Positions 1-64,000 of a stretch of DNA of 64,000 nt are shown in pieces. The notes below the pieces were generated by a model, which was not told where the DNA came from, did no database searches, and was given only the letters and a program-made list of their open reading frames with translations. Each line of letters opens with the position of its first letter. Position 1 is the stretch's first letter. Origin of the DNA: Aliidongia sp. Lineage in GTDB: Bacteria > Pseudomonadota > Alphaproteobacteria > ATCC43930 > CGMCC-115725. The stretch is from contig DATLIZ010000041.1 in assembly GCA_035539155.1 (NCBI GenBank), positions 135,776 to 199,775 of the forward strand. Direction: 5' to 3'. The translations under genes and the position numbers were made by a program.

Positions 1-492
1 TTCTCGACGCTGCGCTTCAATTTCCGTGGGGTCGGCCGCAGTCAGGGGACCTTCTCGCGCGGCGAGGGAGAGCTGTCCGACGCCGCCTCGGCGCTCGATT
101 GGCTGCAGACCTACAATCAGAACGCCGCCGGCTGCTGGATCGGCGGCTTCTCGTTTGGCGCGTGGATCGGCATGCAGCTGCTGATGCGCCGGCCGGAGAT
201 CGACAGCTTCATCTCGGTGGCGCCGCCGGCCAGCATGTATGATTTCAGCTTCCTCGCCCCCTGCCCGTCCTCGGGCCTGATCGTGCATGGCGACCAGGAT
301 GAGATCGTCTCGGTCGAATCGGTGCAGAAGCTGGTCAACAAGCTGTCGCATCAACGCGACATCAAGATCGACTATAACATCACCAAGGGCGCCAACCACT
401 TCTTCACCGACCACATGCCGCAGCTCGAGCAGGCGATCTCGGACTATCTCGACGCCAACCTCGCGCGCACCCTCGACGCCCGTAATCGCTGA
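1..492 (+). CDS. alpha/beta-fold hydrolase (5' partial; gene starts upstream of window)
   Basis: Frame-1 ORF running in from the window edge to a TGA at 490-492. The partial protein has the alpha/beta-hydrolase look (HGDQDEIV, GANHFF C-terminal motifs) and matches the 172..492 ORF-track entry. Confidence 0.6.
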   Translation, partial: FSTLRFNFRGVGRSQGTFSRGEGELSDAASALDWLQTYNQNAAGCWIGGFSFGAWIGMQLLMRRPEIDSFISVAPPASMYDFSFLAPCPSSGLIVHGDQDEIVSVESVQKLVNKLSHQRDIKIDYNITKGANHFFTDHMPQLEQAISDYLDANLARTLDARNR

Positions 493-564
493 AGCCGGCC
501 AAACGAAAAGGTCGCTTGCATCTTTCGACGCAAGCGACCCGATATTGCTAGATTTCTCTGGAAC

Positions 565-2703
565 TTAAAGCTGCTTCAGGAACTCCACGATCGCCTGCTG
601 ATCGGCGGGCGGCAGCGACCTGAAACGCGCGATGACGGCACGAGCATCGCCTCGGTTGCTCTTCGCGATCGTGCTGCCATAGGCCGGGCAGATATCGGCC
701 TCACCATCGGGATATCTTACTCCGCCCAGGGCGCTGGGCGGTGCCGACGGAAGCGGACAGCCGCCGCCTTCGACATGCCGGCCCTTGTCGTCCGGCTCCG
801 GCAGATCATGCAACTCGATGGCCGCCCGCAGCGCGTCATCGACACTCTGCACGACGAGCGGTCCGTTATTCACCCTCGCATCCGAATAGACAGTGCTCGC
901 GGGTGTGCTTTCCTGGGTGAGGTTGCTGAGATAAACGCGGCCGTCATGCAGGAACGGCGGCCCGATCCGCCCGATACCCATCAGCGGTGCCGTCCGGAAC
1001 TCGCGTCCGTTGGCGATGCCGCTGTTCTGATGCGGCAACCCGTCGTCGGTCAGGCTTCGCGGCAGATCGAACGAGGGCCCGATGCTGCCGTCGGCACGCT
1101 GGCGGAAGGCGACCACGGGGAGCCTTGAGGTCGGTATGATCCGCTCGCCGTCGATGGACGGTCCCTGATGCAGCAGCAGGTCGGAGAATAGCGGCGCCCA
1201 GACATTGTTGACGTGACTGGTTCCCGTATCCGTGGGCAGCTGACCCGTCTGCGTCACCGGCATGTGGCATCCGGCGCAGTTGACCATGCGGTCCTTTTGA
1301 TTGATCGCATGATCATCGAGGCCGTCGCCACCCCTGGGCATACGTCCCTGAATCTCGCGATCGGCGAAGGCGACGAGGTCGACACCGAACAATTCGGCGC
1401 CGCGGCGCACGATCGCCTCCTCGGTTCCGGGACGGCCGGCGGTCTTTGGATTTGGCGAATTCAGGACCTTGAGGAGCTCGGGCCCGAATTCGGGTGGTGC
1501 CGTCAGTCGCAGCAGCGCGCGCAGGCTGATCGGGGTCGATTCCGGCACCTGCGGCGACGGAACGGAGCTCTGGCAGCCGGCGCGCTTGGAATTGACGAAG
1601 CTGACCAACTCGCTGTTATTAAGCGGGCTGGTGAAGCCGAGTTCGCCCTGCACGCCGCCAACGACGAACTGCAGCATGAACGGCCCCCCGGCACGCACGC
1701 CGAACCGGCCGACATGCATGGTCGGATCGCCGCCGACAAAGGCATTGTTCGATGTGTTCTCATTGTGCCGGCCAGCAATGCATTCCTTGCCGGCGCATTC
1801 GGGAAACAGATCCGAGACGTCGATCGAAGTGTTGATCGGCGTTTTCTCTTCATTCTCGTTGGAGATGATCTGGTCGTCCGTCACCGCTTCGATCAGCCCG
1901 CGCCCGATATAGGGCGGGCCGGACCGTTCGCCGATCGCCCGGCGAAACCCGGTCGGGCTCAGATGAGTGACTGGATCGACGCCCGCCGCAAGATTCGTAT
2001 CTTCGGAGAAGGGGGGCAGCGGGTCGGGCAAGCACCCGGGCAGCGACGGACGCGTGTGCTGGGTGGAATTGCTGGAGAAAGTGGTCAGACCGTCGATAGT
2101 GCCGGTCGAAGGCTGGATGTCGGTGAACACGGTGAAAGCCGCGGCCTTGCCGGTATTGGTCAGTGCATCGAGATTGTCGGCAGGGCGGCCGCCGCCCGTC
2201 GCCGGATTGAACCCGACGAAATTGAAATTGGTCGGCGTCGCGCGGGCGGCACGCGACACTTGGGAAGGGGTGCTGACGAGCTTGTCGGTCCCCGGCGCCC
2301 GCACCGCTTCGACCGAGTTCTCATGGCAGCCGAGACAGAAGGGCTGATTAGCGGCCGGGCCAAGTCCTTGGGCCGCGACATGGGGGGTCGTGAAGAAGGT
2401 CAATCCTTCCATCACTGCTTGGCGCTCGGCGGTGGAAGCGCTTGGATAAACGAGCGATTCCAAATCGGGCATGGTCAGCGGAAAGGAACCGACGACGCCG
2501 AACTGATCACGCGGAACACGTTCCACAGGACGTAGCTGAGCGGGATCGGTCGGCGTGGCGACGGGACTGAGGTTGGCAGCGGTTTGTGCCTCGGCGCGCG
2601 AGGCCGCGAGAATGCAGAGAGTCGAGATCGACCCGAGCAGCAAAGAATGCGCGACGATGCGAAAGGTTCTAGGAGTTGGCGAACATCTCCCTATTCTCAT
2701 CAT
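565..2703 (-). CDS. secreted di-heme c-type cytochrome, DUF1111-like di-heme oxidoreductase / putative peroxidase family
   Basis: The 739-aa ORF 565..2784 has two CXXCH heme-binding motifs (FCLGCHENS, NCAGCHMP) and an LMGIGR...FLHDGR motif. An internal MMRIGR start at 2703 gives a signal peptide (LLLGSISTLCILAASRAEA) and has an AAGGA RBS 7 nt upstream. Confidence 0.7.
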   Translation of the reverse strand: MMRIGRCSPTPRTFRIVAHSLLLGSISTLCILAASRAEAQTAANLSPVATPTDPAQLRPVERVPRDQFGVVGSFPLTMPDLESLVYPSASTAERQAVMEGLTFFTTPHVAAQGLGPAANQPFCLGCHENSVEAVRAPGTDKLVSTPSQVSRAARATPTNFNFVGFNPATGGGRPADNLDALTNTGKAAAFTVFTDIQPSTGTIDGLTTFSSNSTQHTRPSLPGCLPDPLPPFSEDTNLAAGVDPVTHLSPTGFRRAIGERSGPPYIGRGLIEAVTDDQIISNENEEKTPINTSIDVSDLFPECAGKECIAGRHNENTSNNAFVGGDPTMHVGRFGVRAGGPFMLQFVVGGVQGELGFTSPLNNSELVSFVNSKRAGCQSSVPSPQVPESTPISLRALLRLTAPPEFGPELLKVLNSPNPKTAGRPGTEEAIVRRGAELFGVDLVAFADREIQGRMPRGGDGLDDHAINQKDRMVNCAGCHMPVTQTGQLPTDTGTSHVNNVWAPLFSDLLLHQGPSIDGERIIPTSRLPVVAFRQRADGSIGPSFDLPRSLTDDGLPHQNSGIANGREFRTAPLMGIGRIGPPFLHDGRVYLSNLTQESTPASTVYSDARVNNGPLVVQSVDDALRAAIELHDLPEPDDKGRHVEGGGCPLPSAPPSALGGVRYPDGEADICPAYGSTIAKSNRGDARAVIARFRSLPPADQQAIVEFLKQL

Positions 2704-3020
2704 GACGATCCTTACTATAGTAACGGAGTTAATTGCGCCTGCTGTCGACGATGACCGAGGCGAGAAAAAGCTTGTAACGATCAAGCATGCCGATATTATT
2801 TCAGAACATGTGTTTTCTACTACGAATGTAACACACTATCATTTAGATGGTCGTCTAAATGGGGCAGAGATAAATTCCGGCCAAGACGAATTCCTAACAC
2901 CATCAAAGTTTTCCTCTGCACACATGCAAAAACACTCGACAACCTAGCTGTTGTCGAGGAGCAATCTAGAGTTGACCAAGTATGGGAGCGGCCGTAACAA
3001 GCCGCCCCCTTGAAGATCCT

Positions 3021-3595
3021 TTAGTCGGTTGCGCGGACGCGGCGACGGACGAAGCCCAGTCCGAAAAGGCCGCCGGCAAGGAGCGTCATGGTCCCCGCCT
3101 CCGGCACCGCCGCCGTCAAGATCCCGGCGCCGGGAGTCGATTCAAACGCGTAGTCGACGAGGGACGTGCCATCGATCTCGGCATAGCCGAAATGGATTCC
3201 GTCGCCGAGCGTAAAGGCCAGGCCGATGAAATCGTCGGCAGCCGAGAACGGAATCGCAGTCGCCTTCGGAAAGGCGGAGAAGCCGAAAAGCTCCCCTTTT
3301 CCGTCGATCGCGGCGCCGGCCTCGAAATCCGCGACCTGACCGAGGAAGCTGGTCACGAGGCCGGTGCCTGTCGTCGCAACCGCATCGGGCGGACCCCCGG
3401 CTGGGAAAGGGCGCTGAAGGTATAGCTGGCGGCGTCGTTGCCGAAACTGATGGTCGCCGGCGCAGACGCGAAGTCGGTATTCGCGGCGACGCTGATCACC
3501 GAAGCTTCCGACGCCGTGACGCTACCGGCCCAAAGCAGAGCCGCCATCGCCACCAGCCGCCCTGCCCGCCCGACATTGCGGGACGGCCCGGTCAT
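3021..3595 (-). pseudogene. PEP-CTERM sorting-domain protein, interrupted by an apparent 1-nt frameshift in a C5 homopolymer (3394-3398)
   Basis: ORF 3353..3595 encodes the signal-peptide N-terminus and ORF 3021..3356 encodes the C-terminus ending VPEAGTMTLLAGGLFGLGFVRRR, a PEP-CTERM motif plus TM helix plus Arg cluster. Adding one G to the GGGGG run on the coding strand joins the two frames into a single ~190-aa protein. Confidence 0.55.
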
Positions 3596-4473
3596 GCCCG
3601 CATGCCCTTCGGGAAGAACAGCCCTTGATTGGCGTTGACGGCACCGAAGGCGATGTTCTGGACCTGGCGGGTGCTGCGGGCGAAGGCGAGGCCGTTTTCA
3701 TCGGTCGGGACGATGTTGACCTTGCCGTCGAGGGTCACGCCCTGATCGTCGGCGGCACCCGACAGGCTGGCCCGAACGGCGGAGATCCGGTCGGTCACCT
3801 CGGCTTGGCCGGCTTGCAGCAGCAGCAGCCGCAATTCGGAGGCGTGGTAGGCTTCGATCGCCAGGATGCCGGTCGCCGCGGAAAGGATCTCCCGATTCTG
3901 AAACAGCGGCGCGGCGCCGTGATAGGCGGTAACACCGACATCCTCGAAAATGAAGCCGCCGACGAGGAAGTTCACCTCGCTGGCATAGGGATCGAAGCGC
4001 TCGCCCAGTCCCGCCGCCTGGAAGATCATGTTGAAGCTATGCTCGATATCGATATCCGGCTGCGACACGGCGCTGCTGCCGAGGATGGAGCGGATGAAGA
4101 GGACGTGGCCCAGTTCGTCCTCGGCGATCTCCTCGGCGATCTGCTGAATCGCCGTGCTCCTGAACTGCACCTTGCGCCCACCGGTGACTTTGCCGGGCGC
4201 GCCGCCCACGCCGGTCGTGTCCTTGGCGGGGATGCCGCGGCCGGTGACGGCCCGGAGGTAATACTCCGTCTCGAGATATTCGAGATTGAGGGCAAAGTTC
4301 AGAATATCCGCATCGGTCACCGCCGTGGTCGCCGTGTCCGCGGCAGCATTCCGCGTGCCGGCGAACATCGATCCACCGGCAGCCAAGGCACCGAGCGCGA
4401 AGGCGCTGGTGCCGGCACGCTGGAGCAACCCGCGCCGGTTCATGCCAAAATCTTCAGGGGGGAGTGTGGTCAT
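3592..4473 (-). CDS. ferritin-like domain protein with twin-arginine (Tat) signal
   Basis: ORF 3592..4506, with start chosen at MTTLPPEDFGMNRRGLLQRAGTSAFALGALA (RRxLL Tat motif). The LEYLETEYYL and ILAIEAYHASELR segments are typical of Ferritin_2-type (desiccation-associated) proteins. Confidence 0.7.
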   Translation of the reverse strand: MTTLPPEDFGMNRRGLLQRAGTSAFALGALAAGGSMFAGTRNAAADTATTAVTDADILNFALNLEYLETEYYLRAVTGRGIPAKDTTGVGGAPGKVTGGRKVQFRSTAIQQIAEEIAEDELGHVLFIRSILGSSAVSQPDIDIEHSFNMIFQAAGLGERFDPYASEVNFLVGGFIFEDVGVTAYHGAAPLFQNREILSAATGILAIEAYHASELRLLLLQAGQAEVTDRISAVRASLSGAADDQGVTLDGKVNIVPTDENGLAFARSTRQVQNIAFGAVNANQGLFFPKGMRA

Positions 4474-4789
4474 TTCGGAAGCCTCTCGTTTCAAGACGAA
4501 GAACACTTGCCTTGACGGAGATAGCGGACACCGATCGATTCGACAGAGAGAATGCGGTAAAGGTTTGTTGATTTGACAACAATAAATACTGAATAATTCC
4601 GCTTGAATCCTTTGATTTTCCGAAACGACCCAAGGGCCGCATATCGAAAATATACAGCCATGTCGCTCTTTTGCCTTCGTCGAACTGCCGGATCTTCATC
4701 GCACCGGCAGCGATCGGGCATCGGTTCGTCCGGCAAGGCGACGGTCTTTCGACCGTCGCCCGCTCGGCCGGGTACTCTAGCGATGCTGC

Positions 4790-6511
4790 CTAGGGCTGGT
4801 AGACGATGATCGTGTCCCAGAAGTCGCAATCATGGCGCGCACCGAACACCGCATTGGTGAAGGTGGCGAGGTTCGGCACATTTTCCGAAAGATATTCGGG
4901 CACGCCTTCCTTGCCGACGAAGCGCGGCCAGGGGGTATTCATGTTTCCGCCATTGGGATTGCCGCTTTTGGCGAAATTCGTCCAGGCGGCCACCAGCTCG
5001 TCGGACAAGGTGCTCTCCTGCGAGGTCAGCGCCGGCGACTGGCTCGCCCCCGAGACGCCGAGAATGCCGCCATGCCAGCCAGAGAACAGGAACTGGATGT
5101 CGATCGTGTGCGCCGCGAGCGGCGTGAAACCGGGCATCGGCGGATAGTAATAAGGCGCATTCTGATCGTTGAACTCATACTCGTAGACGGGCGTGCCGCC
5201 TGCCGTCCACAGAGCGTCGATATGACGGTTGCGGCAGGCGCCGGGATAGGTCGTGACCAGATCGTAGGTCGCTTGGGGGTTGGAGCCGGCTGGATATTTC
5301 GCCAGGACCTTGCCCGCCGTTCCGGCCGGATAGTTCGGGCCGCCCGGATATTCCGCCCCGCTATAGGCGGCCGTGACCGCGGCCACGTACTGTGCCTCCG
5401 TCATCGGCGTCTGCGGCGGACCCGTGAAATATTCCGTATTGCCGATACCGAAATTCCCCTCGTCCTGCACGTTCCCCGCAAGGATCGGCATATGGATGTA
5501 GGCGCCGCTCTTCCAGGCGGTATTCGGCGTTACGGGGATGACCGTGCCGTCGACCATCGGGCCGGTCACATACGGGCTGTTTGCATTGGCCGTGCCCTGG
5601 AGTTGCAGGATCTGCGCCGCCGAGAGGCTGCGAAGACAGGCCGCCGCCGATGCGTCCGTGCCGGGGCACCCGGCCGCCTGGGCGAACTTCCCGCCATTGG
5701 TCACGCCGGTCGATAGCGGCGGGAGCGACGACAAGGGCGAGCTTTCATAGATGGCCCTGTTGAAGAGCCCGACGCTGAGCGGCGAGATCATGTTGGCACC
5801 GGTATCCTGGGCACCGGCCGACTGGCCGCCGAGGGCGACGAGATCCGGATTGCCGCCGAACGCCGCCGCGTTGCGCTGTACCCAGCGGAGCACGGCCTGG
5901 ATGTCCATGATGCCGTAATTGGCGAAGTTGTGGCCCTCGGCATCAAGCGCGGGATGCGCCAGGAACCCGAACAGCCCCAACCGATAATTCAAGGTAACGA
6001 CAACGGTGGGCGTGCCCGCCGGCCCTCCCGTCGCTAGCTTGCTGCCGTCATAATCATTTGATTCGCCGTCGACATTGCCGCCGCCATGGATCCAGACCAG
6101 GACGGGCAGGCCCGCTTGCGGGCGGTGGCCGTTCCCGAGCTTGGTCGTGAAGACATTCAGATAGAGACAGTCCTCGGTGACGCTGGCCGGGCCAGCGAAA
6201 ACACCCAGCGTCGTGACTTGCGGGCAGGTATTCTCGAACGAAGTCGCATCCAGCACCCCCCGCCACCGCTCCACCGGCTGCGGCGGCTGCCAGCGCAGAT
6301 CGCCGACGGGCGGTGCCGCATACGGTATGCCCTTGAACTCATAAACACCGTTTACGAACGAACCCCGCACAGGCCCTTCGACGGTATTGACCTCGGGTCC
6401 GCCGCCTCGCGCCGCAGGATCCGCGGCGGCGTCCGCCGGCCGCGCTCCGAAAAGCGCAAGCGTTACGCAGACGAGCGTGCTCGCTGCGACAATCAGGCAT
6501 TGTCGTTTCAT
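4790..6511 (-). CDS. carboxylesterase type B (para-nitrobenzyl esterase-like), secreted
   Basis: ORF 4790..6631. Internal start MKRQCLIV (6511) is preceded by a GGAGG RBS and followed by a signal peptide. Type-B esterase motifs are present: GIPYAAPPVGDLRW, EDCLYLNVF, VWIHGGG, and GQSAG containing the catalytic Ser. Confidence 0.85.
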   Translation of the reverse strand: MKRQCLIVAASTLVCVTLALFGARPADAAADPAARGGGPEVNTVEGPVRGSFVNGVYEFKGIPYAAPPVGDLRWQPPQPVERWRGVLDATSFENTCPQVTTLGVFAGPASVTEDCLYLNVFTTKLGNGHRPQAGLPVLVWIHGGGNVDGESNDYDGSKLATGGPAGTPTVVVTLNYRLGLFGFLAHPALDAEGHNFANYGIMDIQAVLRWVQRNAAAFGGNPDLVALGGQSAGAQDTGANMISPLSVGLFNRAIYESSPLSSLPPLSTGVTNGGKFAQAAGCPGTDASAAACLRSLSAAQILQLQGTANANSPYVTGPMVDGTVIPVTPNTAWKSGAYIHMPILAGNVQDEGNFGIGNTEYFTGPPQTPMTEAQYVAAVTAAYSGAEYPGGPNYPAGTAGKVLAKYPAGSNPQATYDLVTTYPGACRNRHIDALWTAGGTPVYEYEFNDQNAPYYYPPMPGFTPLAAHTIDIQFLFSGWHGGILGVSGASQSPALTSQESTLSDELVAAWTNFAKSGNPNGGNMNTPWPRFVGKEGVPEYLSENVPNLATFTNAVFGARHDCDFWDTIIVYQP

Positions 6512-7110
6512 TCCATGCCTCCTAGTTGGTTTCGCTCCCTTGTCATCGGCGCCCTGCTGAGCAGGAGGGAGGAATGCACTTCTGCGGCGCTGGTAGGCTT
6601 TCCCTGCTGCATGCCGCACATTCCGCGGCACAACAAAGCGCTTATGGCTCGCTTAACGCGAACAGAATGAGAGATACCATCCGGATTGAATATTCATATT
6701 ATACTTTGGTAGTATAACGTGCATCAAATCCTTTAAAATTTTTTTGCGATTCGGGTCAGAATACTGAGATTCTCTTGATTCTGAGGCAAAAGTCTTTTTG
6801 GAATCTTTCTCAAAAACAACAAAATGAAGGAGTTATTTCCACCATACGGAAAACGACAAGATTTCTTTCTCGTTATCCGAGAGCAAGCATGGAGCCACCA
6901 TCCTCCGCAACGGCGAGAGGCGCAGCATCGTGCCGGCCAACGTCTCTTCAACGTGCCGGCCCGTTGGGAATCGCCGGAAGTCGAGCGCCTAGGCTAGTGG
7001 TGCGATGCTAATGGATGGTTCCCATCCGTTAGCTGAATTGCTGCACTATCTTATTGGTCTGGTGGTCAAATCTATCCAACACTTGGGAACCAGGCGTTAG
7101 ATTTTGAGCA

Positions 7111-8190
7111 CTAGGCTGCCGGCCGATCCAGCCGGCCGCCGGTCTGCGGCGCGCGCACGCCGGTCGTCCCCGGGAAGCTGAGCGGCAGCCCGGCCAGAGA
7201 GCGCACGGCTAGATACGCGAAGGCCTGCGCTTCGAGCGCGTCGCCGTCCCACCCCTCCGCTTCAACCGGCATCGGCGGCTGGCCCAGCTCCTCGGCCAAG
7301 GCCGCCATCAGCGCGGGATTGCGCCTGCCGCCGCCGGTGACCAGCCAGCGTTCGACCGGCACCGGGAAGTGCGCCGCCGCGCGCGCGATCGAGACGGCGG
7401 TCAGGCGCGTCAGCGTCGCCGCACCGTCCGCCGGCGACAGATGGTCGGGCACGAAGCCCGCGAACTCGTCGCGATCGAGCGATTTCGGCGGCGAATCCGC
7501 GAAATAGCGATGGGCGAGGCAGCGCTCGACGGCCGCCCGATCGACAGTACCGGCGCGGGCGAGCGCGCCGTCCTCGTCGACCGGGCGGCCGGTGTGGCGC
7601 AAGGCCCAATCGTCGATGAGGGCGTTGCCGGGGCCGGTATCGAAGGCAAGCATGCCGGTCTCGCCGATCCAGGTGACATTGGCGACGCCGCCGATATTGA
7701 GCACGGCCACCGGCTTCGGGCAGGTGCCGGCGAGCGCCCGATGATAGGCCGGCACCAGCGGCGCGCCCTCGCCGCCGGCGGCCACGTCGGCGGTGCGGAA
7801 ATCGGAGACGACCGGCACGCCGAGCAATCCTGCCAAAAGCGCGCCGTCGCCGATCTGCCAGGTCCGCCCGGCACGCGGCCGATGCAGTATGGTGTGGCCG
7901 TGGAAGCCCACGAGATCGGGCCGGCCGAGACCGTTATTCGCGATCAGCGCCTCGACCGCGGCCTCATGCAGCAGCGTCAACGCGCGCTCGACCTCTTGCA
8001 CCTCACCGCTTAACGCTTCGCTCCCCAGCACCGCGCGCAGGCGGCGGCGGAAATCCGCCTGATAGGGAATAGTCAGCGACGGCCCCGTGACCAGCCGGAG
8101 ATCGCCGTCGGTCTCGACCCAGGCCGCATCGATGCCGTCGAGCGAGGTGCCGCTCATCAGCCCGATCGCCCGCATCATGGAAAGCCCCAT
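7111..8190 (-). CDS. anmK: anhydro-N-acetylmuramic acid kinase
   Basis: N-terminal [12 protein letters not shown] signature, length 359 aa, and the conserved divergent arrangement with tyrS. Confidence 0.85.
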
Positions 8191-8272
8191 TGTCCAACCC
8201 TTTCTGGCCGCCCCGCCGCCATGCTACACAAGCGCCCCGGTATTGGCCCGCATTTCGATAGTTCGAGAGATC

Positions 8273-9532
8273 ATGACCCAGTTTCGTTCGCCGCTGCTGC
8301 GTAGCTTCGAGGAGCGCGGCTTTCTGCATCAATGCACCGATGCCGAAGGCCTCGACAAATTGGCGCTCGAAGGGCCGATCAGCGCCTATATCGGCTTCGA
8401 TGCGACGGCGGACAGCCTGCATGTCGGCAGCCTGGTCCAGATCATGACGCTGCGCCGGCTGCAGCAGGCCGGCCACCGGCCGATCGTGCTCATGGGCGGC
8501 GGCACCACCAAGGTCGGCGACCCGTCGGGCAAGGATGAGGGCCGGAGGCTGCTGTCGGACGAGGATATCGAGCGCAACATGGCCGGCATCCGCCGGGTGT
8601 TCGATCAGTACCTCACCTTCGGCGACGGCCCGACCGATGCCATCATGCTGAACAATGCCGACTGGCTCGACCAGCTCGACTACATCCCGTTCCTGCGGGA
8701 TTACGGGCGGCATTTTTCGGTCAACCGGATGCTGAGCTTCGACAGCATCAAGCTCCGGCTCGAACGCGAGCAGCCGCTGTCGTTCCTCGAATTCAACTAC
8801 ATGATCCTCCAGGCCTACGATTTCCTGGAGCTGGCGCGGCGCGAGCGATGCCGGCTGCAGCTCGGCGGCTCGGACCAATGGGGCAACATCGTCAACGGCG
8901 TCGAGCTGACCCGCCGGGTCGTGGGCACCGAGGTCTTCGGCTTCACCTCGCCGCTCATCACCACCGCGTCGGGCGCCAAGATGGGTAAGACCGCCGCCGG
9001 CGCCATCTGGCTCAACGAGGAGAGGCTGCCGAGCTACGATTTCTGGCAATTCTGGCGGAACACCGAGGATGACGATGTCGGCCGCTTCCTCAAGCTCTTC
9101 ACCGACCTGCCGCTGGACGAGATCGCCCGGCTGCAGGCGCTCGGCGGCGCCGAGATCAATGAGGCGAAGAAGATCCTCGCCAACGAGGTGACGGCGCTCG
9201 CCCACGGCCGTGCCGCCGCTGAGGCCGCGGCCGAGACGGCGCGGCGCGTGTTCGAGGAAGGGGCCCTCGGCGGCGCCCTGCCCTCGATCGAGGTCGCGCG
9301 CGCCGAGCTCGAAGCCGGCATCGGCGTGGTCGAGCTCATGGTCAGGGCCGGTCTCGCCAGCTCCAACGGCGAGGCCCGGCGTCTCATCAAGGGCGGCGGC
9401 GCACGGGTCAAGGACGTTCCCGTTAAAGACGAGCAGCAGCGGCTTTCGCTCGCCGATCTCGATGAGCAGGGGGTGGCCAAGCTGAGCGCCGGCCGCAAAC
9501 GTCACGCCCTTATCCGACTATCCGGCGGTTGA
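8273..9532 (+). CDS. tyrS: tyrosine--tRNA ligase
   Basis: MTQFRSPLL start inside ORF 8087..9532. Class I aaRS motifs are present, including the KMGKT (KMSKS-type) loop and a C-terminal S4-like domain; about 420 aa. Confidence 0.95.
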
Positions 9533-9641
9533 GGCTTCACAAACGGCAACATCTTTCATAATTATTGAACCGAATTGCAGCGAGACTGTCGTTTCGCGCA
9601 GTGAGGCTCGGGCAAGGCTGTCGTAAGGTATCCCGGGCAGC

Positions 9642-10832
9642 ATGCGACGAACCTTCCTGGATAAGCAGACACGAATGGCTCACGACCTTATCGACGCGCT
9701 CAAGCTGCACGACCTCTGGTTGAAAGGAAGAGGCGGCCAGCGGCTCGATATGCCGTGGGCCGATTTTTCCGGCTCCAGCCTCGCCGGCTGCAACCTGCGC
9801 AAGGCGCGGCTGCCGGGCGCGCGTTTCGATTATGCCGACATCAACTCGGCGAATTTTTCCGAGGCCGACCTGTTCGCGGCCAATTTCGACAATGCCCAGC
9901 TTTATCAGGCCAATATGCAGCGCGCCGATCTGCGCGGCGCCACGTTTCGCAACGCCATGCTGGCCGAGGTCGATTTCACCGACGCCGATTTGACCGGCGG
10001 TGTGCTGTTCGACGCCCGGCCAGGCGATAAGAAGATGACGAACCAACTCGGTAGCCACGCCGGCGTCGATCTCAGACATGCTGATCTCAGCGGCGCGCGA
10101 GGAACCGCCTCAGTCTTCCAGGGCGCCATGCTCGCCGGCGCCAAGCTCCGCGGCATCGATCTCTCGGGCGCCGATCTACGCCGGGTCGATCTCACCGGCG
10201 CCGATCTTACCGGCGCCGATCTTACCGGCGCCGATCTCCGCTCCGCCATCCTGACCGCGACCAACATGACCGGCGCCAAGACCGACGGCGCCAACCTCGA
10301 CCTCACCATCGGCTACACGCCCGGCTCGGACAGCCTCAACCCCGATCTCAGGGACATGATCGCGCGCCATTGCACCTGGGCCCAGACCTTCGGGGCCAAG
10401 GGCAGCCAGGCAAATTTCACCAACGCGGATCTGCGCGGCTTCGACCTCGCTAGCCTCGACCTCTCGGCAGCCGTCTTCAAAGGCGCCAACCTGACGGGCG
10501 TCAGCCTGAGCCGCGGGACCTTCCTGCTGTGCGACTTCACCGACGCCGCCATGACCGGCTGTGACATTTCCAGAGCCAGCCTGCGCGGCGCCTCGTTCAA
10601 GAATGCCGTGCTGGAATGCGCCAACCTCGAGGATGCCGACATCAGCGCCGCCGACATTCTCGACGCCCAACGCAAGCCGACCGGCCGGAAATGGCCGGCC
10701 AACTTCATGGGCGCCAAGCTCACCGGCGCCCGGATGGCCCGCACCCGGCTCGACGGCGCCAACATGATCGGCGCGGATCTCGCCGGCGTCGATATGAGCA
10801 AGGCGATGACCGAGGGCGTCCGCTTCAAATAA
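9642..10832 (+). CDS. pentapeptide-repeat protein
   Basis: Continuous A(D/N)LxG/A(D/N)LxxA pentapeptide repeats throughout, for example DLTGADLTGADLTGADLRSA. Confidence 0.85.
   Translation: MRRTFLDKQTRMAHDLIDALKLHDLWLKGRGGQRLDMPWADFSGSSLAGCNLRKARLPGARFDYADINSANFSEADLFAANFDNAQLYQANMQRADLRGATFRNAMLAEVDFTDADLTGGVLFDARPGDKKMTNQLGSHAGVDLRHADLSGARGTASVFQGAMLAGAKLRGIDLSGADLRRVDLTGADLTGADLTGADLRSAILTATNMTGAKTDGANLDLTIGYTPGSDSLNPDLRDMIARHCTWAQTFGAKGSQANFTNADLRGFDLASLDLSAAVFKGANLTGVSLSRGTFLLCDFTDAAMTGCDISRASLRGASFKNAVLECANLEDADISAADILDAQRKPTGRKWPANFMGAKLTGARMARTRLDGANMIGADLAGVDMSKAMTEGVRFK
10165..10240 (+). repeat. tandem ~15-bp DNA repeats (ccggcgccgatctta x3-4) encoding pentapeptide repeats
   Basis: Direct tandem copies visible at 10195-10239 and degenerate copies upstream; they lie inside the pentapeptide CDS and are coding, not a CRISPR array. 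Confidence 0.7.
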
Positions 10833-10835
10833 GCG

Positions 10836-13800
10836 TCAGGGCTTGGCGGGTGCCGGGGACCCGCCCGGATCGGGCGCGTCGAACAGAAACAGCCGCCTCA
10901 GCATGCCGGGCGCCAGCGTGCTCAGTGGGTTGACCGTGATCTTCGGATCGTCGATCGGCCCGCCCATGCGGAAATTCGCGGAAAAGACGCCGCCCCCCTC
11001 ACCGCCGGTTAGGAGATCGCCGAGCAGCGGCACATTGCCGAGCACGCTGTTCAGCGTATAGGCCGGCACCAGCAGCCCGTCGAGCGACAGGGTGTTGGCG
11101 CCGAGATCGATCGAGCCGTCGATATTGACCCCCATCGCCCCGCCATAGGCGCGGGCGTGGTTCAGGGCGAGCTTGTGGTCGTAGAGTTCGAAATCGCCCT
11201 TGAGCGTTGTGAAGGGGATACCGTCGCCGGTCATCAGGTTGGCGATCGAGGCGAAGGAGGCGAGCGACAGCAGCCGCACCATGAAGGGCGCGCCGACGAA
11301 CCGGTAATCCTTGCCCTCGACATGGCCGGTGAAGCGCCGCCCCTCCGGTGCGGGCTTGGAATCGCCGGTGACGGTCAGATTGCCGCCATGGACGCTGTCG
11401 GTGATGTCGGCCAGCCGCATCAGCGCGCCGTAATCGTCGGTCGCCAGCGCGAAGCGCCCGCCATCCTCGACATGGTCGAGCCGGAAGCTGACCTTGCCCG
11501 CCTTGTCGAAGGCGGCGTTCAAGCTGCCGGCCGCGAGCGTATGATCGGCAACGGCGGCGCTGAGCTGCACGTTCTTGAGCTCGCGGTCGGTTCCCAGGAT
11601 CACGCGGTCGCCTTGCAGCTCCAGCACCACCGCCGGCCCCTTGTCCGCGCCGGGCTTGTCGTCCTTCTGCTTGTCGAGCCGATCGACCATCTTGGCCATG
11701 TCGATGACCGGCCCGTGCATGCCGATGCGCCAGGGCTCGTCCTGATGGGTGACCGTCAGCACCGCTTCGGTCCGGCCGACATGCAGGCGGGAGAGATCGG
11801 CACGAGCGAGCTTGCCGTCGGCGAAATCGAGTCCGCCCTTGAGGTCGAGATCGGGCGCCTTCAGCGACAGGCCCTCGATCCGGTTGAGCATTCCGTCCGT
11901 GGTGATGAGGGTGAGATCGGCATGGGCAGCGGCACCTGGCGCCTTCTGCCAGCCGAACTCGTCGATGCTCATCGCGGCACCGGCGAGATCGAGGCCGAGC
12001 ACGGCGCGGTTGTGATGGCCGTCGAGATCGTCATAGAGCATCTCGGTCGCGACCGGGCCATGCACACGGTCGGGCAGCGGATCGGCATTGAAGCGCTGCC
12101 GCGCCGCATCGTCGAGCACGGCCTTGGCGCGCACCTCCGTTCGCGGCGGCGCGGTGCCGGACAGGCGCTGCCGCATCGACAGCTCGGTCGGCACATCGCC
12201 GATCTTGGCGTTGCCCTGGAGCGTCAGCTTCTGCGGATCGAGCGCCAGCGCCATGGTGCCGGCGGTAAGGTCGTGGCCGAACGCGGCCTTGCCGATCGCC
12301 AGATCGGTAAGCTGCGCCTTTGCGCCGTAATCGACCTCGGCGAAGCTCAGCGCGTTCTTGAGCGGAAACTGAAAATGCAGCGTGCCATCGACGGCGCCCT
12401 CGACGGTGGCAACATCGATGCCCATGGCCTTGCCGTAAGAGAGCGGCTTGGTATCCAGCACGGTGAGCACGTCGCGCGTCGGTCCCTGCAGCGCCAGATC
12501 GATGGTCATGCGCTCGAAGGGGGCGCCGAACTGGTCGATCGTGACCAGACCGCTGGAAATCGACAGGCCCTTGAGCCGGCCCGATGTGAGCGTGAAGTCG
12601 AGCTTGTCGGGCGCGAAGCCGACGCGTGCATCGGCGCCCTCGATCCGTGGCAGGCCGCGCATATACTGGATCGTCCCGTTGCGCACATTCATGCCGCCGG
12701 AGAGGCGCTGAAGCTGCATCGGCTTGTCGGCGGCGCCGGGCGTGAGATCGAACCCGATATCGGCATGCAGCTCCTCGATCGCGCCGACCGTGAGATTGGC
12801 GGCGATCCAGTCATGAGCATGGTCGGACAGTCCCGGCGGCCAGATCGCGGCCAGGCGCTCGAGCGGCAGGTCGCGGACGGCGACGTTGCCGGCGATATCG
12901 ACGGGACCGCTCGGCATGCCGCCGGACAGAAGATCGGGCGGCAGCTTCGTCGCCATGCCGGTCACCGCGACAACGGGGCCGCCGAGATCGAGCCTGAGCG
13001 TGCCGAGCGTCAGCTTGCCCTCGGCCGGATCGAACTGCGCTTCGAGCCCCGCGCTGGTCACGGACAGCCGGCCGCCGGCCAGATGCGGGTCTATCAGGGC
13101 GCCGGCGCCGCCATCGATCCGGACGGTCATCGGACCGACCTGGCCGCCGGCCAGATCGAGCGTGCCGCCGAAGCCGGCGGAAAGCGGCAGCGCCAGCTCC
13201 TTCATCGGCGCGAACGCGGCCGGCAGCGCCTCGGCCAACTTGGCCGGGTCGACCCCGTCCGTGCTGGTCGAGAAGGCGAGCTGACGGGTCGTGGCGTCGT
13301 AGTGGAAATGGCCATAGGCCCGGGCGGTGGACCGGCCGAGCCCGATCGTGGCCGAGAGATCCGCCTCGACGCCTTCGGTGAGGCGGGTAAGGTCGAGCTC
13401 GGCATCCGACAACTGCCAGGCGACGCCGAGCGCCTTGTCGTCGACGGTGAAATTCGCGCGCAGGATCGAGATCTGGTTGAGGTAGCTGATCGGGGCGCCG
13501 GGCTCGCGCTTGCCGGCGAAAGTGGCGAGCAGCGCCTTGAGCGGTGGCGGCGGTTCTGCAAGCGCCGGCTCCGAGACGGCCGACGGCGTGCCGGCGCCGA
13601 GATCGACTCCGAGCTCGCCCGCCTCGTTCCGTACCAGATGCAGCGCCGGCCCGATCACCGCGATGCGGGTCGCGGCGATGCCGCCGCGCAGCAACGCATG
13701 CAGGCTGAGCGAGATGGAGAGCTTCGGCACCGCGATGATCTGGATGCCGGCCGGGTCCTCGATGCGGATGTCGGAACCGACGAGATCGATGGTCGAGCGC

Positions 13801-14090
13801 CCGGACGTCCAGCTCAGGGCTGTCCGGTCGATATGGATGGTCAGCAGATCGGCGCGGGCATTGAGGTAGGCGACCACCGCCGGGGTCAGCCAATTGACCT
13901 CGACCGGACCCAGCTCCAGCCGCAGCATGAGCAGCACCCCCGCCAGCAGCACGGCCGCGAGCAGGCCGCCGACAGCTTCGACCAGCAGGACGAACGGACG
14001 GAAGCGGCGCTTGCGCGGCGGCGTAGGCTCCGGCGGCGTCTCGTCTTCCTCGAGCGCCCGCCAATCCTCGCTCTTGCTGTCGCCCTTCAC
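10836..14090 (-). CDS. YhdP/AsmA-like large envelope protein (DUF3971 family)
   Basis: 1084-aa ORF starting at GTG with an AGGAAA RBS. It has an N-terminal TM helix (FVLLVEAVGGLLAAVLLAGVLLML) and a long predicted beta-rich body; the C-terminus (NFRMGGPIDDPKITVNPLSTL) resembles the AsmA/YhdP C-terminal region. Confidence 0.6.
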   Translation of the reverse strand: MKGDSKSEDWRALEEDETPPEPTPPRKRRFRPFVLLVEAVGGLLAAVLLAGVLLMLRLELGPVEVNWLTPAVVAYLNARADLLTIHIDRTALSWTSGRSTIDLVGSDIRIEDPAGIQIIAVPKLSISLSLHALLRGGIAATRIAVIGPALHLVRNEAGELGVDLGAGTPSAVSEPALAEPPPPLKALLATFAGKREPGAPISYLNQISILRANFTVDDKALGVAWQLSDAELDLTRLTEGVEADLSATIGLGRSTARAYGHFHYDATTRQLAFSTSTDGVDPAKLAEALPAAFAPMKELALPLSAGFGGTLDLAGGQVGPMTVRIDGGAGALIDPHLAGGRLSVTSAGLEAQFDPAEGKLTLGTLRLDLGGPVVAVTGMATKLPPDLLSGGMPSGPVDIAGNVAVRDLPLERLAAIWPPGLSDHAHDWIAANLTVGAIEELHADIGFDLTPGAADKPMQLQRLSGGMNVRNGTIQYMRGLPRIEGADARVGFAPDKLDFTLTSGRLKGLSISSGLVTIDQFGAPFERMTIDLALQGPTRDVLTVLDTKPLSYGKAMGIDVATVEGAVDGTLHFQFPLKNALSFAEVDYGAKAQLTDLAIGKAAFGHDLTAGTMALALDPQKLTLQGNAKIGDVPTELSMRQRLSGTAPPRTEVRAKAVLDDAARQRFNADPLPDRVHGPVATEMLYDDLDGHHNRAVLGLDLAGAAMSIDEFGWQKAPGAAAHADLTLITTDGMLNRIEGLSLKAPDLDLKGGLDFADGKLARADLSRLHVGRTEAVLTVTHQDEPWRIGMHGPVIDMAKMVDRLDKQKDDKPGADKGPAVVLELQGDRVILGTDRELKNVQLSAAVADHTLAAGSLNAAFDKAGKVSFRLDHVEDGGRFALATDDYGALMRLADITDSVHGGNLTVTGDSKPAPEGRRFTGHVEGKDYRFVGAPFMVRLLSLASFASIANLMTGDGIPFTTLKGDFELYDHKLALNHARAYGGAMGVNIDGSIDLGANTLSLDGLLVPAYTLNSVLGNVPLLGDLLTGGEGGGVFSANFRMGGPIDDPKITVNPLSTLAPGMLRRLFLFDAPDPGGSPAPAKP

Positions 14091-14164
14091 CGCGTTTCCT
14101 TGCGGCCCGGCCGCGCCGGCGCTACCAGTGGTGCCGCTATGAGTGACGCAGGCCGCGCGGGATC

Positions 14165-17100
14165 ATGCGGGATCGCGGCCAGGATATACAGTCGATGGAT
14201 CACACTTTGTCTTTCGTGGCGGCTCACCAGTTCGCCGATATGCCGGCCCCGGCCGATCGCGGCCAAGCCGATATCGAATGGGAGCGCTGGCGGCAGACGG
14301 CTGCGAACGCCGATCCGGCTCTTGCCGACGCGATGCACGCCGCGGAAGCATTGCCGGCGGCGCGGCGTTGGCTCGATGCCATATTCGGCAATTCTCCCTA
14401 CCTGACCCGCCTGGCGTTGCGGGATCCGGCCATCGTCTCGACGGTAATGCGCCAGGGTCCGGACCACACCTTGGCCGAAGTCATCGGCGCGCTCAACGCC
14501 GAAACAGCGCAAGAAGCGCGCCCGGAGGTCATGTCGCGCCTGCGCCGCGTCAAGCGCCAGGCCGCTCTCATCATCGCCATGGCGGATATCGGCGCGGTCT
14601 GGCCGCTCGATCGGGTCACCCGCGCGCTCAGCGACCTCGCCGACGCCGCCCTCGGCGCCGGCCTCCGCTACCTGCTGCGCACGGCGGCATCGGCCGGTCA
14701 GATCACGCTCGCCCACCCCGACTCGCCCGAACGCGAGAGCGGCGTCTTCATCCTCGGCATGGGCAAGCTCGGCGCGCATGAGCTGAACTATTCGAGCGAT
14801 ATCGACCTCATCATCCTGTTCGACACGGAAAAGGTGCAATATCACGGCCGCGACAGCGTGCAGGGGCTGATGGCCCGCTTGGCGCGCGATCTGGTCAAGC
14901 TGCTCGAAGAACGCACGGCGGACGGTTATGTGTTCCGCACGGACCTCAGATTGCGCCCCGACCCGGCCTCGACCCCGCCCGCCGTCTCGGTCGCGGCGGC
15001 CGAAGGCTATTACGGCAGCCTCGGCCAGAATTGGGAGCGCGCCGCCCTGATCAAGGCGCGGCCGGTCGCCGGCGATCTCGAGGCCGGCCGGGCGTTCCTG
15101 GCGGCGCTGACGCCTTTCCTGTGGCGCAAGCATCTCGATTTCGCGGCGATTCGCGACATCCATTCGATCAAGCGCCAGATCAACGCCCGGCATGGCGGCT
15201 CGACCGAAAGCATCGCCGGCCACAACATCAAGCTCGGCCATGGCGGCATCCGCGAGATCGAGTTCTTCGCGCAGACCCAGCAGCTCATCTGGGGCGGCAG
15301 GCTGCCGAGCCTCCGGTCGAGCTCGACCATCGAGACGCTGTTCGGGCTGGTCGCGGCCGGCCGGATCGAACGGCGCGTCGCCGAGGAGCTGGCGGCGGCC
15401 TACGGTTTCCTGCGCCGGGTCGAGCATCGCCTGCAGATGATCGAGGACAGCCAGACCCACACGCTGCCGCAGGAAACGGCGTCGCTGAACCGGCTGGCGA
15501 TCTTTCTCGGCTATGCCGATCAGCAAGCCTTCGCGGCGGCGCTCATCGCCGAGCTGACGCGCGTGCAGCGGCATTTCGGCGAGCTGTTCCGGGATTCGCC
15601 GCCGCTCTCCGCCGGCGGCAACCTCGTCTTCACCGGCAAGGAGCCGGACCCCGAAACGCTGGCGACGCTCCGCCATATGGGCTTCAAGCAGGCCGAGCGG
15701 GTCGCCGAGATCATCAGCGGCTGGCATCGCGGCTGGCTGCGCGCGACCCGGTCGCTGCGCGCGCGCGAGATCCTGACCGAGCTGGTGCCCAGCCTGCTGC
15801 GCGCGCTCGGGCGCACCGCCGATCCGGATTTCGCCTTCACCCGCTTCGACGAGTTCCTCAGCCGCCTGCCGGCAGGCGTGCAGCTCCTGTCGCTGTTCCA
15901 GCATCGGCCCGAGCTGCTGGGCCTCGTCGCCGAGATCATGGGCGAGGCGCCGTTGCTGGCGGTGCAGCTTGCGCGCCGGCCGCTGCTGCTCGACGCCGTG
16001 CTGACGGAAGGTTTCTTCGCGAGCCTGCCCAAGGCGCCCGAGGAAGCACTCGCCGTCCTGGCCGCCGATCTCGAGCTCGGCCTCGGCCATGCCCGCCACT
16101 TCGAGGATCTGCTCGATCTCACCCGCCGCTGGGCGAGCGATCGGCGCTTCCAGATCGGCGTTCAGCTTCTGCAAGGCCGGATCGACGGCGATCGGGCCGG
16201 TCGCGACTTCACCCTCATCGCCGAGACCGCGATCGCGGCACTCGCACCGCTGGTCCAGACCGAGTTCGCGCGCAGCCACGGCGTCGTTCCCGGCGCCAGC
16301 TTCGCCATACTGGGCCTGGGCAAGCTCGGCAGCCGCGAGATGAACGCGCTGTCGGATCTCGATCTCATCTTCATCTACCGGGCGGCCGAGGCGGTCGAGC
16401 AGTCCGACGGCCCCCGCCCCCTGCCGGTGATCAGCTATTTCGCGCGTCTCAGCCAGCGCATCATCTCGGCGCTTGCCGCCATGACCGGCGAAGGCGTGCT
16501 CTACGAGGTCGATATGCGGCTCAGACCCTCGGGCAATGCCGGGCCGATCGCCTCCAGCCTCGAATCCTTCCGCCGCTATCACGAGGAAGACGCCTGGACC
16601 TGGGAACGCATGGCGCTGACGCGGGCGCGGGTGATCACCGGCGATGCCGGACTCGGCCGCGATATCGACCAGGCGATCCGAGCCATCCTGACCAAGACGC
16701 GCGATCCCGGGACGCTGCTGCGCGACGTGGCCGATATGCGCCGGCGGATCGCCAAGGCCCATCACGACCCCCTGCCCTGGGACTGCAAGCATCGCCGCGG
16801 CGCGCTCGTCGATCTCGAGTTCATCGCGCAATATCTGGCGCTGGAGCAGGCGCCGCGCGATGCCTCGGTGCTCACCGTGCCGACCAGCGCCGTGCTCGAG
16901 CGGATGATCGCCATCGGCCGCCTCGACTACCGGACCGGCCACGGCCTGATCCGCGCGCTGGAATCCTGGCACCGCATACAGCAGATCCTCCGCGTCAGGC
17001 TGGGCAAGGTCGAAAGCGAGCCGGTCGACGCCGATCTGATCGACCGCGCGCTCGCGCACGCGACCGGCCTCGCCGATCCCAAGAGCCAGCATCGGCGGCT

Positions 17101-17206
17101 GGCACGCATGGCTCTGCTGGTGCTCGCGCGCTACCAGCGCTTGATCGACCAGCCCGCCGGAATGTTAAAAGCATCGACCACAACCACGGAGCCGCCCTTA
17201 TCATGA
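14165..17206 (+). CDS. glnE: bifunctional [glutamine synthetase] adenylyltransferase/adenylyl-removing enzyme
   Basis: Roughly 1000-aa protein with two nucleotidyltransferase halves (GMGKLGAHELNYSSDIDLI and GLGKLGSREMNALSDLDLIF). An alternative start at 14195 is possible. Confidence 0.9.
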   Translation: MRDRGQDIQSMDHTLSFVAAHQFADMPAPADRGQADIEWERWRQTAANADPALADAMHAAEALPAARRWLDAIFGNSPYLTRLALRDPAIVSTVMRQGPDHTLAEVIGALNAETAQEARPEVMSRLRRVKRQAALIIAMADIGAVWPLDRVTRALSDLADAALGAGLRYLLRTAASAGQITLAHPDSPERESGVFILGMGKLGAHELNYSSDIDLIILFDTEKVQYHGRDSVQGLMARLARDLVKLLEERTADGYVFRTDLRLRPDPASTPPAVSVAAAEGYYGSLGQNWERAALIKARPVAGDLEAGRAFLAALTPFLWRKHLDFAAIRDIHSIKRQINARHGGSTESIAGHNIKLGHGGIREIEFFAQTQQLIWGGRLPSLRSSSTIETLFGLVAAGRIERRVAEELAAAYGFLRRVEHRLQMIEDSQTHTLPQETASLNRLAIFLGYADQQAFAAALIAELTRVQRHFGELFRDSPPLSAGGNLVFTGKEPDPETLATLRHMGFKQAERVAEIISGWHRGWLRATRSLRAREILTELVPSLLRALGRTADPDFAFTRFDEFLSRLPAGVQLLSLFQHRPELLGLVAEIMGEAPLLAVQLARRPLLLDAVLTEGFFASLPKAPEEALAVLAADLELGLGHARHFEDLLDLTRRWASDRRFQIGVQLLQGRIDGDRAGRDFTLIAETAIAALAPLVQTEFARSHGVVPGASFAILGLGKLGSREMNALSDLDLIFIYRAAEAVEQSDGPRPLPVISYFARLSQRIISALAAMTGEGVLYEVDMRLRPSGNAGPIASSLESFRRYHEEDAWTWERMALTRARVITGDAGLGRDIDQAIRAILTKTRDPGTLLRDVADMRRRIAKAHHDPLPWDCKHRRGALVDLEFIAQYLALEQAPRDASVLTVPTSAVLERMIAIGRLDYRTGHGLIRALESWHRIQQILRVRLGKVESEPVDADLIDRALAHATGLADPKSQHRRLARMALLVLARYQRLIDQPAGMLKASTTTTEPPLS

Positions 17207-17667
17207 CACTTTCGATCGGCGACAATGCCCCCGATTTCACGCTGCCGACCGACGGTGGAGGCTCGATCAGCCTCTCCGCCTGCAAGGGCAAGAAGGTGAT
17301 CCTCTATTTCTATCCGAAGGACGACACGCCGGGCTGCACGACGGAAGCTTGCGAGTTCCGCGACGCGGCACCCGACTTCACCGGCGCCGACGCCGTGGTG
17401 ATCGGCGTCTCCAAGGACAGCGCCGCAGCACATGACAAGTTCAAGGCCAAGCATTCGCTCAATTTCGCGCTGGCCGCCGACACGGACGGCAAGGTCGTCG
17501 AAAGCTACGACGCCTGGGTCGAGAAGAGCCTGTACGGCAAGAAATACATGGGCATCGACCGCTGCACCTTCCTGATCGACGGCGGCGGCGTCATTCGCGG
17601 CATCTGGCACAAGGTGAAGGTGCCGGGCCATGTCGCCGAGGTGCTGAAGGCAGCGCAGGCGCTCTGA
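17203..17667 (+). CDS. bcp: thioredoxin-dependent thiol peroxidase (peroxiredoxin Bcp)
   Basis: 154-aa protein with the FYPKDDTPGCTTEAC peroxiredoxin active site. Its start overlaps the glnE stop (ATGA). Confidence 0.9.
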   Translation: MTLSIGDNAPDFTLPTDGGGSISLSACKGKKVILYFYPKDDTPGCTTEACEFRDAAPDFTGADAVVIGVSKDSAAAHDKFKAKHSLNFALAADTDGKVVESYDAWVEKSLYGKKYMGIDRCTFLIDGGGVIRGIWHKVKVPGHVAEVLKAAQAL

Positions 17668-18470
17668 TGACGCTGCCGGCGACGCTCGGCGCCGGTGCCG
17701 CGGCAGTGCTGGAGACGGCACAGCCGGCGGACAAGGTGGCGCTCAGCCACGATATCGCCGCGGCCTGGCGCGCGGGATCGTTGCCGCTTGGCGACGGCCC
17801 GCCGCCGCCCGATCGCCCCGCCCGTCCACAGCACCCGGCCCTGCTGCTGCCGCGCGACATGCCGAAGCGGCGCTCGGCCGGCAGCCTGGCGAGCCGGATC
17901 GCCCTGCTCCACGCGCTCGCCCATATCGAGCTCAATGCGCTCGACCTCGCTTGGGACCTGATCGCCCGCTTCGGCGCGGACCTGCCGCAGGGCGGCCATG
18001 GCGATTGGGTCCGCGTCGCCGACGAGGAGGCGACCCATCACGCGCTGCTGGCCGAAAGGCTGGCCGCCCTCGGCGCCGCTTATGGCGATCTGCCGGCCCA
18101 TGACGGGCTGTGGCAGGCGGCGGAGGCAACTTCGCACGATCTCCTCGCCCGGCTCGCGGTCGTGCCGTTGGTGCTGGAAGCGCGCGGCCTCGACGTGACG
18201 CCGCCGATGATCGCGAGCCTGGAACAGGCGGGCGATGCCGAAAGCGCTGCCGTGCTGCGGCGGATCTACCGGGACGAGATCGGCCATGTCGCGATCGGGC
18301 GCCGCGCCTTCGAGCGCCTGTGCGCCGTGCGCGGCCTCGACCCGGCATCGACCTATCAGGAACTCGTCAGGCGCCACTTCAAGGGCAAGCTCAAGCGCCC
18401 CTTCAACACGAGCGCGCGCGACGAAGCCGGGCTCGAATCAGGCTTCTATGAAGCGCTGGCCGATATCTGA
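17667..18470 (+). CDS. DUF455 ferritin-like domain protein
   Basis: 267-aa protein with the HIELNALDLAWD ... DEIGHVAIG pattern typical of DUF455. Its start overlaps the bcp stop by 1 nt. Confidence 0.7.
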   Translation: MTLPATLGAGAAAVLETAQPADKVALSHDIAAAWRAGSLPLGDGPPPPDRPARPQHPALLLPRDMPKRRSAGSLASRIALLHALAHIELNALDLAWDLIARFGADLPQGGHGDWVRVADEEATHHALLAERLAALGAAYGDLPAHDGLWQAAEATSHDLLARLAVVPLVLEARGLDVTPPMIASLEQAGDAESAAVLRRIYRDEIGHVAIGRRAFERLCAVRGLDPASTYQELVRRHFKGKLKRPFNTSARDEAGLESGFYEALADI

Positions 18471-18496
18471 CCCATCATCGAGAGCAAGATCGACAT

Positions 18497-19027
18497 ATGC
18501 CATCCGTTCCGATCCTGGAAACACCGCGCCTACGCCTCCGCAGCCACGAGAAGACCGATCTCCCGACCTATCTGGCGATGCGGGCCCATCCGAACGTGTT
18601 CCGCTTCACCAGCGGCCGCCCTTTCACGCAGGAAGAGGCCTGGCAACGGATAATCATCTCCGTCGGGCAGTGGCTGCTGTCGGGCTTCGGGGTTTGGGCT
18701 ATCGAGGATAAGGCCTCGGGCGATTTCATCGGCGAGCTCGGCTTCAACGATGCGCGCCGGGACGGGCTCGCCTCGACCCACGGCATCCCGGAAGCGGGTT
18801 GGCTGCTGGCGGCGGACAGGCACGGCAAGGGCTATGCGACCGAAGCCGTGCGGGCGATCCATGAATGGGGCGACGCCCATTTCGCCGACGGACGCACCGT
18901 CTGCGCGGTGCGGGTCGGCAACCAGGCCTCGATCCGCCTGGCGGAAAGGATCGGATATCGCCTCAAGGAAGAGACTGTCTATCGCGAATTGCCCGTGCTT
19001 TTGTTCGAGCGCAACCGGCCTCTTTGA
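18497..19027 (+). CDS. GNAT family N-acetyltransferase (RimJ/RimL-like)
   Basis: 176 aa. TPRLRLR N-terminus and an acetyl-CoA-binding-like segment (HGKGYATEAVRAI). Confidence 0.8.
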   Translation: MPSVPILETPRLRLRSHEKTDLPTYLAMRAHPNVFRFTSGRPFTQEEAWQRIIISVGQWLLSGFGVWAIEDKASGDFIGELGFNDARRDGLASTHGIPEAGWLLAADRHGKGYATEAVRAIHEWGDAHFADGRTVCAVRVGNQASIRLAERIGYRLKEETVYRELPVLLFERNRPL

Positions 19028-19082
19028 CCGCGTAGAGGCATGTTCGAACAGAGACGTCCGATACCTAGCTCCGGGAGCGACC

Positions 19083-19994
19083 ATGGACCCGCTGCAGAAG
19101 CTGAACCAACTCCGCGCCGATCACGATACCGATCGGCCCGGCACGCTGGCCGCCCTTGCCGAGCTGGCGCTCACCCTGGACGAGGAGCTCGGCGCCTACG
19201 CTCAGCTCGTCAACCATGTCGTCGGCGACGAGGAGCGCGACCGTCCGCTGGCCGTTACCCTGCTGAGCCGGCTGCTGGCGCGCAAGCCCGAGGACGAGAC
19301 CGGTCTCGTCGGTGCCCATCTGGCGGTGGCGCTGTTCCTCAACGGCGACAGCACCGAGGCGCTCGAAGCCGAGCTCGCCGCCCGCCACCCCGGCGTGCCG
19401 ATCATCGGCTGGATCCGGCTGCGCTGTGCCGAATCCCTGGTCCAGGCCAAGGAGATGGAGGCGGGCGCCGTGCTCGTGACGGCGACATTCGACGGCCCGC
19501 TGCTGGCGGGAACGGCGCATGCCAGCAATTTCGACCGGCCGATCGCCGTCGCCTGCAACAATCTGGCGACCGGCCTGTTCGAGGCGCCGATGATCAGCCG
19601 GATCGGGGCCGAGGCGATCGAGCGGACGGCCCTTTTGAGCCGTACCTGCTGGATCCGCTGCGGCAGTTGGGTCCAGCATGAGCGCGCCGATTATCTCCTG
19701 GCTCTCGCCTATAACGCGCTGCGCCGCCACGATCTGGCCGAGGATGCCGCCCGCCACGGGCTCGATCTCATCGCGGCGCATGAGGGCGAAGCGGTCGATC
19801 GCGCCTTCCTCACCGTCGAACTGGCCCTGGCACTGGACCGGCTCGGCCGCGCCGAGGAAGCGGCGGCGGCGCGGCAGGAGGCGCTGCAGCTGGCCGAGCC
19901 CTTCCGCGAGAATGCCTTCCTCGCCCCCTGGTTCGACGGGCAATTCGCTCGGATCGACGGCGAATTGCCCGTGCTCGTCAGTCCGGAGGCTTGA
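19083..19994 (+). CDS. hypothetical protein (helical, TPR-like)
   Basis: MDPLQK start with a GGGAGCGA RBS; about 303 aa; no recognisable catalytic motif. Upstream in-frame ORF sequence (18750..) overlaps the GNAT gene and is not used. Confidence 0.5.
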   Translation: MDPLQKLNQLRADHDTDRPGTLAALAELALTLDEELGAYAQLVNHVVGDEERDRPLAVTLLSRLLARKPEDETGLVGAHLAVALFLNGDSTEALEAELAARHPGVPIIGWIRLRCAESLVQAKEMEAGAVLVTATFDGPLLAGTAHASNFDRPIAVACNNLATGLFEAPMISRIGAEAIERTALLSRTCWIRCGSWVQHERADYLLALAYNALRRHDLAEDAARHGLDLIAAHEGEAVDRAFLTVELALALDRLGRAEEAAAARQEALQLAEPFRENAFLAPWFDGQFARIDGELPVLVSPEA

Positions 19995-21123
19995 TCAGTC
20001 CAGATCCTCGACCTCGCCGGCCACACCCTTGATGCGGGCGGCGAGCGAGGCTTCGAGGAACTGGTCGATATTGCCGTCCAGCACCGCGCCGGAATTGCCG
20101 GTCTCGACCCCGGTACGCAGATCCTTGACCATCTGGTAGGGCTGCAACACGTAGGACCGGATCTGGTGCCCCCAGCCGATCTCGGTCTTGGTCGAGTTCA
20201 GCGCATCGGCCGCGGCCTCGCGCTTCTCCAGCTCCTGCTCGTAGAGGCGCGCGCGCAGCATGTCCCAGGCGATCGCCCGGTTGCGGTGCTGCGAACGGTC
20301 CTGCTGGCTGGAGACGACGATGCCGGTCGGGATGTGCGTGATGCGCACGGCCGAATCGGTCTTGTTGATGTGCTGGCCGCCGGCGCCGGATGCGCGGTAA
20401 GTGTCGATCCGGCAGTCCTTTTCCTGGATGTCGATCTCGATCTTGTCGTCGATGACCGGATAGACCCAGGCCGAGGCGAAGCTCGTATGCCGGCGCGCCT
20501 GGCTGTCGAAGGGCGAGATGCGCACCAGCCGGTGCACGCCGCTCTCGGTCTTGAGCCAGCCATAGGCGTTGGCGCCGATGACCTTGATGGTCGCGGATTT
20601 GAGCCCGGCCTCTTCGCCCTCGCTCTCTTCCAGCCATTCGGTCTTGTAGCCATGCTGCTCGGCCCAGCGCAGATACATGCGCGTCAGGATCAGCGCCCAA
20701 TCCTGCGCCTCGGTCCCCCCGGCGCCGGCATGGATCTCGAGATAGCAGTCATTGGCGTCGGCCTCGCCCGATAGCAGGCTCTCGAGCTCGCGCTTATGCA
20801 CATCGATCTTGAGCGCTTCGAGCTGCGCCTCGGCCTCGGCGATCATGGCCTGATCGCCCTCGGCATCCGCGAGCTCGATCAGCCCCAGCGCATCGTCGAG
20901 CTCGCGCTCGATCTTGCGGTAGCCGCTGATGGCGTTGTCGAGCCGCGTGCGCTCGCGCATCACCGATTGAGCGGCGGCGGCATCGTTCCAGAGATTGGGG
21001 TCTTCGGCCTTGGCGTTCAGTTCATCGAGGCGACGGAGAGATGTTTCCCAGTCAAAGATGCCTCCTCAGCAGCACCAACGACTCACGAATGTCGTCGGCG
21101 ACCGCCTGCGTTTCAGCACGCAT
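19995..21123 (-). CDS. prfB: peptide chain release factor 2, with programmed +1 ribosomal frameshift (segments complement 21055..21123 and complement 19995..21053)
   Basis: The main ORF has the RF2 motifs (SPF tripeptide region, [16 protein letters not shown]). A 24-codon leader ORF ([23 protein letters not shown]) ends at the CTT TGA C shift site (rc of 21051-21057), with AGGAGG three nt upstream. The +1 frame continues ...[12 protein letters not shown] into the main ORF. Confidence 0.9.
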
Positions 21124-21154
21124 CGCTTGATCCTTCCAGAATGGTCGTCCGGGT

Positions 21155-23740
21155 TTAATACAATCCGGTCGTCCCGGTCGAGCTTGTCGGTGGCGGCGGT
21201 GCCGGCACCCGCGTGCCGACCGGTGGCGGCGGGGCCGTGCCGGGCGGCACCAGCACGCCGGCACCGTAATCGTTGGTCGCCGCCGCCGGCTCCGCCTGGG
21301 CCGCCGCATCGTCCGGCGAGAGGGTCTCGACGCCCTGACCGCCATCGACGACCTCGTCCGAGGGCTCGGTGCCGGGCTTGAACGCTTCCCAAATGACGTT
21401 GCGGTCGCCCGGCTCGGCGAGCTTGCCGGTCACGGCGTTGACGCGCGCGAGGCGGATGCCGGGCGGAATGCGGAAATCGGTGGGCGGCTTGCCGTCGAGC
21501 GCGTCGCCCATGAACTCGGCGAAGATCGGCGCCGCGGTATGGGCGCCCTCCTCGGTCCGGCCAAGCTCGCGCGGTTGGTCGAATCCCACATAGACGCCGA
21601 CCACCAGATCGGGCGAGAAGCCCACGAACCAGGTGTCGTTCGGGCCGTTGGTGGTGCCGGTCTTGCCCGCGAGCGGCATATGCAGCTGCATGCCGACGCG
21701 GATGCCGGTGCCGCGCTGGATCACGCCTTCGAGAATATTGACCATCTGATAGGCGGTGCCGGGATCGAGCACCTGCTCGCGCGTGTCGGGCAGCTCGGGC
21801 ACCGTGCCCGGCGGCGTCCAATCGAAGTCGCCGCAGCGCGGGCACTCGCGCGTCTCGTGCTTGAACACGGTCTGGCCGTTGCGGTCCTGCACCCGGTCGA
21901 TCAGCGAGGGCGTGATCTTCTTGCCGCCATTGTCGAGCATGCCGTAGGCGGCGGTGAGGCGGAACAAGGTCGTCTCGCCGGCCCCCAGCACCATGGCCGG
22001 CAGCAACGGCATCTTGTCCATGACGCCCAAGCGCTCGATATAGGGCGCGATCTTGTCGATGCCGAGCGTGTTGGCCATGCGCACGGTCATGGTGTTGACC
22101 GAATGCTCGACCGCGAAGCGCAGCGTGTGCGGGCCGGTCAGATTGTTTTCACCCTCGGTATTCTTGGGCTCCCACAGCGGCAGGTCCGGCCCCTGATATA
22201 TCGCGACCGGATCGGCCAGGATGAGCGTCGAGGGCGTCATGCCGTTTTCCAGCGCCGCCAGATAGGCGAAAGGCTTGAAGGTCGAGCCGATCTGGCGCTT
22301 GGCTTGGGTCGCGCGATCGAACTGGCTGATGTCGTAGGACCAGCCGCCGACGATGGCGAGCACCCGGCCCGTATGCGGATCGAGCGCGATGAGCGCCCCC
22401 GACACGGCCGGGATCTGGCGCAGCGCATAGAGCGGCTGGGCCGAAGCTTCCTTCTTCGGCGGCTCGGCCTTGGCATCGGCGGCCTTCGCCGACACGGCCT
22501 CGACCAGCACGAGATCGCCGCGCTTCACCACCTGATCCGGCGATTTCGGCGTGGCGCCGACGCGCTGGTCTTCGAGCGTCGGCCGCGCCCAGCTCATCTC
22601 GGTCATCGGCAGGAAGCCGGTCTTGCCGTCGGCGAAGCCCAGATCGACGCCGTCGCCGCGCACCGTCCGCACCAGCGCCAGCTTCCAGGGCGCCGCCCCC
22701 GCCGGCACGGCGGCGCCCGCCACCGCCTTCTGCCAGTTGGCATCCTCGGCGCCGAGCTCTACATGGCCGACCGGGCCGCGCCAGCCATGGCGGCGGTCAT
22801 AGGCCGTGAGCCCGTCATGCATCGCTTTGTCGGCGATGGTCTGGAGCTGCGGCGACAGGCTGGTGCGCACCGACAGGCCGTTCTTGTAGACCGCATCCTC
22901 GCCGAAGCGCTGAATGAGCTCGCGCCGCACCTCCTCGGTGAAATAGGGCGCCGAATAGACCTCGGTCTCGTCGCGGCGCTTCAGCTGGATCGGCTCGGCG
23001 ATGGCGACCTTGGCCTCGGCCTCGGTGATGGCGCCAGTCTTGGCCATGCCGTCGATCACATAGTCGCGCCGGCCGCGCGTCGCCTCCGGATGGCGAATCG
23101 GGTCGTACTCGCCCGGCCCCTTGAGCACGCCCGCCAGCAGCGCCGCTTCCGAGATGCTGAGCTCGTCGAGCGACTTGTTGAAATAGTTGAGCGCCGCGGC
23201 GGCGATACCGTAGGCGCCGAGCCCGAAATAGTTCTCGTTGAGGTAGAGCTCAAGGATCCGATCCTTGGACAGCGCCTCTTCCATGCGCACGGCCAGGATC
23301 GCTTCCTTGATCTTGCGCGCGAAGGAATATTCGTTGCCGAGCAGGAAGTTCTTCGCGACCTGCTGGGTGATGGTGGAGGCGCCGACGCCGCGCTTACCGG
23401 CGGCGACGCGGAACACGTCCTGGACCATGGCGCGGGCGATGGCGACCGGATTGACGCCGCCATGATGGTAAAAATCGCGATCCTCGGCGGCGAGCACGGC
23501 CTGGATCATGCGCGGCGGCATCGCCTGGATCGGCACGAAGATGCGCTTCTGCGTCGCATATTCGGCGAGCAGCCTGCCGTCGCCGGCATGGACACGCGTC
23601 ATCGTCTCTGGCTGATAGCTTTCGAGCCGCTGAAAATCAGGCAGATCCTCGGCGTAATGCTCGAAGACGACATAGGCAGCACCTCCCCCCACCAGCAGCA
23701 GGGTGAGGAGCGTGATGAGCAGGGATCTGATGTGGCGCAT
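21155..23740 (-). CDS. mrcA: penicillin-binding protein 1A (bifunctional glycosyltransferase/transpeptidase)
   Basis: N-terminal TM helix, GT51 motifs (EDRDFYHHGGVN, GASTITQQVAKN), a transpeptidase domain with SxxK (STFKPF), and about 860 aa. Start taken at MRHIRSLL within ORF 21155..23815. Confidence 0.9.
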   Translation of the reverse strand: MRHIRSLLITLLTLLLVGGGAAYVVFEHYAEDLPDFQRLESYQPETMTRVHAGDGRLLAEYATQKRIFVPIQAMPPRMIQAVLAAEDRDFYHHGGVNPVAIARAMVQDVFRVAAGKRGVGASTITQQVAKNFLLGNEYSFARKIKEAILAVRMEEALSKDRILELYLNENYFGLGAYGIAAAALNYFNKSLDELSISEAALLAGVLKGPGEYDPIRHPEATRGRRDYVIDGMAKTGAITEAEAKVAIAEPIQLKRRDETEVYSAPYFTEEVRRELIQRFGEDAVYKNGLSVRTSLSPQLQTIADKAMHDGLTAYDRRHGWRGPVGHVELGAEDANWQKAVAGAAVPAGAAPWKLALVRTVRGDGVDLGFADGKTGFLPMTEMSWARPTLEDQRVGATPKSPDQVVKRGDLVLVEAVSAKAADAKAEPPKKEASAQPLYALRQIPAVSGALIALDPHTGRVLAIVGGWSYDISQFDRATQAKRQIGSTFKPFAYLAALENGMTPSTLILADPVAIYQGPDLPLWEPKNTEGENNLTGPHTLRFAVEHSVNTMTVRMANTLGIDKIAPYIERLGVMDKMPLLPAMVLGAGETTLFRLTAAYGMLDNGGKKITPSLIDRVQDRNGQTVFKHETRECPRCGDFDWTPPGTVPELPDTREQVLDPGTAYQMVNILEGVIQRGTGIRVGMQLHMPLAGKTGTTNGPNDTWFVGFSPDLVVGVYVGFDQPRELGRTEEGAHTAAPIFAEFMGDALDGKPPTDFRIPPGIRLARVNAVTGKLAEPGDRNVIWEAFKPGTEPSDEVVDGGQGVETLSPDDAAAQAEPAAATNDYGAGVLVPPGTAPPPPVGTRVPAPPPPTSSTGTTGLY

Positions 23741-23815
23741 GGACGGGCCAAGGCTCGTATGTAGGGGCAGGCGATCAGCAAACGCTGTCCTATGGACTCC
23801 CCTCCGCTTTGCCAA

Positions 23816-24257
23816 GCGGAAATAGGTAGCACCCGGACTGAAGGTTGCATCGTCGTCGGCGGCCTACAACCCCTTAGCGGCGTTTTTAGCAGGAACGCAT
23901 TAAAAGATTGTCGATCGCGGCATCGATGATTATTGTCAGCGCTGCGAAAATCATGGGTTGCCCGTTCGGCTTCGCGCCGGAGGGCGACGCCGCGCCGGGG
24001 TTTCCTGTCGCTCGCAGCCAATTGGCGCTGCAGCCGGACCCGGTGGGACGTTGATACCCGGCGATCGTTGATGAACCTCGAAGCCGAACTCGGATTCCCG
24101 GGTCGCGGTGGACTGACAGAGCCTTGCCATGATGACCCTTCGAGGTCGCCGTTCGGCAGGATGACCGCAGGTCCCGCAGGCTTCGCCCCAACTGGGAGCG
24201 TGCCGCTCCGCCGTTTTCGCGCGGCGTGATGCAAGGCGCGTTCCGGAGTAGTAGCGC
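23816..24257 (+). promoter_or_regulatory. long divergent intergenic region / presumed structured 5' UTR of rne (autoregulatory leader candidate)
   Basis: About 440 bp of non-coding sequence between the mrcA start and the rne start. RNase E genes classically carry long self-regulated leaders. The structure was not modelled. Confidence 0.4.
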
Positions 24258-27200
24258 ATGGCGCGACGCATGCTTATCGACGCGACCCATCCCGAGGAAA
24301 CCCGGGTCGTCGTCCTAAACGGCAACCGTCTCGACGAATTCGATTTCGAGACATCCACCAAGAAACAGATCAAGGGCAACATCTACCTTGCCAAGATCAC
24401 GCGGGTAGAACCTTCCTTGCAGGCCGCCTTCGTCGAATATGGCGGCAATCGCCACGGCTTCCTGGCATTCAGCGAAATCCATCCCGACTATTACCGCATC
24501 CCGGTCAGCGATCGCGAGGCGATGATGGCCGAGGAGCGCGCCGCCGAGGAGGCGGAGGAGCACGGCACCGAGGCGCCGGCCGATCGTCACGGCGATGCCG
24601 GGCACCCGACCGACGAGGTGCATTACGATTCGGTCGAGGATGCCGCCTTCGATGCTCACGATCATGGCGATCACGAGCATGGCGATCACGGTCACGAGCA
24701 TCACGACCACGTGCCGGGCACCGTCGAGGCGGCCCCCTACACGCCGGCGCAGCCGAGCGACGACGGGCTGAGCCCGGTCGCCCAATACGCACCGGCCGAG
24801 ACCACCGGCGACGAGCCGGCGACGCAATCCTCCGAAGCCGCGGGTGAGGCGCCGGAATCCGGCCACACCCAGATCGTCGACCTGCATGACGAGCCGGTGC
24901 CGGTCGAGACCGTCGGCGGCGATGAGTTCGAGGAGGCGCAGACGCGTCCGCGCGTCCGCCATTACCGCAACTACAAGATCCAGGAAGTCATCAAGCGCCG
25001 GCAGATCATCCTGGTGCAGGTGACCAAGGAAGAGCGCGGCAACAAGGGCGCCGCCCTCACCACATACCTGTCGCTGGCCGGCCGCTATTGCGTGCTGATG
25101 CCCAATGCCGGGCGTGGCGGCGGCGTCTCGCGCAAGATCACCAGTGCTGCCGATCGGCGCCGGCTCAAGGAGCTGATGGACGAGCTTGAGGTTCCGGACG
25201 GCATGGGCATCATCGTCCGCACCGCCGGCAGCGAGCGCTCCAAGGCCGAGATCAAACGCGACTATGAATATCTGCTGCGGCTTTGGGACGATATCCGCGA
25301 GCTGACCCTGCGTTCGTCCGCCCCCGCCCTCATTTATGAGGAGGGCAATCTGATCAAGCGGGCGATCCGCGATCTCTACAGCCGCGATATGGAAGAGATC
25401 CTGGTCGAAGGGGCGGAGGGTTATCGCACCGCCAAGGAATTCATGCGGATGCTGATGCCGAGCCATTCGGCGCGCGTGAAATCCTATCGCGACCCATCGA
25501 TCCCGCTGCTGCACCGCTTCCAGGTCGACAGCCAGATCGACCAGGTGCACAACCCGGTCGTCCAGCTCCGCTCGGGCGGCTACATCGTGATCAACCCGAC
25601 CGAGGCGCTGGTCTCGATCGACGTGAATTCGGGCCGCGCCACCAAAGAGCGCAATATCGAAGAGACCGCGACCAAGACCAACCTCGAAGCCGCTGAAGAG
25701 ATCGCGCGCCAGCTGCGGCTTCGCGACTTGGCCGGGCTGGTGGTGATCGATTTCATCGATATGGAGGAGGGTCGCAACCAGAAGGCCGTCGAAGGGCGCC
25801 TCAAGGACGCAATGAAGTCCGACCGCGCGCGCATTCAGCTCGGCCGGATCAGCGCTTTCGGCCTGCTGGAGCTGTCGCGCCAGCGCATGCGCTCCTCGCT
25901 GATCGAGGCCTCGACCCAGCCCTGCCCGCATTGCAACGGCACCGGCACGATCCGCTCGACCGAATCGACGGCGCTGGTGGTGCTTCGGGCGCTTGAGGAT
26001 GAAGGCATCCGCCGGCGCACGGCGGAGGTGGTCATCTATGTGCCGACCCAGATCGCGCTCTACTGCCTCAATCAGAAGCGCGACGCGCTGATCCAGATCG
26101 AGCAGCGTTACGGTTTCCGCGTCTCGGTCGCCGCCGATGATTCGCTGATCCCGCCGGCCTTCCGGCTCGACCGGCTGCGGGCGCTGACCCCGGCCGAACT
26201 CGCGGCATTGCCTGTGCCGGCGATGATCGAGATCGACGAGGAGGAAGAGGAGCCCGAGGAGTCCTTCGACGAGGAGGTCGAGGTCGCCGAGGGCGAGGAA
26301 CGCGCCGAGCATACAGGCGAGGCCGAGCGCGGCGAGAGCGACCAAAACCGGCGCAAGCGGCGCCGCCGGCGTCGGCGTCGGGGCGAAGGTGATGAGCCGC
26401 GTGAGGCTGATGCCTCGGGCGCAGCACCTGCAGAGGATGCGTCCGGCGAAGAGCCCGGGGAAGCCGAAGCCGACGAGGCCGGTGATGCCGACGAACAGGC
26501 GCCCGCGGCCGAGGCCGGTGAAACGGCCGAGGAAAGCGCCGAGCGCAAGCGCCGGCGGCGCGGCAAGCGCGGCGGCCGTCGGCGTCGCCGCGAGGAAGAG
26601 CAAGGCGTCACGGCCGAGCCGTTGCTTCCCGGCGAAGGGCCGCAGCCCGAATATGTCGAGGATTACCCTTCGGCGCTCGATTACGCCCGCGATGGCCGCG
26701 AGCATATCTTCGCCGAGCGGGTCGAGATGACCCCCGACCAGGCGCCGGCGGAGACCGCGCCTGCGATGGCCGCCGCGATCGAGGCGGCGGAAACCGCCGT
26801 CCCGGCCCTGCCGGAAACGACCGGCGAATCGGCCGCGCTCGTGGCCGAAGCCCCGACCGTCTCGGCCTCCTCACCGGAAGCTCCGCCGGCCGAGCCGGTC
26901 GCCGAGGCCGCCCCGAAGCGCAAGCGCACACCACGCAAGAAGGCCGCCGCCGCCGAAGCCGTGCCGACCGAGACGGTGGAAGCACCGCCGGCCGCCGAAA
27001 CCGCCGAGCCGACAGCCGAGGCCCCGCCCAAGCGCAAGCGCGCACCGCGGAAGAAGACAGCGGCGGCCGAGGCGGCCCCGGCGCCGGAGACGGTAGAGCC
27101 GACGGAAAGCGTCCCTGTGGCGAGCGCGCCGGTGCCCGACGCCCTACCCGCCCACGCCGAACCCGAACCAGCCTCGCCAGCACAGCCCAAGCCCGAGCCG

Positions 27201-27293
27201 GTTGCAGCCGTGCCTGCCGCCTCGGTCGAGACTGTGCCGTCGGAGTCAGACCGGCCGCGTAAGACCGGTTGGTGGAAACGGCTGATTTCCTGA
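24258..27293 (+). CDS. rne: ribonuclease E
   Basis: MARRMLIDATHPEETRVVVL N-terminus with an S1 domain and conserved catalytic-core motifs. The C-terminal half is Arg-rich and acidic low-complexity scaffold sequence. 1011 aa. Confidence 0.95.
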   Translation: MARRMLIDATHPEETRVVVLNGNRLDEFDFETSTKKQIKGNIYLAKITRVEPSLQAAFVEYGGNRHGFLAFSEIHPDYYRIPVSDREAMMAEERAAEEAEEHGTEAPADRHGDAGHPTDEVHYDSVEDAAFDAHDHGDHEHGDHGHEHHDHVPGTVEAAPYTPAQPSDDGLSPVAQYAPAETTGDEPATQSSEAAGEAPESGHTQIVDLHDEPVPVETVGGDEFEEAQTRPRVRHYRNYKIQEVIKRRQIILVQVTKEERGNKGAALTTYLSLAGRYCVLMPNAGRGGGVSRKITSAADRRRLKELMDELEVPDGMGIIVRTAGSERSKAEIKRDYEYLLRLWDDIRELTLRSSAPALIYEEGNLIKRAIRDLYSRDMEEILVEGAEGYRTAKEFMRMLMPSHSARVKSYRDPSIPLLHRFQVDSQIDQVHNPVVQLRSGGYIVINPTEALVSIDVNSGRATKERNIEETATKTNLEAAEEIARQLRLRDLAGLVVIDFIDMEEGRNQKAVEGRLKDAMKSDRARIQLGRISAFGLLELSRQRMRSSLIEASTQPCPHCNGTGTIRSTESTALVVLRALEDEGIRRRTAEVVIYVPTQIALYCLNQKRDALIQIEQRYGFRVSVAADDSLIPPAFRLDRLRALTPAELAALPVPAMIEIDEEEEEPEESFDEEVEVAEGEERAEHTGEAERGESDQNRRKRRRRRRRRGEGDEPREADASGAAPAEDASGEEPGEAEADEAGDADEQAPAAEAGETAEESAERKRRRRGKRGGRRRRREEEQGVTAEPLLPGEGPQPEYVEDYPSALDYARDGREHIFAERVEMTPDQAPAETAPAMAAAIEAAETAVPALPETTGESAALVAEAPTVSASSPEAPPAEPVAEAAPKRKRTPRKKAAAAEAVPTETVEAPPAAETAEPTAEAPPKRKRAPRKKTAAAEAAPAPETVEPTESVPVASAPVPDALPAHAEPEPASPAQPKPEPVAAVPAASVETVPSESDRPRKTGWWKRLIS
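26905..27075 (+). repeat. tandem ~114-bp duplication inside rne encoding two PKRKR(T/A)PRKK(A/T)AAAEA Arg-rich segments
   Basis: Direct repeat seen in both the protein and DNA sequence (AAPKRKRTPRKKAAAAEA ... APPKRKRAPRKKTAAAEA). Confidence 0.6.
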
Positions 27294-27323
27294 TCACATC
27301 GGCAACTCATTACTCGAATACGG

Positions 27324-27350
27324 AAAAGGCGCCCCTCCGGGCGCCTTTTC
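27324..27350 (+). terminator. rho-independent terminator downstream of rne
   Basis: GC hairpin aaggcgccc-ctcc-gggcgcctt followed by a TTTTCT run, 30 nt after the rne stop. Confidence 0.6.
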
Positions 27351-27646
27351 TCCGTCACGGCCCAATCGCCGCCGCGTAGCCTTGAGTGCCCGTGGGAGCT
27401 CACATGCTCCGCCGTGAAGTCACCCAGAATTCGTACCGCGGACGCTTGAGGGTGCAACCGGTCGATGAAATCCATTTGATGTTTATCCGTCCTTCCCAAC
27501 CTCAGACGACGAACAAAGACTACGTATAATTACGCAGTACAAATACGTATATTGCTGCCATACGCGATTTATTGCTATGATTTCGTACACCCGTATTCAA
27601 TACCGACCTCGGGATTTACTCAGAGGGGGTCCTTTTAGGAGGTCGG

Positions 27647-28216
27647 ATGGAAACGATGCATTGGCGGCTGCGCCACGCGACATCAGATCTGCACCGTTCG
27701 GTCGACCAGGCATTCGATGTCGAGGGCCTCGAATCCAGCTCTCTCGAATATTGCCGCAGGCTGGTGAAGCTTCACCAGATTTACACGCTCGTGGAAAATG
27801 CGCTGGACGCGGTCGACTGGGCGGATGCGGGGCTCGATCTGGCCCACCGTATAATGCGGGTCCGATGGATCGAGGAGGATCTCGCAAAGCTGGGCTGCAC
27901 GCCGGCGGCGGCGCTGGCCTTTCCGGCGCTGTGCCTCTCTTCGCTGGGCGAAGGGCTTGGCTGCCTCTACGTCATTGAAGGCTCCACGCTCGGCGGACGC
28001 GTCATCTATAAACGGGTGAAGGCTCGGCTGGGCTTCGATGCCGACCACGGCGCCCGCTATTTTTTCGGCTATGGTGCCGACACCGCCGAGATGTGGGCCT
28101 CCTTCATCGGCAAGCTCAACAGCTTTGGCGCGAACACCGCGATCGGTGCCGACGCCGAGATGGCCGCCCGCCGCGTGTTTCTTCTTTTCGAGCAAGCCTT
28201 CAGACCAGCGAACTGA
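27647..28216 (+). CDS. bphO: heme oxygenase (biliverdin-producing, BphO/HmuO type)
   Basis: 189-aa Heme_oxygenase-like protein with an AGGAGG RBS, immediately upstream of a bacteriophytochrome gene; this is the classic bphO-bphP operon arrangement. Confidence 0.75.
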   Translation: METMHWRLRHATSDLHRSVDQAFDVEGLESSSLEYCRRLVKLHQIYTLVENALDAVDWADAGLDLAHRIMRVRWIEEDLAKLGCTPAAALAFPALCLSSLGEGLGCLYVIEGSTLGGRVIYKRVKARLGFDADHGARYFFGYGADTAEMWASFIGKLNSFGANTAIGADAEMAARRVFLLFEQAFRPAN

Positions 28217-28256
28217 TGGCTCCGGCCACCACGCCCTGCCGAATCCCGAGGAGGCA

Positions 28257-30833
28257 ATGATGGGCACGATTTCTGCCGACGGCGCGAAAGTGAACGTCAC
28301 CGACTGCGACCGTGAACCGATCCATATCCCGGGCGCGATCCAGCCTCATGGCGTCTTGCTGGCCCTCGATCCGGCGGATATGACCATCGTGCAGGTAGCG
28401 GGCGACACGGAGACCCTACTCAGCACCACGCCGCAGGCGCTCCTCGGACAATCCTTTGAAGCCCGCCTGGGACCGGCCGCCATGGTGAGGCTCGGCGGCG
28501 TTCTCGACAGGGAATCCGTCCTGCCGCACCCGCTATTCGTGTTCGAGACCAGGATCGAGAACGCCCCGGCACCGCTGGACGCCATCGTCCATATCAGCGA
28601 AGGCACCATTATCGTCGAGCTGGAAACGCAGCGCGATGCCGGCGAGGACGATCCGCTGGCCCTCGTCCAGCAAATGATCTCACGCGTCGCGGCAGCCGAT
28701 TCCTTGGCCAGCTGCGCTGACGCCGCGGTTACCGAGACCCGCAAGGCGACGGGATTCGATCGAGTGATGCTCTACCGCTTCCTCAGCGACGATTCGGGCA
28801 GCGTGATCGCGGAGGACAAGGCGGATTGCATGGAGCCCTATTTGGGCCTCAGATATCCGGCGTCGGACATTCCGAAGCAGGCCCGCGCTCTTTATCTGAC
28901 GAACTGGCTGCGGCTCATTCCGGATGCGGGCTACAGCCCGGCGCCGATCATGCCGGCCCTCAATCCCAAGACCGGCAAACCCCTCGACCTCTCGCACAGC
29001 GTGCTTCGGAGCGTATCGCCGGTGCATCTGAAATATTTGGCTAATATGGGCGTGGCGGCCTCCATGTCCATGTCGATCGTGATTCAGGGCCGGCTCTGGG
29101 GATTGATCGCCTGCCATCATCGCACCCCGCATTTCCTCAATACACGTCGTCGGGCCGCCTGCGAGCTTTTTGCACAGATGTTGTCGCTCCAGCTTCAGAC
29201 CAAGCTCGAGAGCGAGGTTTCGGCCCAAAGGATTCAGGCCGGCGAGATCCGTCGCGAGTTGGTCGCCCACTTGCCGCGTGACGATTTCGCCGAGGCGCTG
29301 ATATTCAGCCGCCCGAACCTAATGGATCTCATACCGGCACAGGGATGCGTCGTGTTTGTCGACGGCACGGTGTCGAGCACGGGCCGCGTGCCGCCGACCG
29401 AGCGGCTGCTGCGGCTCATTCGCTGGCTCGATGCGCAACAGAGCGATGGGATCTACGCGACCAATTCGCTTGCCTCCGTGTTCCCGGAGGCTGCGGCCTA
29501 TTGCGATATGGCGAGCGGCGTGCTCGCCCTTTCGGTCTCGCGCTCGCCGAAGGATTACGTGCTGTGGTTCCGTCCGGAACTCCGTCAAATCGTGCGGTGG
29601 GCGGGCAACCCGGCGAAATCGGTCGAGCCCGGATCGCAAGGCCTCGCCCTGTCGCCGCGGGCCTCCTTCGCGGCTTGGGAACAGACCGTCAGCATGCAAT
29701 CGGAACCCTGGAGCGATGGGGATCTGGAAAGCGCGGCAACGCTGCGGACCTCGATCTTGGAGGTGGTGCTGCATCGCCTCGATTGGGCGATGCGCGACCG
29801 GCAGCTTGCCGAAACCCGCCAGCAGCTGCTCATGGCGGAACTCGACCATCGGGTCAAGAACACGATCGCCGTGGTCCAGTCGCTGGTGAGCCTATCGAGC
29901 AAATCGGCTCGATCGCTGACGGAATTCACCGACGGCCTGCATGATCGGCTGATCGCCATGGCGCGCGTTCAGAACCTGCTCACCCAGACGCGCTGGGAAG
30001 GGATACCCCTGCGCACCCTCATCGAGCAGGAAGCGGCGGTATTCCAGGACGGGAGCGAAGATTGCTGCGAAATCGTCGGCGATCCGGTCGTGCTGGCCCC
30101 GCGCGCCGCCGCCGCGCTCAGCATGGCGCTGCATGAGCTGGCCACCAATGCCGGCAAGTACGGGGCACTTTCGACAGCAGCGGGTTGGGTGAGGGTTCAG
30201 TGGCAGGTAGCCCCGTCCGCGGCAGAGCTGGTCCTGACCTGGGCGGAAACGGGCGGCCCTCCGGTTTCTCCGCCGACGCAACGGGGTTTCGGGCGGACTT
30301 TGCTCGAACGGTCCGTCGCACATGATCTCGGCGGTACGGTCACTCTCAATTTCGAGCCTTCCGGCGTGACCTGTCATGTGACTATTCCCCTGACCCAGAT
30401 CATATCCCGGACCTCGATCGGTCCGCTGGAGCAGCCGGCGGCCAAGGAGACCGCCGATCCGTCGACCTTCTCGGGATGCCGGATTCTACTGATCGAGGAT
30501 TCCGGGCTCGTCGCCCTCACGGTCCAAGCCATGCTCGAAGACGCCGATATCCAGATTGTCGGGCCGATCGGGAACCTGCGTGATGCCGTGCGAGCGGCAA
30601 TGGAAACCCCCTTCGACGCCGCCATCCTCGATGTCGATCTCGCCGGCAATCCGGTATGGCCGGTCGCCGACGCCCTGCATAAACGGGGCCTGCCATTCGT
30701 CTTCACCACCGGCTACCAGGAGGCGGTCGTGCCGCAGCGGTTTTCGGGCCGGCCGGTCCTCTTGAAACCTTACCGCTCGGCCGACCTGATCGCGGTACTT
30801 TCCGAGCTGTGTTGCCTGACCAAGGCGAGCTGA
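28257..30833 (+). CDS. bphP: bacteriophytochrome: PAS-GAF-PHY photosensory core, HWE/HisKA_2-type histidine kinase, C-terminal receiver domain
   Basis: N-terminal CDREPIHIPGAIQPHG (biliverdin-binding Cys in the PAS domain), a GAF region (DRVMLYRF...YLGLRYPASDIP), and a PHY domain. The kinase region reads ELDHRVKNTIAVVQSLVSLS, and the C-terminal REC domain reads RILLIEDSGLVA...ILDVDL. Start at MMGTISADG after a GAGGAGG RBS; the track ORF begins at 28038 in the same frame. Confidence 0.9.
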   Translation: MMGTISADGAKVNVTDCDREPIHIPGAIQPHGVLLALDPADMTIVQVAGDTETLLSTTPQALLGQSFEARLGPAAMVRLGGVLDRESVLPHPLFVFETRIENAPAPLDAIVHISEGTIIVELETQRDAGEDDPLALVQQMISRVAAADSLASCADAAVTETRKATGFDRVMLYRFLSDDSGSVIAEDKADCMEPYLGLRYPASDIPKQARALYLTNWLRLIPDAGYSPAPIMPALNPKTGKPLDLSHSVLRSVSPVHLKYLANMGVAASMSMSIVIQGRLWGLIACHHRTPHFLNTRRRAACELFAQMLSLQLQTKLESEVSAQRIQAGEIRRELVAHLPRDDFAEALIFSRPNLMDLIPAQGCVVFVDGTVSSTGRVPPTERLLRLIRWLDAQQSDGIYATNSLASVFPEAAAYCDMASGVLALSVSRSPKDYVLWFRPELRQIVRWAGNPAKSVEPGSQGLALSPRASFAAWEQTVSMQSEPWSDGDLESAATLRTSILEVVLHRLDWAMRDRQLAETRQQLLMAELDHRVKNTIAVVQSLVSLSSKSARSLTEFTDGLHDRLIAMARVQNLLTQTRWEGIPLRTLIEQEAAVFQDGSEDCCEIVGDPVVLAPRAAAALSMALHELATNAGKYGALSTAAGWVRVQWQVAPSAAELVLTWAETGGPPVSPPTQRGFGRTLLERSVAHDLGGTVTLNFEPSGVTCHVTIPLTQIISRTSIGPLEQPAAKETADPSTFSGCRILLIEDSGLVALTVQAMLEDADIQIVGPIGNLRDAVRAAMETPFDAAILDVDLAGNPVWPVADALHKRGLPFVFTTGYQEAVVPQRFSGRPVLLKPYRSADLIAVLSELCCLTKAS

Positions 30834-31084
30834 TCAAGCCAGGTGCCCCTTTCATGCCGGGCTTCGCGAGTCCCGCCATCGCCGCATAGCGCGACGGTTG
30901 CGCAAGTCTCAGCATCGTAACCATATCGGATGCGGCTTGATAAGGACCGGCTGAAGTGCCGGGGCCGAGAGCCGGAGCCCGGTCCGCCTGCATCGCCGCG
31001 ATGCGGACGGTGAATCGGCCTCCTACCGATCGCAGCCGGGACCCGTCGATTTCCGGCGTCCCGGCCATCCCCGAAAGACATCTC

Positions 31085-33046
31085 ATGAACTGGATCGTTC
31101 AATCGGCGACGGGCGTCCCCGCGCTCGTCGATATCATCGAGGGCGTCTTGGTCGTCCTCGCGCTCTACACCGCCTGGCGCAGCATCTTCTATATCCGCAA
31201 TGACAATGTCGGCATCGTCGAGAAGCTGTGGAGTCTCAGCGGTTCGGTCGAGAACGGCTTCATGTCGCTCGACGGCCGCGCCGGCTTCCGGCCCGAGGTG
31301 CTGCGCGGCGGCGTGCATTTCCTGGTCCCGTTCCAATACCGCGTCCATAAGCAGCCGCTGGTTACGGTGCCTCAGGGCACCATGGCCTATGTCTTCGCGC
31401 GCGGCGGCCTGCCGCTGCAGCCGGGCCAGACGCTCGCCATCGATCGGTCGGACCTTTCCTTCGAGAATACGCGCGCCTTCCTCGTCCATGACGGTCAGCG
31501 CGGTCCGCAGCGCCGCATCCTGCGCGAGGGCGTCTATGCCATCAACACCGCGCAATTCATCGTCTTCACCGCCAACGGCACCCATGCGGTCGAACTCAGC
31601 GACGCCTCGATCATCGACGAGATGCGCGCCATCCTCGACGAGCGCGGCGCGTTCGAGCCGGTAGTGATCCGCGGCCAGGACGATTCGATCGGCGTGGTCA
31701 TCGTCCATGACGGCCCGGCCCTGGAGCATGACGAGATCATCGCGCCCACGGTCGGCACCAACCCGGCCCATGCCGAGGGCTTCCACAACAGCTTCCAGGA
31801 TGCGGAGCGCTTCCTCGCCGCCGGCGGGCGGCGCGGCCGGCAGGAGCAGGTGCTGGTCGAAGGCACCTATTTCATCAATCGCCTGTTCGCCACAATCGAG
31901 ATTCTGCCCAAGACGATCATCGAGATCGGCAAGGTCGGCGTCGTCGTTTCCTATACCGGCCCGCACGGCGTCGACCTCTCCGGCTCAGAATACAAGCATG
32001 GCGAGCTGGTCGAGAAGGGCCGCCGCGGCGTCTGGCAGCGGCCGCTCCAGCCCGGCAAATACGCGATCAACCCTTATGCATTGAAGGCCGTGCCGGTCCC
32101 GACCACCAATTTCGTGCTTCGCTGGGTCGAGGGCCGCAGCGAGGAGCATGGCTTCGACCGGAATCTGAGTGAGATCCGGCTCATCACCAAGGATGCGTTC
32201 GAGCCGATCCTGCCGCTCTCGATCGTGCTGCACATCGCTTATGAGGATGCACCCTGGGTCATCCAGCAATTCGCCGACCTGAAGCTGCTGGTCGAGCAGA
32301 CGCTCGATCCGATGGTGAGCGCTTATTTCAAGGATGCGGCCCAGAGCAAGACGCTGATCGAGCTGGTGAGCCAGCGCGCCGAGCTGCAGCGCGAGGCGGT
32401 CGAGCAGATGAAGGAGCGCTTTCAGAAATACAAGCTCAACGTCATGGAAGTGATGATCGGAACGCCGCGCGCCGCCCCCAACGACAAGCATATCGACACC
32501 GTGTTCGAACAGTTGCGCGCCCGTCAGGTCGCCAAGGAGCAGCTCGCCACATATGACAGCCAACGCGTCGCCGCCGAGAAGGAGCGCGAGCTGCGCGAGG
32601 CCGAAGCCACCGCCAAGGCGCAGAGCGACCTCACCCGTTCGGCGATCCAGATCGAGGTGGCGCAGAACCAGGGTGCGGCCGAGCTGCGCCGCAAGCAGCA
32701 GGAGGCGGAGGCGACCAAGGTCACGGCCGAGGCGACCGCCATGCGCACCCGCACCGAAGGCTTGGCCGAAGCCGACAAGATCGCGGCCGTGGGCGAGGCC
32801 GGCGCGCGCTCGACCAAGGCGCAGGTCGGGGCCTTCGGCGGCCCGAGCTATCAGCTCGCCAAGGAGATCGCGATGATGCTCGAAGGCGCCATCCGCGACG
32901 CCAAGGTGCCGCTGGTGCCGAGCGTCACCCTGGGTGGCACCGGCGAGCGCGCCGGCAGCCCGATCGACGCCATGCTCGGCCTGCTCCTGAAGAATGGCGG
33001 GCTCAGCCTGCCGGCCCCCGGCGGCGCGCTGCCGCCGCAGATCTAA
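31085..33046 (+). CDS. flotillin-like SPFH/band-7 family membrane protein (YqiK-like)
   Basis: N-terminal TM helix, an SPFH-like domain, and a long Ala/Glu-rich coiled-coil tail (AEKERELREAEATAKAQ...). Start at MNWIVQS. Confidence 0.75.
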   Translation: MNWIVQSATGVPALVDIIEGVLVVLALYTAWRSIFYIRNDNVGIVEKLWSLSGSVENGFMSLDGRAGFRPEVLRGGVHFLVPFQYRVHKQPLVTVPQGTMAYVFARGGLPLQPGQTLAIDRSDLSFENTRAFLVHDGQRGPQRRILREGVYAINTAQFIVFTANGTHAVELSDASIIDEMRAILDERGAFEPVVIRGQDDSIGVVIVHDGPALEHDEIIAPTVGTNPAHAEGFHNSFQDAERFLAAGGRRGRQEQVLVEGTYFINRLFATIEILPKTIIEIGKVGVVVSYTGPHGVDLSGSEYKHGELVEKGRRGVWQRPLQPGKYAINPYALKAVPVPTTNFVLRWVEGRSEEHGFDRNLSEIRLITKDAFEPILPLSIVLHIAYEDAPWVIQQFADLKLLVEQTLDPMVSAYFKDAAQSKTLIELVSQRAELQREAVEQMKERFQKYKLNVMEVMIGTPRAAPNDKHIDTVFEQLRARQVAKEQLATYDSQRVAAEKERELREAEATAKAQSDLTRSAIQIEVAQNQGAAELRRKQQEAEATKVTAEATAMRTRTEGLAEADKIAAVGEAGARSTKAQVGAFGGPSYQLAKEIAMMLEGAIRDAKVPLVPSVTLGGTGERAGSPIDAMLGLLLKNGGLSLPAPGGALPPQI

Positions 33047-33050
33047 TTCG

Positions 33051-34505
33051 TTAGTCGCCCTCGAACGGACAGCTTTGGCGCGCCGCCGGATAGGTTCCGG
33101 CGGCGCCCGCGACACCGAGATCCACCATCAGCCGCTCGAAGCAGGGATGCTGCTGCAGCAGCATTCGGCCGGCCCGGACCGATTCCTCCAACGCCTGGGG
33201 CGAAAGGTTCCAGCTCGTGCTGATGTTCTTCACGTCGGTCTCCAAGGCGCTCTGGTCCGGCGAGAACTGATCGAAATCGATCGCGACCTTATAGACGCGC
33301 AGGCCCGCGAACAGCGGATGACCGGGCTGGCCGGCATTTGTGCTCCCGGCACTCTGCAGCGCGTCGGTCAGATCGTTCATGCTGGTGTTGGCATAGGCGG
33401 TCGTGGCGTCGATCGGCGTGCCGATGACGGTGCTGAGCACCTTCAGCAAGCCCGGAACGGCTTCGTCGCTGCCGATGTGATTGTCCGAATCGGATCGCGC
33501 ATTCACCGAGATCACGACGATGCGCTTGACCTTGCCGTCATTGATGCCGCCGAGGATCTGCGTCTGGCTGTGCGGGGCGACCAGCGCATCCATCAGCGAA
33601 TGGATGCCCTGATTGTCGGCGAGGCCGCCATCGAGCAGATGCAGATAATGCTCGTTGCGATAGGCGCCCTGCCCGTTCCTGAGCGCATGGGCATAACGTG
33701 CGCGCTTATATTCTTCGAGATTGATGTAGCGCGGCAGCGGCAAACCCAGCTCCGCCTCGATCCAACCGCCGCCGGGGATCTTGCCCTGGCAGCCTTCATA
33801 GCTGTAGTTGCGCAGGCTCATCGGCGAGAGCGCGACCGGGAACGCCGCCGACGCGGAGACGCCGACCGAGAGCGGCAACTGGTCGAGATCGGAGCACAGA
33901 TCGTCGAAGCGCGCCGGGGTAAAGGCGAAGACCTCGCCTGCCTCCATGTCGGTCGCGTTCATCAGTAGGATGGGGGCGCCCGGCCGGTACAGATCGGCGA
34001 AGCGGGCATGGTCGAAGAGCTCGCGGTCGAGCAGATCGCGCAACGCGTCGATCCGGGTAAAGCTGCTGAAAGCGAGGCGAGCCCAGGTCACGGGCTCGGC
34101 CGCCTGCCATTCCAGCGTGGCCATGTTGTCTCGGGCGAGGAACCGGTCCTTCAGCTCGTCCATCCGCTTCGGCCCGACCAGCGCGAACCAGCCGGCGACG
34201 ACGCTGCCGCCCGAAACGGATGACACCACCCTGACATGATCGACCAGCGATTGCGGGCCGGCCGGCGCCAGATAGCTCGTGTCCGCCAGCTGATCCAGGA
34301 CGCCGAGGCCGAGGGCGGCGGCACGCGACCCGCCGCCCGAGAAGGCGATCAGGATGAGCGGCGCGTTGGGGTCCGGATCGAGCGGGCTCGCGGACGGCGC
34401 ATTGGCGCTGCCCGCCGCCAGCGGCTTGTTCGGATAATCGGGAATGCTGGTGCAGGCGGATAGGATCGCCGCCAGCAGCAACGCCGCCGATAGCGAGCGA
34501 GGCAT
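33051..34505 (-). CDS. patatin-like phospholipase family lipoprotein
   Basis: Lipobox LSAC after the start MPRSLSAALLLAAIL. Contains an oxyanion-hole GGGxR motif (FSGGGSRAA), a GxSxG motif (VSGGS) and a DGG motif (DGGLADN). Confidence 0.8.
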   Translation of the reverse strand: MPRSLSAALLLAAILSACTSIPDYPNKPLAAGSANAPSASPLDPDPNAPLILIAFSGGGSRAAALGLGVLDQLADTSYLAPAGPQSLVDHVRVVSSVSGGSVVAGWFALVGPKRMDELKDRFLARDNMATLEWQAAEPVTWARLAFSSFTRIDALRDLLDRELFDHARFADLYRPGAPILLMNATDMEAGEVFAFTPARFDDLCSDLDQLPLSVGVSASAAFPVALSPMSLRNYSYEGCQGKIPGGGWIEAELGLPLPRYINLEEYKRARYAHALRNGQGAYRNEHYLHLLDGGLADNQGIHSLMDALVAPHSQTQILGGINDGKVKRIVVISVNARSDSDNHIGSDEAVPGLLKVLSTVIGTPIDATTAYANTSMNDLTDALQSAGSTNAGQPGHPLFAGLRVYKVAIDFDQFSPDQSALETDVKNISTSWNLSPQALEESVRAGRMLLQQHPCFERLMVDLGVAGAAGTYPAARQSCPFEGD

Positions 34506-34512
34506 GCTCCGG

Positions 34513-34722
34513 TCAGGTAAAGGTGACGACTTTCGGACGGACCACCGAAGTCCCGGCCAGCGCCACGGTCTCGCTTGATGGCGCATAGCCGTCCCCGCTC
34601 AAGGTGATGATGTATTGGTCGGCCGGCAGGATCAGGGTGTGGTTGGTCACGCCCACGCGATCGCCGTCGGCGAGCACGTCGCGGTCATCCTTATGGACCA
34701 CCAGCAGGTATTCGATCGACAT
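34513..34722 (-). CDS. small hypothetical protein immediately upstream of, and probably co-transcribed with, the patatin gene
   Basis: About 70-aa ORF (MSIEYLLVVHKDDRDVL...) ending 8 nt before the patatin start. No known domain recognised. Confidence 0.3.
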   Translation of the reverse strand: MSIEYLLVVHKDDRDVLADGDRVGVTNHTLILPADQYIITLSGDGYAPSSETVALAGTSVVRPKVVTFT

Positions 34723-35120
34723 CGCATCGTCCCCGATCGATTGATGCAGCGAATCACGCCCCATGACCCCCCACAGGACCGGCGCAGGACTTTCCCCACA
34801 GATCGACTACAACCAACAGCACTGAATAAAGACTAGTTATACTGGCAAATGGCTGTATAGAATCCTTGACAATACTGCACGTTGTCCCAGCATTGCTCAA
34901 GACCAAACGACACTCAACCGACGAGATAGCAGCGCCTCGGCATTTCAGGCACGGCGTCAGGCGGCCCCGCTCTCGACCGCGCCCTGGTTGCAAGGAACGC
35001 CGATAACCCTTTCGGACGGCCCCCCTTGCATGGCCGCCTCGCCAATCGAGCCGGTTTCCGGCAGGCCGTCCCATGCGATTATGGTCATGATATTGCTACC
35101 AAAAATTGACGGGAGCGTAC

Positions 35121-36749
35121 ATGAACCGTTTGGGTTGTTTTCGGCTCGCCGCCTCCGCTCTCCTCGGCCTGATCGCGACGGCGGGCACGGCGTTGCCGGC
35201 AACGCCGCTCCAGGTCCGGACCGAGCAGGGCACGGTCGAGGGGCTGCGGGTCAAGGGTATCAGCGAATTCCTCGGCATCCCCTATGCGGTGCCGCCGATC
35301 GGCGATCTCCGTTGGCGGCCGCCGGTCGCGGCGAAGCCTTGGAGCGGCGTGAAGCGGGCGACGCGGTTCGGGCCGGCCTGCGCCCAGGTGACGACGCTCG
35401 GCGCTTTCGCCGGACCGGCCAACGACAATGAGGATTGCCTCACGCTCAACATCTTCACCCCCAAGACCGGTACCTCCGACAAGCTGCCGGTGCTGGTCTG
35501 GATCCATGGCGGCGGCAATATGGACGGCGCGAGCCGGGATTACGATGCCACCCGCCTTGCCGCGCTGGGCAAGATCGTCGTGGTCAGCATCAATTACCGT
35601 CTCGGCCTGCTCGGCTGGCTGGCCAATCCGGCCCTCGACGCGGAGGGGCATCCCTTCGCCAATTACGGCCTGCTCGACCAGCAGCTTGCGCTGAAATGGG
35701 TGAAAGAGAACATCGCCGGATTCGGCGGGGACCCCGGCAACGTGACCCTGGGCGGCCAATCCGCGGGCTCGATCGACGCGGAAGCGAGCGTCGCCTCTCC
35801 TCTGGCGGCCGGACTCTTCCACCGGGCGATCTTCGAGAGCGTCGTCCTCGACGGCATTCCGTTGCCGGCCGCGGAGAAGACCGGCGCCGATTTCGCCGAG
35901 GCCGCCGGCTGCGGGCGGGATGCGACGCCCGAGGTGGCGGCGTGCCTGCGCAATCTTCCGGTAAAGCGGATCATGCAGCTCGCCGGCACGGAATCCGTGC
36001 AAGGCCCCTATATCAGCATTCTCATCGCGGATGGTCAGATCGTGCCGGCCGCGCGCCTCTTCGCCGCGTTCAGGAACGGCACCTTTACCCATATGCCGAT
36101 CATGAGCGGCACGGTGCATGACGAGCAGAATTTCTCGGCAGCGATCGCGGAGTATTTTTCCGGGCCGCCCCGGCATGCGATCACGGCCGAACAATTCCAA
36201 GACCTCGTCAAAGGCAACTTCCCGCCGGAAACGGTCGGAAAAATTGTCCAGGAATACAAGCTCGCCAGCTACCCGAACCCGCAACACGCCTGGAACGCAG
36301 CGGGCACAGACGGCCTCGTCTGCCCGCAGCTCATGCTCAACCGCGTCCTGGCGCCACAAATCCCGGTCTATGCCTACGAGTTCAACGATGCCACGGCGCC
36401 GTTCTTCTTTCCTGCCATGCCCGACTTCGAGCCGCTGGCTTATCACACGGCCGATATTCAATATCTCTTCCCGCTCTGGCATGGCGGTCCCAAGGGCATT
36501 GCCCATCGGCTGAATGCCGGGCAGCAGCGCCTCTCCGACGCGCTGGTCAGGGCCTGGACGAATTTCGCGCGGAGCGGCGACCCGAATGGGCCGGGAGCGC
36601 CGCACTGGCCGGTCTTCCGCCCGACCGCGAACGAGCCCGGCTCGTACCTCTCCGAGACCCTGCCGGTCTCGGGAACGCTCACGGACCAGCAATTCTCCGA
36701 CGAGCATAATTGCGATTTCTGGGCCGGCATCGCGGCGGCCAGCCGCTGA
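35121..36749 (+). CDS. carboxylesterase type B, secreted (paralog of 4790..6511)
   Basis: Start MNRLGCF with a signal peptide. Same type-B motif set as the first copy (GIPYAVPPIGDLRW, EDCLTLNIF, VWIHGGG, GQSAG). Roughly 50% identical to the first copy by eye. Confidence 0.85.
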   Translation: MNRLGCFRLAASALLGLIATAGTALPATPLQVRTEQGTVEGLRVKGISEFLGIPYAVPPIGDLRWRPPVAAKPWSGVKRATRFGPACAQVTTLGAFAGPANDNEDCLTLNIFTPKTGTSDKLPVLVWIHGGGNMDGASRDYDATRLAALGKIVVVSINYRLGLLGWLANPALDAEGHPFANYGLLDQQLALKWVKENIAGFGGDPGNVTLGGQSAGSIDAEASVASPLAAGLFHRAIFESVVLDGIPLPAAEKTGADFAEAAGCGRDATPEVAACLRNLPVKRIMQLAGTESVQGPYISILIADGQIVPAARLFAAFRNGTFTHMPIMSGTVHDEQNFSAAIAEYFSGPPRHAITAEQFQDLVKGNFPPETVGKIVQEYKLASYPNPQHAWNAAGTDGLVCPQLMLNRVLAPQIPVYAYEFNDATAPFFFPAMPDFEPLAYHTADIQYLFPLWHGGPKGIAHRLNAGQQRLSDALVRAWTNFARSGDPNGPGAPHWPVFRPTANEPGSYLSETLPVSGTLTDQQFSDEHNCDFWAGIAAASR

Positions 36750-36751
36750 CG

Positions 36752-37021
36752 TTACCGCTTGCCTGAGCCCGGCGGCGCTTCGTCGCCGGGTTGGGGCGGT
36801 TCTCCGCCATCCCTTGTAAGCAATTTCCGAAACGCGTCCCGGTCGCCACGACCGCTCCGGCCGGTAAAGAAGTCGGCCGTTCGGAGCGCCGCGAGCTTTT
36901 CCGCCACGGCACTCGCGACGAACTGATTGAGGCTCGTTCCATCCTCCGCCGCCAGCCGCTCCGCCTCGGCCTTGACGGAAGCAGGCAAACGCAGGGGGTA
37001 AGTCGAATTTTTCGGGCTCAT
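36752..37021 (-). CDS. ribbon-helix-helix type antitoxin (type II TA antitoxin)
   Basis: 89 aa; LRLPASVKAEAERLAAEDGTSLNQFVASAVAEKL is an RHH/CopG-type fold. Its start overlaps the upstream PIN gene stop (ATGA). Confidence 0.65.
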   Translation of the reverse strand: MSPKNSTYPLRLPASVKAEAERLAAEDGTSLNQFVASAVAEKLAALRTADFFTGRSGRGDRDAFRKLLTRDGGEPPQPGDEAPPGSGKR

Positions 37022-37440
37022 TTGCGCACCTTCATCAAAATCTCTCCCGGCAGCAGCACGGGCAGGTCGAAGCGTGCGGCAGCCGGCAGAAAGTGACGGC
37101 GATTGAAGGTGACCAGCGCGTCCGCCTGACCATTGACCGCAGCTTCAAGCACCATCTCGTCAGCCGGATCGCGGAGCTGCGGCCGCCACAGGAACCACGC
37201 TTCGACCGGCACCACCAGTTCGACCAGCCGATCGAAGAACATCGCGAGCTCCGCAGCCCGAAGCCCGCTTGCCAGCATATGCTCGGGACGATGAGAAACC
37301 GCTTCATACTCCAAGAACAGCGGCACCGTCGCCAGAAGTTCCGCCAATCCATCATCGATCGCCAAAAGCAGTGCCGACGAAGCGCCTGTCGGGCTCCGCA
37401 GGGCCGCGACGATCACGTCAGTGTCGAGCACGAGTCGCAT
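37018..37440 (-). CDS. PIN-domain toxin (type II TA system toxin)
   Basis: MRLVLDTDVIVAAL N-terminal PIN signature with a conserved acidic residue pattern; about 140 aa. The track ORF extends to 37572, but the internal ATG is the family-typical start. Confidence 0.7.
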   Translation of the reverse strand: MRLVLDTDVIVAALRSPTGASSALLLAIDDGLAELLATVPLFLEYEAVSHRPEHMLASGLRAAELAMFFDRLVELVVPVEAWFLWRPQLRDPADEMVLEAAVNGQADALVTFNRRHFLPAAARFDLPVLLPGEILMKVRK

Positions 37441-37621
37441 ATAGTTTGATATCACATCATCAGCGATATTACAATCTGCTTGACCATCGATGTTGACTTC
37501 AGAGCCCCGAGCAATCGCCTCGGGCGCTTCGGGGCTATCGCCAAGCACGAAGTCTCCAATTGACTCACGCATAACTCACCGGTTATTGATCTAACCAATA
37601 GCCAGCGAGTTATGAGTCGTA

Positions 37622-37945
37622 ATGCCGTACAGTCCCGACCTGCTCTTCAAAACGCTCGCCGATCCCACGCGGCGAGCCATCTTCGAGCGGCTGTGCCGTG
37701 AGGGGGAGCAGACGGTCGGGGCTCTGACGGCTCGGTCGGGGGTCTCGCAACCGGCCGTCTCGAAGCATCTCGGCGTCCTGAAGCAGGCCGGGCTGGTACT
37801 CGACCGCCATGAAGGCCGACAGACGCATTATAGCGCGCAGCCCGGCGCCCTGGCCCCGTTGACCCACTGGACAAGCCAAATGTTCGGGTTCTGGCAGAGC
37901 CGTTTCGACGATCTCGAAGATCTGCTGAAAAGGATGGACCAATGA
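37622..37945 (+). CDS. ArsR/SmtB family transcriptional regulator
   Basis: LADPTRRAIFERL...SQPAVSKHLGVLKQAGLV winged-helix motif; 107 aa. Confidence 0.85.
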   Translation: MPYSPDLLFKTLADPTRRAIFERLCREGEQTVGALTARSGVSQPAVSKHLGVLKQAGLVLDRHEGRQTHYSAQPGALAPLTHWTSQMFGFWQSRFDDLEDLLKRMDQ

Positions 37946-38352
37946 ACGAGAACTCGACCGAAAGCCTCTCCGTCGTCGTCGAGCGGGAGATCCCGCATCC
38001 GCCGGAGAAGATCTGGCGCGCGCTCACCCAGCCGCATCTGATCGAGGAATGGCTGATGAAGAACAACTTCAAGCCTGCCGTGGATCACCATTTCAATTTT
38101 CGCGCGGACTGGGGCGCTGTCGATTGCCGCGTCGTCGCCATCGAGACGAACAAGACGCTGTCTTACACCTGGGCGGCCTACGGTCTCGAGAGCGTCGTCA
38201 CCTGGACTCTCACCCCGTCGACCACGGGAACCCACCTGCGTATGGAGCAGTCCGGCTTCCGGCCGGATCAGCAGCAGGCCTATCAGGGCGCCAAGATCGG
38301 GTGGCAGCGCTTCTTCGCGGCAATGGAACAGCTCTTGGCGCGGATAGAGTGA
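37942..38352 (+). CDS. SRPBCC family protein (AHSA1/Aha1-like)
   Basis: 136 aa with an EREIPHPPEKIWRALTQP N-terminus typical of the family. Overlaps the ArsR stop; a common ArsR-SRPBCC pair. Confidence 0.8.
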   Translation: MNENSTESLSVVVEREIPHPPEKIWRALTQPHLIEEWLMKNNFKPAVDHHFNFRADWGAVDCRVVAIETNKTLSYTWAAYGLESVVTWTLTPSTTGTHLRMEQSGFRPDQQQAYQGAKIGWQRFFAAMEQLLARIE

Positions 38353-38353
38353 C

Positions 38354-38743
38354 GTGACTGCCATGAGCAAGAGCGAGAAGTCTCCATCGGAGCTGATCGA
38401 CGAAAGGATCGCGGCGCTGGACGACTGGCGGGGCGAGTTGCTCTCCCGTCTCCGCGCCCTGATCAGGCAGGCCGTCCCCGAGGTAACCGAGGAATGGAAG
38501 TGGCGCGGGGTTCCGGTCTGGAGTCGCGACGGCATCGTCTGCACTGGCGAGACCTATAAAGCCGTCGTCAAGATGACCTTCGCCAAGGGGGCCGCCCTTG
38601 ATGACCCGTCAGGCCTCTTCAATTCGAGCCTCGACGGCAACACCAGACGCGCCATCGACTTCCGCGAGGGCGCGGAGATCGACGAGGCGGCGCTTAAGGC
38701 CCTCATTCGCGCGGCCGCGGCGCTGAACGCGTCCCGCGCTTGA
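38354..38743 (+). CDS. DUF1801 (YdhG-like) domain protein
   Basis: 129 aa; LDDWRGELLSRLRALI...WKWRGVPVWSRDGIV pattern. Confidence 0.6.
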   Translation: MTAMSKSEKSPSELIDERIAALDDWRGELLSRLRALIRQAVPEVTEEWKWRGVPVWSRDGIVCTGETYKAVVKMTFAKGAALDDPSGLFNSSLDGNTRRAIDFREGAEIDEAALKALIRAAAALNASRA

Positions 38744-38925
38744 TCGAGCACCCCAGGGCCTCGGCCTTGAAATCGACCGGGGCGGGCCTCATAAAGGAGG
38801 CCTTGAGCGAAGAGCACTTCTCGTCGACCGCTCAAGTCGAGCGTCTCAATCTTCCGAGCACACCCTTCCGGGCGGCCAGTAAGGCCGCCGGGTCAGTCTT
38901 CAACGACGACGGAAAGGAGCGCATC

Positions 38926-39615
38926 ATGAAAGTCCTGATGGTTCTCACCTCCCACGACCAGCTCGGCAACACGGGCCGGAAGACCGGTTTCTGGCTGGAG
39001 GAGTTGGCGGCCCCTTATTACGTCTTCAAGGATGCCGGCGCCCGGATTACCCTTGCATCTCCCAAGGGCGGACGCCCACCGCTCGACCCCAAAAGCAACG
39101 AGCCGAACTTCCAGACCGACATCACCCGTCGCTTCGAGAAGGATGCCGATGCCGAAGCCCAGCTCGACAGGACCGTGCGCCTCGATAGCGTCAAGCAGGA
39201 AGATTACGACACCGTCTTCTACCCTGGCGGTCATGGGCCGATGTGGGATCTCGCCGAAGACGAACACTCGATCAAGCTGATCGAATCCTTCCTGGCCGCC
39301 GGCAAGACCTTCGCATTGGTCTGTCACGCCCCCGGCGTGCTGCGTCATGTCAAGACCTCGGACGGCAAGCCGCTCGTCGCGGGCAAGACCGTGACCGGCT
39401 TCACCAATGGCGAGGAGGAGGAGGTCGGACTGACGAAGGTGGTGCCCTTTCTGGTCGAGGACGAGCTGATGAACCTCGGCGCCACTTTTTCCAAGATCAA
39501 GAACTGGGGCGTCCACACGGTGGCCGACGGCCAGCTGATCACCGGCCAGAATCCGGCCTCGTCGGGCCCGGCTGCCAAGCTTCTGATCGATACGCTGAAA
39601 AAGAGCAGCCTATAG
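38926..39615 (+). CDS. DJ-1/PfpI (type 1 glutamine amidotransferase-like) family protein
   Basis: MKVLMVLTSHD start; the CHAPG nucleophile-elbow motif (ALVCHAPGVL); about 229 aa. Confidence 0.8.
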   Translation: MKVLMVLTSHDQLGNTGRKTGFWLEELAAPYYVFKDAGARITLASPKGGRPPLDPKSNEPNFQTDITRRFEKDADAEAQLDRTVRLDSVKQEDYDTVFYPGGHGPMWDLAEDEHSIKLIESFLAAGKTFALVCHAPGVLRHVKTSDGKPLVAGKTVTGFTNGEEEEVGLTKVVPFLVEDELMNLGATFSKIKNWGVHTVADGQLITGQNPASSGPAAKLLIDTLKKSSL

Positions 39616-39632
39616 AGAGGGCCGCTGAAGTC

Positions 39633-39658
39633 GGGAGGCGCTGACATGCGCGCCTCCC
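39633..39658. terminator. GC hairpin between convergent genes (possible bidirectional terminator)
   Basis: gggaggcgc-tgacatg-gcgcctccc inverted repeat, 9-bp stem, with no clear U-tract. Confidence 0.3.
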
Positions 39659-40806
39659 TATCGCTTCCACATCCTGAGCCGCCGCGCCGCCTCCGCCATC
39701 CGGTCGGTCGCGCCGGCGAAGGAGAAGCGGACGAAATGGTGGCCGCGGCCGGAGTCGAAATCGATGCCCGGCGTGGCCGCCACCCCGGCCTCCTGCAGCA
39801 TGCGGCGGCAGAATTCCAGGCTGTCGTTTGTCAGGTGGCTGACATCGGCATAGAGGTAGAAGGCGCCGTCGGGCGGAGCGAAATGGGTGAAGCCCGCATG
39901 GGGCAGCTCGTTCAGCAGCAGGTCGCGGTTGGCGGCGTAGCGGCGGACATTGCCGTCGAGCTCGTCCCGGCAATCGAACGCCGCGACCGCGGCATGCTGC
40001 GACAGGCTTGGCGCCGAGATCACCAGATTCTGCGCCAGGCACTCGACCGAGCGGGCGAGATCGGGCGGCATCACCATCCAGCCGAGACGCCATCCCGTCA
40101 TCGAGAAATATTTGGAGAAGCTGTTGATCGCGACCGCCTCCGGCGCATGCGCCAGGATGGTCTGGGCCGGAGCGCCGTAGCCGATGCCGTGATAGATCTC
40201 GTCGGAGATGAGGCGGACGCCGTGGCTCCGGCACCAGGCGGCGAGCTCGACCAGCTCGGCATCGCCCAGCATGGTGCCGGTCGGGTTCGACGGGCTCGCG
40301 ACGATGAGGCCGTCGATCGGGCGATCGAGCCTGTCGAGCAGTCGCGGGCTCGGCTGAAACCGGTCTTCCGGCCCGGCCACGAGCTCGACCGGCTCGATAT
40401 CGAGCGCCGTCAGGATATGGCGATATGCGGGATATCCGGGGGCCGCCAGCGCCACCCGATCGCCGGCATCGAAGGCGGCGAGGAAGGCGAGCAGGAAGGC
40501 ACCCGAGGCGCCGACCGTGACCGCGATCCGCGCCGGATCGACCTCGATGCCGTGCTGCTCGGCATAGTGCCGCCCGATCCGCGCGCGCAGTTCGGGAATG
40601 CCGAGCGCGTCGGTATAACCCAACGGCCCGCTGCGCAGCATGCGTTCCGCCGCCTCGATCACCTTGGACGGGGCGCCGGTGCTCGGCTGGCCCACTTCGA
40701 GATGGACCACGTCCGCGCCGCCGGCGTCGAGGCGATTGGCCTCGCGCATCACGTCCATGACGATAAAGGGCGGGATCTGGCCCCGCTTGCCGAGCTTGAG
40801 CGTCAT
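39658..40806 (-). CDS. pyridoxal-phosphate-dependent aminotransferase (class I/II)
   Basis: 382 aa with SPSNPTG and SFSKYFSMTGWRLGW (PLP-Lys region) motifs. Confidence 0.85.
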   Translation of the reverse strand: MTLKLGKRGQIPPFIVMDVMREANRLDAGGADVVHLEVGQPSTGAPSKVIEAAERMLRSGPLGYTDALGIPELRARIGRHYAEQHGIEVDPARIAVTVGASGAFLLAFLAAFDAGDRVALAAPGYPAYRHILTALDIEPVELVAGPEDRFQPSPRLLDRLDRPIDGLIVASPSNPTGTMLGDAELVELAAWCRSHGVRLISDEIYHGIGYGAPAQTILAHAPEAVAINSFSKYFSMTGWRLGWMVMPPDLARSVECLAQNLVISAPSLSQHAAVAAFDCRDELDGNVRRYAANRDLLLNELPHAGFTHFAPPDGAFYLYADVSHLTNDSLEFCRRMLQEAGVAATPGIDFDSGRGHHFVRFSFAGATDRMAEAARRLRMWKR

Positions 40807-40810
40807 GCTG

Positions 40811-42247
40811 CTACCGCATCAGATTGTCCGCCTGGAGCGCGAAGCCGAAACCGCGCGGATCGCGGTCGAGCGCGCAGGCGCCGGGCGATCTCGGGAAGCC
40901 GCCGGCGCAATGGAAGCCGGCGATCCGGTCCGCCGCCGGGCTCGTGCCGCCGTCGCTGGGCGAACGGGGCGCGCTGAGCGCCGCCGAAAGCGGCTGCTTG
41001 CCGGCGAGCGTCAGGTAGGCGATCGCAGCCCCGTCGGCCGAGGCGCCGCCGCCCTCCCCGCCGCTCAGCACCAGATTGGTCTGCTCGCCTTCGCCGCCGA
41101 CGGCGATCACCGGCGCCAGCGAGGTCAGCACCGGCCCGTCGAAGGGCGAGGCGCCGTAGATGCCGAGATTCTCGATCAACTGGCCGGTGCCGAAGAGCTT
41201 GCCCATGCCGATGGTGCAGCTCACCACCTGGCCGCCGGCATCGGCGACGAGGAAGCCCGTGGTGGCGACCGCCTGGTCGGGCGCGTCGCCGCCGCCGGCC
41301 TGACGGGCGGCGGTGAAGGCGGCCGAGGCATCCTCGGGCCGGGCGCCGGCCAGCGCCTGCCAAGCCGCCTGGCCGAGCGCGCCGCCGCCGCCCTGGGCGA
41401 AGACGATCCGCCCGCCATTGCCGGCATCGGCAACGATGCCGGTCCGCCAGACCGGCACATAGGAGGCGAGCGCCTGGGCCGGGACGCCGGCGGCGACGAG
41501 CTCGCCGCCCAGGGAGCCGGTATAGAATTCGGTCGGGCCGCCGACCCGGAGGCGCGACAAGGTCTGCGCCACCCCTTGCTGCGGCAGCCTTTGCCCCGCT
41601 TCGAGCGGATTGCCGTTCGGCCCCTGGGCGTTGAGCCCGGCGGCGGCGAGATCGGCCAGAAGCTGCGATGTGATGGTGATGCCGTTCAAGGCCAGCTGCT
41701 CGACCGGGCCGACCGCCTGCTGCCAGCGCATCGTGCCGTAGCGCGCCTGCAGCGCCGCCATGCCGCGCACCAGCCCGGGCACGGGCAGCGCCGAGCCGGC
41801 GATCGTCTGCGGCAGGAAGTCCAGTTCCTCGATCCGGCTGTTGCCGTCGCCCTTGACCAGGCAGACGCCGCCGCCATCGAGGCTGGCGCGCCCCGGCTCG
41901 GTCGCGGTGAGCGTCACGGCGATAACGACCGCGGCATCGGCCGCCCGGCCGCCCGAGCCGAGCGCGCGCCGGGCGAGATCGACCGCCTGCGGATCGTCGG
42001 CCACGATCGCGCCCAGATAGCGGCTCGACATTCCTTCGGGCGCGCTCTCCGACGAGCCGATCCCGACCGTGTCGCGAATCGAGTCGCAACCGCTGGCCAA
42101 GAGCGCGAGCACGGCGAGGCTCGCGGCTGCCGTGTGGCGGGTTCTGCCGGTCGGGGCGGGACCGGTCGGGACTGCGCATTGACGCAGGGAGGTGATTCGC
42201 TCGATTATGGCGGACCTCGCTAGGATGCCGCTCTTGATGAATGCCAT
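40811..42247 (-). CDS. gamma-glutamyltransferase-like family lipoprotein (start uncertain)
   Basis: Lipobox LLASGC, followed by a GGT-like fold with Gly-rich segments. The 5' end overlaps the divergent M48 ORF, so the true start is probably internal (GTG or TTG). Confidence 0.55.
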   Translation of the reverse strand: MAFIKSGILARSAIIERITSLRQCAVPTGPAPTGRTRHTAAASLAVLALLASGCDSIRDTVGIGSSESAPEGMSSRYLGAIVADDPQAVDLARRALGSGGRAADAAVVIAVTLTATEPGRASLDGGGVCLVKGDGNSRIEELDFLPQTIAGSALPVPGLVRGMAALQARYGTMRWQQAVGPVEQLALNGITITSQLLADLAAAGLNAQGPNGNPLEAGQRLPQQGVAQTLSRLRVGGPTEFYTGSLGGELVAAGVPAQALASYVPVWRTGIVADAGNGGRIVFAQGGGGALGQAAWQALAGARPEDASAAFTAARQAGGGDAPDQAVATTGFLVADAGGQVVSCTIGMGKLFGTGQLIENLGIYGASPFDGPVLTSLAPVIAVGGEGEQTNLVLSGGEGGGASADGAAIAYLTLAGKQPLSAALSAPRSPSDGGTSPAADRIAGFHCAGGFPRSPGACALDRDPRGFGFALQADNLMR

Positions 42248-43592
42248 GCTCTTCCGGGCCCTCGCCTTTGCTGCAGCACTGCTCCTGGCGTCAGGCCGAC
42301 CGGCCGCGGCTCAGGAAGCTCCGGGGCTGATCCGCGACGCGGAGATCGAATCTCTCATCCGCGACTATGCCACGCCGCTGTGGAAGGCGGCGGGTCTCGA
42401 TGCGGAATTCGTGCAGGTGTATTTGGTCAACGACCCGCATATCAATGCCTTCGTTGCGGACGGGCAGCGTTTGTTCATCCATACCGGGCTCCTGATGAAG
42501 GCGGACCGTCCGAATATGGTCATCGGCGTCATCGCGCATGAGACCGGCCACATCGCCGGCGGCCATCTGGTGCGCGTCCAGGAAGCGCTGGAAAACGCCA
42601 CGGCGCAGAGCATCATCGCCTTCCTGATCGGCGCCGCCGGCGCCGTCGTCACCCGCAACGGCGCCGTTGCCGCCGCCGGCCTCGATGCCGGCCAGAGCTT
42701 CGGGCTGCACACGATCCTGGCTTATTCCGTGGGGCAGGAAGCGCGCGCGGATGCCGCCGGCCTGACATTCCTCGACAAGACCCACCAATCGGCGCGCGGC
42801 CTGCTCGATTTCTTCCGGATGCTGGAGAAGGAGGAGCTGCTGGTGCCGGCGCAGCAGGATCCCTATCTGCGCACCCATCCGCTGACCAGCGAGCGAATCG
42901 ACGTGGTCGCGGCCCACGTCGCCAAATCGCCCTGGTCGGACGCCAAGGATTCGCCCGAGCTGATCGACCGGCACAACCGGATGCTGGCGAAGCTGCGCGG
43001 CTTCCTCATGTCGCCGAGCCAGGCGCTGGAGATGTATCCGGCCACGGACAAGAGCAGCTATGCCCGCTACGCCCGGGCTGCGGCGTATCACCGCGTCCCC
43101 ATGGAGGAGCGCGCGCTCGGCGAGATCGACAGCCTGCTCAAGGAAAAGCCGGACGATCCCTATTACAACGAGCTGCACGGCCAGATCCTGTTCGAGGGCG
43201 GCAAGCCGGCCGATGCGGTCGAGCCCTACAAGAAGGCGGTGAAGTCGCTGCCGGACAGCGCGCTCATGCTGATGGAGCTGTCGCAGGCCGAGCTGGAGGT
43301 GCCGAACAACGATGCCATGAACCAGGATGCGCTGAAGAATCTGCGCCAGTCGGTCAAGCTCGACAATACCAGCACCGATACCTGGCACCTGCTCGGCATC
43401 GCCGAGGGCCGCGCCGGCAATATCGGCCAGGCCGCCCTGGCGCTCGCCGAGGAAGGCATCCTGGCGGGCGACCTGAAGCAGGCCTCGCAGCAGGCCACCC
43501 GCGCCACCGAGCTGCTGCCGCGCGGCACGCCCGGCTGGATCCGCGCCGAGGATATCCGTACCTCGGTCAAGAACGAGCGGGATCGGTCGTAA
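42192..43592 (+). CDS. M48 family metallopeptidase with C-terminal TPR repeats (BepA-like)
   Basis: Signal peptide, a HEXXH motif (IAHETGHIAGGH), and TPR-like C-terminal repeats. The start may be at 42225 or 42237. Confidence 0.8.
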   Translation: MIRSIMADLARMPLLMNAMLFRALAFAAALLLASGRPAAAQEAPGLIRDAEIESLIRDYATPLWKAAGLDAEFVQVYLVNDPHINAFVADGQRLFIHTGLLMKADRPNMVIGVIAHETGHIAGGHLVRVQEALENATAQSIIAFLIGAAGAVVTRNGAVAAAGLDAGQSFGLHTILAYSVGQEARADAAGLTFLDKTHQSARGLLDFFRMLEKEELLVPAQQDPYLRTHPLTSERIDVVAAHVAKSPWSDAKDSPELIDRHNRMLAKLRGFLMSPSQALEMYPATDKSSYARYARAAAYHRVPMEERALGEIDSLLKEKPDDPYYNELHGQILFEGGKPADAVEPYKKAVKSLPDSALMLMELSQAELEVPNNDAMNQDALKNLRQSVKLDNTSTDTWHLLGIAEGRAGNIGQAALALAEEGILAGDLKQASQQATRATELLPRGTPGWIRAEDIRTSVKNERDRS

Positions 43593-44682
43593 TCTCCGTG
43601 GTGATTGAGTAGGGCGCGAACTCGGCCGCGATCCGGTCGAGCGTCAGCAGCCCGACGCACGGCATGGCCCCGGTCCGATCGATCTCGCCCGCGAGCATGA
43701 GGCGGATGAGCGCGAGCGCCGGCAGGGTCGGGATGACCGGCCCGTCCCCCGCCTCGGCGACGAGCGTCCAGCGCGCCATGCGCCGCGCCCCCTCCTCATC
43801 GAGCCCGGCCGCCTCGACCACCATGCCGCCGCGATCGCTGCCGCAGCCGATGAGGAGATCGGCGAAGCGCCGCGCGAGGCCGCTCAAGGGCGCCAGCGAG
43901 GGCAGCAGCCCGAGCCGCACCGGCCACCCCGCCGCCGCGAGCCCCAGATGCAGCAGGCCGAGCTCGAGCCCGGCACGGAAGATCACCGTGTCGCGCACTG
44001 CGAAGCGCGCGGGCATGAGATCGAGATCCGGGGTCTCGCACAGCGACAGCCAGCGCCGGCCCAGCCCCTCGATCGACGGCCGCGCGAGCAGGCTCCAGCC
44101 GGGTGCCGTCTGCCAGCGCCCGTCGCGGAACAGCCGAACCGGCCGGCCGACATAGGAGAGGATCGCGCGCACGACCGCCTCGCCGCGCGGCGCCCGGTTG
44201 CCGGGCGCGATCGCGATTTCGATCCGGTCGACGCGCCGCCAGCCTTGCACCAGCGCGTCGGCCACGGCGTTGGAGAGGGCCGGCGTCGAGCTGGCGCCGG
44301 TGACGGCGAGCACGCCCCGCGCCTTGGCCGCTTGGTCGAGGGTCGCGAAGCCCGCGACGAAATCGCGCGCATCGGCGAGATCGACATAATGCATCCCGGC
44401 CGCGATCGCGGTCGCTGCGGCGCCGAAATCGGCGCCCTGAAACGGTCCGGCGGCATCGACCAGGATGCCGGCCCCGGTGGCTTCGAGCAGGGGGGCCGTG
44501 AGCGCGCGCCGATCGAGGCGGAGCGCCGAGGCGCGGCCGGGCGGCAGGCTGGCGGCGAACCGCTCCGCCGTCGCCAGCGTCCGGCCGGCGATGACGATGG
44601 CACAGCCGGTGCTGGTGACCAGCCCTTGGACGAGTCTGCGGCCGAATGCACCGGTACCGCCGATAATCAGGATCTTTTGCAT
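43567..44682 (-). CDS. saccharopine dehydrogenase-like NAD(P)-binding protein
   Basis: MQKILIIGGTGAFGRRL Rossmann N-terminus; 371 aa. Confidence 0.7.
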   Translation of the reverse strand: MQKILIIGGTGAFGRRLVQGLVTSTGCAIVIAGRTLATAERFAASLPPGRASALRLDRRALTAPLLEATGAGILVDAAGPFQGADFGAAATAIAAGMHYVDLADARDFVAGFATLDQAAKARGVLAVTGASSTPALSNAVADALVQGWRRVDRIEIAIAPGNRAPRGEAVVRAILSYVGRPVRLFRDGRWQTAPGWSLLARPSIEGLGRRWLSLCETPDLDLMPARFAVRDTVIFRAGLELGLLHLGLAAAGWPVRLGLLPSLAPLSGLARRFADLLIGCGSDRGGMVVEAAGLDEEGARRMARWTLVAEAGDGPVIPTLPALALIRLMLAGEIDRTGAMPCVGLLTLDRIAAEFAPYSITTEITTDPARS

Positions 44683-44742
44683 TCTTGCCGCGCCGAATCC
44701 CGGCCCCTATGGTTGCGTCGCCCGTTGAAGGACCCTTTGCCC

Positions 44743-45504
44743 ATGACCTCGTTCCGCCGCCTGGCCCTCTTCGCCGCGCTCGCCGCCGGCCTGCTGCCGA
44801 CCCTCGTGCGCGCCGCCGACCCCGCGCCCGCTCTCGCCCCGGCGCAGCAGGATCAGGTCAATCAGATGATCCATGATTATCTGCTGAGCAATCCCAAGGT
44901 GCTGATCGAGGCGCTGGAGAAGGCCGAGGCCGAGATGCGCGCCCAGGAAAAGGCGAAGGCGCAGGAAGCGGTCGGCGCGCGCCGCGAGGAGCTGAACAAC
45001 GACCCGACCTCGCCGGTGATCGGCAATCCCAAGGGCGACGTGACCATCGTCGAGTTCTTCGATTACCGCTGCCCCTATTGCAAGAGCTCGGCGCCGATGA
45101 TCGAGACGCTGCTGGCCGAGGATAAGGGCGTGCGCCTGGTGCTGAAGGACTTCCCGATCCTCGGCAAGGAGTCGGTCTTCGCCTCGCGCGTGGCGCTGGT
45201 CACGGCCAAGCACGGCAAATATCCGGATTTCTACAAGGCGATGTTCGCGCTGAAGACGCAAGTGACCGAGGAATCGACGCTCGATGTGGTGAAATCGATC
45301 GGGCTCGATCCGGCTGCGGTGAAGCAGGAGATGGAAGCCGCCGACATCGATGCGATCCTGAAGCATAACTACGATCTCGGCCGCGCGCTCGGCGCCGACG
45401 GCACGCCCGCCTTCGTCATCGGCGATTCCGTCACCTCGGGTGCGCTTACCGGCGAGGAACTGCGCGGAAAGATCGCAGCCCTGCGCGCCAAGCAGCCGAG
45501 CTGA
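44743..45504 (+). CDS. DsbA family thiol:disulfide oxidoreductase
   Basis: Signal peptide and a CPYC active site (FFDYRCPYCK); 253 aa. Confidence 0.85.
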   Translation: MTSFRRLALFAALAAGLLPTLVRAADPAPALAPAQQDQVNQMIHDYLLSNPKVLIEALEKAEAEMRAQEKAKAQEAVGARREELNNDPTSPVIGNPKGDVTIVEFFDYRCPYCKSSAPMIETLLAEDKGVRLVLKDFPILGKESVFASRVALVTAKHGKYPDFYKAMFALKTQVTEESTLDVVKSIGLDPAAVKQEMEAADIDAILKHNYDLGRALGADGTPAFVIGDSVTSGALTGEELRGKIAALRAKQPS

Positions 45505-45612
45505 ACGGCCGCCTGACGGTTGCGTCCACCGCCCGGCTCGGCCAAGATCCGAGCCCGGCCGCGACTCTTTTCGAGGACGGCTTCCCCGTCGTCCTTGGCA
45601 TAACGAGTCCCG

Positions 45613-48600
45613 ATGAAATTGCGCCGTCTTGCCGTCAGCCTCGCCGCCCTGTGCACGGTCCTGGCCGGCCCCGCCCTGGCCGAAGGCTATTTCCGCTATC
45701 CGACGCTGGCCGGCGACACGGTGCTGTTCACCGCCGAGGGCGATCTGTGGAGCGTGCCGCTGGCCGGCGGCCGCGCCGCCCGCCTCACCACCCACCCGGC
45801 CGAGGAGACCAATGCCGTGGCCTCCCCCGATGGCAAGGAGGTCGCCTTCAGCGCCGCCTATGACGGGCCGATCGAGGTCTATGTCATGCCGGTCGCGGGC
45901 GGCCGCCCCCGCCGCGTGAGCTTCGAGGGCAATCGCAGCGTCGCCGTCGGCTGGACGCCCTCGGGCGAGGTGCTCTATTCGACCCAGAGCGCCAACGGCC
46001 CGTCCGACCAGCGCGTCATCGTCGCGGTCGATCCCAAGAGCCTGAAGCGCCACACGCTGCCGCTCGCCGACGCCAATGACGCCGCCGTCAGCCTGGACGG
46101 CAAGAGCGTCTATTTCACCCGCTTCGGCCTCGCCGTCTCGAACGACAATGCCCGCTTCTATCGCGGCGGCCTGTTGTCGCGGCTCTGGCGCTTCGGCCTC
46201 GACGGCGCGCACGAGGCCGAGCCGCTGCCGGTCACCGACAAGGCCAACGACCGCCGGCCGATGCCGCTCGGCGACCGGGTCTATTTCCTCTCCGACCGCG
46301 ACGGGCCGGATAATCTCTGGTCGATGAACGCCGATGGCGGCGACCGGCGGCAGCTGACCCATTACACCGATTTCGGCATCCGCAGCGCCAGCCTGGCGCA
46401 GGGCAGGATCGTCTATCAGCTCGGCGCCGACCTGCATGTCTACGACGCCATCACCGACACCGACAAAACGCTCGCCATCGACCTCGCCTCGGATTTCGAC
46501 CAGGAGCGGCCGCACGCGGTCAAGAACCCGCTCGATTTCTACGAGGCGGCGCATTTCGCCCCCGATGGCGAGCATGTCGCCGTGACCGCCTTGGGCCATG
46601 TGGCCCTGATGGGCGTCGGCCCGCTGCGTCGGGTCGAGGTCGCGACCCGGCCCGAAAGCCGCGCGCGCGGCGCGGTCGTCAGCCCGGACGGGAAATGGGT
46701 CTATGCCTTCTCCGAGACCGGCGACGCCAACGAGATCTGGCGCTTCGCCGCCGACGGCAGCCCCGACCGCAAGCAGCTGACCAAGGATGCGGCGGGCTTC
46801 CGCACCGACCTCTGGCCCGCGCCCGACGGCAAGAGCCTGGCGCACGCCACCGCCGATGGAAAACTGTTCCTGCTCGATCTCGGCAGCGGCGACAATCAGC
46901 TGATCGACACCGCCACCGGCGCCGATCTCGACACGGTCGTCTGGTCCGCCGACAGCAAGCATCTGGCCTTCGTCCGCTCGGATTCCGATGTCGAGCGTGC
47001 CCAGCTCTTCCTCTACGAGCCCGCGACCAAGACCAAGCAGCGGCTGACCACCGACAAGTATGAATCCAAGGCGCCCGCCTTCACGCCCGACGGTAAATGG
47101 CTCTATTTCCTGTCTGACCGCCATTTCGAGAGCCGCAACCACGCGCCCTGGGGCGACCGCAACCTCGGCCCCTATTTCGACCGGCGCGCCCAGATCTACG
47201 CGCTGGCGCTGCAGGCGGACGAACGCTTCCCGTTCCTTCCGAAGACCGAGCTGACGCAGGACGACAAGAAAGACGCGGACAAGAAAGACTCCGACAAGAA
47301 GGACGGCGACAAGGACAAGAAGGACGATAAGAAGTCCGAGGACAAGAAGGCCGACGACAAGCCCGGCCACGATGCCGGCCCCGCCATCGAGTGGAACGGC
47401 CTCGCCGACCGGCTTTACGAGGTGCCGATGGCACCCGGCAATTTCGAGGCGCTGGAGACCGACGGCAAGCGCCTCTATGTCCTCGACGATGACGGCGGCG
47501 GCGAGCACAAGGTGCTGAAGACGCTGCCGATCGAGGACAAGGATCCGAAGCCCGTCGATTTCCTCGGCAACGTCCGCGACTTCACGCTCTCGGGCGACCG
47601 CAAGAAGATCTTCGTCCGCCGCTGGGCGCCCAGCGACAAGATCGGCGACATGCTGATCCTCGACGCCGGCGCCAAGGCCCCGGGCGACCTCGACCCGGCC
47701 AAGGTGCGCACCGACGGCTGGACGCTCGAGGTCGATCCCCGCGAGGAATGGCGCGAGATCTTCGCCGATGCCTGGCGGCTCCACCGCGATTTCTTCTACG
47801 ACGCCAAGCTCCACGATCTCGACTGGGCCAGGGTCCGGGCGAAATACGCGCCGCTGGTCGAGCGCGTGACCGACCGCAGCGAGCTGAACGACGTGCTGGG
47901 CCAGATGATGGCCGAGCTGGGCGCGCTCCATTCCCAGATCATCCCGGGCGACCTGCGCAAGGCCCAGGATGGCGGCCAGCCGGGCTTCCTCGGCGCCCGG
48001 CTCGAGCGCGAGGCCGAGGGCTATCGCATCGCCCATATCTTCCGCACCGACCCCGAGCTGCCGAACGACCGCGCGCCGCTGGCCCGCCCCGGCACCGACG
48101 CCAAGGAGGGCGATCTCGTCACCGCCGTCAACGGCCGCCCGGCGACCGACGGCGACGACATCGCCCTGCTGCTCGCGAACCAGGCCGGCCAGCAGGTGCT
48201 GCTGACGCTGAAGCGCGGCGACAGGCAGGTGAAGACGATCGTCACCGCCATCGACGCCCGCGGCGAATCGAGCCTGCGCTACAGCGATTGGGAGGAGGAG
48301 CGCCGCGCCAAGGTGCTGGCCGCCGGCCAGGGCAAGGTCGGCTATCTGCATCTGCGCGCGATGGGGCCCGAGGACATCGCCACCTTCGCCCGCGAATTCT
48401 ACGCCCAGTACGACCGCGACGCGCTCATCATCGATGTCCGCCGCAACAATGGCGGCAATATCGACAGCTGGGTGATCGAGAAGCTGCTGCGCCGCGCCTG
48501 GGCCTTCTGGAAGCCGCGCCTCGGCACCCGCCACGGCACCAACATGCAGCAGACCTTCCGCGGCCATCTGGCCGTGCTGATCGACGAGCGCACCTATTCC

Positions 48601-48915
48601 GACGGCGAGACCTTCGCCGCCGGCATCAAGGCGCTGAAGCTCGCCCCCCTCATCGGCCGCCGCACCGCCGGCGCCGGCGTCTGGCTCAGCGACAATGTGA
48701 GATTCGTCGACCGCGGCTCCGCCCGCGTCGCCGAGGACGCGCAATACGCCATCGGCACCGGCGAATGGCTGGTCGAGGGCAAGGGGGTGGAGCCCGACAT
48801 CGATGTCGAGAACCCGCCCAACGCGACGTTCAAGGGCGGCGACGCACAGCTGGAGGCGGCGATCAAGCTGCTGCAGGAGGAGATGGTGAAGGAGCCGGTT
48901 AAGGCGCTGCGGTAG
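45613..48915 (+). CDS. tricorn protease homolog (beta-propeller + PDZ + S41 peptidase)
   Basis: 1100 aa with a signal peptide. Repeated PDG/SPDG WD-like propeller blades are followed by a C-terminal S41-type region. An unusual KD-rich insertion lies at residues ~550-585. Confidence 0.8.
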   Translation: MKLRRLAVSLAALCTVLAGPALAEGYFRYPTLAGDTVLFTAEGDLWSVPLAGGRAARLTTHPAEETNAVASPDGKEVAFSAAYDGPIEVYVMPVAGGRPRRVSFEGNRSVAVGWTPSGEVLYSTQSANGPSDQRVIVAVDPKSLKRHTLPLADANDAAVSLDGKSVYFTRFGLAVSNDNARFYRGGLLSRLWRFGLDGAHEAEPLPVTDKANDRRPMPLGDRVYFLSDRDGPDNLWSMNADGGDRRQLTHYTDFGIRSASLAQGRIVYQLGADLHVYDAITDTDKTLAIDLASDFDQERPHAVKNPLDFYEAAHFAPDGEHVAVTALGHVALMGVGPLRRVEVATRPESRARGAVVSPDGKWVYAFSETGDANEIWRFAADGSPDRKQLTKDAAGFRTDLWPAPDGKSLAHATADGKLFLLDLGSGDNQLIDTATGADLDTVVWSADSKHLAFVRSDSDVERAQLFLYEPATKTKQRLTTDKYESKAPAFTPDGKWLYFLSDRHFESRNHAPWGDRNLGPYFDRRAQIYALALQADERFPFLPKTELTQDDKKDADKKDSDKKDGDKDKKDDKKSEDKKADDKPGHDAGPAIEWNGLADRLYEVPMAPGNFEALETDGKRLYVLDDDGGGEHKVLKTLPIEDKDPKPVDFLGNVRDFTLSGDRKKIFVRRWAPSDKIGDMLILDAGAKAPGDLDPAKVRTDGWTLEVDPREEWREIFADAWRLHRDFFYDAKLHDLDWARVRAKYAPLVERVTDRSELNDVLGQMMAELGALHSQIIPGDLRKAQDGGQPGFLGARLEREAEGYRIAHIFRTDPELPNDRAPLARPGTDAKEGDLVTAVNGRPATDGDDIALLLANQAGQQVLLTLKRGDRQVKTIVTAIDARGESSLRYSDWEEERRAKVLAAGQGKVGYLHLRAMGPEDIATFAREFYAQYDRDALIIDVRRNNGGNIDSWVIEKLLRRAWAFWKPRLGTRHGTNMQQTFRGHLAVLIDERTYSDGETFAAGIKALKLAPLIGRRTAGAGVWLSDNVRFVDRGSARVAEDAQYAIGTGEWLVEGKGVEPDIDVENPPNATFKGGDAQLEAAIKLLQEEMVKEPVKALR
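47261..47363 (+). repeat. degenerate 9-nt-periodic repeat (gacaagaaR) encoding a DKKD/DKKDS low-complexity insert in the tricorn-like protease
   Basis: Protein segment DDKKDADKKDSDKKDGDKDKKDDKKSEDKKADDK. Confidence 0.6.
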
Positions 48916-49003
48916 GGGGTGGACGGTAGGTAGTGAGTTCAGATGTCACGACAAGGACCCATTTCTTCTTGCGTGCTCACGGCCCGTATTCTATGTCCGC
49001 ACA

Positions 49004-49468
49004 ATGCCGTCTACTGCTCCCTCTCACCAGCCACACCGCCCGGATTTCTCGGACGTTACGCCTGGACGTCGGCGCAATATGCAGGCAAACGTTGGCAAGA
49101 ATACAAAGCCGGAAATGTTTATCCGGAGGATTCTTCATGCGATGGGATACCGCTATCGTCTGCATGTCAAAGGAATGCCGGGGAAACCCGACATTGTCTT
49201 CTCGGCACGCCGCAAGATCGTGGAAATTCGTGGTTGCTTCTGGCATGGGCACGGATGCTTCCCGATCGGACAGTTACCGAAAAGCCGTACTGAATATTGG
49301 TCTCCGAAAATAGCCGGCAATCAAGCTCGGGATGCCCTAAATATCGCTGCCTTACGCGCGGATGGATGGGAAGTCCTAGAGCTGTGGGAGTGCAGAATAC
49401 GAGCCGCGCCGGACGACGTTGCCAACGAGCTTGTGGCGTTCCTGGGTTCTACTAGCGTACAGGGTTGA
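49004..49468 (+). CDS. vsr: very-short-patch repair endonuclease
   Basis: Motifs GKPDIVF, RGCFWHGHGC, PKSRTEYWSPKIAGNQARD and GWEVLELWEC align with E. coli Vsr. It sits adjacent to an m5C methyltransferase. Confidence 0.85.
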   Translation: MPSTAPSHQPHRPDFSDVTPGRRRNMQANVGKNTKPEMFIRRILHAMGYRYRLHVKGMPGKPDIVFSARRKIVEIRGCFWHGHGCFPIGQLPKSRTEYWSPKIAGNQARDALNIAALRADGWEVLELWECRIRAAPDDVANELVAFLGSTSVQG

Positions 49469-49546
49469 AATCGGAAAGCCGCACGGCGAAATGTTCATAA
49501 ACGGGCCGGAAACAAGAATTTTTTGGAATCCAGACCAGTGGGCCGC

Positions 49547-50572
49547 TCATATCGGGTAGGTCGGCAGCGAATCCAGAATCAGCTGAGCTGTGTCTCGGGG
49601 ACTGAGGGCCATGTAAAGCTGATCAATCGCCTTGCTCGGCGTCCCACCGGCGAGAAGCGATATCATCGACGCCGCCTTGTACCGGCCCGCAACATCACTG
49701 CCTTTCGTCGTCTCAAGATGGGCGTGAAATTTAATGGCAGGCCCGCGGAGCACATAGCCGATGATGAATTTTAGGACGTTCGCCTCGAACAAGGCCTGAT
49801 ATAGACGGTCGCTGCGAGTACTGGTCTTGACAGCGATAGCAAACAGGAAGTTCCGACCTTCGAGCGATGATTGGATGTCTTGCCATGCTGTTTCCAAGCG
49901 TTGCTGACTGGCGTACGATAAGTCTGACAATGGCGTCATGAAATTCTGATAGCCGGGCGGCATGGGGTCCGGCATTCGCAACCCAAGAATATCCGGAGTA
50001 CTCAGCTTAAGCTCCATACCATCCAATTGGAGGGCTTGATCGAACGCCGCATATGCCGCACGGGCCGATTGATTGAGCAGCTTGGTAGTATCGGCACCGC
50101 GAGACATCTTCACGATTGCGATCTTCCGGGCAGGCGTCGGGATCGCGTGGGGCGGCTGAGTGAATGTAGTGGATGACCACACTCCTGTATCCATGAAGAC
50201 ATTCCAGGCCGCAGCGGCGTTCCAGAGCGCAGCAGCCTCCATTATCTCGTATATATCGCCGTCCACCTTGGCTGCTTGCTGTTTCGAAACCCGGAAACCC
50301 GTGGCGAAGTTGATTTCTCCGGCCAGTTTCACATTGTGCAGGGCCTGCATCCTGTAAACCCGGGAATGTCTCGACGGGTCGGGATCACCTTCAGACCCGG
50401 GAACAAACTCACCAAATGCGCAATCCATCATCCTTTGTTGTACTATCTGAAACTCAGTTTCCCGGTCTTTGACCCGGTTGACCCGCGTGTCGATCAAGCA
50501 GCCCGTTCCAGCAGCATGGCAAGCAGTGCAGATAGCGGTTCTTGTTGCGAGATCGGGGAACTCGTAGGGCAT
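49547..50572 (-). CDS. putative type II restriction endonuclease (family not recognisable)
   Basis: 341-aa ORF whose ATG overlaps the TAA of the upstream C-protein gene (TAATG). It is divergent from an m5C MTase and next to vsr, which is the canonical C-R / M layout. No PD-(D/E)XK or HNH motif could be assigned by eye; there is a CxxCH..C cluster near the N-terminus. Confidence 0.45.
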   Translation of the reverse strand: MPYEFPDLATRTAICTACHAAGTGCLIDTRVNRVKDRETEFQIVQQRMMDCAFGEFVPGSEGDPDPSRHSRVYRMQALHNVKLAGEINFATGFRVSKQQAAKVDGDIYEIMEAAALWNAAAAWNVFMDTGVWSSTTFTQPPHAIPTPARKIAIVKMSRGADTTKLLNQSARAAYAAFDQALQLDGMELKLSTPDILGLRMPDPMPPGYQNFMTPLSDLSYASQQRLETAWQDIQSSLEGRNFLFAIAVKTSTRSDRLYQALFEANVLKFIIGYVLRGPAIKFHAHLETTKGSDVAGRYKAASMISLLAGGTPSKAIDQLYMALSPRDTAQLILDSLPTYPI

Positions 50573-50823
50573 TAAGTTCCCCCCGCCCCTGTGCTCTGTT
50601 TCCGCGCGATCTCGCGGGCAGTCGCAAAAATTACATCAAGGTCTGCACCGAGTGCGTCGGCAACCTGTTGAAGGATTTTCAGCGAAGGATTACGACGGCC
50701 ACGTTCGATTCCGGATACGTAGGTCCGATCCAAAGACGCTCGATCGGCGAGGTCTTCTTGGCTCAATCTGAGGAGCGTCCGGTGCTGCCGCACCGAGGCG
50801 CCGAAATATCTGGCAAGATCCAA
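50572..50823 (-). CDS. restriction-modification controller (C) protein, XRE-type HTH
   Basis: 83 aa; LSQEDLADRASLDRTYVSGIERGRRNPSLKILQQVADALGADLDVIF closely follows the C.PvuII/C.AhdI family pattern (LSQEELA..RTYIS.IERG.RN). It has a TTG start and is translationally coupled to the downstream ORF. Confidence 0.8.
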   Translation of the reverse strand: MDLARYFGASVRQHRTLLRLSQEDLADRASLDRTYVSGIERGRRNPSLKILQQVADALGADLDVIFATAREIARKQSTGAGGT

Positions 50824-50884
50824 CGGCGACTCGACGAAACAATTTGGACAAGTTTCGTAGGCTCACTGGAAGGCAGCGACCACG

Positions 50885-50940
50885 GACTATGAGTCACTTG
50901 GAAAAATATTTTTCCCAAGATAGCTAGTCATCCGGTGACT
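50885..50940. promoter_or_regulatory. candidate C-box operator/divergent promoter region (GACTATGAGTC; 23-bp AT-rich palindrome CTTGGAAAAATATTTTTCCCAAG; AGTCATCCGGTGACT)
   Basis: GACT-N3-AGTC resembles C-box half-sites. It is located ~60-115 bp upstream of the C gene within the 239-bp divergent intergenic region shared with the MTase gene. Confidence 0.45.
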
Positions 50941-51062
50941 GCCCACAGCCAACGTCGACGCCGAGATTGCGGCGCCAAAAACGAGCATATAAGGTTTAGA
51001 CCATCGGAGGGATGGGACTCTTTAGGCTCGCCACTCCGCCGGTGCCAAGGAGGGCGAACGCG

Positions 51063-52325
51063 ATGAGAAAATTGCAGGCGGTTTCACTGTTCGCCGGGTG
51101 TGGCGGTTTCTGCGAAGGCATGGAACTGGCCGGGATCGAAGTGAAAGTCGCCGTCGAGTGGGATAAGTATTCTTGCGAGACTTATCGCGCAAATTTCCCC
51201 CGGACGCCGCTATTCGAAGGCGATGTACACGATTTCCTTGCCGGGGATGGCGATGCGCACCGAAAGGAATACGGGCTGGGGGCTATCGATCTCGTGTTCG
51301 GCGGACCACCATGCCAGGGCTATAGCCAAATCGGCCCTCGCGATCTCACGGACGACCGCAACGAGCTTTACCTCCAATATGCACGAGTCGTGGGTACGCT
51401 GAAGCCACGCATGTTTCTTATGGAAAATGTTCCGAATCTGCTGCTGATGAAAAAGGGACATTTTAAGGACGCCATCCTGAAGCACTTCGCAAGTATGGGC
51501 TACAGCAACACAACGTTCTTGAAGGTCAGCGCGGCCGATTTCGGCGTGCCTCAGACCAGGGAACGAGTATTCTTTTTTGGGAGCCGGGATGACATCGATA
51601 TACCCGTCGATCTGCGCGCGTATGCCAATGGCGTGCTTGAAAAGCTAAAGGTCGCCAAACCCGTGACGGTTTGGGAGGCAATCGGTGATCTGCCGTCCGA
51701 AGTCGTCCACTCCGGCAAGACAATGCCATACCCCGCTGCTAAGAACTTATCTTCGTTCCAGAAGCTGATGCGTCTCGATGAAAGCCTAGCCCCCTACTCA
51801 CAGGCTACCAAACGGAAGCGCGCTCTCGGCAAGGCCAAAGCTGAGCTGCACAATCATCACACCAAGGAAATGCTTAGCAAACGGGCGCATCTTATTTCGT
51901 TCTTAAAGCCCGGCATGAAGGCTGACTCACTACCAAAGGAAATATGGGATGGCGCACGCCCCGAAAAGTGGCGCCGGCTACACCCGGATTTGCCAAGCTA
52001 CACGATCCTGGCACAGATGCACCGTGATTTGAGCGAATGGGTTCACCCGAAACTTGAGCGTTGGATCACCGTGCGTGAGGCGGCACGCCTGCAGTCCTTC
52101 CACGACGGCTTCATTTTCAAATCTTCCGAATGGCAGATGTTGAAGCAAATTGGAAACGCTGTCCCCCCACTCCTGGCATTCGCGGCAGGCAAAATGGTGA
52201 CCGCTATCCTTGAGGCAGCTGACGGGGCGGTAATCGCCGATCTAATGCCCGCGCAAAAACTGGTGCCGATCCAGCGGCGACAAGTGCGCAGCAGCCGGCG
52301 CATCACTGAGGATGCTGCGCTATGA
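51063..52325 (+). CDS. dcm: DNA (cytosine-5)-methyltransferase
   Basis: Motif I SLFAGCGGF, motif IV GGPPCQGYS (the PCQ catalytic Cys), motif VI ENV, and motifs QTRERVFF and GNAV. Start at MRKLQAVSLF after an AAGGAGGG RBS. Confidence 0.9.
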   Translation: MRKLQAVSLFAGCGGFCEGMELAGIEVKVAVEWDKYSCETYRANFPRTPLFEGDVHDFLAGDGDAHRKEYGLGAIDLVFGGPPCQGYSQIGPRDLTDDRNELYLQYARVVGTLKPRMFLMENVPNLLLMKKGHFKDAILKHFASMGYSNTTFLKVSAADFGVPQTRERVFFFGSRDDIDIPVDLRAYANGVLEKLKVAKPVTVWEAIGDLPSEVVHSGKTMPYPAAKNLSSFQKLMRLDESLAPYSQATKRKRALGKAKAELHNHHTKEMLSKRAHLISFLKPGMKADSLPKEIWDGARPEKWRRLHPDLPSYTILAQMHRDLSEWVHPKLERWITVREAARLQSFHDGFIFKSSEWQMLKQIGNAVPPLLAFAAGKMVTAILEAADGAVIADLMPAQKLVPIQRRQVRSSRRITEDAAL

Positions 52326-53590
52326 CCGGTATAGATGCCACAGAAGACGAGATCAAATCGGCGGCCGAAGATGCTGCCGCCGAGAGCGAAGCTAAGCCAG
52401 AGACGAGTGCCGCAGCACTGGCTGACACCGCCCGCGCCGCCGACTGGTTTGAGGGTGAGCAGGAGGAAGATGCTTCAGCGTCATTCAAAGACTACGAGGT
52501 CACCGCATCGCCCAACGACTTTAATATCACCACGATCGTTAACTTCGTTAAGTCCGGTGCGGTGAAGATCCCCGGGTTTCAGCGAAATTATGTGTGGGAT
52601 ATTAAGCAGGCTAGCAGGCTGATCGAATCCATCTTGATTGGTCTGCCAATTCCACAGATCTTCCTCTACCAGGAAGCCAAGAACAGCTTCCTCGTGGTTG
52701 ACGGTCAGCAGCGCCTGATGTCGATTTATTATTTCGTTGAGGGAAAGTTTCCTAAGGTCTCTAAGCGGCCTAACTTGCGCAGGATCATGTCCGAGAACGG
52801 CAAGTTGCCAGACGCAATCCTCGGGGACGACCAGTACTTCACAAAATTCAATCTTCAGCTGGCTTCCAAGACAGGCCCGTCATCTCGTTTCCATGGGCAG
52901 AACTTCGCGACGCTCGGAGAGAATCAGATGGACTTCAATCTCCGAACGATCCGAAACGTGGTTATCAAACAGAATTCGCCGCAGGAAGAACCAGACACTT
53001 CCGTGTTCGAGATTTTTAACCGACTAAACACCGGTGGCGTGAACCTCCGCCCGCAAGAGATCCGATCCAGTTTGTATCACTCTGACTTCCTAAACGCCCT
53101 CAACCGAGTGAATCTCTCTCCGATATGGCGCAAGCTTATAGGGCTGCCAGACCCAGACTTACATGACAAGGACGTGGAGATCCTATTGAGGGTGTTTGCG
53201 CTCGTCGCCGATGGAGACCGATATACGGAGCCTATGAGCACGTTCTTGAATGGATTCGCTAAAAAGGCCCGTTTGACGCCAGCGCCAGTCATCGAATACA
53301 TGGAAAGGCTGTTTGCAGCATTCTTCGAACGAGTAAAGGATATTCCAAGCGAGAGCTTCGCTGTAACGAAATCGGGCCGCTTCAATATCGCCGCATTCGA
53401 AGGCATTTTCCGCGCCGTTTGCACGCCTGCGTTCAAGGCAAATAACCTCGAAATCCCGACAATGACCGCTGCCCAGTTGCTGGCCGTACGCGATGATCCG
53501 GAATTTCTTGCTGCCACTCAGCAGGGGGTCGGACGTACTACTTTCGTCAAACAGAGGGTTGAACGGGCCACGGCGATACTAGGGGTATAA
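52322..53590 (+). CDS. DUF262 domain protein (ParB/Srx-like NTPase-nuclease fold, DGQQR motif; GmrSD N-terminal-like) lacking a DUF1524/HNH C-terminal domain
   Basis: 422 aa with FLVVDGQQRLMSIYYF (the DGQQR signature). Its start ATG overlaps the dcm stop (ATGA). The C-terminal 150 aa is helical with no His-Me finger motif. Confidence 0.8.
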   Translation: MTGIDATEDEIKSAAEDAAAESEAKPETSAAALADTARAADWFEGEQEEDASASFKDYEVTASPNDFNITTIVNFVKSGAVKIPGFQRNYVWDIKQASRLIESILIGLPIPQIFLYQEAKNSFLVVDGQQRLMSIYYFVEGKFPKVSKRPNLRRIMSENGKLPDAILGDDQYFTKFNLQLASKTGPSSRFHGQNFATLGENQMDFNLRTIRNVVIKQNSPQEEPDTSVFEIFNRLNTGGVNLRPQEIRSSLYHSDFLNALNRVNLSPIWRKLIGLPDPDLHDKDVEILLRVFALVADGDRYTEPMSTFLNGFAKKARLTPAPVIEYMERLFAAFFERVKDIPSESFAVTKSGRFNIAAFEGIFRAVCTPAFKANNLEIPTMTAAQLLAVRDDPEFLAATQQGVGRTTFVKQRVERATAILGV

Positions 53591-53595
53591 CTCCG

Positions 53596-54219
53596 GTGAG
53601 CGTCGCTGCGATCGAAGCTTTCTACCGCGGGAACGTCGAGCTGATTGAGTTCCTTCTCGCGAACGAGCAACTGTCCTATGCTTCTGATGCGGCTGATAAT
53701 TTTAGGCGATCCCTCGTCATTGCTATTGGAAGCTTTTTCGAGGGAGAGATCTCCGACATTGTGCGCCAGCTTCCATTCCACCATGCTAACGGAAACGCGT
53801 TCCTTACTTCGTTGATCGAGAGAAAGGCGGTGAGCCGGCAATACCATACGTATTTTGATTGGGAAAACTCGAGCGCTAACAGTTTCTTCTCGATGTTCGG
53901 GGCCGAATATAAAGCAGCATGCCAGAGGAAGCTCAACGACGAGCCCTCATTCAAATCGGCCGTCCAAGCGTTCCTAAGCCTTGGGGCAACCCGCAATCAA
54001 ATCGCTCATAAAAATTATGTCTCGTTCAATGTAGATAAGACGCCTGAGGATATAGTTAAAGAGTTCCGACAGGCGTTAACATTTGTAGAATACGTGCGAG
54101 CAAGCCTATTACCACCCAAACAGCCAAATTCAGCTGAGCAATCTGGTTACCCGGCAGGGGGTGCGCAAAATAATGCTGGTGGTTCCAGAGATTCTGAATC
54201 TGGCAGGATATCACCATAA
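53596..54219 (+). CDS. HEPN-domain protein (Rx4H motif: GATRNQIAH), MAE_28990-like
   Basis: 207 aa with a GTG start 6 nt after the DUF262 stop (AGGGG RBS). All-alpha composition with a conserved Arg-x4-His in the C-terminal half, as in HEPN RNases. Confidence 0.65.
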   Translation: MSVAAIEAFYRGNVELIEFLLANEQLSYASDAADNFRRSLVIAIGSFFEGEISDIVRQLPFHHANGNAFLTSLIERKAVSRQYHTYFDWENSSANSFFSMFGAEYKAACQRKLNDEPSFKSAVQAFLSLGATRNQIAHKNYVSFNVDKTPEDIVKEFRQALTFVEYVRASLLPPKQPNSAEQSGYPAGGAQNNAGGSRDSESGRISP

Positions 54220-54333
54220 GGACGCTCGTCTTGGCATCTCGTGATCTCGTTAGTAGTTCATTCAGAAAGTGGGCGCCCGCAGCAACCCGACGGGCAGTGC
54301 CTACGACAGCGGAATAGACTGGCTTCACACCCC

Positions 54334-54975
54334 CTACCCCGCATCCCCCTGCCGCATCGGATGCGCCCGCGCGAACGCGTCCAGCCCCAGACACTCCCGC
54401 CCGATTCGCCTCACCGTCGGATAGGCCTCCATCGCCACCCCCAGATCCTCGGCCATCACCAGCTGCGGCACGAGGCAGATGTCGGCGAGGCCGGGCTCGT
54501 CGCCCTGGCAGAAGCGGCCGGTGCGGTCGTCCTCGGCCAGCAGCGCCTCGCAGGCGGCGAGGCCGTCCGCCGTCCAGTGCCGGCACCAGGTCTCGACCGT
54601 CGGCTTGTCGTGGCCGAGCGGGGTCCTGAGATAGCGCATGACGCGGAGTGTCACCAGCGGGTGGATATCGGAGGCCAGGAGCTGGGCCAGGCCGCGGACG
54701 CGCGCCCGGTCGCCCGGATGGCCGGGCAGGAAGGGCGGGTTCGGGTGGGTCTCGTCGAGATATTCGATGATCGCGAGCGACTGGCCCAGCACCTCGCCGC
54801 CCTCATCCTCCAGCACCGGCACGAAGCCCTGCGGGTTGAGGTCGAGGAATTCCGGCGCCCGGTGCGCGTTCTGGCGCAGGTCGAGCGAAGCCGTCTCGTA
54901 CTCGATGCCCTTCAAGTTGAGCGCGATGCGGACGCGGAAGGCGGCCGGCGAGCGGAAATAGCTATGGAGCTTCAC
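54334..54975 (-). CDS. maiA: maleylacetoacetate isomerase (zeta-class GST)
   Basis: 213 aa with a MKLHSYFRSPAAFRVRIALNLKG N-terminus and zeta-GST motifs. Confidence 0.85.
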   Translation of the reverse strand: MKLHSYFRSPAAFRVRIALNLKGIEYETASLDLRQNAHRAPEFLDLNPQGFVPVLEDEGGEVLGQSLAIIEYLDETHPNPPFLPGHPGDRARVRGLAQLLASDIHPLVTLRVMRYLRTPLGHDKPTVETWCRHWTADGLAACEALLAEDDRTGRFCQGDEPGLADICLVPQLVMAEDLGVAMEAYPTVRRIGRECLGLDAFARAHPMRQGDAG

Positions 54976-54987
54976 CCCGCCCTCGCC

Positions 54988-56073
<1,086 letters not shown>

Positions 56074-56176
56074 GACGAGGCTCCTTCGAAAATGGCTGGT
56101 TCGATATATAGTTTCAGATGAAACTTTTGGCCAGCCCCTTGACCGTGCGGCGAACGGCTCCGCAGAATGGTTGCGC

Positions 56177-56689
56177 ATGAAACAAATTTCGGACACGCAA
56201 GCACCTGTCCCCGATGATCGGGATCTGCTCGATCTGGAGCGCTTCCTGCCCTATCGGCTGTCGGTGCTGTCGAACCGCATCTCCACCGCCATCGCCCGCG
56301 TCTATGAGCAGCGGTTCGGCCTGTCGATTCCGGAATGGCGCCTGATCGCCGTGCTCGGCCGCTTCGGCCCGCTCTCGGCCAACGGCGTCGCCGAGCGCAC
56401 CTATATGGACAAGGTCCGGGTCAGCCGCGCGGTCCAGCGGCTGCTCCAGCGCGGCCTCATCGAGCGCGCGATGGACGGCGCCGACCGCCGCCGCTCGATC
56501 CTGCAACTCTCGGCCGAGGGCCGCACCATCCGCGCCGAGGTGGCGCCGCTGGCGCTCGACATCGAGCGTGGGCTGCTGACCGCGCTTTCCAGGACCGACC
56601 GCGCCGAGCTCGACCGGCTGCTGGGCCTACTCGATGCCGGTGCGGGGCAACTTATGCCTGTAGACGAAGCCAGCGCCAAATCCTCTTGA
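56177..56689 (+). CDS. MarR family transcriptional regulator (divergent from hppD)
   Basis: 170 aa; LSIPEWRLIAVLGRFGPLSANGVAERTYMDKVRVSRAVQRL winged helix. Confidence 0.8.
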   Translation: MKQISDTQAPVPDDRDLLDLERFLPYRLSVLSNRISTAIARVYEQRFGLSIPEWRLIAVLGRFGPLSANGVAERTYMDKVRVSRAVQRLLQRGLIERAMDGADRRRSILQLSAEGRTIRAEVAPLALDIERGLLTALSRTDRAELDRLLGLLDAGAGQLMPVDEASAKSS

Positions 56690-56739
56690 TTTAGAATAAA
56701 TTCGATAAGATCCTCGACCCGTTTCTACCGTGAGGATCC

Positions 56740-58530
56740 ATGATGCCGATCAAGAACATTGGGGTTGTCGCCGCGACGCTCGGCCTGATCGCGGCCGTCC
56801 CCGCCATGGCGCAGACCTACACCTTGGCGCAGACTCTCGGCCAAGCCGGCATCAGTGGCTTCGGCATGGACAACACGCATTTCCTCGGTGCGATCTCGAC
56901 CGCGGTCGATCCGGGTCGCTGCCATCTTTTCATCGCCGACTCCGGCAACCAGCGAATTCAGATCTACGATACGGCGACGTTGGCCTATGTCGGCACGATC
57001 GGCAGTCCGCCCAGCACGGGCGGCGACAATCAGCATCTCGCCGGTCCGGAAGGCGTCGAATTCGATGCGGCCAACGATCACATCCTGGTCGCCGACACTG
57101 AAAACGGTCGCGTCCAGATCTTCGATGCGCAGACCTTCGCCTATGTCGCGACGATCGGGGGATTCATGAACAACCCCGACAATAATCATTTCTCGACCCC
57201 GGTCTCGGTCAAGGTCAATCCGCGCGGCGGCCAGATCTATGTCGCGGATATCGACGATCACCGAGTTCAAATCTTCGATTCGAGGAGCTTCGCGTACATC
57301 GGCACATTAGGGGTGAGTGGTGTCGCCGGCCAGGACGCACTTCATCTAAACTTTCCAGATGATGCCGAGTACAATCCGGCCTCCAATCAGATCATGGTCG
57401 CGGACAGCGGCAATAAGCGCGTGATGTTCTATGACGCCACCACATTCCAGCCGGTCTCGCAGCTCGGGGTCACCGGGGCCTCCGGCGACGATAATGATCA
57501 TTTCAGCGAACCGGTGAGCGTCGTCTTCGATCCTCTGAATAATCTCATCCTGGTCAGCGACGCCACCAATGGCCGCATCCAACTGTTCACAGCGGGCGCC
57601 CATAAATATTTCGGGACCGTGCAGAACCCTCCTAACGGTACGGGCGCCAACTTCCTTTTCGGCCGAATCTTCAACCTCAGCATCGACCCGGTTCATCGTC
57701 TGATGATCGTCGGCGATTTCGATAACAATCGGGTCGTGATCTTCAACGATACCGCCTCGCCGCTGGTTTCGAGCGTGCTGCCGGGCACGCGTTCCGTTCA
57801 ACTGGGCACGGCCCCGACCGTGTTCGCGAACATCGTCAATGCCGGTTCGACCGCGCTCGCCGGCTGCCAGATCGGCCTTGCCGCCGCGGCGCCCGCCGGG
57901 CTGACCCTGGACTATCAGATCACCGATCCTCGAACCAACGCGCTTTCCGGCGCCATCGACACGCCGGCCGCCATTCCCGCAGCGCCGGCGGGCGGCGTCA
58001 GCAGCCAGACCTTCGTCCTCACCTTCAACAGCCCGACCGCGTTTGCTCAGCTCAACCAGCCTCTCGAATTCACCTGCGATGGCATTGGGCCGGCTCCCGT
58101 CACGTTCGGCGTCAATACCGTCGATCTGCTGTTTTCAGCGAGCCCCGTACCGGACGTAATCGCGCTGTCGGCGACCGGGCTGAACGATGGCATCGTGCAT
58201 GTGCCGCTCGGCAATGCCGGGGCCTTCGCCGTGGCCACCGACAATATCGGCTCCGCCGCCACACTGGCGGCAACGGCCGATACCGGGGGCGCGACGCTGC
58301 CCTTGACGGCCACGATCTGCCAGACCGGCGTTGGCGGGATATGCCTGGCCCCACCGGCAGCATCCGTGCCGGTGACCTTCGCCACCGGCGCCGAGCCGAC
58401 ATTCTCGATCTTCGTCAGCGCATCCGAGCCGATCGCCTTGGCGGCGGGCGCGTCGCGCATTTTCGTCCGCTTCCTCGACAGCAGCGGCGTTTCGCACGGC
58501 GCAACCAGCGTCGCGGTCCAGACGGATTAG
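56740..58530 (+). CDS. secreted NHL-repeat (six-bladed beta-propeller) protein with C-terminal Ala/Gly/Thr-rich beta domain
   Basis: Signal peptide; six repeats of the form HFxxPxxVxxDPxxNxIxVADxxNxRIQIFD. Confidence 0.75.
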   Translation: MMPIKNIGVVAATLGLIAAVPAMAQTYTLAQTLGQAGISGFGMDNTHFLGAISTAVDPGRCHLFIADSGNQRIQIYDTATLAYVGTIGSPPSTGGDNQHLAGPEGVEFDAANDHILVADTENGRVQIFDAQTFAYVATIGGFMNNPDNNHFSTPVSVKVNPRGGQIYVADIDDHRVQIFDSRSFAYIGTLGVSGVAGQDALHLNFPDDAEYNPASNQIMVADSGNKRVMFYDATTFQPVSQLGVTGASGDDNDHFSEPVSVVFDPLNNLILVSDATNGRIQLFTAGAHKYFGTVQNPPNGTGANFLFGRIFNLSIDPVHRLMIVGDFDNNRVVIFNDTASPLVSSVLPGTRSVQLGTAPTVFANIVNAGSTALAGCQIGLAAAAPAGLTLDYQITDPRTNALSGAIDTPAAIPAAPAGGVSSQTFVLTFNSPTAFAQLNQPLEFTCDGIGPAPVTFGVNTVDLLFSASPVPDVIALSATGLNDGIVHVPLGNAGAFAVATDNIGSAATLAATADTGGATLPLTATICQTGVGGICLAPPAASVPVTFATGAEPTFSIFVSASEPIALAAGASRIFVRFLDSSGVSHGATSVAVQTD

Positions 58531-59816
58531 GGCGAGACCGTCTCGGCCGCGCGCTCGCGGGGCCGCACGACGACTAGTGTCAGGAACGCCCCCGCCAGGC
58601 ACCAGGCGGCGAGCATGTAGAGCCCGGCCTCGAAGCTCTGCGTCTCGTCCTTGATCCAGCCGACCATGTAGGGGCCGACGAAGCCGCCGAGATTGCCGAG
58701 CGCGTTGATGAGCGCGATGCCGCCGGCGGCGGCCGTGCCGCTCAGCAGCATCGAGGGCAGCGGCCAGAACGGCGCCTTGGCGCCGTAGATGCCGATCGCG
58801 GCGAACGACATGAAGGCGACGGCGATGAGAGAGTGCGACCAGAGGCCGGCGCCGATGAGGCCGATCGCGGCCACCGTCAGCGCCACGGTGAGATTGACCC
58901 GGCGCTCGTTCATCCGGTCCGAGACATAGCCCCAGGCGAGCGTACCAATGGTGCCGACGACATAGGGCAGCGCCGTGAACAGCCCGGTCTCGGTCAGCGT
59001 CAGGCCGAGCGCGTTCAGGATCTGCGGCAGGAAGAAAGCCAAGCCCAGATTGGCGGTCGTGTCGGCGAAATAGATGAAGGCGAGCGCGAACACGCGCGGC
59101 TCGGTGAAGATTCGCCGCAGCGTCATGCCGTGCTCGGCCTCGACCGCCCTGCCCTCGCGCTCGAGCGTGGCTTCGAGCCAGCCGCGCTCCTCGTCGCTCA
59201 GCCATTTGGCATTGCGCGGCCGATCCGGCAGGCAGAAGAGCACGATCACGGCCAGCACCAGCGGCGGGATGCCTTCGAGCAGGAACAGCCATTGCCAGCT
59301 CGACAGGCCTGCGACATTGCCGATCTGCAGGATGCTGGTCGAGACCGGTGCGCCCAGCGCCAGCGAGGCCGGGATCGCGATCATGAAGGCGGCGATGATG
59401 CGGGCGCGATAGGCTTGCGGGAACCAGTATGTCAGGTAAAGGATGACGCCCGGGAAGAACCCGGCCTCGGCGAAGCCGATGAGGAAGCGCAGCGTGAGGA
59501 AGCTCGCCGGGCCGGTGACGAACACCATCGCCATCGACAACAGGCCCCAGGTCACCATGATCCGCGCGATCCAGCGCCGCGCGCCGAACCGCTCCAAGAG
59601 CAGGTTGCTCGGGATCTCGAAGAAGAAATAGCCGATGAAGAACATGCCGGCGCCGAGCCCGTAGCTGGTGGCGCTGAGCCCGATATCCTTGTTCATGGTC
59701 AAGGCGGCGAAGCCGATATTGACCCGGTCGAGATAAGCCGTGACATAGGCGATGAACAGCAGCGGCACCAGCCGGAGGAAGATGCGCCGAATGACCGCCG
59801 GCCGTTGCTCGCTCAT
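58527..59816 (-). CDS. MFS transporter (anion:cation symporter-like)
   Basis: 12-TM profile with a GxLaDRxGxRR-like loop (YLDRVNIGFAAL...LERFGARRW). Confidence 0.8.
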   Translation of the reverse strand: MSEQRPAVIRRIFLRLVPLLFIAYVTAYLDRVNIGFAALTMNKDIGLSATSYGLGAGMFFIGYFFFEIPSNLLLERFGARRWIARIMVTWGLLSMAMVFVTGPASFLTLRFLIGFAEAGFFPGVILYLTYWFPQAYRARIIAAFMIAIPASLALGAPVSTSILQIGNVAGLSSWQWLFLLEGIPPLVLAVIVLFCLPDRPRNAKWLSDEERGWLEATLEREGRAVEAEHGMTLRRIFTEPRVFALAFIYFADTTANLGLAFFLPQILNALGLTLTETGLFTALPYVVGTIGTLAWGYVSDRMNERRVNLTVALTVAAIGLIGAGLWSHSLIAVAFMSFAAIGIYGAKAPFWPLPSMLLSGTAAAGGIALINALGNLGGFVGPYMVGWIKDETQSFEAGLYMLAAWCLAGAFLTLVVVRPRERAAETVSP

Positions 59817-59837
59817 GAATTCCGTCCCCATTCTTTT

Positions 59838-60851
59838 CTAATCCGCCTCGGGCGGAATGACGTTGGTCGTCCGGCCCTCGCACAGCACGTCGCGCATGGT
59901 CTCCGCGCCTTTGAGGCGGATATCCTGCCAGGCCTCGGGCGAGCGATAGGCGCTGTGAGGCGTCACGATCAGCCGGCCCTTGAGCCATTCCTCGCGCGCC
60001 CGATAGGCCCGGAGCAAAGGCGGCTCGGGCTGCGGCACCGGCTCGACCGGCATCACGTCGAGCCCGGCGCCGGCCAGATGCCCGGAGCGCAGGCACGCCT
60101 CGACCCCATCGAGATCGAGCACCGGTCCGCGCGAGGTGTTGATGAGCACGGCGTCGCGCGGCAATTGCCGGAGCTCGGCTTCGCCGATCATGCCCCTGGT
60201 CTCGCGCGACAGCATGGTGTGGAGCGACAGCACGTCGGCACGCCGGAGCAGCTCGGGCAGCAGCCGCGCCCGCTCGATGCCGAGCGCGCGATCGACGCCG
60301 TTCGGCAGCTTCGGATCGTAGAAGACGACATGGAAGCCCAGCGCCTTGGCCCGGAGCGCCACCGCCGTGCCGATCCGGCCCAAGCCCACGATGCCGAACA
60401 CCTGACCGCCGAGCCGGCGCACCAGCGGCGTCTCGATCGGAACCCACGGCGCCGGCGGGTCGCCGCGCTGGACATCGTGATGCAGCAGCAGGCCGCGGCG
60501 CAGGGCCAGCGTCAGCGCGATCGCGTGGTCGGCGACCTCGGTCGTGCCGTAATCCGGCAGGTTGCAGACGAGAATGCCGCGCTCGGCACAGGCGACACGG
60601 TCGAGCCGGTCATAGCCCACGCCCAGCCGGACCACGACCTTAAGCCGAGGAAAGCGATGAAGATCCTCGCGCGTCAGCCAGTTGCGGAAGACGAACAGCC
60701 CGTCGGCCTCGGCGCTGAGCGCGTCCGGCACCGTCGCCAGCCGCTCCTCGCCGCCGCCGCGGATCAGCCGCACCTCGGGGCCGAGCACCCGCGCTTCGAG
60801 CGCGGTGCCGGCAAAGAGCCCTTCCGGCTCCAGCACGGTCAATGACGCCAT
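59838..60851 (-). CDS. D-isomer-specific 2-hydroxyacid dehydrogenase family protein
   Basis: GIVGLGRIGTAVA NAD-binding motif, a catalytic-His region (VTPHSAY), and a GGGGAGG RBS before MASLTVL. Confidence 0.8.
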   Translation of the reverse strand: MASLTVLEPEGLFAGTALEARVLGPEVRLIRGGGEERLATVPDALSAEADGLFVFRNWLTREDLHRFPRLKVVVRLGVGYDRLDRVACAERGILVCNLPDYGTTEVADHAIALTLALRRGLLLHHDVQRGDPPAPWVPIETPLVRRLGGQVFGIVGLGRIGTAVALRAKALGFHVVFYDPKLPNGVDRALGIERARLLPELLRRADVLSLHTMLSRETRGMIGEAELRQLPRDAVLINTSRGPVLDLDGVEACLRSGHLAGAGLDVMPVEPVPQPEPPLLRAYRAREEWLKGRLIVTPHSAYRSPEAWQDIRLKGAETMRDVLCEGRTTNVIPPEAD

Positions 60852-60947
60852 CCCGGCCTCCCCAGCCCTTTGCACGCCCCCGCCAATTCGAATGGCTTGG
60901 CGCCCGGCCGCGAACCGGCCGGGCGGACGCAGATTCTTCTACTTGCC

Positions 60948-61733
60948 TCAGACGCTCGCGATCAGCCCGCCATCGACGCGGATGACCGAGCCGGTTATGT
61001 AGGAGGCCCGCTCGCTCGCCAGGAACGCCACCATGTCGGCATATTCCTCGGGCTTGCCGTAGCGGCCCATCGGGATCGAGCCGGTGCTTTCGGCGACCAC
61101 GGCCTCGACCGACCGGTCCTCGCGCTTCGCCTTGGCCTCGTCGAGGAAGCGGATACGGTCGGTGGCGATGCGGCCGGGCAGGATGATGTTGGCGGTGATG
61201 TTGTCGCGGGCGACCTCGCGCGCGAGCGTCTTCGACCAGCCGACCAGCGACAGGCGCAGCGCGTTCGACAGGCCGAGATTGGGAATGGGCGCTACCACGC
61301 CCGACGAGGTGCTGGTGATGATGCGGCCCCATTTCGCCGCGCGCATGCCGGGCAGCACCCGGTCGGTGATGCCGACGACGGACAGCACCATCATCTCGAA
61401 ATTCTTGCGCCAGACCGGCGCGGCCTGACCGGAAACCGGGGTCGGCGGCGGGCCGCCGGTGTTGTTGACCAGGATTCCGACCGGCCCGTGGCTGGCCTCG
61501 ATCTCGCTCACATGGCGGTCGATCGCGTCGATATCGGCGAGATCCCAGACGAGGCCGCGCGCCGTGCCGCCGGCCGCCGTCACCGCCTTGACCGACGCGT
61601 CGAGCGCGTCGGCGCTGATGTCGGCGAGCGTGACCTTCGCCCCTTCCTTGGCGAGCGCCAGACCGATCGCGCGGCCGAGACCGCCGCCGCCGCCCAGCAC
61701 CAGGGCCGAGCGGCCCGTAATTCCCAGATCCAT
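60948..61733 (-). CDS. SDR family oxidoreductase
   Basis: ALVLGGGGGLGRAIG (TGxxxGxG-like) and NNTG motifs; 261 aa. Confidence 0.85.
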   Translation of the reverse strand: MDLGITGRSALVLGGGGGLGRAIGLALAKEGAKVTLADISADALDASVKAVTAAGGTARGLVWDLADIDAIDRHVSEIEASHGPVGILVNNTGGPPPTPVSGQAAPVWRKNFEMMVLSVVGITDRVLPGMRAAKWGRIITSTSSGVVAPIPNLGLSNALRLSLVGWSKTLAREVARDNITANIILPGRIATDRIRFLDEAKAKREDRSVEAVVAESTGSIPMGRYGKPEEYADMVAFLASERASYITGSVIRVDGGLIASV

Positions 61734-61745
61734 GACCAGCTCCCT

Positions 61746-62684
61746 TTAAGCGATGCGCTGCAGCGCGCGCGTGTCGTGGCGCGCCAGGCGGGCGAGCAGA
61801 TACTCGATCTCCGTCTTGGCCTTGGCGCTCAAGGCGCCGCCCGGCTTGCGCTGCGCGTCTGACGCGATCATGCCGCGCCTTGCCATGACGTATTTCCGCA
61901 CGGCGAGGCCGATGCCCGGCTGCTGCTCGTAGCGCAGCAGCGGCAGATGCGCATCGAAGCGGTCATGCGCCTTGTCGCGCTCGCCCGCCGCCGACAGGCG
62001 CACGACATCGACCAGCATGTCCGGAAAGGCATAGCCCGTCATCGCCCCGTCGGCGCCGCGCTCGACCTCGAAATCGAGGAACAGCCCACCATTGCCGCAC
62101 AGGATCGAGATCGGCCGCATCGAGCCGTCGGCCTGCCAGCCGCGCAGCGCCGAGATCTTCTCCAGCCCCGGCCAATCCTCATGCTTGAGCATGACGCAGG
62201 ACGGATTCTCGGTGACGATCCGGCGGATGACGCCCGGCGTCATGACCACGGTGAAATTCAGCGGATAATCCTGGATGACGAAGGGAATGCCGGTGCCGAT
62301 CGCCTCCGCCGCCTGGCGGTAATATGTGGCGATCTGGTCGTCGGTGCGCAGCGCGTTGGGCGGCGCGATCATGACCCCGGCCGCCCCCTTGTCCATCGCC
62401 GCCAGCGCCAGCGAGCGCATCGCGGCGAAGCCCGGCGCCGAGACGCCGACGATGACCGGCAGCTTGGGCGCACGGCGGATGAAGCGGGTCGCCACCGCCA
62501 GCGCCTCCTCGCCGTCGAGCTTGGGCGCCTCGCCCATGACTCCGAGCACGGTCATGCCGCTCGAGCCGCAGGCGACGTAGAAATCCGTGAGCCGATCGAT
62601 CGACTCCATGTCGATCTTGCCGCTCTCGTCGAACGGCGTGGGCGCGATCGGGTAGACACCCTTGGCTTGATGGTCGAGCGGCAT
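61746..62684 (-). CDS. dihydrodipicolinate synthase/N-acetylneuraminate lyase family protein
   Basis: Start MPLDHQAKG after a GGGAGG RBS. DapA-family fold segments (GMTVLGVMGE, KHEDWPG); about 313 aa. Divergent from a LysR regulator. Confidence 0.8.
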   Translation of the reverse strand: MPLDHQAKGVYPIAPTPFDESGKIDMESIDRLTDFYVACGSSGMTVLGVMGEAPKLDGEEALAVATRFIRRAPKLPVIVGVSAPGFAAMRSLALAAMDKGAAGVMIAPPNALRTDDQIATYYRQAAEAIGTGIPFVIQDYPLNFTVVMTPGVIRRIVTENPSCVMLKHEDWPGLEKISALRGWQADGSMRPISILCGNGGLFLDFEVERGADGAMTGYAFPDMLVDVVRLSAAGERDKAHDRFDAHLPLLRYEQQPGIGLAVRKYVMARRGMIASDAQRKPGGALSAKAKTEIEYLLARLARHDTRALQRIA

Positions 62685-62781
62685 CGAATTCCTCCCGCCG
62701 ATATTGCGTTTGGCGGCAGGATAGCGAGATCCTACAAATAGGAAAATCCGGGTTTTCCCTCCTTTATGATAAGGAAATTCC

Positions 62782-63756
62782 GTGAATACGCGTTTCCTCG
62801 CCACCTTTTGCGCCATCGCCGAGACCGGCTCGCTCGCCGCCGCGGCACGGCGGCTGCGCATCACCAGCGCTGCCGCCGGCGAGCAGATGCAGACGCTGGA
62901 GAAGATCCTGGGCTCGCGGCTGGTGGCGCGGCAGGGGCGCCGGGTGGTGCCGACCGAGGCGGGCCACGCCGTCCTGCCGGCCGCGCGCGCCATCCTGGCC
63001 AAGATCGAGGATCTGCGGCAGCTCGCCCAGGCCGGGCAGTTGCGCGGCCTGCTCCGCGTCGGCGCCATCTCGACCGCGCTCGTCACCGTGGTTCCGCCGG
63101 CCCTGCAATCGATGGCCCAGGAGCATCCCGAGATCGAGCTCAAGGTCATCCCCGGCACCTCGGCCCAGCTCTATCAGCAGCTCGAAGAAGGCGAAATCGA
63201 TTGCGCCATCACCGTCCAGCCGCGCTTCCGGCTGCCGAAGCGCATGGGCTGGCATCCGATCCGGTCGGAGCCGCTGGTGCTGGTAACGCCGGCCGATCTC
63301 GCCGGTTCGGACGCGCGCACGCTGCTGATGGCCGCCCCTTTCATCCGCATCGACCGCACCGCCTGGAGCGGCCACATCATCACCAGCTTCCTGCGCGACC
63401 AGCGGCTCGAGCCGGAAGAGCTATTCGAGATGGACGCGCAGGAGGCCATCATCATCCTGATCGCCTCCGGCCTCGGCGTGTCGCTCTTGCCAGATTGGGG
63501 CATCGTGGCGCCGGCCGGCAGGTCGATCCGCAAGCTGCCGATCGGCGATCCGCGCTACGACCGCAAGCTCGGCCTCATCGGCCTCGCCGGCGCCCGCGAA
63601 GCGCTGATCCGGGTCTTCGCCGCGGCGCTCTCGGCCGCGGCACAGGCAGGACCGTCTTGGGTGGAAAGCGAATTGACTACTTCCGGGCGTCGATGCGGCG
63701 ATACCGGACGTCGCGCCGACGGACCGGCGAACGATGCTAAAAGCGGCACCCAATGA
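62782..63756 (+). CDS. LysR family transcriptional regulator
   Basis: N-terminal HTH (FLATFCAIAETGSLAAAARRLRITSAA) plus a substrate-binding domain; 324 aa. Confidence 0.85.
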   Translation: MNTRFLATFCAIAETGSLAAAARRLRITSAAAGEQMQTLEKILGSRLVARQGRRVVPTEAGHAVLPAARAILAKIEDLRQLAQAGQLRGLLRVGAISTALVTVVPPALQSMAQEHPEIELKVIPGTSAQLYQQLEEGEIDCAITVQPRFRLPKRMGWHPIRSEPLVLVTPADLAGSDARTLLMAAPFIRIDRTAWSGHIITSFLRDQRLEPEELFEMDAQEAIIILIASGLGVSLLPDWGIVAPAGRSIRKLPIGDPRYDRKLGLIGLAGAREALIRVFAAALSAAAQAGPSWVESELTTSGRRCGDTGRRADGPANDAKSGTQ

Positions 63757-64000
63757 TCGGACCTCCGTTCACTGGGTGCCGCATCGACTCGAATTTATCG
63801 AGTCGAACCGTTTAACTTGCAACGCCGAACTGAATTTCGCCGTCGTTCAGGAAACATGTCTTGTTAAAGAGCTTCAAATCCAGAGGATTCGGCAATCTGA
63901 CATCTCCCAGATCGGGGCACGGCTTCGTCGCCGGATCGTAAGATCGATCAATCTGGGAGATGAAGACGAAGATCAGTCCTCTGTCTCGCGCAAATGACTC

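Follow-up and report, generated by a model that had tools for sequence, protein, structure and literature searches.

A horizontally acquired 5.4-kb defence cassette between a tricorn-like protease gene and maiA in Aliidongia sp.

Gene content and limits of the block

Within the window, the 64-kb stretch of Aliidongia sp. DNA that we analysed, two native convergent genes, a tricorn-like S41 protease and maiA, have a block of 5.4 kb placed exactly between their stop codons; maiA is followed by hppD. The initial annotation had described the content as defence genes only, and its gene identities and strands hold: vsr, a C–R pair on the minus strand, and a methyltransferase (M), a DUF262 gene and a HEPN gene on the plus strand (Table 1). 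All six open reading frames and their catalytic motifs are intact. The stop of C and the start of R overlap by 1 nt, and M, DUF262 and HEPN form one tight operon in which the DUF262 start overlaps the M stop (ATGA). A gene call on an independent assembly starts vsr at 49079; the longest open reading frame for M begins at 51012, and GGAGG at 51049–51053 precedes the ATG given in the table.

Table 1 Features of the block and its borders (positions in the window).
Feature	Position	Strand	Evidence or remark
Tricorn-like S41 protease (left flank, native)	45613–48915	+	Pfam Peptidase_S41, Tricorn_C1, PDZ_Tricorn
11-mer GGTAGGGGGTG, left copy	48911–48921	+	Includes protease TAG stop
Left non-coding end of foreign DNA	48916–49003		GC 0.52; no homology to any other carrier
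Degenerate tandem copy GGTAGGTAGTG	48925–48935		Follows left 11-mer
vsr, very-short-patch T:G mismatch endonuclease	49004–49468	+	Pfam Vsr 6e-23; TIGR00632 137.9 bits, cut-off 97.9 (NCBIfam)
R, Type II restriction endonuclease	49547–50572	-	PF07832 3.8e-26; PADLOC REase_II 7.8e-48
C, controller protein	50572–50823	-	Pfam HTH_3 3e-15; PADLOC Control_protein 5e-16
Putative C-box 1 GGACTATGAGTCAC	50884–50897		Palindromic GACT-N3-AGTC, ~60 nt upstream of C
Putative C-box 2 GGGACTCTTTAGGCTC	51014–51029		~34 nt upstream of M start
M, C-5 cytosine DNA methyltransferase	51063–52325	+	420 aa; PF00145 4e-64; PADLOC MTase_II 1e-115; TIGR00675
DUF262/GmrSD_N, ParB-like NTPase with helical C-terminal domain	52322–53590	+	PF03235 4e-32
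HEPN, RiboL-PSP family	53596–54219	+	PF18735 1.3e-18; PADLOC PD-T4-2_B 1.6e-3; phrog_15536 3e-50
Third, near-exact 11-mer copy GGCAGGGGGTG	54153–54163	+	Direct orientation relative to left copy
Right non-coding end of foreign DNA	54220–54333		No homologue elsewhere
11-mer GGTAGGGGGTG, right inverted copy	54328–54338	-	Includes maiA TAG stop, register as on left
maiA, maleylacetoacetate isomerase (right flank, native)	54334–54975	-	TIGR01262 equivalog 255.7 bits, cut-off 171

The composition of the DNA changes abruptly after the protease stop and returns to high GC before maiA, as had been described. GC is 0.542 over 48916–54333 and 0.662 in the rest of the window; in sliding 500-bp windows it falls from 0.67–0.71 to 0.49–0.59 across ~48.9–54.25 kb and then returns to 0.70. 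Windows of 5.4 kb outside the block have a mean of 0.663 (sd 0.021, minimum 0.612), which places the block ~5.8 sd below the local mean and outside the background distribution. GC3 is 0.52–0.64 in the six genes compared with 0.81–0.92 in dsbA, the protease (0.91), maiA (0.92) and hppD. The low GC extends to the non-coding ends (82 bp on the left and 164 bp on the right), at 0.524 versus 0.64–0.76 in native intergenic DNA.

The protease is identical (100%) to a protein of an Aliidongia sp. metagenome-assembled genome. In the two nearest relatives available (77–79% protease identity, three contigs) the block is absent and the protease and maiA stops are just 5–14 bp apart, with a spacer of 5 bp in L002/L003 and of 14 bp in L004. 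Gene order is the same in both, dsbA–protease, then convergent maiA–hppD, then marR, and L002 is colinear with the window over 40.8–48.9 kb and 54.3–58.5 kb. Homology with L002 and L004 extends through the protease to 48908–48909, and the match to the empty sites ends at 48908 and restarts at 54339. The true limits are slightly wider than those of the initial annotation (48930–54240); the protease TAG stop at 48913–48915 forms the left edge of the insertion. A Logan contig from an independent assembly (L001, SRR8440673) matches 7.46 kb of the window at 100% identity, both junctions included. The block is foreign DNA, a defence island of an ordinary type but genuinely acquired by horizontal transfer.

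No mobility gene accompanies it: as already reported, we found no integrase or transposase among the open reading frames scanned from dsbA to an NHL-repeat gene, no tRNA in the whole 64-kb window and no direct repeats of the target-duplication type at the flanks. A search of 44–58 kb against Rfam gave no match. Absent from the initial annotation is an exact 11-nt inverted repeat, GGTAGGGGGTG, which occupies both borders and covers both stop codons in the same register; the chance of such a pair is ~6e-4 in register and ~1.3e-3 unconstrained. The third copy, in direct orientation, sits where homology to other cassettes stops, that is, at the inner right end of the module, and these three are the only copies in the 64 kb. 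It falls within the last ~25 amino acids of HEPN (from ~54136), a low-complexity tail specific to this locus. The segment from there to the right border (54164–54327), at 0.52 GC, gave no significant fold and matched nothing elsewhere. Within the repeat, the final sense codons of the flanking genes differ from those of relatives, the protease carrying one additional CGG and maiA having GGG where relatives have GAA.

Two predicted defence modules and their known relatives

The nearest known counterpart of the first module is the SgrAI system of Streptomyces griseus, a C-protein-dependent Type IIP/IIF system with the Cfr10I/NgoMIV/Bse634I fold that cuts CR/CCGGYG. R aligns with SgrAI in the PDB over ~310 residues (19–329, E 9e-46) and keeps the equivalents of the catalytic Glu103, Asp188 and Lys242, of the CCGG-reading RSDR, and of Arg31 and Lys96, which are specific to SgrAI (mapped onto PMC2532715). 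On this alignment we assign R to the Cfr10I/Bse634I/NgoMIV family as a homologue of SgrAI, and the predicted recognition site would be CR/CCGGYG. CRCCGGYG is not avoided in host DNA (57 observed against 19 expected), a result that is neutral as to recent acquisition but lends the predicted specificity no support. Also in common with SgrAI are the adjacent m5C-type methyltransferase (motif I, LFAGCGGF) and the C protein, C.SgrAI being listed among C-dependent systems (PMC2632904). R is nevertheless clearly diverged, it comes from an alphaproteobacterium, whereas SgrAI is from an actinomycete, and the genes are linked to vsr and a DUF262–HEPN pair. Putative C-box 1 is kept in 5 of 5 aligned cassettes, with the variant GGACTATAAATCC in L016, and putative C-box 2 aligns with a perfect palindrome, GAGACTCATGAGTCTC, in L011; L016, in which C-box 1 is altered, carries GAGGATCATTAATCCT at the C-box 2 position as well. 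As judged from these features, the module is a predicted C-protein-controlled Type II restriction–modification system with its own repair gene.

The second module resembles PD-T4-2 (Vassallo et al. 2022), a two-gene anti-phage system of E. coli ECOR65 composed of DUF262 and PF18735 HEPN proteins, in architecture, domain content and gene order. Both PADLOC models of PD-T4-2 match over most of their length (PD-T4-2_A, 4.7e-38; PD-T4-2_B, 1.6e-3). The PGFQR, DGQQR and NRLNTGG motifs, invariant in the DUF262 alignment, are intact, as is the R-x4-H motif of HEPN (RNQIAH; RNxxxH is conserved in the alignment). In 86 of 87 loci, which span many phyla and include an archaeon, HEPN is the next gene after DUF262. 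We predict a PD-T4-2-type pair because its domains are those of the published composition (PMC10952713), because PD-T4-2 was validated against T4 in its native strain (PMC9519451) and because a 2013 note found RiboL-PSP-HEPN ‘in operon with ParB’ (PMC3710099). We note that the gene B model matches weakly and that gene A scores better with the PADLOC model for NsnA of Menshen (NsnABC; 1.6e-52, residues 35–419), whose ParB-DUF262 plus helical DNA-binding architecture (PMC12065111) it shares. Menshen itself was rejected: the NsnB ABC-ATPase and the NsnC effector are absent from the island, and a HEPN partner is found instead. Unlike PD-T4-2, the pair is distant in sequence and is joined to a Type II methyltransferase operon by the ATGA overlap; it would be co-transcribed and translationally coupled with M and, because of this position, is probably under the control of the M promoter and the C-boxes.

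The N-terminal ParB/DUF262 NTPase fold is also common to the DUF262–DUF1524 enzymes GmrSD, BrxU and SspE, and the AF2 model of the island protein (pLDDT 77) has as its best structural matches SspE (6jiv), BrxU (7p9k) and ParB. In contrast to these enzymes the protein lacks DUF1524/HNH, and no nuclease domain was found by Pfam, in the AF2 model or by fold comparison; the nuclease role would fall to the separate HEPN protein, with RNA as its predicted target.

A recurrent cassette and the origin of the insertion

The six-gene block is a recurrent cassette and no unique assemblage: at least six further contigs from Alphaproteobacteria carry it with gene order unchanged and nucleotide identities of 70–76%. 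Mobility or replication genes lie nearby in 5 of 6 of these contexts, namely an integrase and ParA (L008/9), TrwB-like genes and DndB (L010), Phage_GPA (P2 GPA-like; L011, a Mesorhizobium metagenome-assembled genome), MobC, a relaxase, a DDE transposase and an integrase (L092, Xanthobacter), and Rep3, ParA, an integrase and MobA (L093/94); in L091 the cassette lies downstream of rplQ and no such gene was identified. Plasmid, phage, genome and metagenome collections yielded no donor above 76% nucleotide identity. The six other carriers have no cassette end in common, and none carries the ends of the island. In other carriers module GC spans 0.535–0.61, and the value here (0.540) falls close to the bottom of that span. 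Because GC3 is 0.3–0.4 below that of host genes, module GC is unameliorated, and reading frames and motifs are intact, the data argue for a recent acquisition; of the ‘old or recombination-mediated’ event first proposed, the age is not favoured, and recombination is retained in the best explanation.

We consider it very probable that the block is a self-contained composite defence cassette, horizontally acquired and captured ‘naked’ from the cargo of a mobile element. It would usually be carried by plasmids or by integrative or mobilizable elements of Alphaproteobacteria, and its insertion into the chromosome of an Aliidongia-like bacterium would have replaced the few base pairs between the convergent stops. 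How it entered is a more tentative matter: a linear or excised carrier fragment may have recombined, illegitimately or through microhomology, into a short palindromic spacer, and post-segregational killing by the restriction–modification pair would then have stabilised it. Simple illegitimate recombination does not explain the inverted repeat at the borders unless the ancestral spacer was palindromic. Restriction–modification systems resist loss through post-segregational killing, and the block could instead be what such addiction and tight linkage preserved when a larger plasmid or integrative element, once integrated, lost its backbone of integrase, att sites, replication genes and transfer genes by deletion. 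The mobility genes near other copies fit this, as does an integrase directly beside HEPN or one gene past it (L013, L093). We hold it unlikely, since pseudogene fragments, att-like repeats and other remnants are absent and the short foreign non-coding DNA resembles no carrier backbone. It would also have taken two deletions of great precision to leave both flanking genes intact, with their stops at the ancestral position or one codon away.

The block shares with mobile restriction–modification units that lack linked mobility genes (Furuta, Abe & Kobayashi 2010, PMC2853133) its absence from the syntenic site of relatives, the want of an integrase or transposase, and short inverted repeats at its borders; it differs from them in having neither a long or short target duplication nor long (≥20 bp) terminal inverted repeats, and in the passengers that it carries, vsr and a further defence system. 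Since inverted-repeat-flanked units are documented there, it might be a transposon-like, non-autonomous unit that depends on a transposase or recombinase acting in trans from another site, and its ends, GGTAGGGGGTG, would have given both flanking genes new stops. The exact repeat at the foreign/native boundaries, its low chance expectation, the near-copy at the module’s inner end and the codon differences confined to the repeat all point this way. We nonetheless regard this as quite unlikely: the target site is not duplicated, the repeat measures 11 nt against 26–65 nt with 8-bp duplications in published cases, 0 of 6 other carriers share these ends, the 11-mer is confined to three copies within 64 kb, and codon differences are expected anyway at ~80% nucleotide identity. 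That the block was ancestral and precisely deleted in relatives, or is a chimera of assembly or binning, is highly improbable. The empty sites do come from fairly distant relatives and the window from a metagenome-assembled genome, but the GC3 deficit, the 5–14-bp spacers in two different relatives and the presence of the cassette in other genera, on plasmids and mobile elements, speak against it, and a chimera is disfavoured because the independent assembly crosses both junctions.

Predicted role in phage defence

The island holds two already known kinds of anti-phage system, from which we infer an anti-phage activity. The methyltransferase would mark host DNA and the SgrAI-like nuclease would cut unmarked DNA; the C protein, acting on the two palindromic boxes in the divergent C/M promoter region, would delay expression of R and tune that of M. 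When m5C made by the system deaminates, Vsr would repair the resulting T:G mismatches. In the second module the DUF262 ParB/NTPase, with its helical DNA-binding domain, may serve as a DNA sensor and the RiboL-PSP-type HEPN RNase as the effector, the outcome probably being abortive infection or growth arrest. The pair would thereby probably cover phages that escape the Type II enzyme, for example those with hypermodified cytosines.

The protease–maiA junction

We obtained relatives carrying the same junction by homology search and comparison of genomic contexts. The tricorn-like protease of the window matches a protein of an Aliidongia sp. metagenome-assembled genome (MAG) at 100% identity; among 5.8 billion database proteins, its nearest relatives were P0002 (79% identical; contigs L002 and L003) and P0003 (77%; contig L004). 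These contigs are syntenic with the window through dsbA/scsC, the protease, the convergent maiA–hppD pair and marR; an NHL-repeat gene comes next in L002 and L003 and is absent from L004. The initial annotation had described a lower-GC, 5.3-kb island made only of defence genes and inserted between housekeeping genes, and the junction is indeed empty in these relatives, with stop codons separated by 5 bp in L002 and L003 (TAG-CGGCA-CTA) and by 14 bp in L004 (TAA-GAGCGATCGCCGGA-CTA). Homology to the empty-site contigs (blastn) stops at 48908 and restarts at 54339, and is colinear over about 8 kb on the left and 4–5 kb on the right. The insertion is 'naked' and lies precisely between two convergent stop codons, which is a modestly new point. 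A Logan contig, L001, was rejected as a second occurrence: it is 100% identical to window positions 47606–55066 (7.46 kb) and thus comes from the same organism. Because this separately assembled contig crosses both junctions, a chimeric assembly is unlikely. Protease relatives at 65–68% identity (L005–L007) have different neighbours and have lost synteny, and are uninformative on the empty site; a scan of genome contigs with the protease C terminus alone returned 51 pattern matches and no true relative, and an exact-sequence look-up of the protease gave no match.

The composition of the insert sets it apart from its surroundings. In 500-bp windows, GC content was 0.67–0.71 up to about 48.7 kb, fell to 0.49–0.59 over 48.75–54.25 kb and was back at 0.70 from 54.25 kb onwards. 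The 5418 bp between the flanking stop codons (48916–54333) have a GC content of 0.542 against 0.662 in the remaining window, and 5.4-kb windows outside the island averaged 0.663 (s.d. 0.021) with a minimum of 0.612. Third-position GC is 0.52–0.64 in the six island genes compared with 0.81–0.92 in dsbA, the protease, maiA and hppD, which bears out the abrupt shift that had been reported. The non-coding ends of the island, 82 bp and 164 bp long, have a GC content of 0.524, below the 0.64–0.76 of native intergenic DNA, and so belong to the foreign DNA too. The island is genuine: its composition is atypical, and relatives lack it at the syntenic site. Shorter GC dips (0.50–0.59 over 500 bp) occur at about 2.5–3.0, 4.25–5.0, 6.25–7.0, 27.25–28.0 and 57.0–57.75 kb; they are far shorter than the island and coincide with or fall between ordinary genes (di-haem oxidoreductase-like, ferritin-like, carboxylesterase, anmK and NHL-repeat), the 57-kb dip falling inside the NHL-repeat gene, which is itself conserved in L002.

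Pfam, PADLOC and NCBIfam agreed with the gene identities first assigned from sequence. The absence of mobility signals held as well: ARAGORN found no tRNA in the 64-kb window, Rfam had no match over 44–58 kb, domain searches found no integrase or transposase at the island, no other att target is present, and a repeat search found no flanking direct repeats of the target-duplication type, the sole direct match being an 11-mer at 10 of 11 positions. Consensus scans for sigma-70 promoters and terminators were uninformative and found no promoters. Upstream of the protease, the longest open reading frame (ORF) of the DsbA/ScsC-like gene has 518 residues compared with 251 in its L002 orthologue; its N-terminal half is probably over-called, because Pfam domains are confined to residues 300–509.

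Coordinates of features in the window and on other contigs
Feature	Sequence	Position	Strand	Evidence or remark
DsbA/ScsC-like gene	window	43948-45504
Left border 11-mer, GGTAGGGGGTG	window	48911-48921	+	includes protease TAG
Tricorn-like S41 protease	window	end 48915		Pfam
Degenerate tandem copy, GGTAGGTAGTG	window	48925-48935		after left 11-mer
vsr	window	49004-49468	+	TIGR00632, 137.9 bits (cut-off 97.85)
R, Cfr10I/Bse634I-family endonuclease	window	49547-50572	-	PF07832, 92.5 bits (cut-off 27)
C, 83-aa HTH_3 controller protein	window	50572-50823	-	PADLOC Control_protein models; 1-nt overlap with R
Box 1, GGACTATGAGTCAC	window	50884-50897		about 60 nt upstream of C
Palindrome, CTTGGAAAAATATTTTTCCCAAG	window	50897-50919
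Palindrome, AGTCATCCGGTGACT	window	50926-50940		CCGG core
Box 2, GGGACTCTTTAGGCTC	window	51014-51029		about 34 nt upstream of M start
M, C5-cytosine methyltransferase	window	start most likely 51063		PF00145, full-length; GGAGG nine bases upstream; motif I LFAGCGGF directly after
DUF262/GmrSD_N protein	window	52322-53590	+	ATG overlaps M stop as ATGA
RiboL-PSP-type HEPN	window	53596-54219	+	five bases past DUF262 stop
HEPN C-terminal tail, AEQSGYPAGGAQNNAGGSRDSESGRISP	window	54136-54219		low complexity, about 25 aa
Internal 11-mer copy, GGCAGGGGGTG	window	54153-54163	+	at most one mismatch
Right border 11-mer	window	54328-54338	-	exact reverse complement of left copy; includes maiA TAG, same register
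maiA	window	54334-54975	-	TIGR01262 equivalog, 256 bits; followed by hppD
HNH_2 gene (PF13391)	L008	6391-7236		94 aa
HNH_2 gene (PF13391)	L091	5005-5943
HNH_2 gene (PF13391)	L093	5816-6403
HNH_2 gene (PF13391)	L094	5276-6214
nSTAND_NTPase5 protein, 1177 aa, and AAA_15/DUF2813 (OLD/Gabija-like ATPase)	L008	12554-16087 and 17729-19669		after cassette
Multi_ubiq/Prok-E2/JAB-ThiF operon	L093	14767-17091
Multi_ubiq/Prok-E2/JAB-ThiF operon	L094	14227-15270
HEPN/RES-NTD1 and RES-domain toxin gene	L016	11942-13096	-	directly downstream of DUF262-HEPN
Conserved ORF between vsr and m5C methyltransferase	L013	7068-8102	+
Conserved ORF between vsr and m5C methyltransferase	L015	2181-3272	-

Repeats at the island borders

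Three border copies of an 11-mer share the consensus GGYAGGGGGTG, and the two exact copies are inverted. Random native TAG/CTA pairs reached such a symmetric extension (at least 8 extra bases) in 6e-4 of trials, and unconstrained 41-nt segment pairs reached an 11-nt inverted repeat in about 1.3e-3. The sole other match in 64 kb with at most one mismatch sits where homology to other cassettes ends, inside the window-specific tail of the HEPN protein. This tail is absent from all homologues (180–195 aa); at its end, the HEPN ORF runs from the conserved module into locus-specific DNA. We also considered 54164–54327 as an ancestral structured spacer or an 11-mer-bounded miniature element (MITE), and rejected it: it has the GC content of the island (0.524), folds with a z-score of +0.97 and has no other copy in the window.

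We favour the view that the insertion split an ancestral spacer that was itself a short palindrome. The short spacers of the relatives contain small palindromes (GCTATAGC, GCGATCGC), and their empty-site sequence is not duplicated at the island borders, where no target duplication is found. It is possible that the 11-mers are instead short terminal repeats of a non-autonomous unit, and there are documented cases of restriction–modification (R–M) units that were inserted with no mobility gene linked to them, some of which have inverted repeats (PMC2853133). The transposon-like R–M units of Furuta et al. 2010 (PMC2853133), however, have terminal inverted repeats of 26–65 bp and a short target-site duplication, whereas here the repeats span 11 nt and there is no duplication; among seven carriers of the cassette, no terminal sequences or inverted repeats are shared at the module borders. 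Chance is a further possible origin. The split palindrome remains our choice among these, and the junction fits none of the published classes exactly. The border repeats, which are unexplained and modestly new, could conceivably be the trace of a hitherto undescribed route by which defence cassettes move into spacers between convergent genes.

A recurrent cassette around an SgrAI-like nuclease

The core of the island is an R–M system in which M is transcribed divergently from the C–R operon, 240 bp apart. Searched against solved structures, the nuclease R matched SgrAI at E 9e-46 over residues 19–329, with Bse634I as runner-up at 9e-8. R has the defining features of the Cfr10I/NgoMIV/SgrAI family: the PF07832 fold, the catalytic E...D...K, an R-(S/P)-D-R segment and an adjacent methyltransferase of the cognate type. 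We mapped residues using the published determinants of SgrAI (PMC2532715), in which the RSDR segment reads CCGG (PMC2532715). R retains the catalytic Glu103, Asp188 and Lys242 in its GDIYEI, STPDI and AVK segments, its RSDR aligns with that of SgrAI, and the SgrAI-specific Arg31 (outer G) and Lys96 (YR step) are matched by R36 and the second K of 'aak'. Because the catalytic residues, the RSDR segment and both SgrAI-specific residues are conserved, R is most likely, judging from its sequence, a CR/CCGGYG isoschizomer of SgrAI; this prediction could interest those who study filament-forming nucleases. Avoidance of the predicted site was not seen in the window outside 48916–54333, where CRCCGGYG is over-represented (57 observed, about 19 expected from base composition), as are RCCGGY (386 and 176) and GCCGGC (197 and 77). 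These counts neither help nor hurt the predicted specificity; the predicted target is not avoided, and many chromosomal sites must be kept methylated.

The SgrAI system is among the listed C-protein-dependent systems (PMC2632904), and we aligned the divergent C/M intergenic region across five cassettes. Two palindromic boxes of the GACT-N3-AGTC type are kept in all five, in surroundings that have diverged, and box 2 becomes a perfect palindrome, GAGACTCATGAGTCTC, in L011. In L016, a Paracoccus contig whose C protein is only 66% identical, the boxes have changed together, to GGACTATAAATCC (box 1) and GAGGATCATTAATCCT (box 2). This pattern is the one expected of C-protein operators, through which, by comparison with known C-controlled systems, the C protein would activate C–R and modulate M. 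Two further palindromes in the same intergenic region are not conserved in other cassettes. In the window, as in other carriers, vsr is linked to M, and here only 78 bp separate it from R. In Dcm/Vsr pairs, Vsr repairs T:G mismatches that result from deamination of 5-methylcytosine (m5C), and vsr would here repair those arising from the system's own m5C.

A homology search with DUF262, inspection of genomic contexts and a scan of GTDB species representatives placed the cassette in at least six other contexts, with a coding identity of 70–76% in nucleotides. Gene order and orientation are constant: vsr, sometimes an extra HNH_2 gene, R and C, then the divergent M, DUF262 and HEPN. The cassette adjoins a tyrosine integrase, ParA, an nSTAND NTPase and IS66 in L008 and L009, and a P2 GPA-like replication initiator in L011 (a Mesorhizobium MAG). 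It accompanies TrwB-like coupling proteins and DndB in L010, lies between a MobC-relaxase and a DDE transposase with integrase in L092 (Xanthobacter autotrophicus), is carried by a Rep3/ParA replicon with integrase and MobA in L093 and L094, and follows the rpoA–rplQ operon in L091. L016 has the same R–M genes, rearranged, beside the same DUF262–HEPN pair, with IS110 and a resolvase nearby. An identified mobility gene is close to every copy except those of the window and L091. We recognise here a recurrent six-gene alphaproteobacterial cassette, again a modestly new point.

The other carriers also hold genes beyond the cassette. The HNH_2 gene between vsr and R (up to 312 aa outside L008) matches PADLOC HNH models and is absent from the window's copy; in L008 it stands beside a 185-aa ORF that has no Pfam match. 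L008, with its integrase, ParA and ATPase genes, is a larger mobile defence island. On the plasmid-like contigs L093 and L094, the cassette is accompanied by an operon for a bacterial conjugation system of the ubiquitin-like type, with HTH and Peptidase_M78 genes ahead of it, and in L016 (Paracoccus sp. SM22M-07) a toxin gene adjoins the DUF262–HEPN pair.

No donor more than 76% identical was found in plasmids, phages or metagenomes. A distant-mode search of PLSDB plasmids and INPHARED phages with the island DNA gave short 66–72% matches to single vsr, dcm and DUF262 genes only, a search of metagenome contigs for exact copies of unique stretches of the two non-coding ends gave none, and blastn-short and tblastx against all carriers found no credible remnant of a donor backbone in the island ends. 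The GC content of the module is 0.535–0.61 across carriers, equal to or below that of their flanks, and matches the composition of the island. The window's module, at 0.540, lies near the low end of this range even though the GC content of its host is the highest, and so shows no sign of amelioration. For this reason we read the acquisition as recent. The proposal that it was 'old or recombination-mediated' was essentially right as an interpretation, with the exception of its age.

The DUF262–HEPN pair and its methyltransferase

We aligned 35 DUF262 sequences and found the motifs PGFQR, DGQQR and NRLNTGG invariant. In an AlphaFold2 model of the window's protein (pLDDT 77), the first 59 or so residues are disordered, the core is ParB-like and the C-terminal half consists entirely of helices; the model's best matches among solved structures were SspE, BrxU/GmrSD and ParB CTPases, and none was to a nuclease fold. 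Sequence searches of the PDB with the DUF262 and HEPN proteins found no significant relatives, and both proteins match PHROG families strongly. The R-x4-H motif of the HEPN protein (RNQIAH) is kept in all homologues aligned, and by tblastn 86 of the 87 DUF262 loci have a HEPN homologue immediately downstream in the same orientation. These loci span Proteobacteria, Cyanobacteria, Chlorobi, Acidobacteria, Chloroflexi, Verrucomicrobia, Bacteroidetes, Firmicutes, CPR and a Methanothrix MAG.

As early as 2013, RiboL-PSP-type HEPN was noted to be associated with ParB genes (PMC3710099). PD-T4-2 consists of exactly DUF262 and a PF18735 HEPN (PMC10952713) and, in its native strain, protects Escherichia coli against T4 (PMC9519451). 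The present pair resembles it in having a DUF262 gene A and a PF18735-type HEPN gene B, adjacent on the same strand with a 5-nt gap. The PD-T4-2 profiles matched gene A at 4.7e-38 and gene B weakly, at 1.6e-3; for the DUF262 protein, the NsnA model of Menshen scored higher (PADLOC). Menshen comprises NsnA followed by the ABC-ATPase NsnB and the inPIN effector NsnC (PMC12065111), and was rejected, as NsnB and NsnC are absent here and the NsnA-like gene is followed by HEPN and then the island end. Type IV restriction of the GmrSD/BrxU kind was also rejected: there is no DUF1524/HNH fusion (no DUF1524 match in Pfam at E<0.01), the C-terminal half is all-helical and no nuclease fold was matched. 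On domain content and gene arrangement, the pair was filed as PD-T4-2-like. By analogy with BrxU/SspE and HEPN systems, the DUF262/ParB NTPase would act as a DNA-sensing switch and the HEPN protein as an RNase effector.

The pair is closely tied to the methyltransferase. M and DUF262 overlap as ATGA in the window, L008, L010, L011 and L092, and this overlap is kept at 70% nucleotide identity. An m5C methyltransferase lies within 3 kb in 12 of the 14 loci with a DUF262 protein at least 55% identical to the window's, versus 3 of 73 others, and the linkage comes in at least three architectures with unrelated methyltransferases. In L013–L015 (Bradyrhizobium, Inquilinus), an unrelated m5C methyltransferase is accompanied by vsr and, in the nuclease position, by a conserved uncharacterised ORF. 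This ORF (344–363 aa; 30% identical between L013 and L015, E 1e-42) has no Pfam or PADLOC match and is a candidate for an undescribed family of Type II restriction endonucleases.

These arrangements raise the idea that M, DUF262 and HEPN form a functional three-gene unit in which the ParB/DUF262 protein reads the m5C of M as 'self' and gates the HEPN RNase. If so, a single methyltransferase would provide the licence for two arms, one that cuts DNA (the SgrAI-like R) and one that cuts RNA in abortive infection; a similar idea has been floated for Menshen (PMC12065111). We regard this as improbable, because the methyltransferases of L013 and L015 seem to have a nuclease of their own and PD-T4-2 works as a two-gene system. 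The conserved putative nuclease gene of these loci also weakens the notion that DUF262–HEPN is the restriction partner of an orphan methyltransferase. The linkage could simply reflect a stable defence-island pairing with a swappable R–M part.

In content, the island combines two known kinds of defence system with a repair gene, and R–M-centred islands without an integrase were already known; current understanding is not overturned. The composite of vsr, SgrAI-like R, C, m5C methyltransferase, DUF262 and HEPN is now defined, and the fusion of a PD-T4-2-type pair into a Type II methyltransferase operon is modestly new. It offers an experimentally tractable case for possible cooperation between Type II R–M and DUF262–HEPN. 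The window presents a clean and sharply bounded case of a defence cassette that leaves its plasmid or mobile-element carriers and settles in a chromosome without recombinase or target duplication, and it supports the view of R–M-centred modules as mobile, self-stabilising units in their own right.

Follow-up and report, generated by a model that had tools for sequence, protein, structure and literature searches.

A probable mobile composite defence cassette in Aliidongia joins a type II restriction-modification system to a DUF262-HEPN pair of the PD-T4-2 kind

We analysed a window of 64,000 nt from an Aliidongia sp. genome and found within it a 5.3 kb island of six genes (48930..54240) that is probably a mobile composite defence cassette built of two modules, a type II restriction-modification (R-M) system and a DUF262-HEPN pair of the PD-T4-2 kind. 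The locus brings together two known things, an ordinary type II R-M methylase and a PD-T4-2-kind pair, and the feature specific to it is the fusion of methylase, DUF262 and HEPN genes. The composition profile placed the island at a GC content of about 0.54 against about 0.68 in its flanks. It is bordered by a peptidase gene ending at 48915 and a maleylacetoacetate-isomerase-like gene on the minus strand (54334-54975), and housekeeping genes follow its end at about 54240. The stretch 49145-54002 was collinear with a Mesorhizobium locus at 66-70 % nucleotide identity. A tRNA scan of the window returned none, and a search for direct and inverted repeats at the island ends returned only short chance matches, with no flanking direct repeats. 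The cassette is mobile; between conserved copies of the block the flanks vary and include an integrase, a relaxase, an IS element and the rpoA operon.

The R-M module occupies the first part of the island. On the minus strand lie genes for a controller (C) protein, an HTH_3 regulator (50572..50823; Pfam HTH_3 3.1e-15; PADLOC Control_protein 5.4e-16), and a type II restriction endonuclease (REase) of the Cfr10I/Bse634I family (49547..50572; PF07832 3.8e-26; full-length match to PADLOC REase_II PDLC03561, 7.8e-48), the C protein stop overlapping the REase start. A very-short-patch repair endonuclease (Vsr), the usual companion of m5C methylases, is encoded on the plus strand (49004..49468; PF03852 6.3e-23; TIGR00632 1.9e-40; PADLOC Vsr 2.8e-23), its true start likely being an internal ATG at about 49079. 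Running in the opposite direction to the C and REase genes is a C5-cytosine DNA methyltransferase gene (51063..52325, plus strand; PF00145 3.7e-64; TIGR00675 7.3e-53; PADLOC MTase_II 1.5e-115), whose 420-aa start is preceded by AGGAGG (51049-51054) and agrees with the gene calls of relatives. Two C-box-like palindromes lie between the divergent units. The first, GACTATGAGTC (50885..50895), precedes the C gene start by 62 nt and falls within an invariant block of a five-locus intergenic alignment. The second (51016..51027), recovered by the same alignment and a pattern search, precedes the methylase ATG by 36 nt and reads GACTCTTTAGGC in the window versus GACTCTTGAGTC in most relatives; it may have a regulatory role. 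All components of a C-controlled type II R-M system are therefore present, namely REase, methylase, controller and two conserved intergenic palindromes. Homology and gene order predict that the methylase is the modification half of this system, cognate to the divergent Cfr10I/Bse634I-like endonuclease, and the adjoining REase, C protein and C-boxes rule out an orphan methylase. In such a system the methylase would shield the host from the neighbouring endonuclease and Vsr would compensate for m5C deamination.

The methylase is also the first gene of a three-gene transcription unit. The ORF listing and the sequence agreed on three co-directional plus-strand genes, for the methyltransferase, DUF262 and HEPN proteins, as the first-pass annotation had described in proposing a single operon opposite the C and REase genes. 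Its reading of a stop-start overlap was equally sound: ATGA at 52322-52325 supplies both the DUF262 ATG and the methyltransferase TGA, with GAGGA (52308-52312) 9 nt upstream of that ATG. In this alphaproteobacterial lineage the DUF262-HEPN module was most likely captured right behind the methylase gene and is thus translated from the same mRNA via this overlap. The HEPN gene begins with GTG 5 nt past the DUF262 TAA (53588-53590), one nucleotide closer than first counted, and does have the ribosome-binding site of its own that had been claimed for it, GGGG at 53582-53585; its homologues begin at the same position. A sigma-70 promoter scan was negative, and a terminator scan found none separating the three genes or following them. 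The C protein may control the whole methylase-DUF262-HEPN operon.

The second gene (52322..53590, plus strand) encodes a PD-T4-2_A/NsnA-like DUF262 protein (PF03235 GmrSD_N 4e-32, residues 70-252), in keeping with its initial description as a DUF262 protein lacking the HNH half. From N to C terminus it consists of an acidic disordered tail (residues 1-59), an NTPase domain of ParB/sulfiredoxin fold (DUF262) carrying FQR (52577-52585) and DGQQR (52700-52714), and an all-helical C-terminal domain, known in the literature as the 'ParBDB' domain. Both motifs were invariant or nearly so in 34 homologues. Homologue alignment and structure comparison revealed no HNH/DUF1524 motif or fold, and a full GmrSD with a cryptic HNH domain was rejected on this basis. 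The closest solved structures were the type IV enzymes BrxU and SspE; a sequence search of the PDB gave only a weak BrxU match. PADLOC matched the protein to PD-T4-2_A (4.7e-38) and, with a higher score, to NsnA (1.6e-52; protein residues 35-419 against model positions 31-378 of 385). A search of complete E. coli genomes with the DUF262 DNA of the window gave no match, and E. coli relatives were found only via a plasmid homologue.

The third gene (53596..54219, plus strand) encodes a 207-aa HEPN protein of the RiboL-PSP family (PF18735 HEPN_RiboL-PSP 1.3e-18). It combines an all-helical HEPN fold with the conserved Rx4-6H motif of the superfamily, here R133-N-Q-I-A-H138 (Rx4H, 53992-54009), which was invariant in 25 homologues and upholds the original HEPN call. 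A second motif, RQYHTYFDW (residues 81-89), was likewise invariant, and the C-terminal tail past about residue 175 was unconserved. The MAE_28990/MAE_18760 family suggested at first was not recovered: NCBIfam returned no family, including any model of that type, and Pfam at E up to 0.1 returned PF18735 only, with PF18737 absent. PADLOC PD-T4-2_B matched weakly (1.6e-3, 16.5 bits), a Foldseek search of the PDB with the HEPN model gave nothing significant, and a PDB sequence search gave no credible match. Characterized Rx4-6H HEPN domains are generally RNases (PMC3710099), and the protein is predicted to be an RNase effector.

Gene neighbourhoods showed that DUF262 followed by HEPN is an autonomous, tightly coupled two-gene module. 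Of 77 evaluable species-level genome loci, spanning many bacterial phyla and archaea, 73 had a full-length DUF262 gene immediately before HEPN in the same orientation, and so did all 50 evaluable metagenome contigs. Among 69 loci, with HEPN starts estimated by homology, 59 had the two genes separated by -4 to +15 nt and 65 by less than 30 nt. The pair is thus conserved elsewhere, and pairing this close to universal wherever HEPN occurs makes the proposed division into sensor and effector reasonable. Homologues of the DUF262 partner number thousands, and clustering the HEPN subfamily at 50 % identity (E up to 1e-10) gives at least 687 clusters. The first-pass annotation had also stated that no DUF262-HEPN pair was known to be characterized experimentally; this does not hold in view of PD-T4-2, the 'DUF262, HEPN' entry in Vassallo et al. 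2022, which comes from E. coli ECOR65, protects E. coli K-12 from T4 as a two-gene clone, and whose deletion in ECOR65 brings back T4 plaquing (PMC9519451). Its Pfam families are DUF262 and PF18735 (PMC10952713; PMC9519451 Table S1).

The methylase, by comparison, does not accompany the pair as a rule. Of 80 genomes, 11 (about 14 %) had an m5C methylase no more than 8 kb away, most of these 11 also carrying Vsr; among 32 metagenome contigs, 2 had one nearby. Among the two nearest ORFs on each side at about 66 loci there were six m5C methylases and two N6/N4 methylases, the rest being heterogeneous. The pair occurs by itself on IncX1 plasmids of E. coli/Salmonella, coupled there to the gene for the replication initiator, on a plasmid of Exiguobacterium and in a lambdoid prophage of E. 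coli. The pair's mobile settings comprised prophages, plasmids and islands flanked by integrase or relaxase genes.

Within an alphaproteobacterial clade, the fused methylase-DUF262-HEPN operon is conserved. Akkermansia phage Chambord carries an independent instance of the fusion. The 4-nt overlap between methylase and DUF262 was kept in four relatives with 70-89 % DUF262 identity (L001 and L081-L083), and coupling of the two genes persisted over 60-89 % protein identity. This overlap and the short DUF262-HEPN gap mark the gene order as no accident. Three of the four (L001, L081 and L082) conserve the whole Vsr-R-C/M-DUF262-HEPN block. L083 retains R-C/M-DUF262-HEPN, its Vsr being a tblastn match only that overlaps an opposite-strand gene annotated as HNH_2; the single locus recovered by a scan of viral contigs was the same element as L083. 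In Chambord, the gene overlapping the DUF262 start encodes an m5C methylase that is not an orthologue (29 % identity), the operon is placed just after a CI-like repressor, and no accompanying endonuclease was annotated or detected.

These arrangements bear on the reading closest to the original proposal, in which the three genes form one methylation-aware system: DUF262 would read m5C status, either unmethylated invading sites or foreign modifications as opposed to the self-mark, and unleash the HEPN RNase. The conserved overlap and the Chambord operon speak for it, as does an incidence of m5C methylases near the pair far above random expectation. HEPN-ParB-methylase operons were noted computationally by Anantharaman 2013, and the paper on Menshen puts forward the same idea for NsnA (PMC12065111). 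Nevertheless, about 85-95 % of the pairs lack a neighbouring m5C methylase, the two-gene PD-T4-2 clone works in E. coli (PMC9519451), the methylase of the window has a complete cognate set of R-M partners, methylases near the pair at three other loci (L013, L059 and L072) adjoin recognized REases of their own, and defence-island clustering alone accounts for the enrichment. We consider this reading unlikely. The earlier suggestion that the methylase provides self-protection for the pair found no support in similar observations, since a REase, a C protein, C-boxes and Vsr of its own surround the methylase, most pairs have no methylase close by, and the pair would be able to do without one. Persistent coupling in the clade, the Chambord operon and the roughly 14 % proximity of methylases hint that the link is perhaps more than neighbourhood. 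For the clade and Chambord specifically, it is conceivable, if rather improbable, that m5C methylase, DUF262 sensor and HEPN RNase act as one unit in which the ParB-fold sensor reads cytosine methylation and triggers RNA degradation, the C protein of the window timing expression together with the methylase. If true, this would be R-M logic with an abortive RNase, not a DNase, as the 'restriction' arm.

We favour two modules, with the pair acting as an independent defence. No published mechanism for PD-T4-2 was found in the literature searched, so each step that follows is by analogy. The DUF262 protein would serve as sensor and switch, its NTPase and helical DNA-binding C-terminal domains binding invading, probably modified, phage DNA, on the model of GmrSD, BrxU and SspE. 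NTP binding or hydrolysis would alter its conformation, and this change would free or activate the partner HEPN protein. Activated HEPN would then cut RNA at its Rx4H site, translation would shut down and phage growth would stop, a response that is likely abortive or growth-arresting. The DNA trigger, NTP switch and RNA target are all inferred.

The same two proteins could alternatively make up a toxin-antitoxin-like addiction module, in which a HEPN toxin neutralized by DUF262 stabilizes the carrier element, be it R-M cassette, plasmid or prophage, and phage defence is not primary. Coupling to the replication initiator gene on IncX1 plasmids and carriage on prophages, plasmids and integrase- or relaxase-flanked islands are consistent with such a role. 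The antitoxin-first gene order also fits, but strict conservation of catalytic motifs in a 420-aa NTPase would be unusual for a simple antitoxin, and the related PD-T4-2 defends against phage both natively and heterologously. Addiction and defence can coexist, and we regard addiction as the primary function as quite improbable. Type IV-like restriction, with the DUF262 domain or HEPN acting as a DNase on modified phage DNA in place of the DUF1524 HNH, draws on the naming of some ParB-fold domains as nucleases ('ParB nuclease' in Anantharaman 2013), on BrxU and SspE as closest structures and on the selection of PD-T4-2 on T4 (PMC9519451), whose DNA carries glucosyl-hmC, but it is very hard to credit given that cleavage in BrxU, GmrSD and SspE is assigned to DUF1524, with DUF262 as the NTPase/sensor (PMC10952713), that characterized HEPN domains of this type are RNases as a rule and that neither protein conserves a DNase-type motif.

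The pair in the window belongs to a very widespread defence module, found in bacteria, archaea, plasmids and prophages, and this locus contributes little toward knowing what that module is. Its value lies in a naturally occurring arrangement that expresses the pair along with a methylase, presumably under an R-M controller, and in the attention it draws to a phage-borne methylase-DUF262-HEPN operon without endonuclease. Cassette and phage operon together offer convenient material for asking whether ParB-fold sensors read DNA modification and how the HEPN RNase is switched on.

Among known systems, HMM matches and shared architecture place the pair as a sister subfamily of the PD-T4-2 kind. PADLOC has PD-T4-2 models and the window proteins match them; the E. 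coli prophage pair has a DUF262 protein with 47 % identity and a HEPN protein matched at an hhalign probability of 99.9. As in PD-T4-2, two adjacent co-directional genes encode DUF262 first and HEPN second, component A is without DUF1524, HEPN falls in PF18735, and carriage on mobile elements accompanies a wide spread across phyla. Unlike PD-T4-2, the window HEPN has the invariant RQYHTYFDW motif, the acidic N-terminal tail of DUF262 contains an invariant Trp, and translation of the pair is coupled to that of an m5C methylase in a type II R-M cassette, whereas PD-T4-2 was cloned as two genes. Since the DUF262 protein scores higher with NsnA than with PD-T4-2_A and the PD-T4-2_B match is weak, automated tools probably would not call PD-T4-2 here.

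Menshen (NsnABC; Millman et al. 2022; PMC12065111) shares the full-length NsnA match and the ParB-DUF262 plus helical 'ParBDB' architecture; in both systems sensing is the role proposed for the DUF262 protein, and methylases occasionally occur nearby. However, the window lacks the NsnB ABC ATPase (ABC/AAA_15) and the NsnC inPIN effector; the 207-aa HEPN comes next and the island then ends, and Menshen identity was rejected because NsnB and NsnC are missing downstream. In contrast to GmrSD, BrxU and SspE, the DUF262 protein has no fused DUF1524 HNH and the effector is a separate HEPN protein, presumably an RNase. Compared with HEPN-MNT and other HEPN toxin systems (e.g. PDB 7ae2), HEPN is here accompanied by a ParB-fold NTPase and not by a nucleotidyltransferase antitoxin. 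The remainder of the cassette resembles C-controlled Cfr10I/Bse634I-family R-M systems with Vsr in its endonuclease family, m5C methylase, controller with GACT...AGTC-type C-boxes, divergent C-R and M units and adjoining Vsr, but differs from them in that the methylase transcription unit has been lengthened by two unrelated defence genes.

The methyltransferase, DUF262 and HEPN genes were confirmed from the ORF list and the raw sequence to be co-directional, and Pfam matched the domain claimed for each. The m5C methyltransferase gene (51063-52325, forward strand; PF00145, 3.7e-64) encodes 420 aa, a length that agrees with gene calls in relatives, and sequence inspection identified AGGAGG upstream of its start (51049-51054). 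Its stop codon overlaps the DUF262 start codon in an ATGA at 52322-52325, with GAGGA present 9 nt 5' of the ATG. The DUF262 gene (52322-53590, forward strand; PF03235 GmrSD_N, 4e-32) encodes 422 aa and is followed by a 207 aa HEPN gene (53596-54219, forward strand; PF18735 HEPN_RiboL-PSP, 1.3e-18), whose GTG start has GGGG 10 nt upstream and falls at the same residue as in aligned homologues. This gene does begin just behind the DUF262 stop, as the first-pass annotation described, but TAA and GTG are separated by 5 nt rather than 6.

The DUF262 protein comprises an acidic tail (residues 1-59), a ParB/sulfiredoxin-fold domain and an all-helical C-terminal half (model pLDDT 74), with FQR and DGQQR motifs conserved in 34 homologues. 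This architecture has been called ParB-DUF262 plus ParBDB, with DNA binding assigned to the ParBDB C-terminal domain via homology to the SspE middle domain (PMC12065111). The homologue alignment contained no conserved histidine in the C-terminal half, ruling out a cryptic HNH domain and upholding the earlier view that the HNH half is absent. The tail (52322-52498) is of low complexity and predicted to be disordered (pLDDT ~30); its Trp42, in a 'W-F/Y-E/D' context, and Tyr58 are invariant even in distant homologues, and its role could be to bind a partner or to serve as an autoinhibitory mimic of DNA. The HEPN protein was predicted to be all-helical (model pLDDT 87), and its Rx4H motif (R133-N-Q-I-A-H138; 53992-54009) does not vary among 25 homologues. 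Its HEPN assignment draws mainly on the Pfam match and this motif; Foldseek with the model returned no significant structural match, and the suggested MAE_28990/MAE_18760-type affiliation went unsupported, with no NCBIfam model matching the protein. A second motif separate from Rx4H, RQYHTYFDW (residues 81-89; 53836-53862), is also invariant in the 25 homologues and is retained by an E. coli prophage HEPN protein.

The near-constant pairing of DUF262 and HEPN in genomes and metagenome contigs identifies them as an obligate two-gene module. A scan with the HEPN alignment, at one genome per species, yielded 80 loci spanning Proteobacteria, Bacteroidota, Cyanobacteria, Chloroflexota, Bacillota, Actinomycetota, Planctomycetota and archaea, 77 of which were evaluable for an upstream DUF262 gene. 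A full-length homologue (40-70 % identity to that of the window) was located directly upstream on the same strand in 73 of these 77, the exceptions being two truncated and two absent copies, and intergenic distances were mostly -4 to +15 nt. The pair was also present in all 50 evaluable metagenome contigs. At the level of families, the HEPN subfamily comprised at least 687 clusters (50 % identity, E <=1e-10), and its DUF262 partner had more than 3,300 matches with E <=1e-10 among the candidates scored. Four loci (L035, L037, L045 and L052, from Scytonema, two Nostoc and a Desulfobacterales MAG) carried an intact HEPN gene with DUF262 truncated or missing; if the sensor doubles as neutraliser, these orphan HEPN genes should be toxic.

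All three genes lie within a 5.3-kb island (~48.93-54.24 kb) that the composition profile distinguished by a GC of ~0.54 versus ~0.68 in its flanks. The remainder of the island is a predicted type II restriction-modification system comprising Vsr (49004-49468; TIGR00632, 1.9e-40), a Cfr10I/Bse634I-family endonuclease (49547-50572, reverse strand; PF07832, 3.8e-26; PADLOC REase_II, 7.8e-48) and a controller (C) protein (50572-50823, reverse strand; PADLOC Control_protein, 5.4e-16). Two GACT...AGTC-type palindromes between the C and methylase genes, GACTATGAGTC (50885-50895) and a GACTCTTGAGTC-like sequence (51016-51027), are conserved in five related loci and look like C-boxes. Given this conservation and the position of the second candidate, 36 nt 5' of the methylase ATG, control by the C protein may extend to the methylase-DUF262-HEPN transcript and hence to the DUF262-HEPN genes too. 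The island has no tRNA, integrase or flanking repeat (junction regions 48930-49000 and 54220-54330). The last 30 residues of the HEPN protein, which are not conserved, extend to the right junction. An exact protein match traced the window to a metagenome-assembled genome of Aliidongia sp.

The methylase, previously proposed as a partner of the pair, appears mostly not to be part of the module. An m5C methylase was detected by tblastn within 8 kb of the pair in only 11 of 80 genomes, and near it in 2 of the 32 metagenome contigs that had sufficient upstream sequence; that of the window adjoins its own endonuclease system. When the ORFs flanking the pair at ~66 loci were scanned with Pfam, two deep on either side, six proved to be m5C methylases and two N6/N4 methylases; type I/III-like helicase or methylase genes appeared a few times, and the other ORFs were heterogeneous and included housekeeping genes. 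Methylases near the pair usually adjoined recognised endonucleases (L013, L059 and L072, the last NaeI). Across the methylase-linked loci (L002-L004, L020, L059, L013, L072, L074 and L075) the methylase was almost always of m5C type, often with Vsr, and the endonucleases recognised were Cfr10I/Bse634I-like or NaeI. Both kinds of enzyme cleave CCGG-core sites, a shared preference that may be a coincidence of GC-rich genomes. The pair occurs without a methylase on E. coli/Salmonella IncX1 plasmids, an Exiguobacterium plasmid and an E. coli lambdoid prophage. In an E. coli IncX1 plasmid (NZ_CP062857.1, 2579-5093), a DUF262 (365 aa) and PF18735 HEPN pair shares 8 nt with the 3' end of the replication initiator gene; about 20 conjugative plasmids of E. 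coli and Salmonella carry this pair, which may belong to the plasmid backbone.

Three close relatives, from Mesorhizobium, Xanthobacter and a metagenome contig, retain the entire Vsr-endonuclease-C/methylase-DUF262-HEPN block. A fourth relative, L083, retains all but a clear Vsr, present as a tblastn match only and overlapping an opposite-strand HNH_2-annotated gene. The 4-nt methylase/DUF262 overlap is common to all four, and their flanks differ (integrase, relaxase with MobC, IS element, rpoA operon), so the fused cassette travels as a unit. In L083 (3295-4233) and another relative, L081 (3391-4236), the Bse634I-like endonuclease gene has a gene for an HNH_2 endonuclease on its downstream side, placed in L081 between it and Vsr. 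With nSTAND NTPase and AAA_15 ATPase genes just 3' of its HEPN gene, the L081 locus is a larger defence island. Akkermansia phage Chambord (ON453894.1, 2021-5697) encodes, in order, a CI-like repressor (Peptidase_S24), an m5C methylase, DUF262 and PF18735 HEPN, with the DUF262 gene overlapping the methylase gene by 8 nt. Its methylase is non-orthologous to that of the window (29 % identity) and no endonuclease was detected at the locus, where the same trio of functions has been fused independently. The overlap and block shared by the four relatives, together with the Chambord operon, favour a true methylation-aware triad, but the scarcity of nearby m5C methylases and their usual company of endonucleases make it unlikely. 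The sole locus-specific feature is operon fusion with a restriction-modification methylase, which recurs independently in phage.

Overall, the original observation was confirmed and its interpretation partly supported. In the reading we prefer, the DUF262 protein would sense phage DNA, perhaps modified, a trigger suggested by analogy with GmrSD, BrxU and SspE and by the selection of the anti-T4 system PD-T4-2 on T4. NTP binding or hydrolysis would act as a switch that frees or activates the HEPN RNase, which would break down RNA and abort infection. The methylase would work for the adjoining endonuclease, with the pair sharing its transcript, possibly under C-protein control. A role for the pair as an addiction module seems rather improbable, and one as a DNA-cutting type IV-like enzyme highly improbable.

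Compared with PADLOC models, the window DUF262 protein matched NsnA of Menshen (1.6e-52) and PD-T4-2_A (4.7e-38), and the HEPN protein weakly matched PD-T4-2_B (1.6e-3). The NsnB ATPase and NsnC effector that Menshen needs are both absent here, so a Menshen identity was rejected and the gene arrangement corresponds to PD-T4-2. This system is listed as 'DUF262, HEPN' (Table S1, PMC9519451) and defends E. coli K-12 from T4, its deletion from ECOR65 restoring T4 plaquing (PMC9519451); a review gives its HEPN family as PF18735 (PMC10952713). Operons that combine HEPN, ParB-type and methylase genes had already been described computationally by Anantharaman et al. in 2013. The first-pass annotation was thus mistaken that no DUF262-HEPN pair had been characterised experimentally: family and phenotype were already described, and 'uncharacterised' holds for mechanism, on which the literature searched yielded no paper. 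A DUF262-HEPN pair also adjoins a truncated major capsid pseudogene in a lambdoid prophage of E. coli NRG 857C (NC_017634.1, 3840-5556), which 31 complete E. coli chromosomes carry. Its DUF262 protein is 47 % identical to that of the window, its HEPN protein matches the window family with an hhalign probability of 99.9 and keeps both motifs, and the pair scores on the PD-T4-2 models at the level of the window proteins, providing a ready experimental stand-in for the window subfamily. On HMM models and architecture, the window pair is best assigned to a subfamily that is sister to the ECOR65 system.
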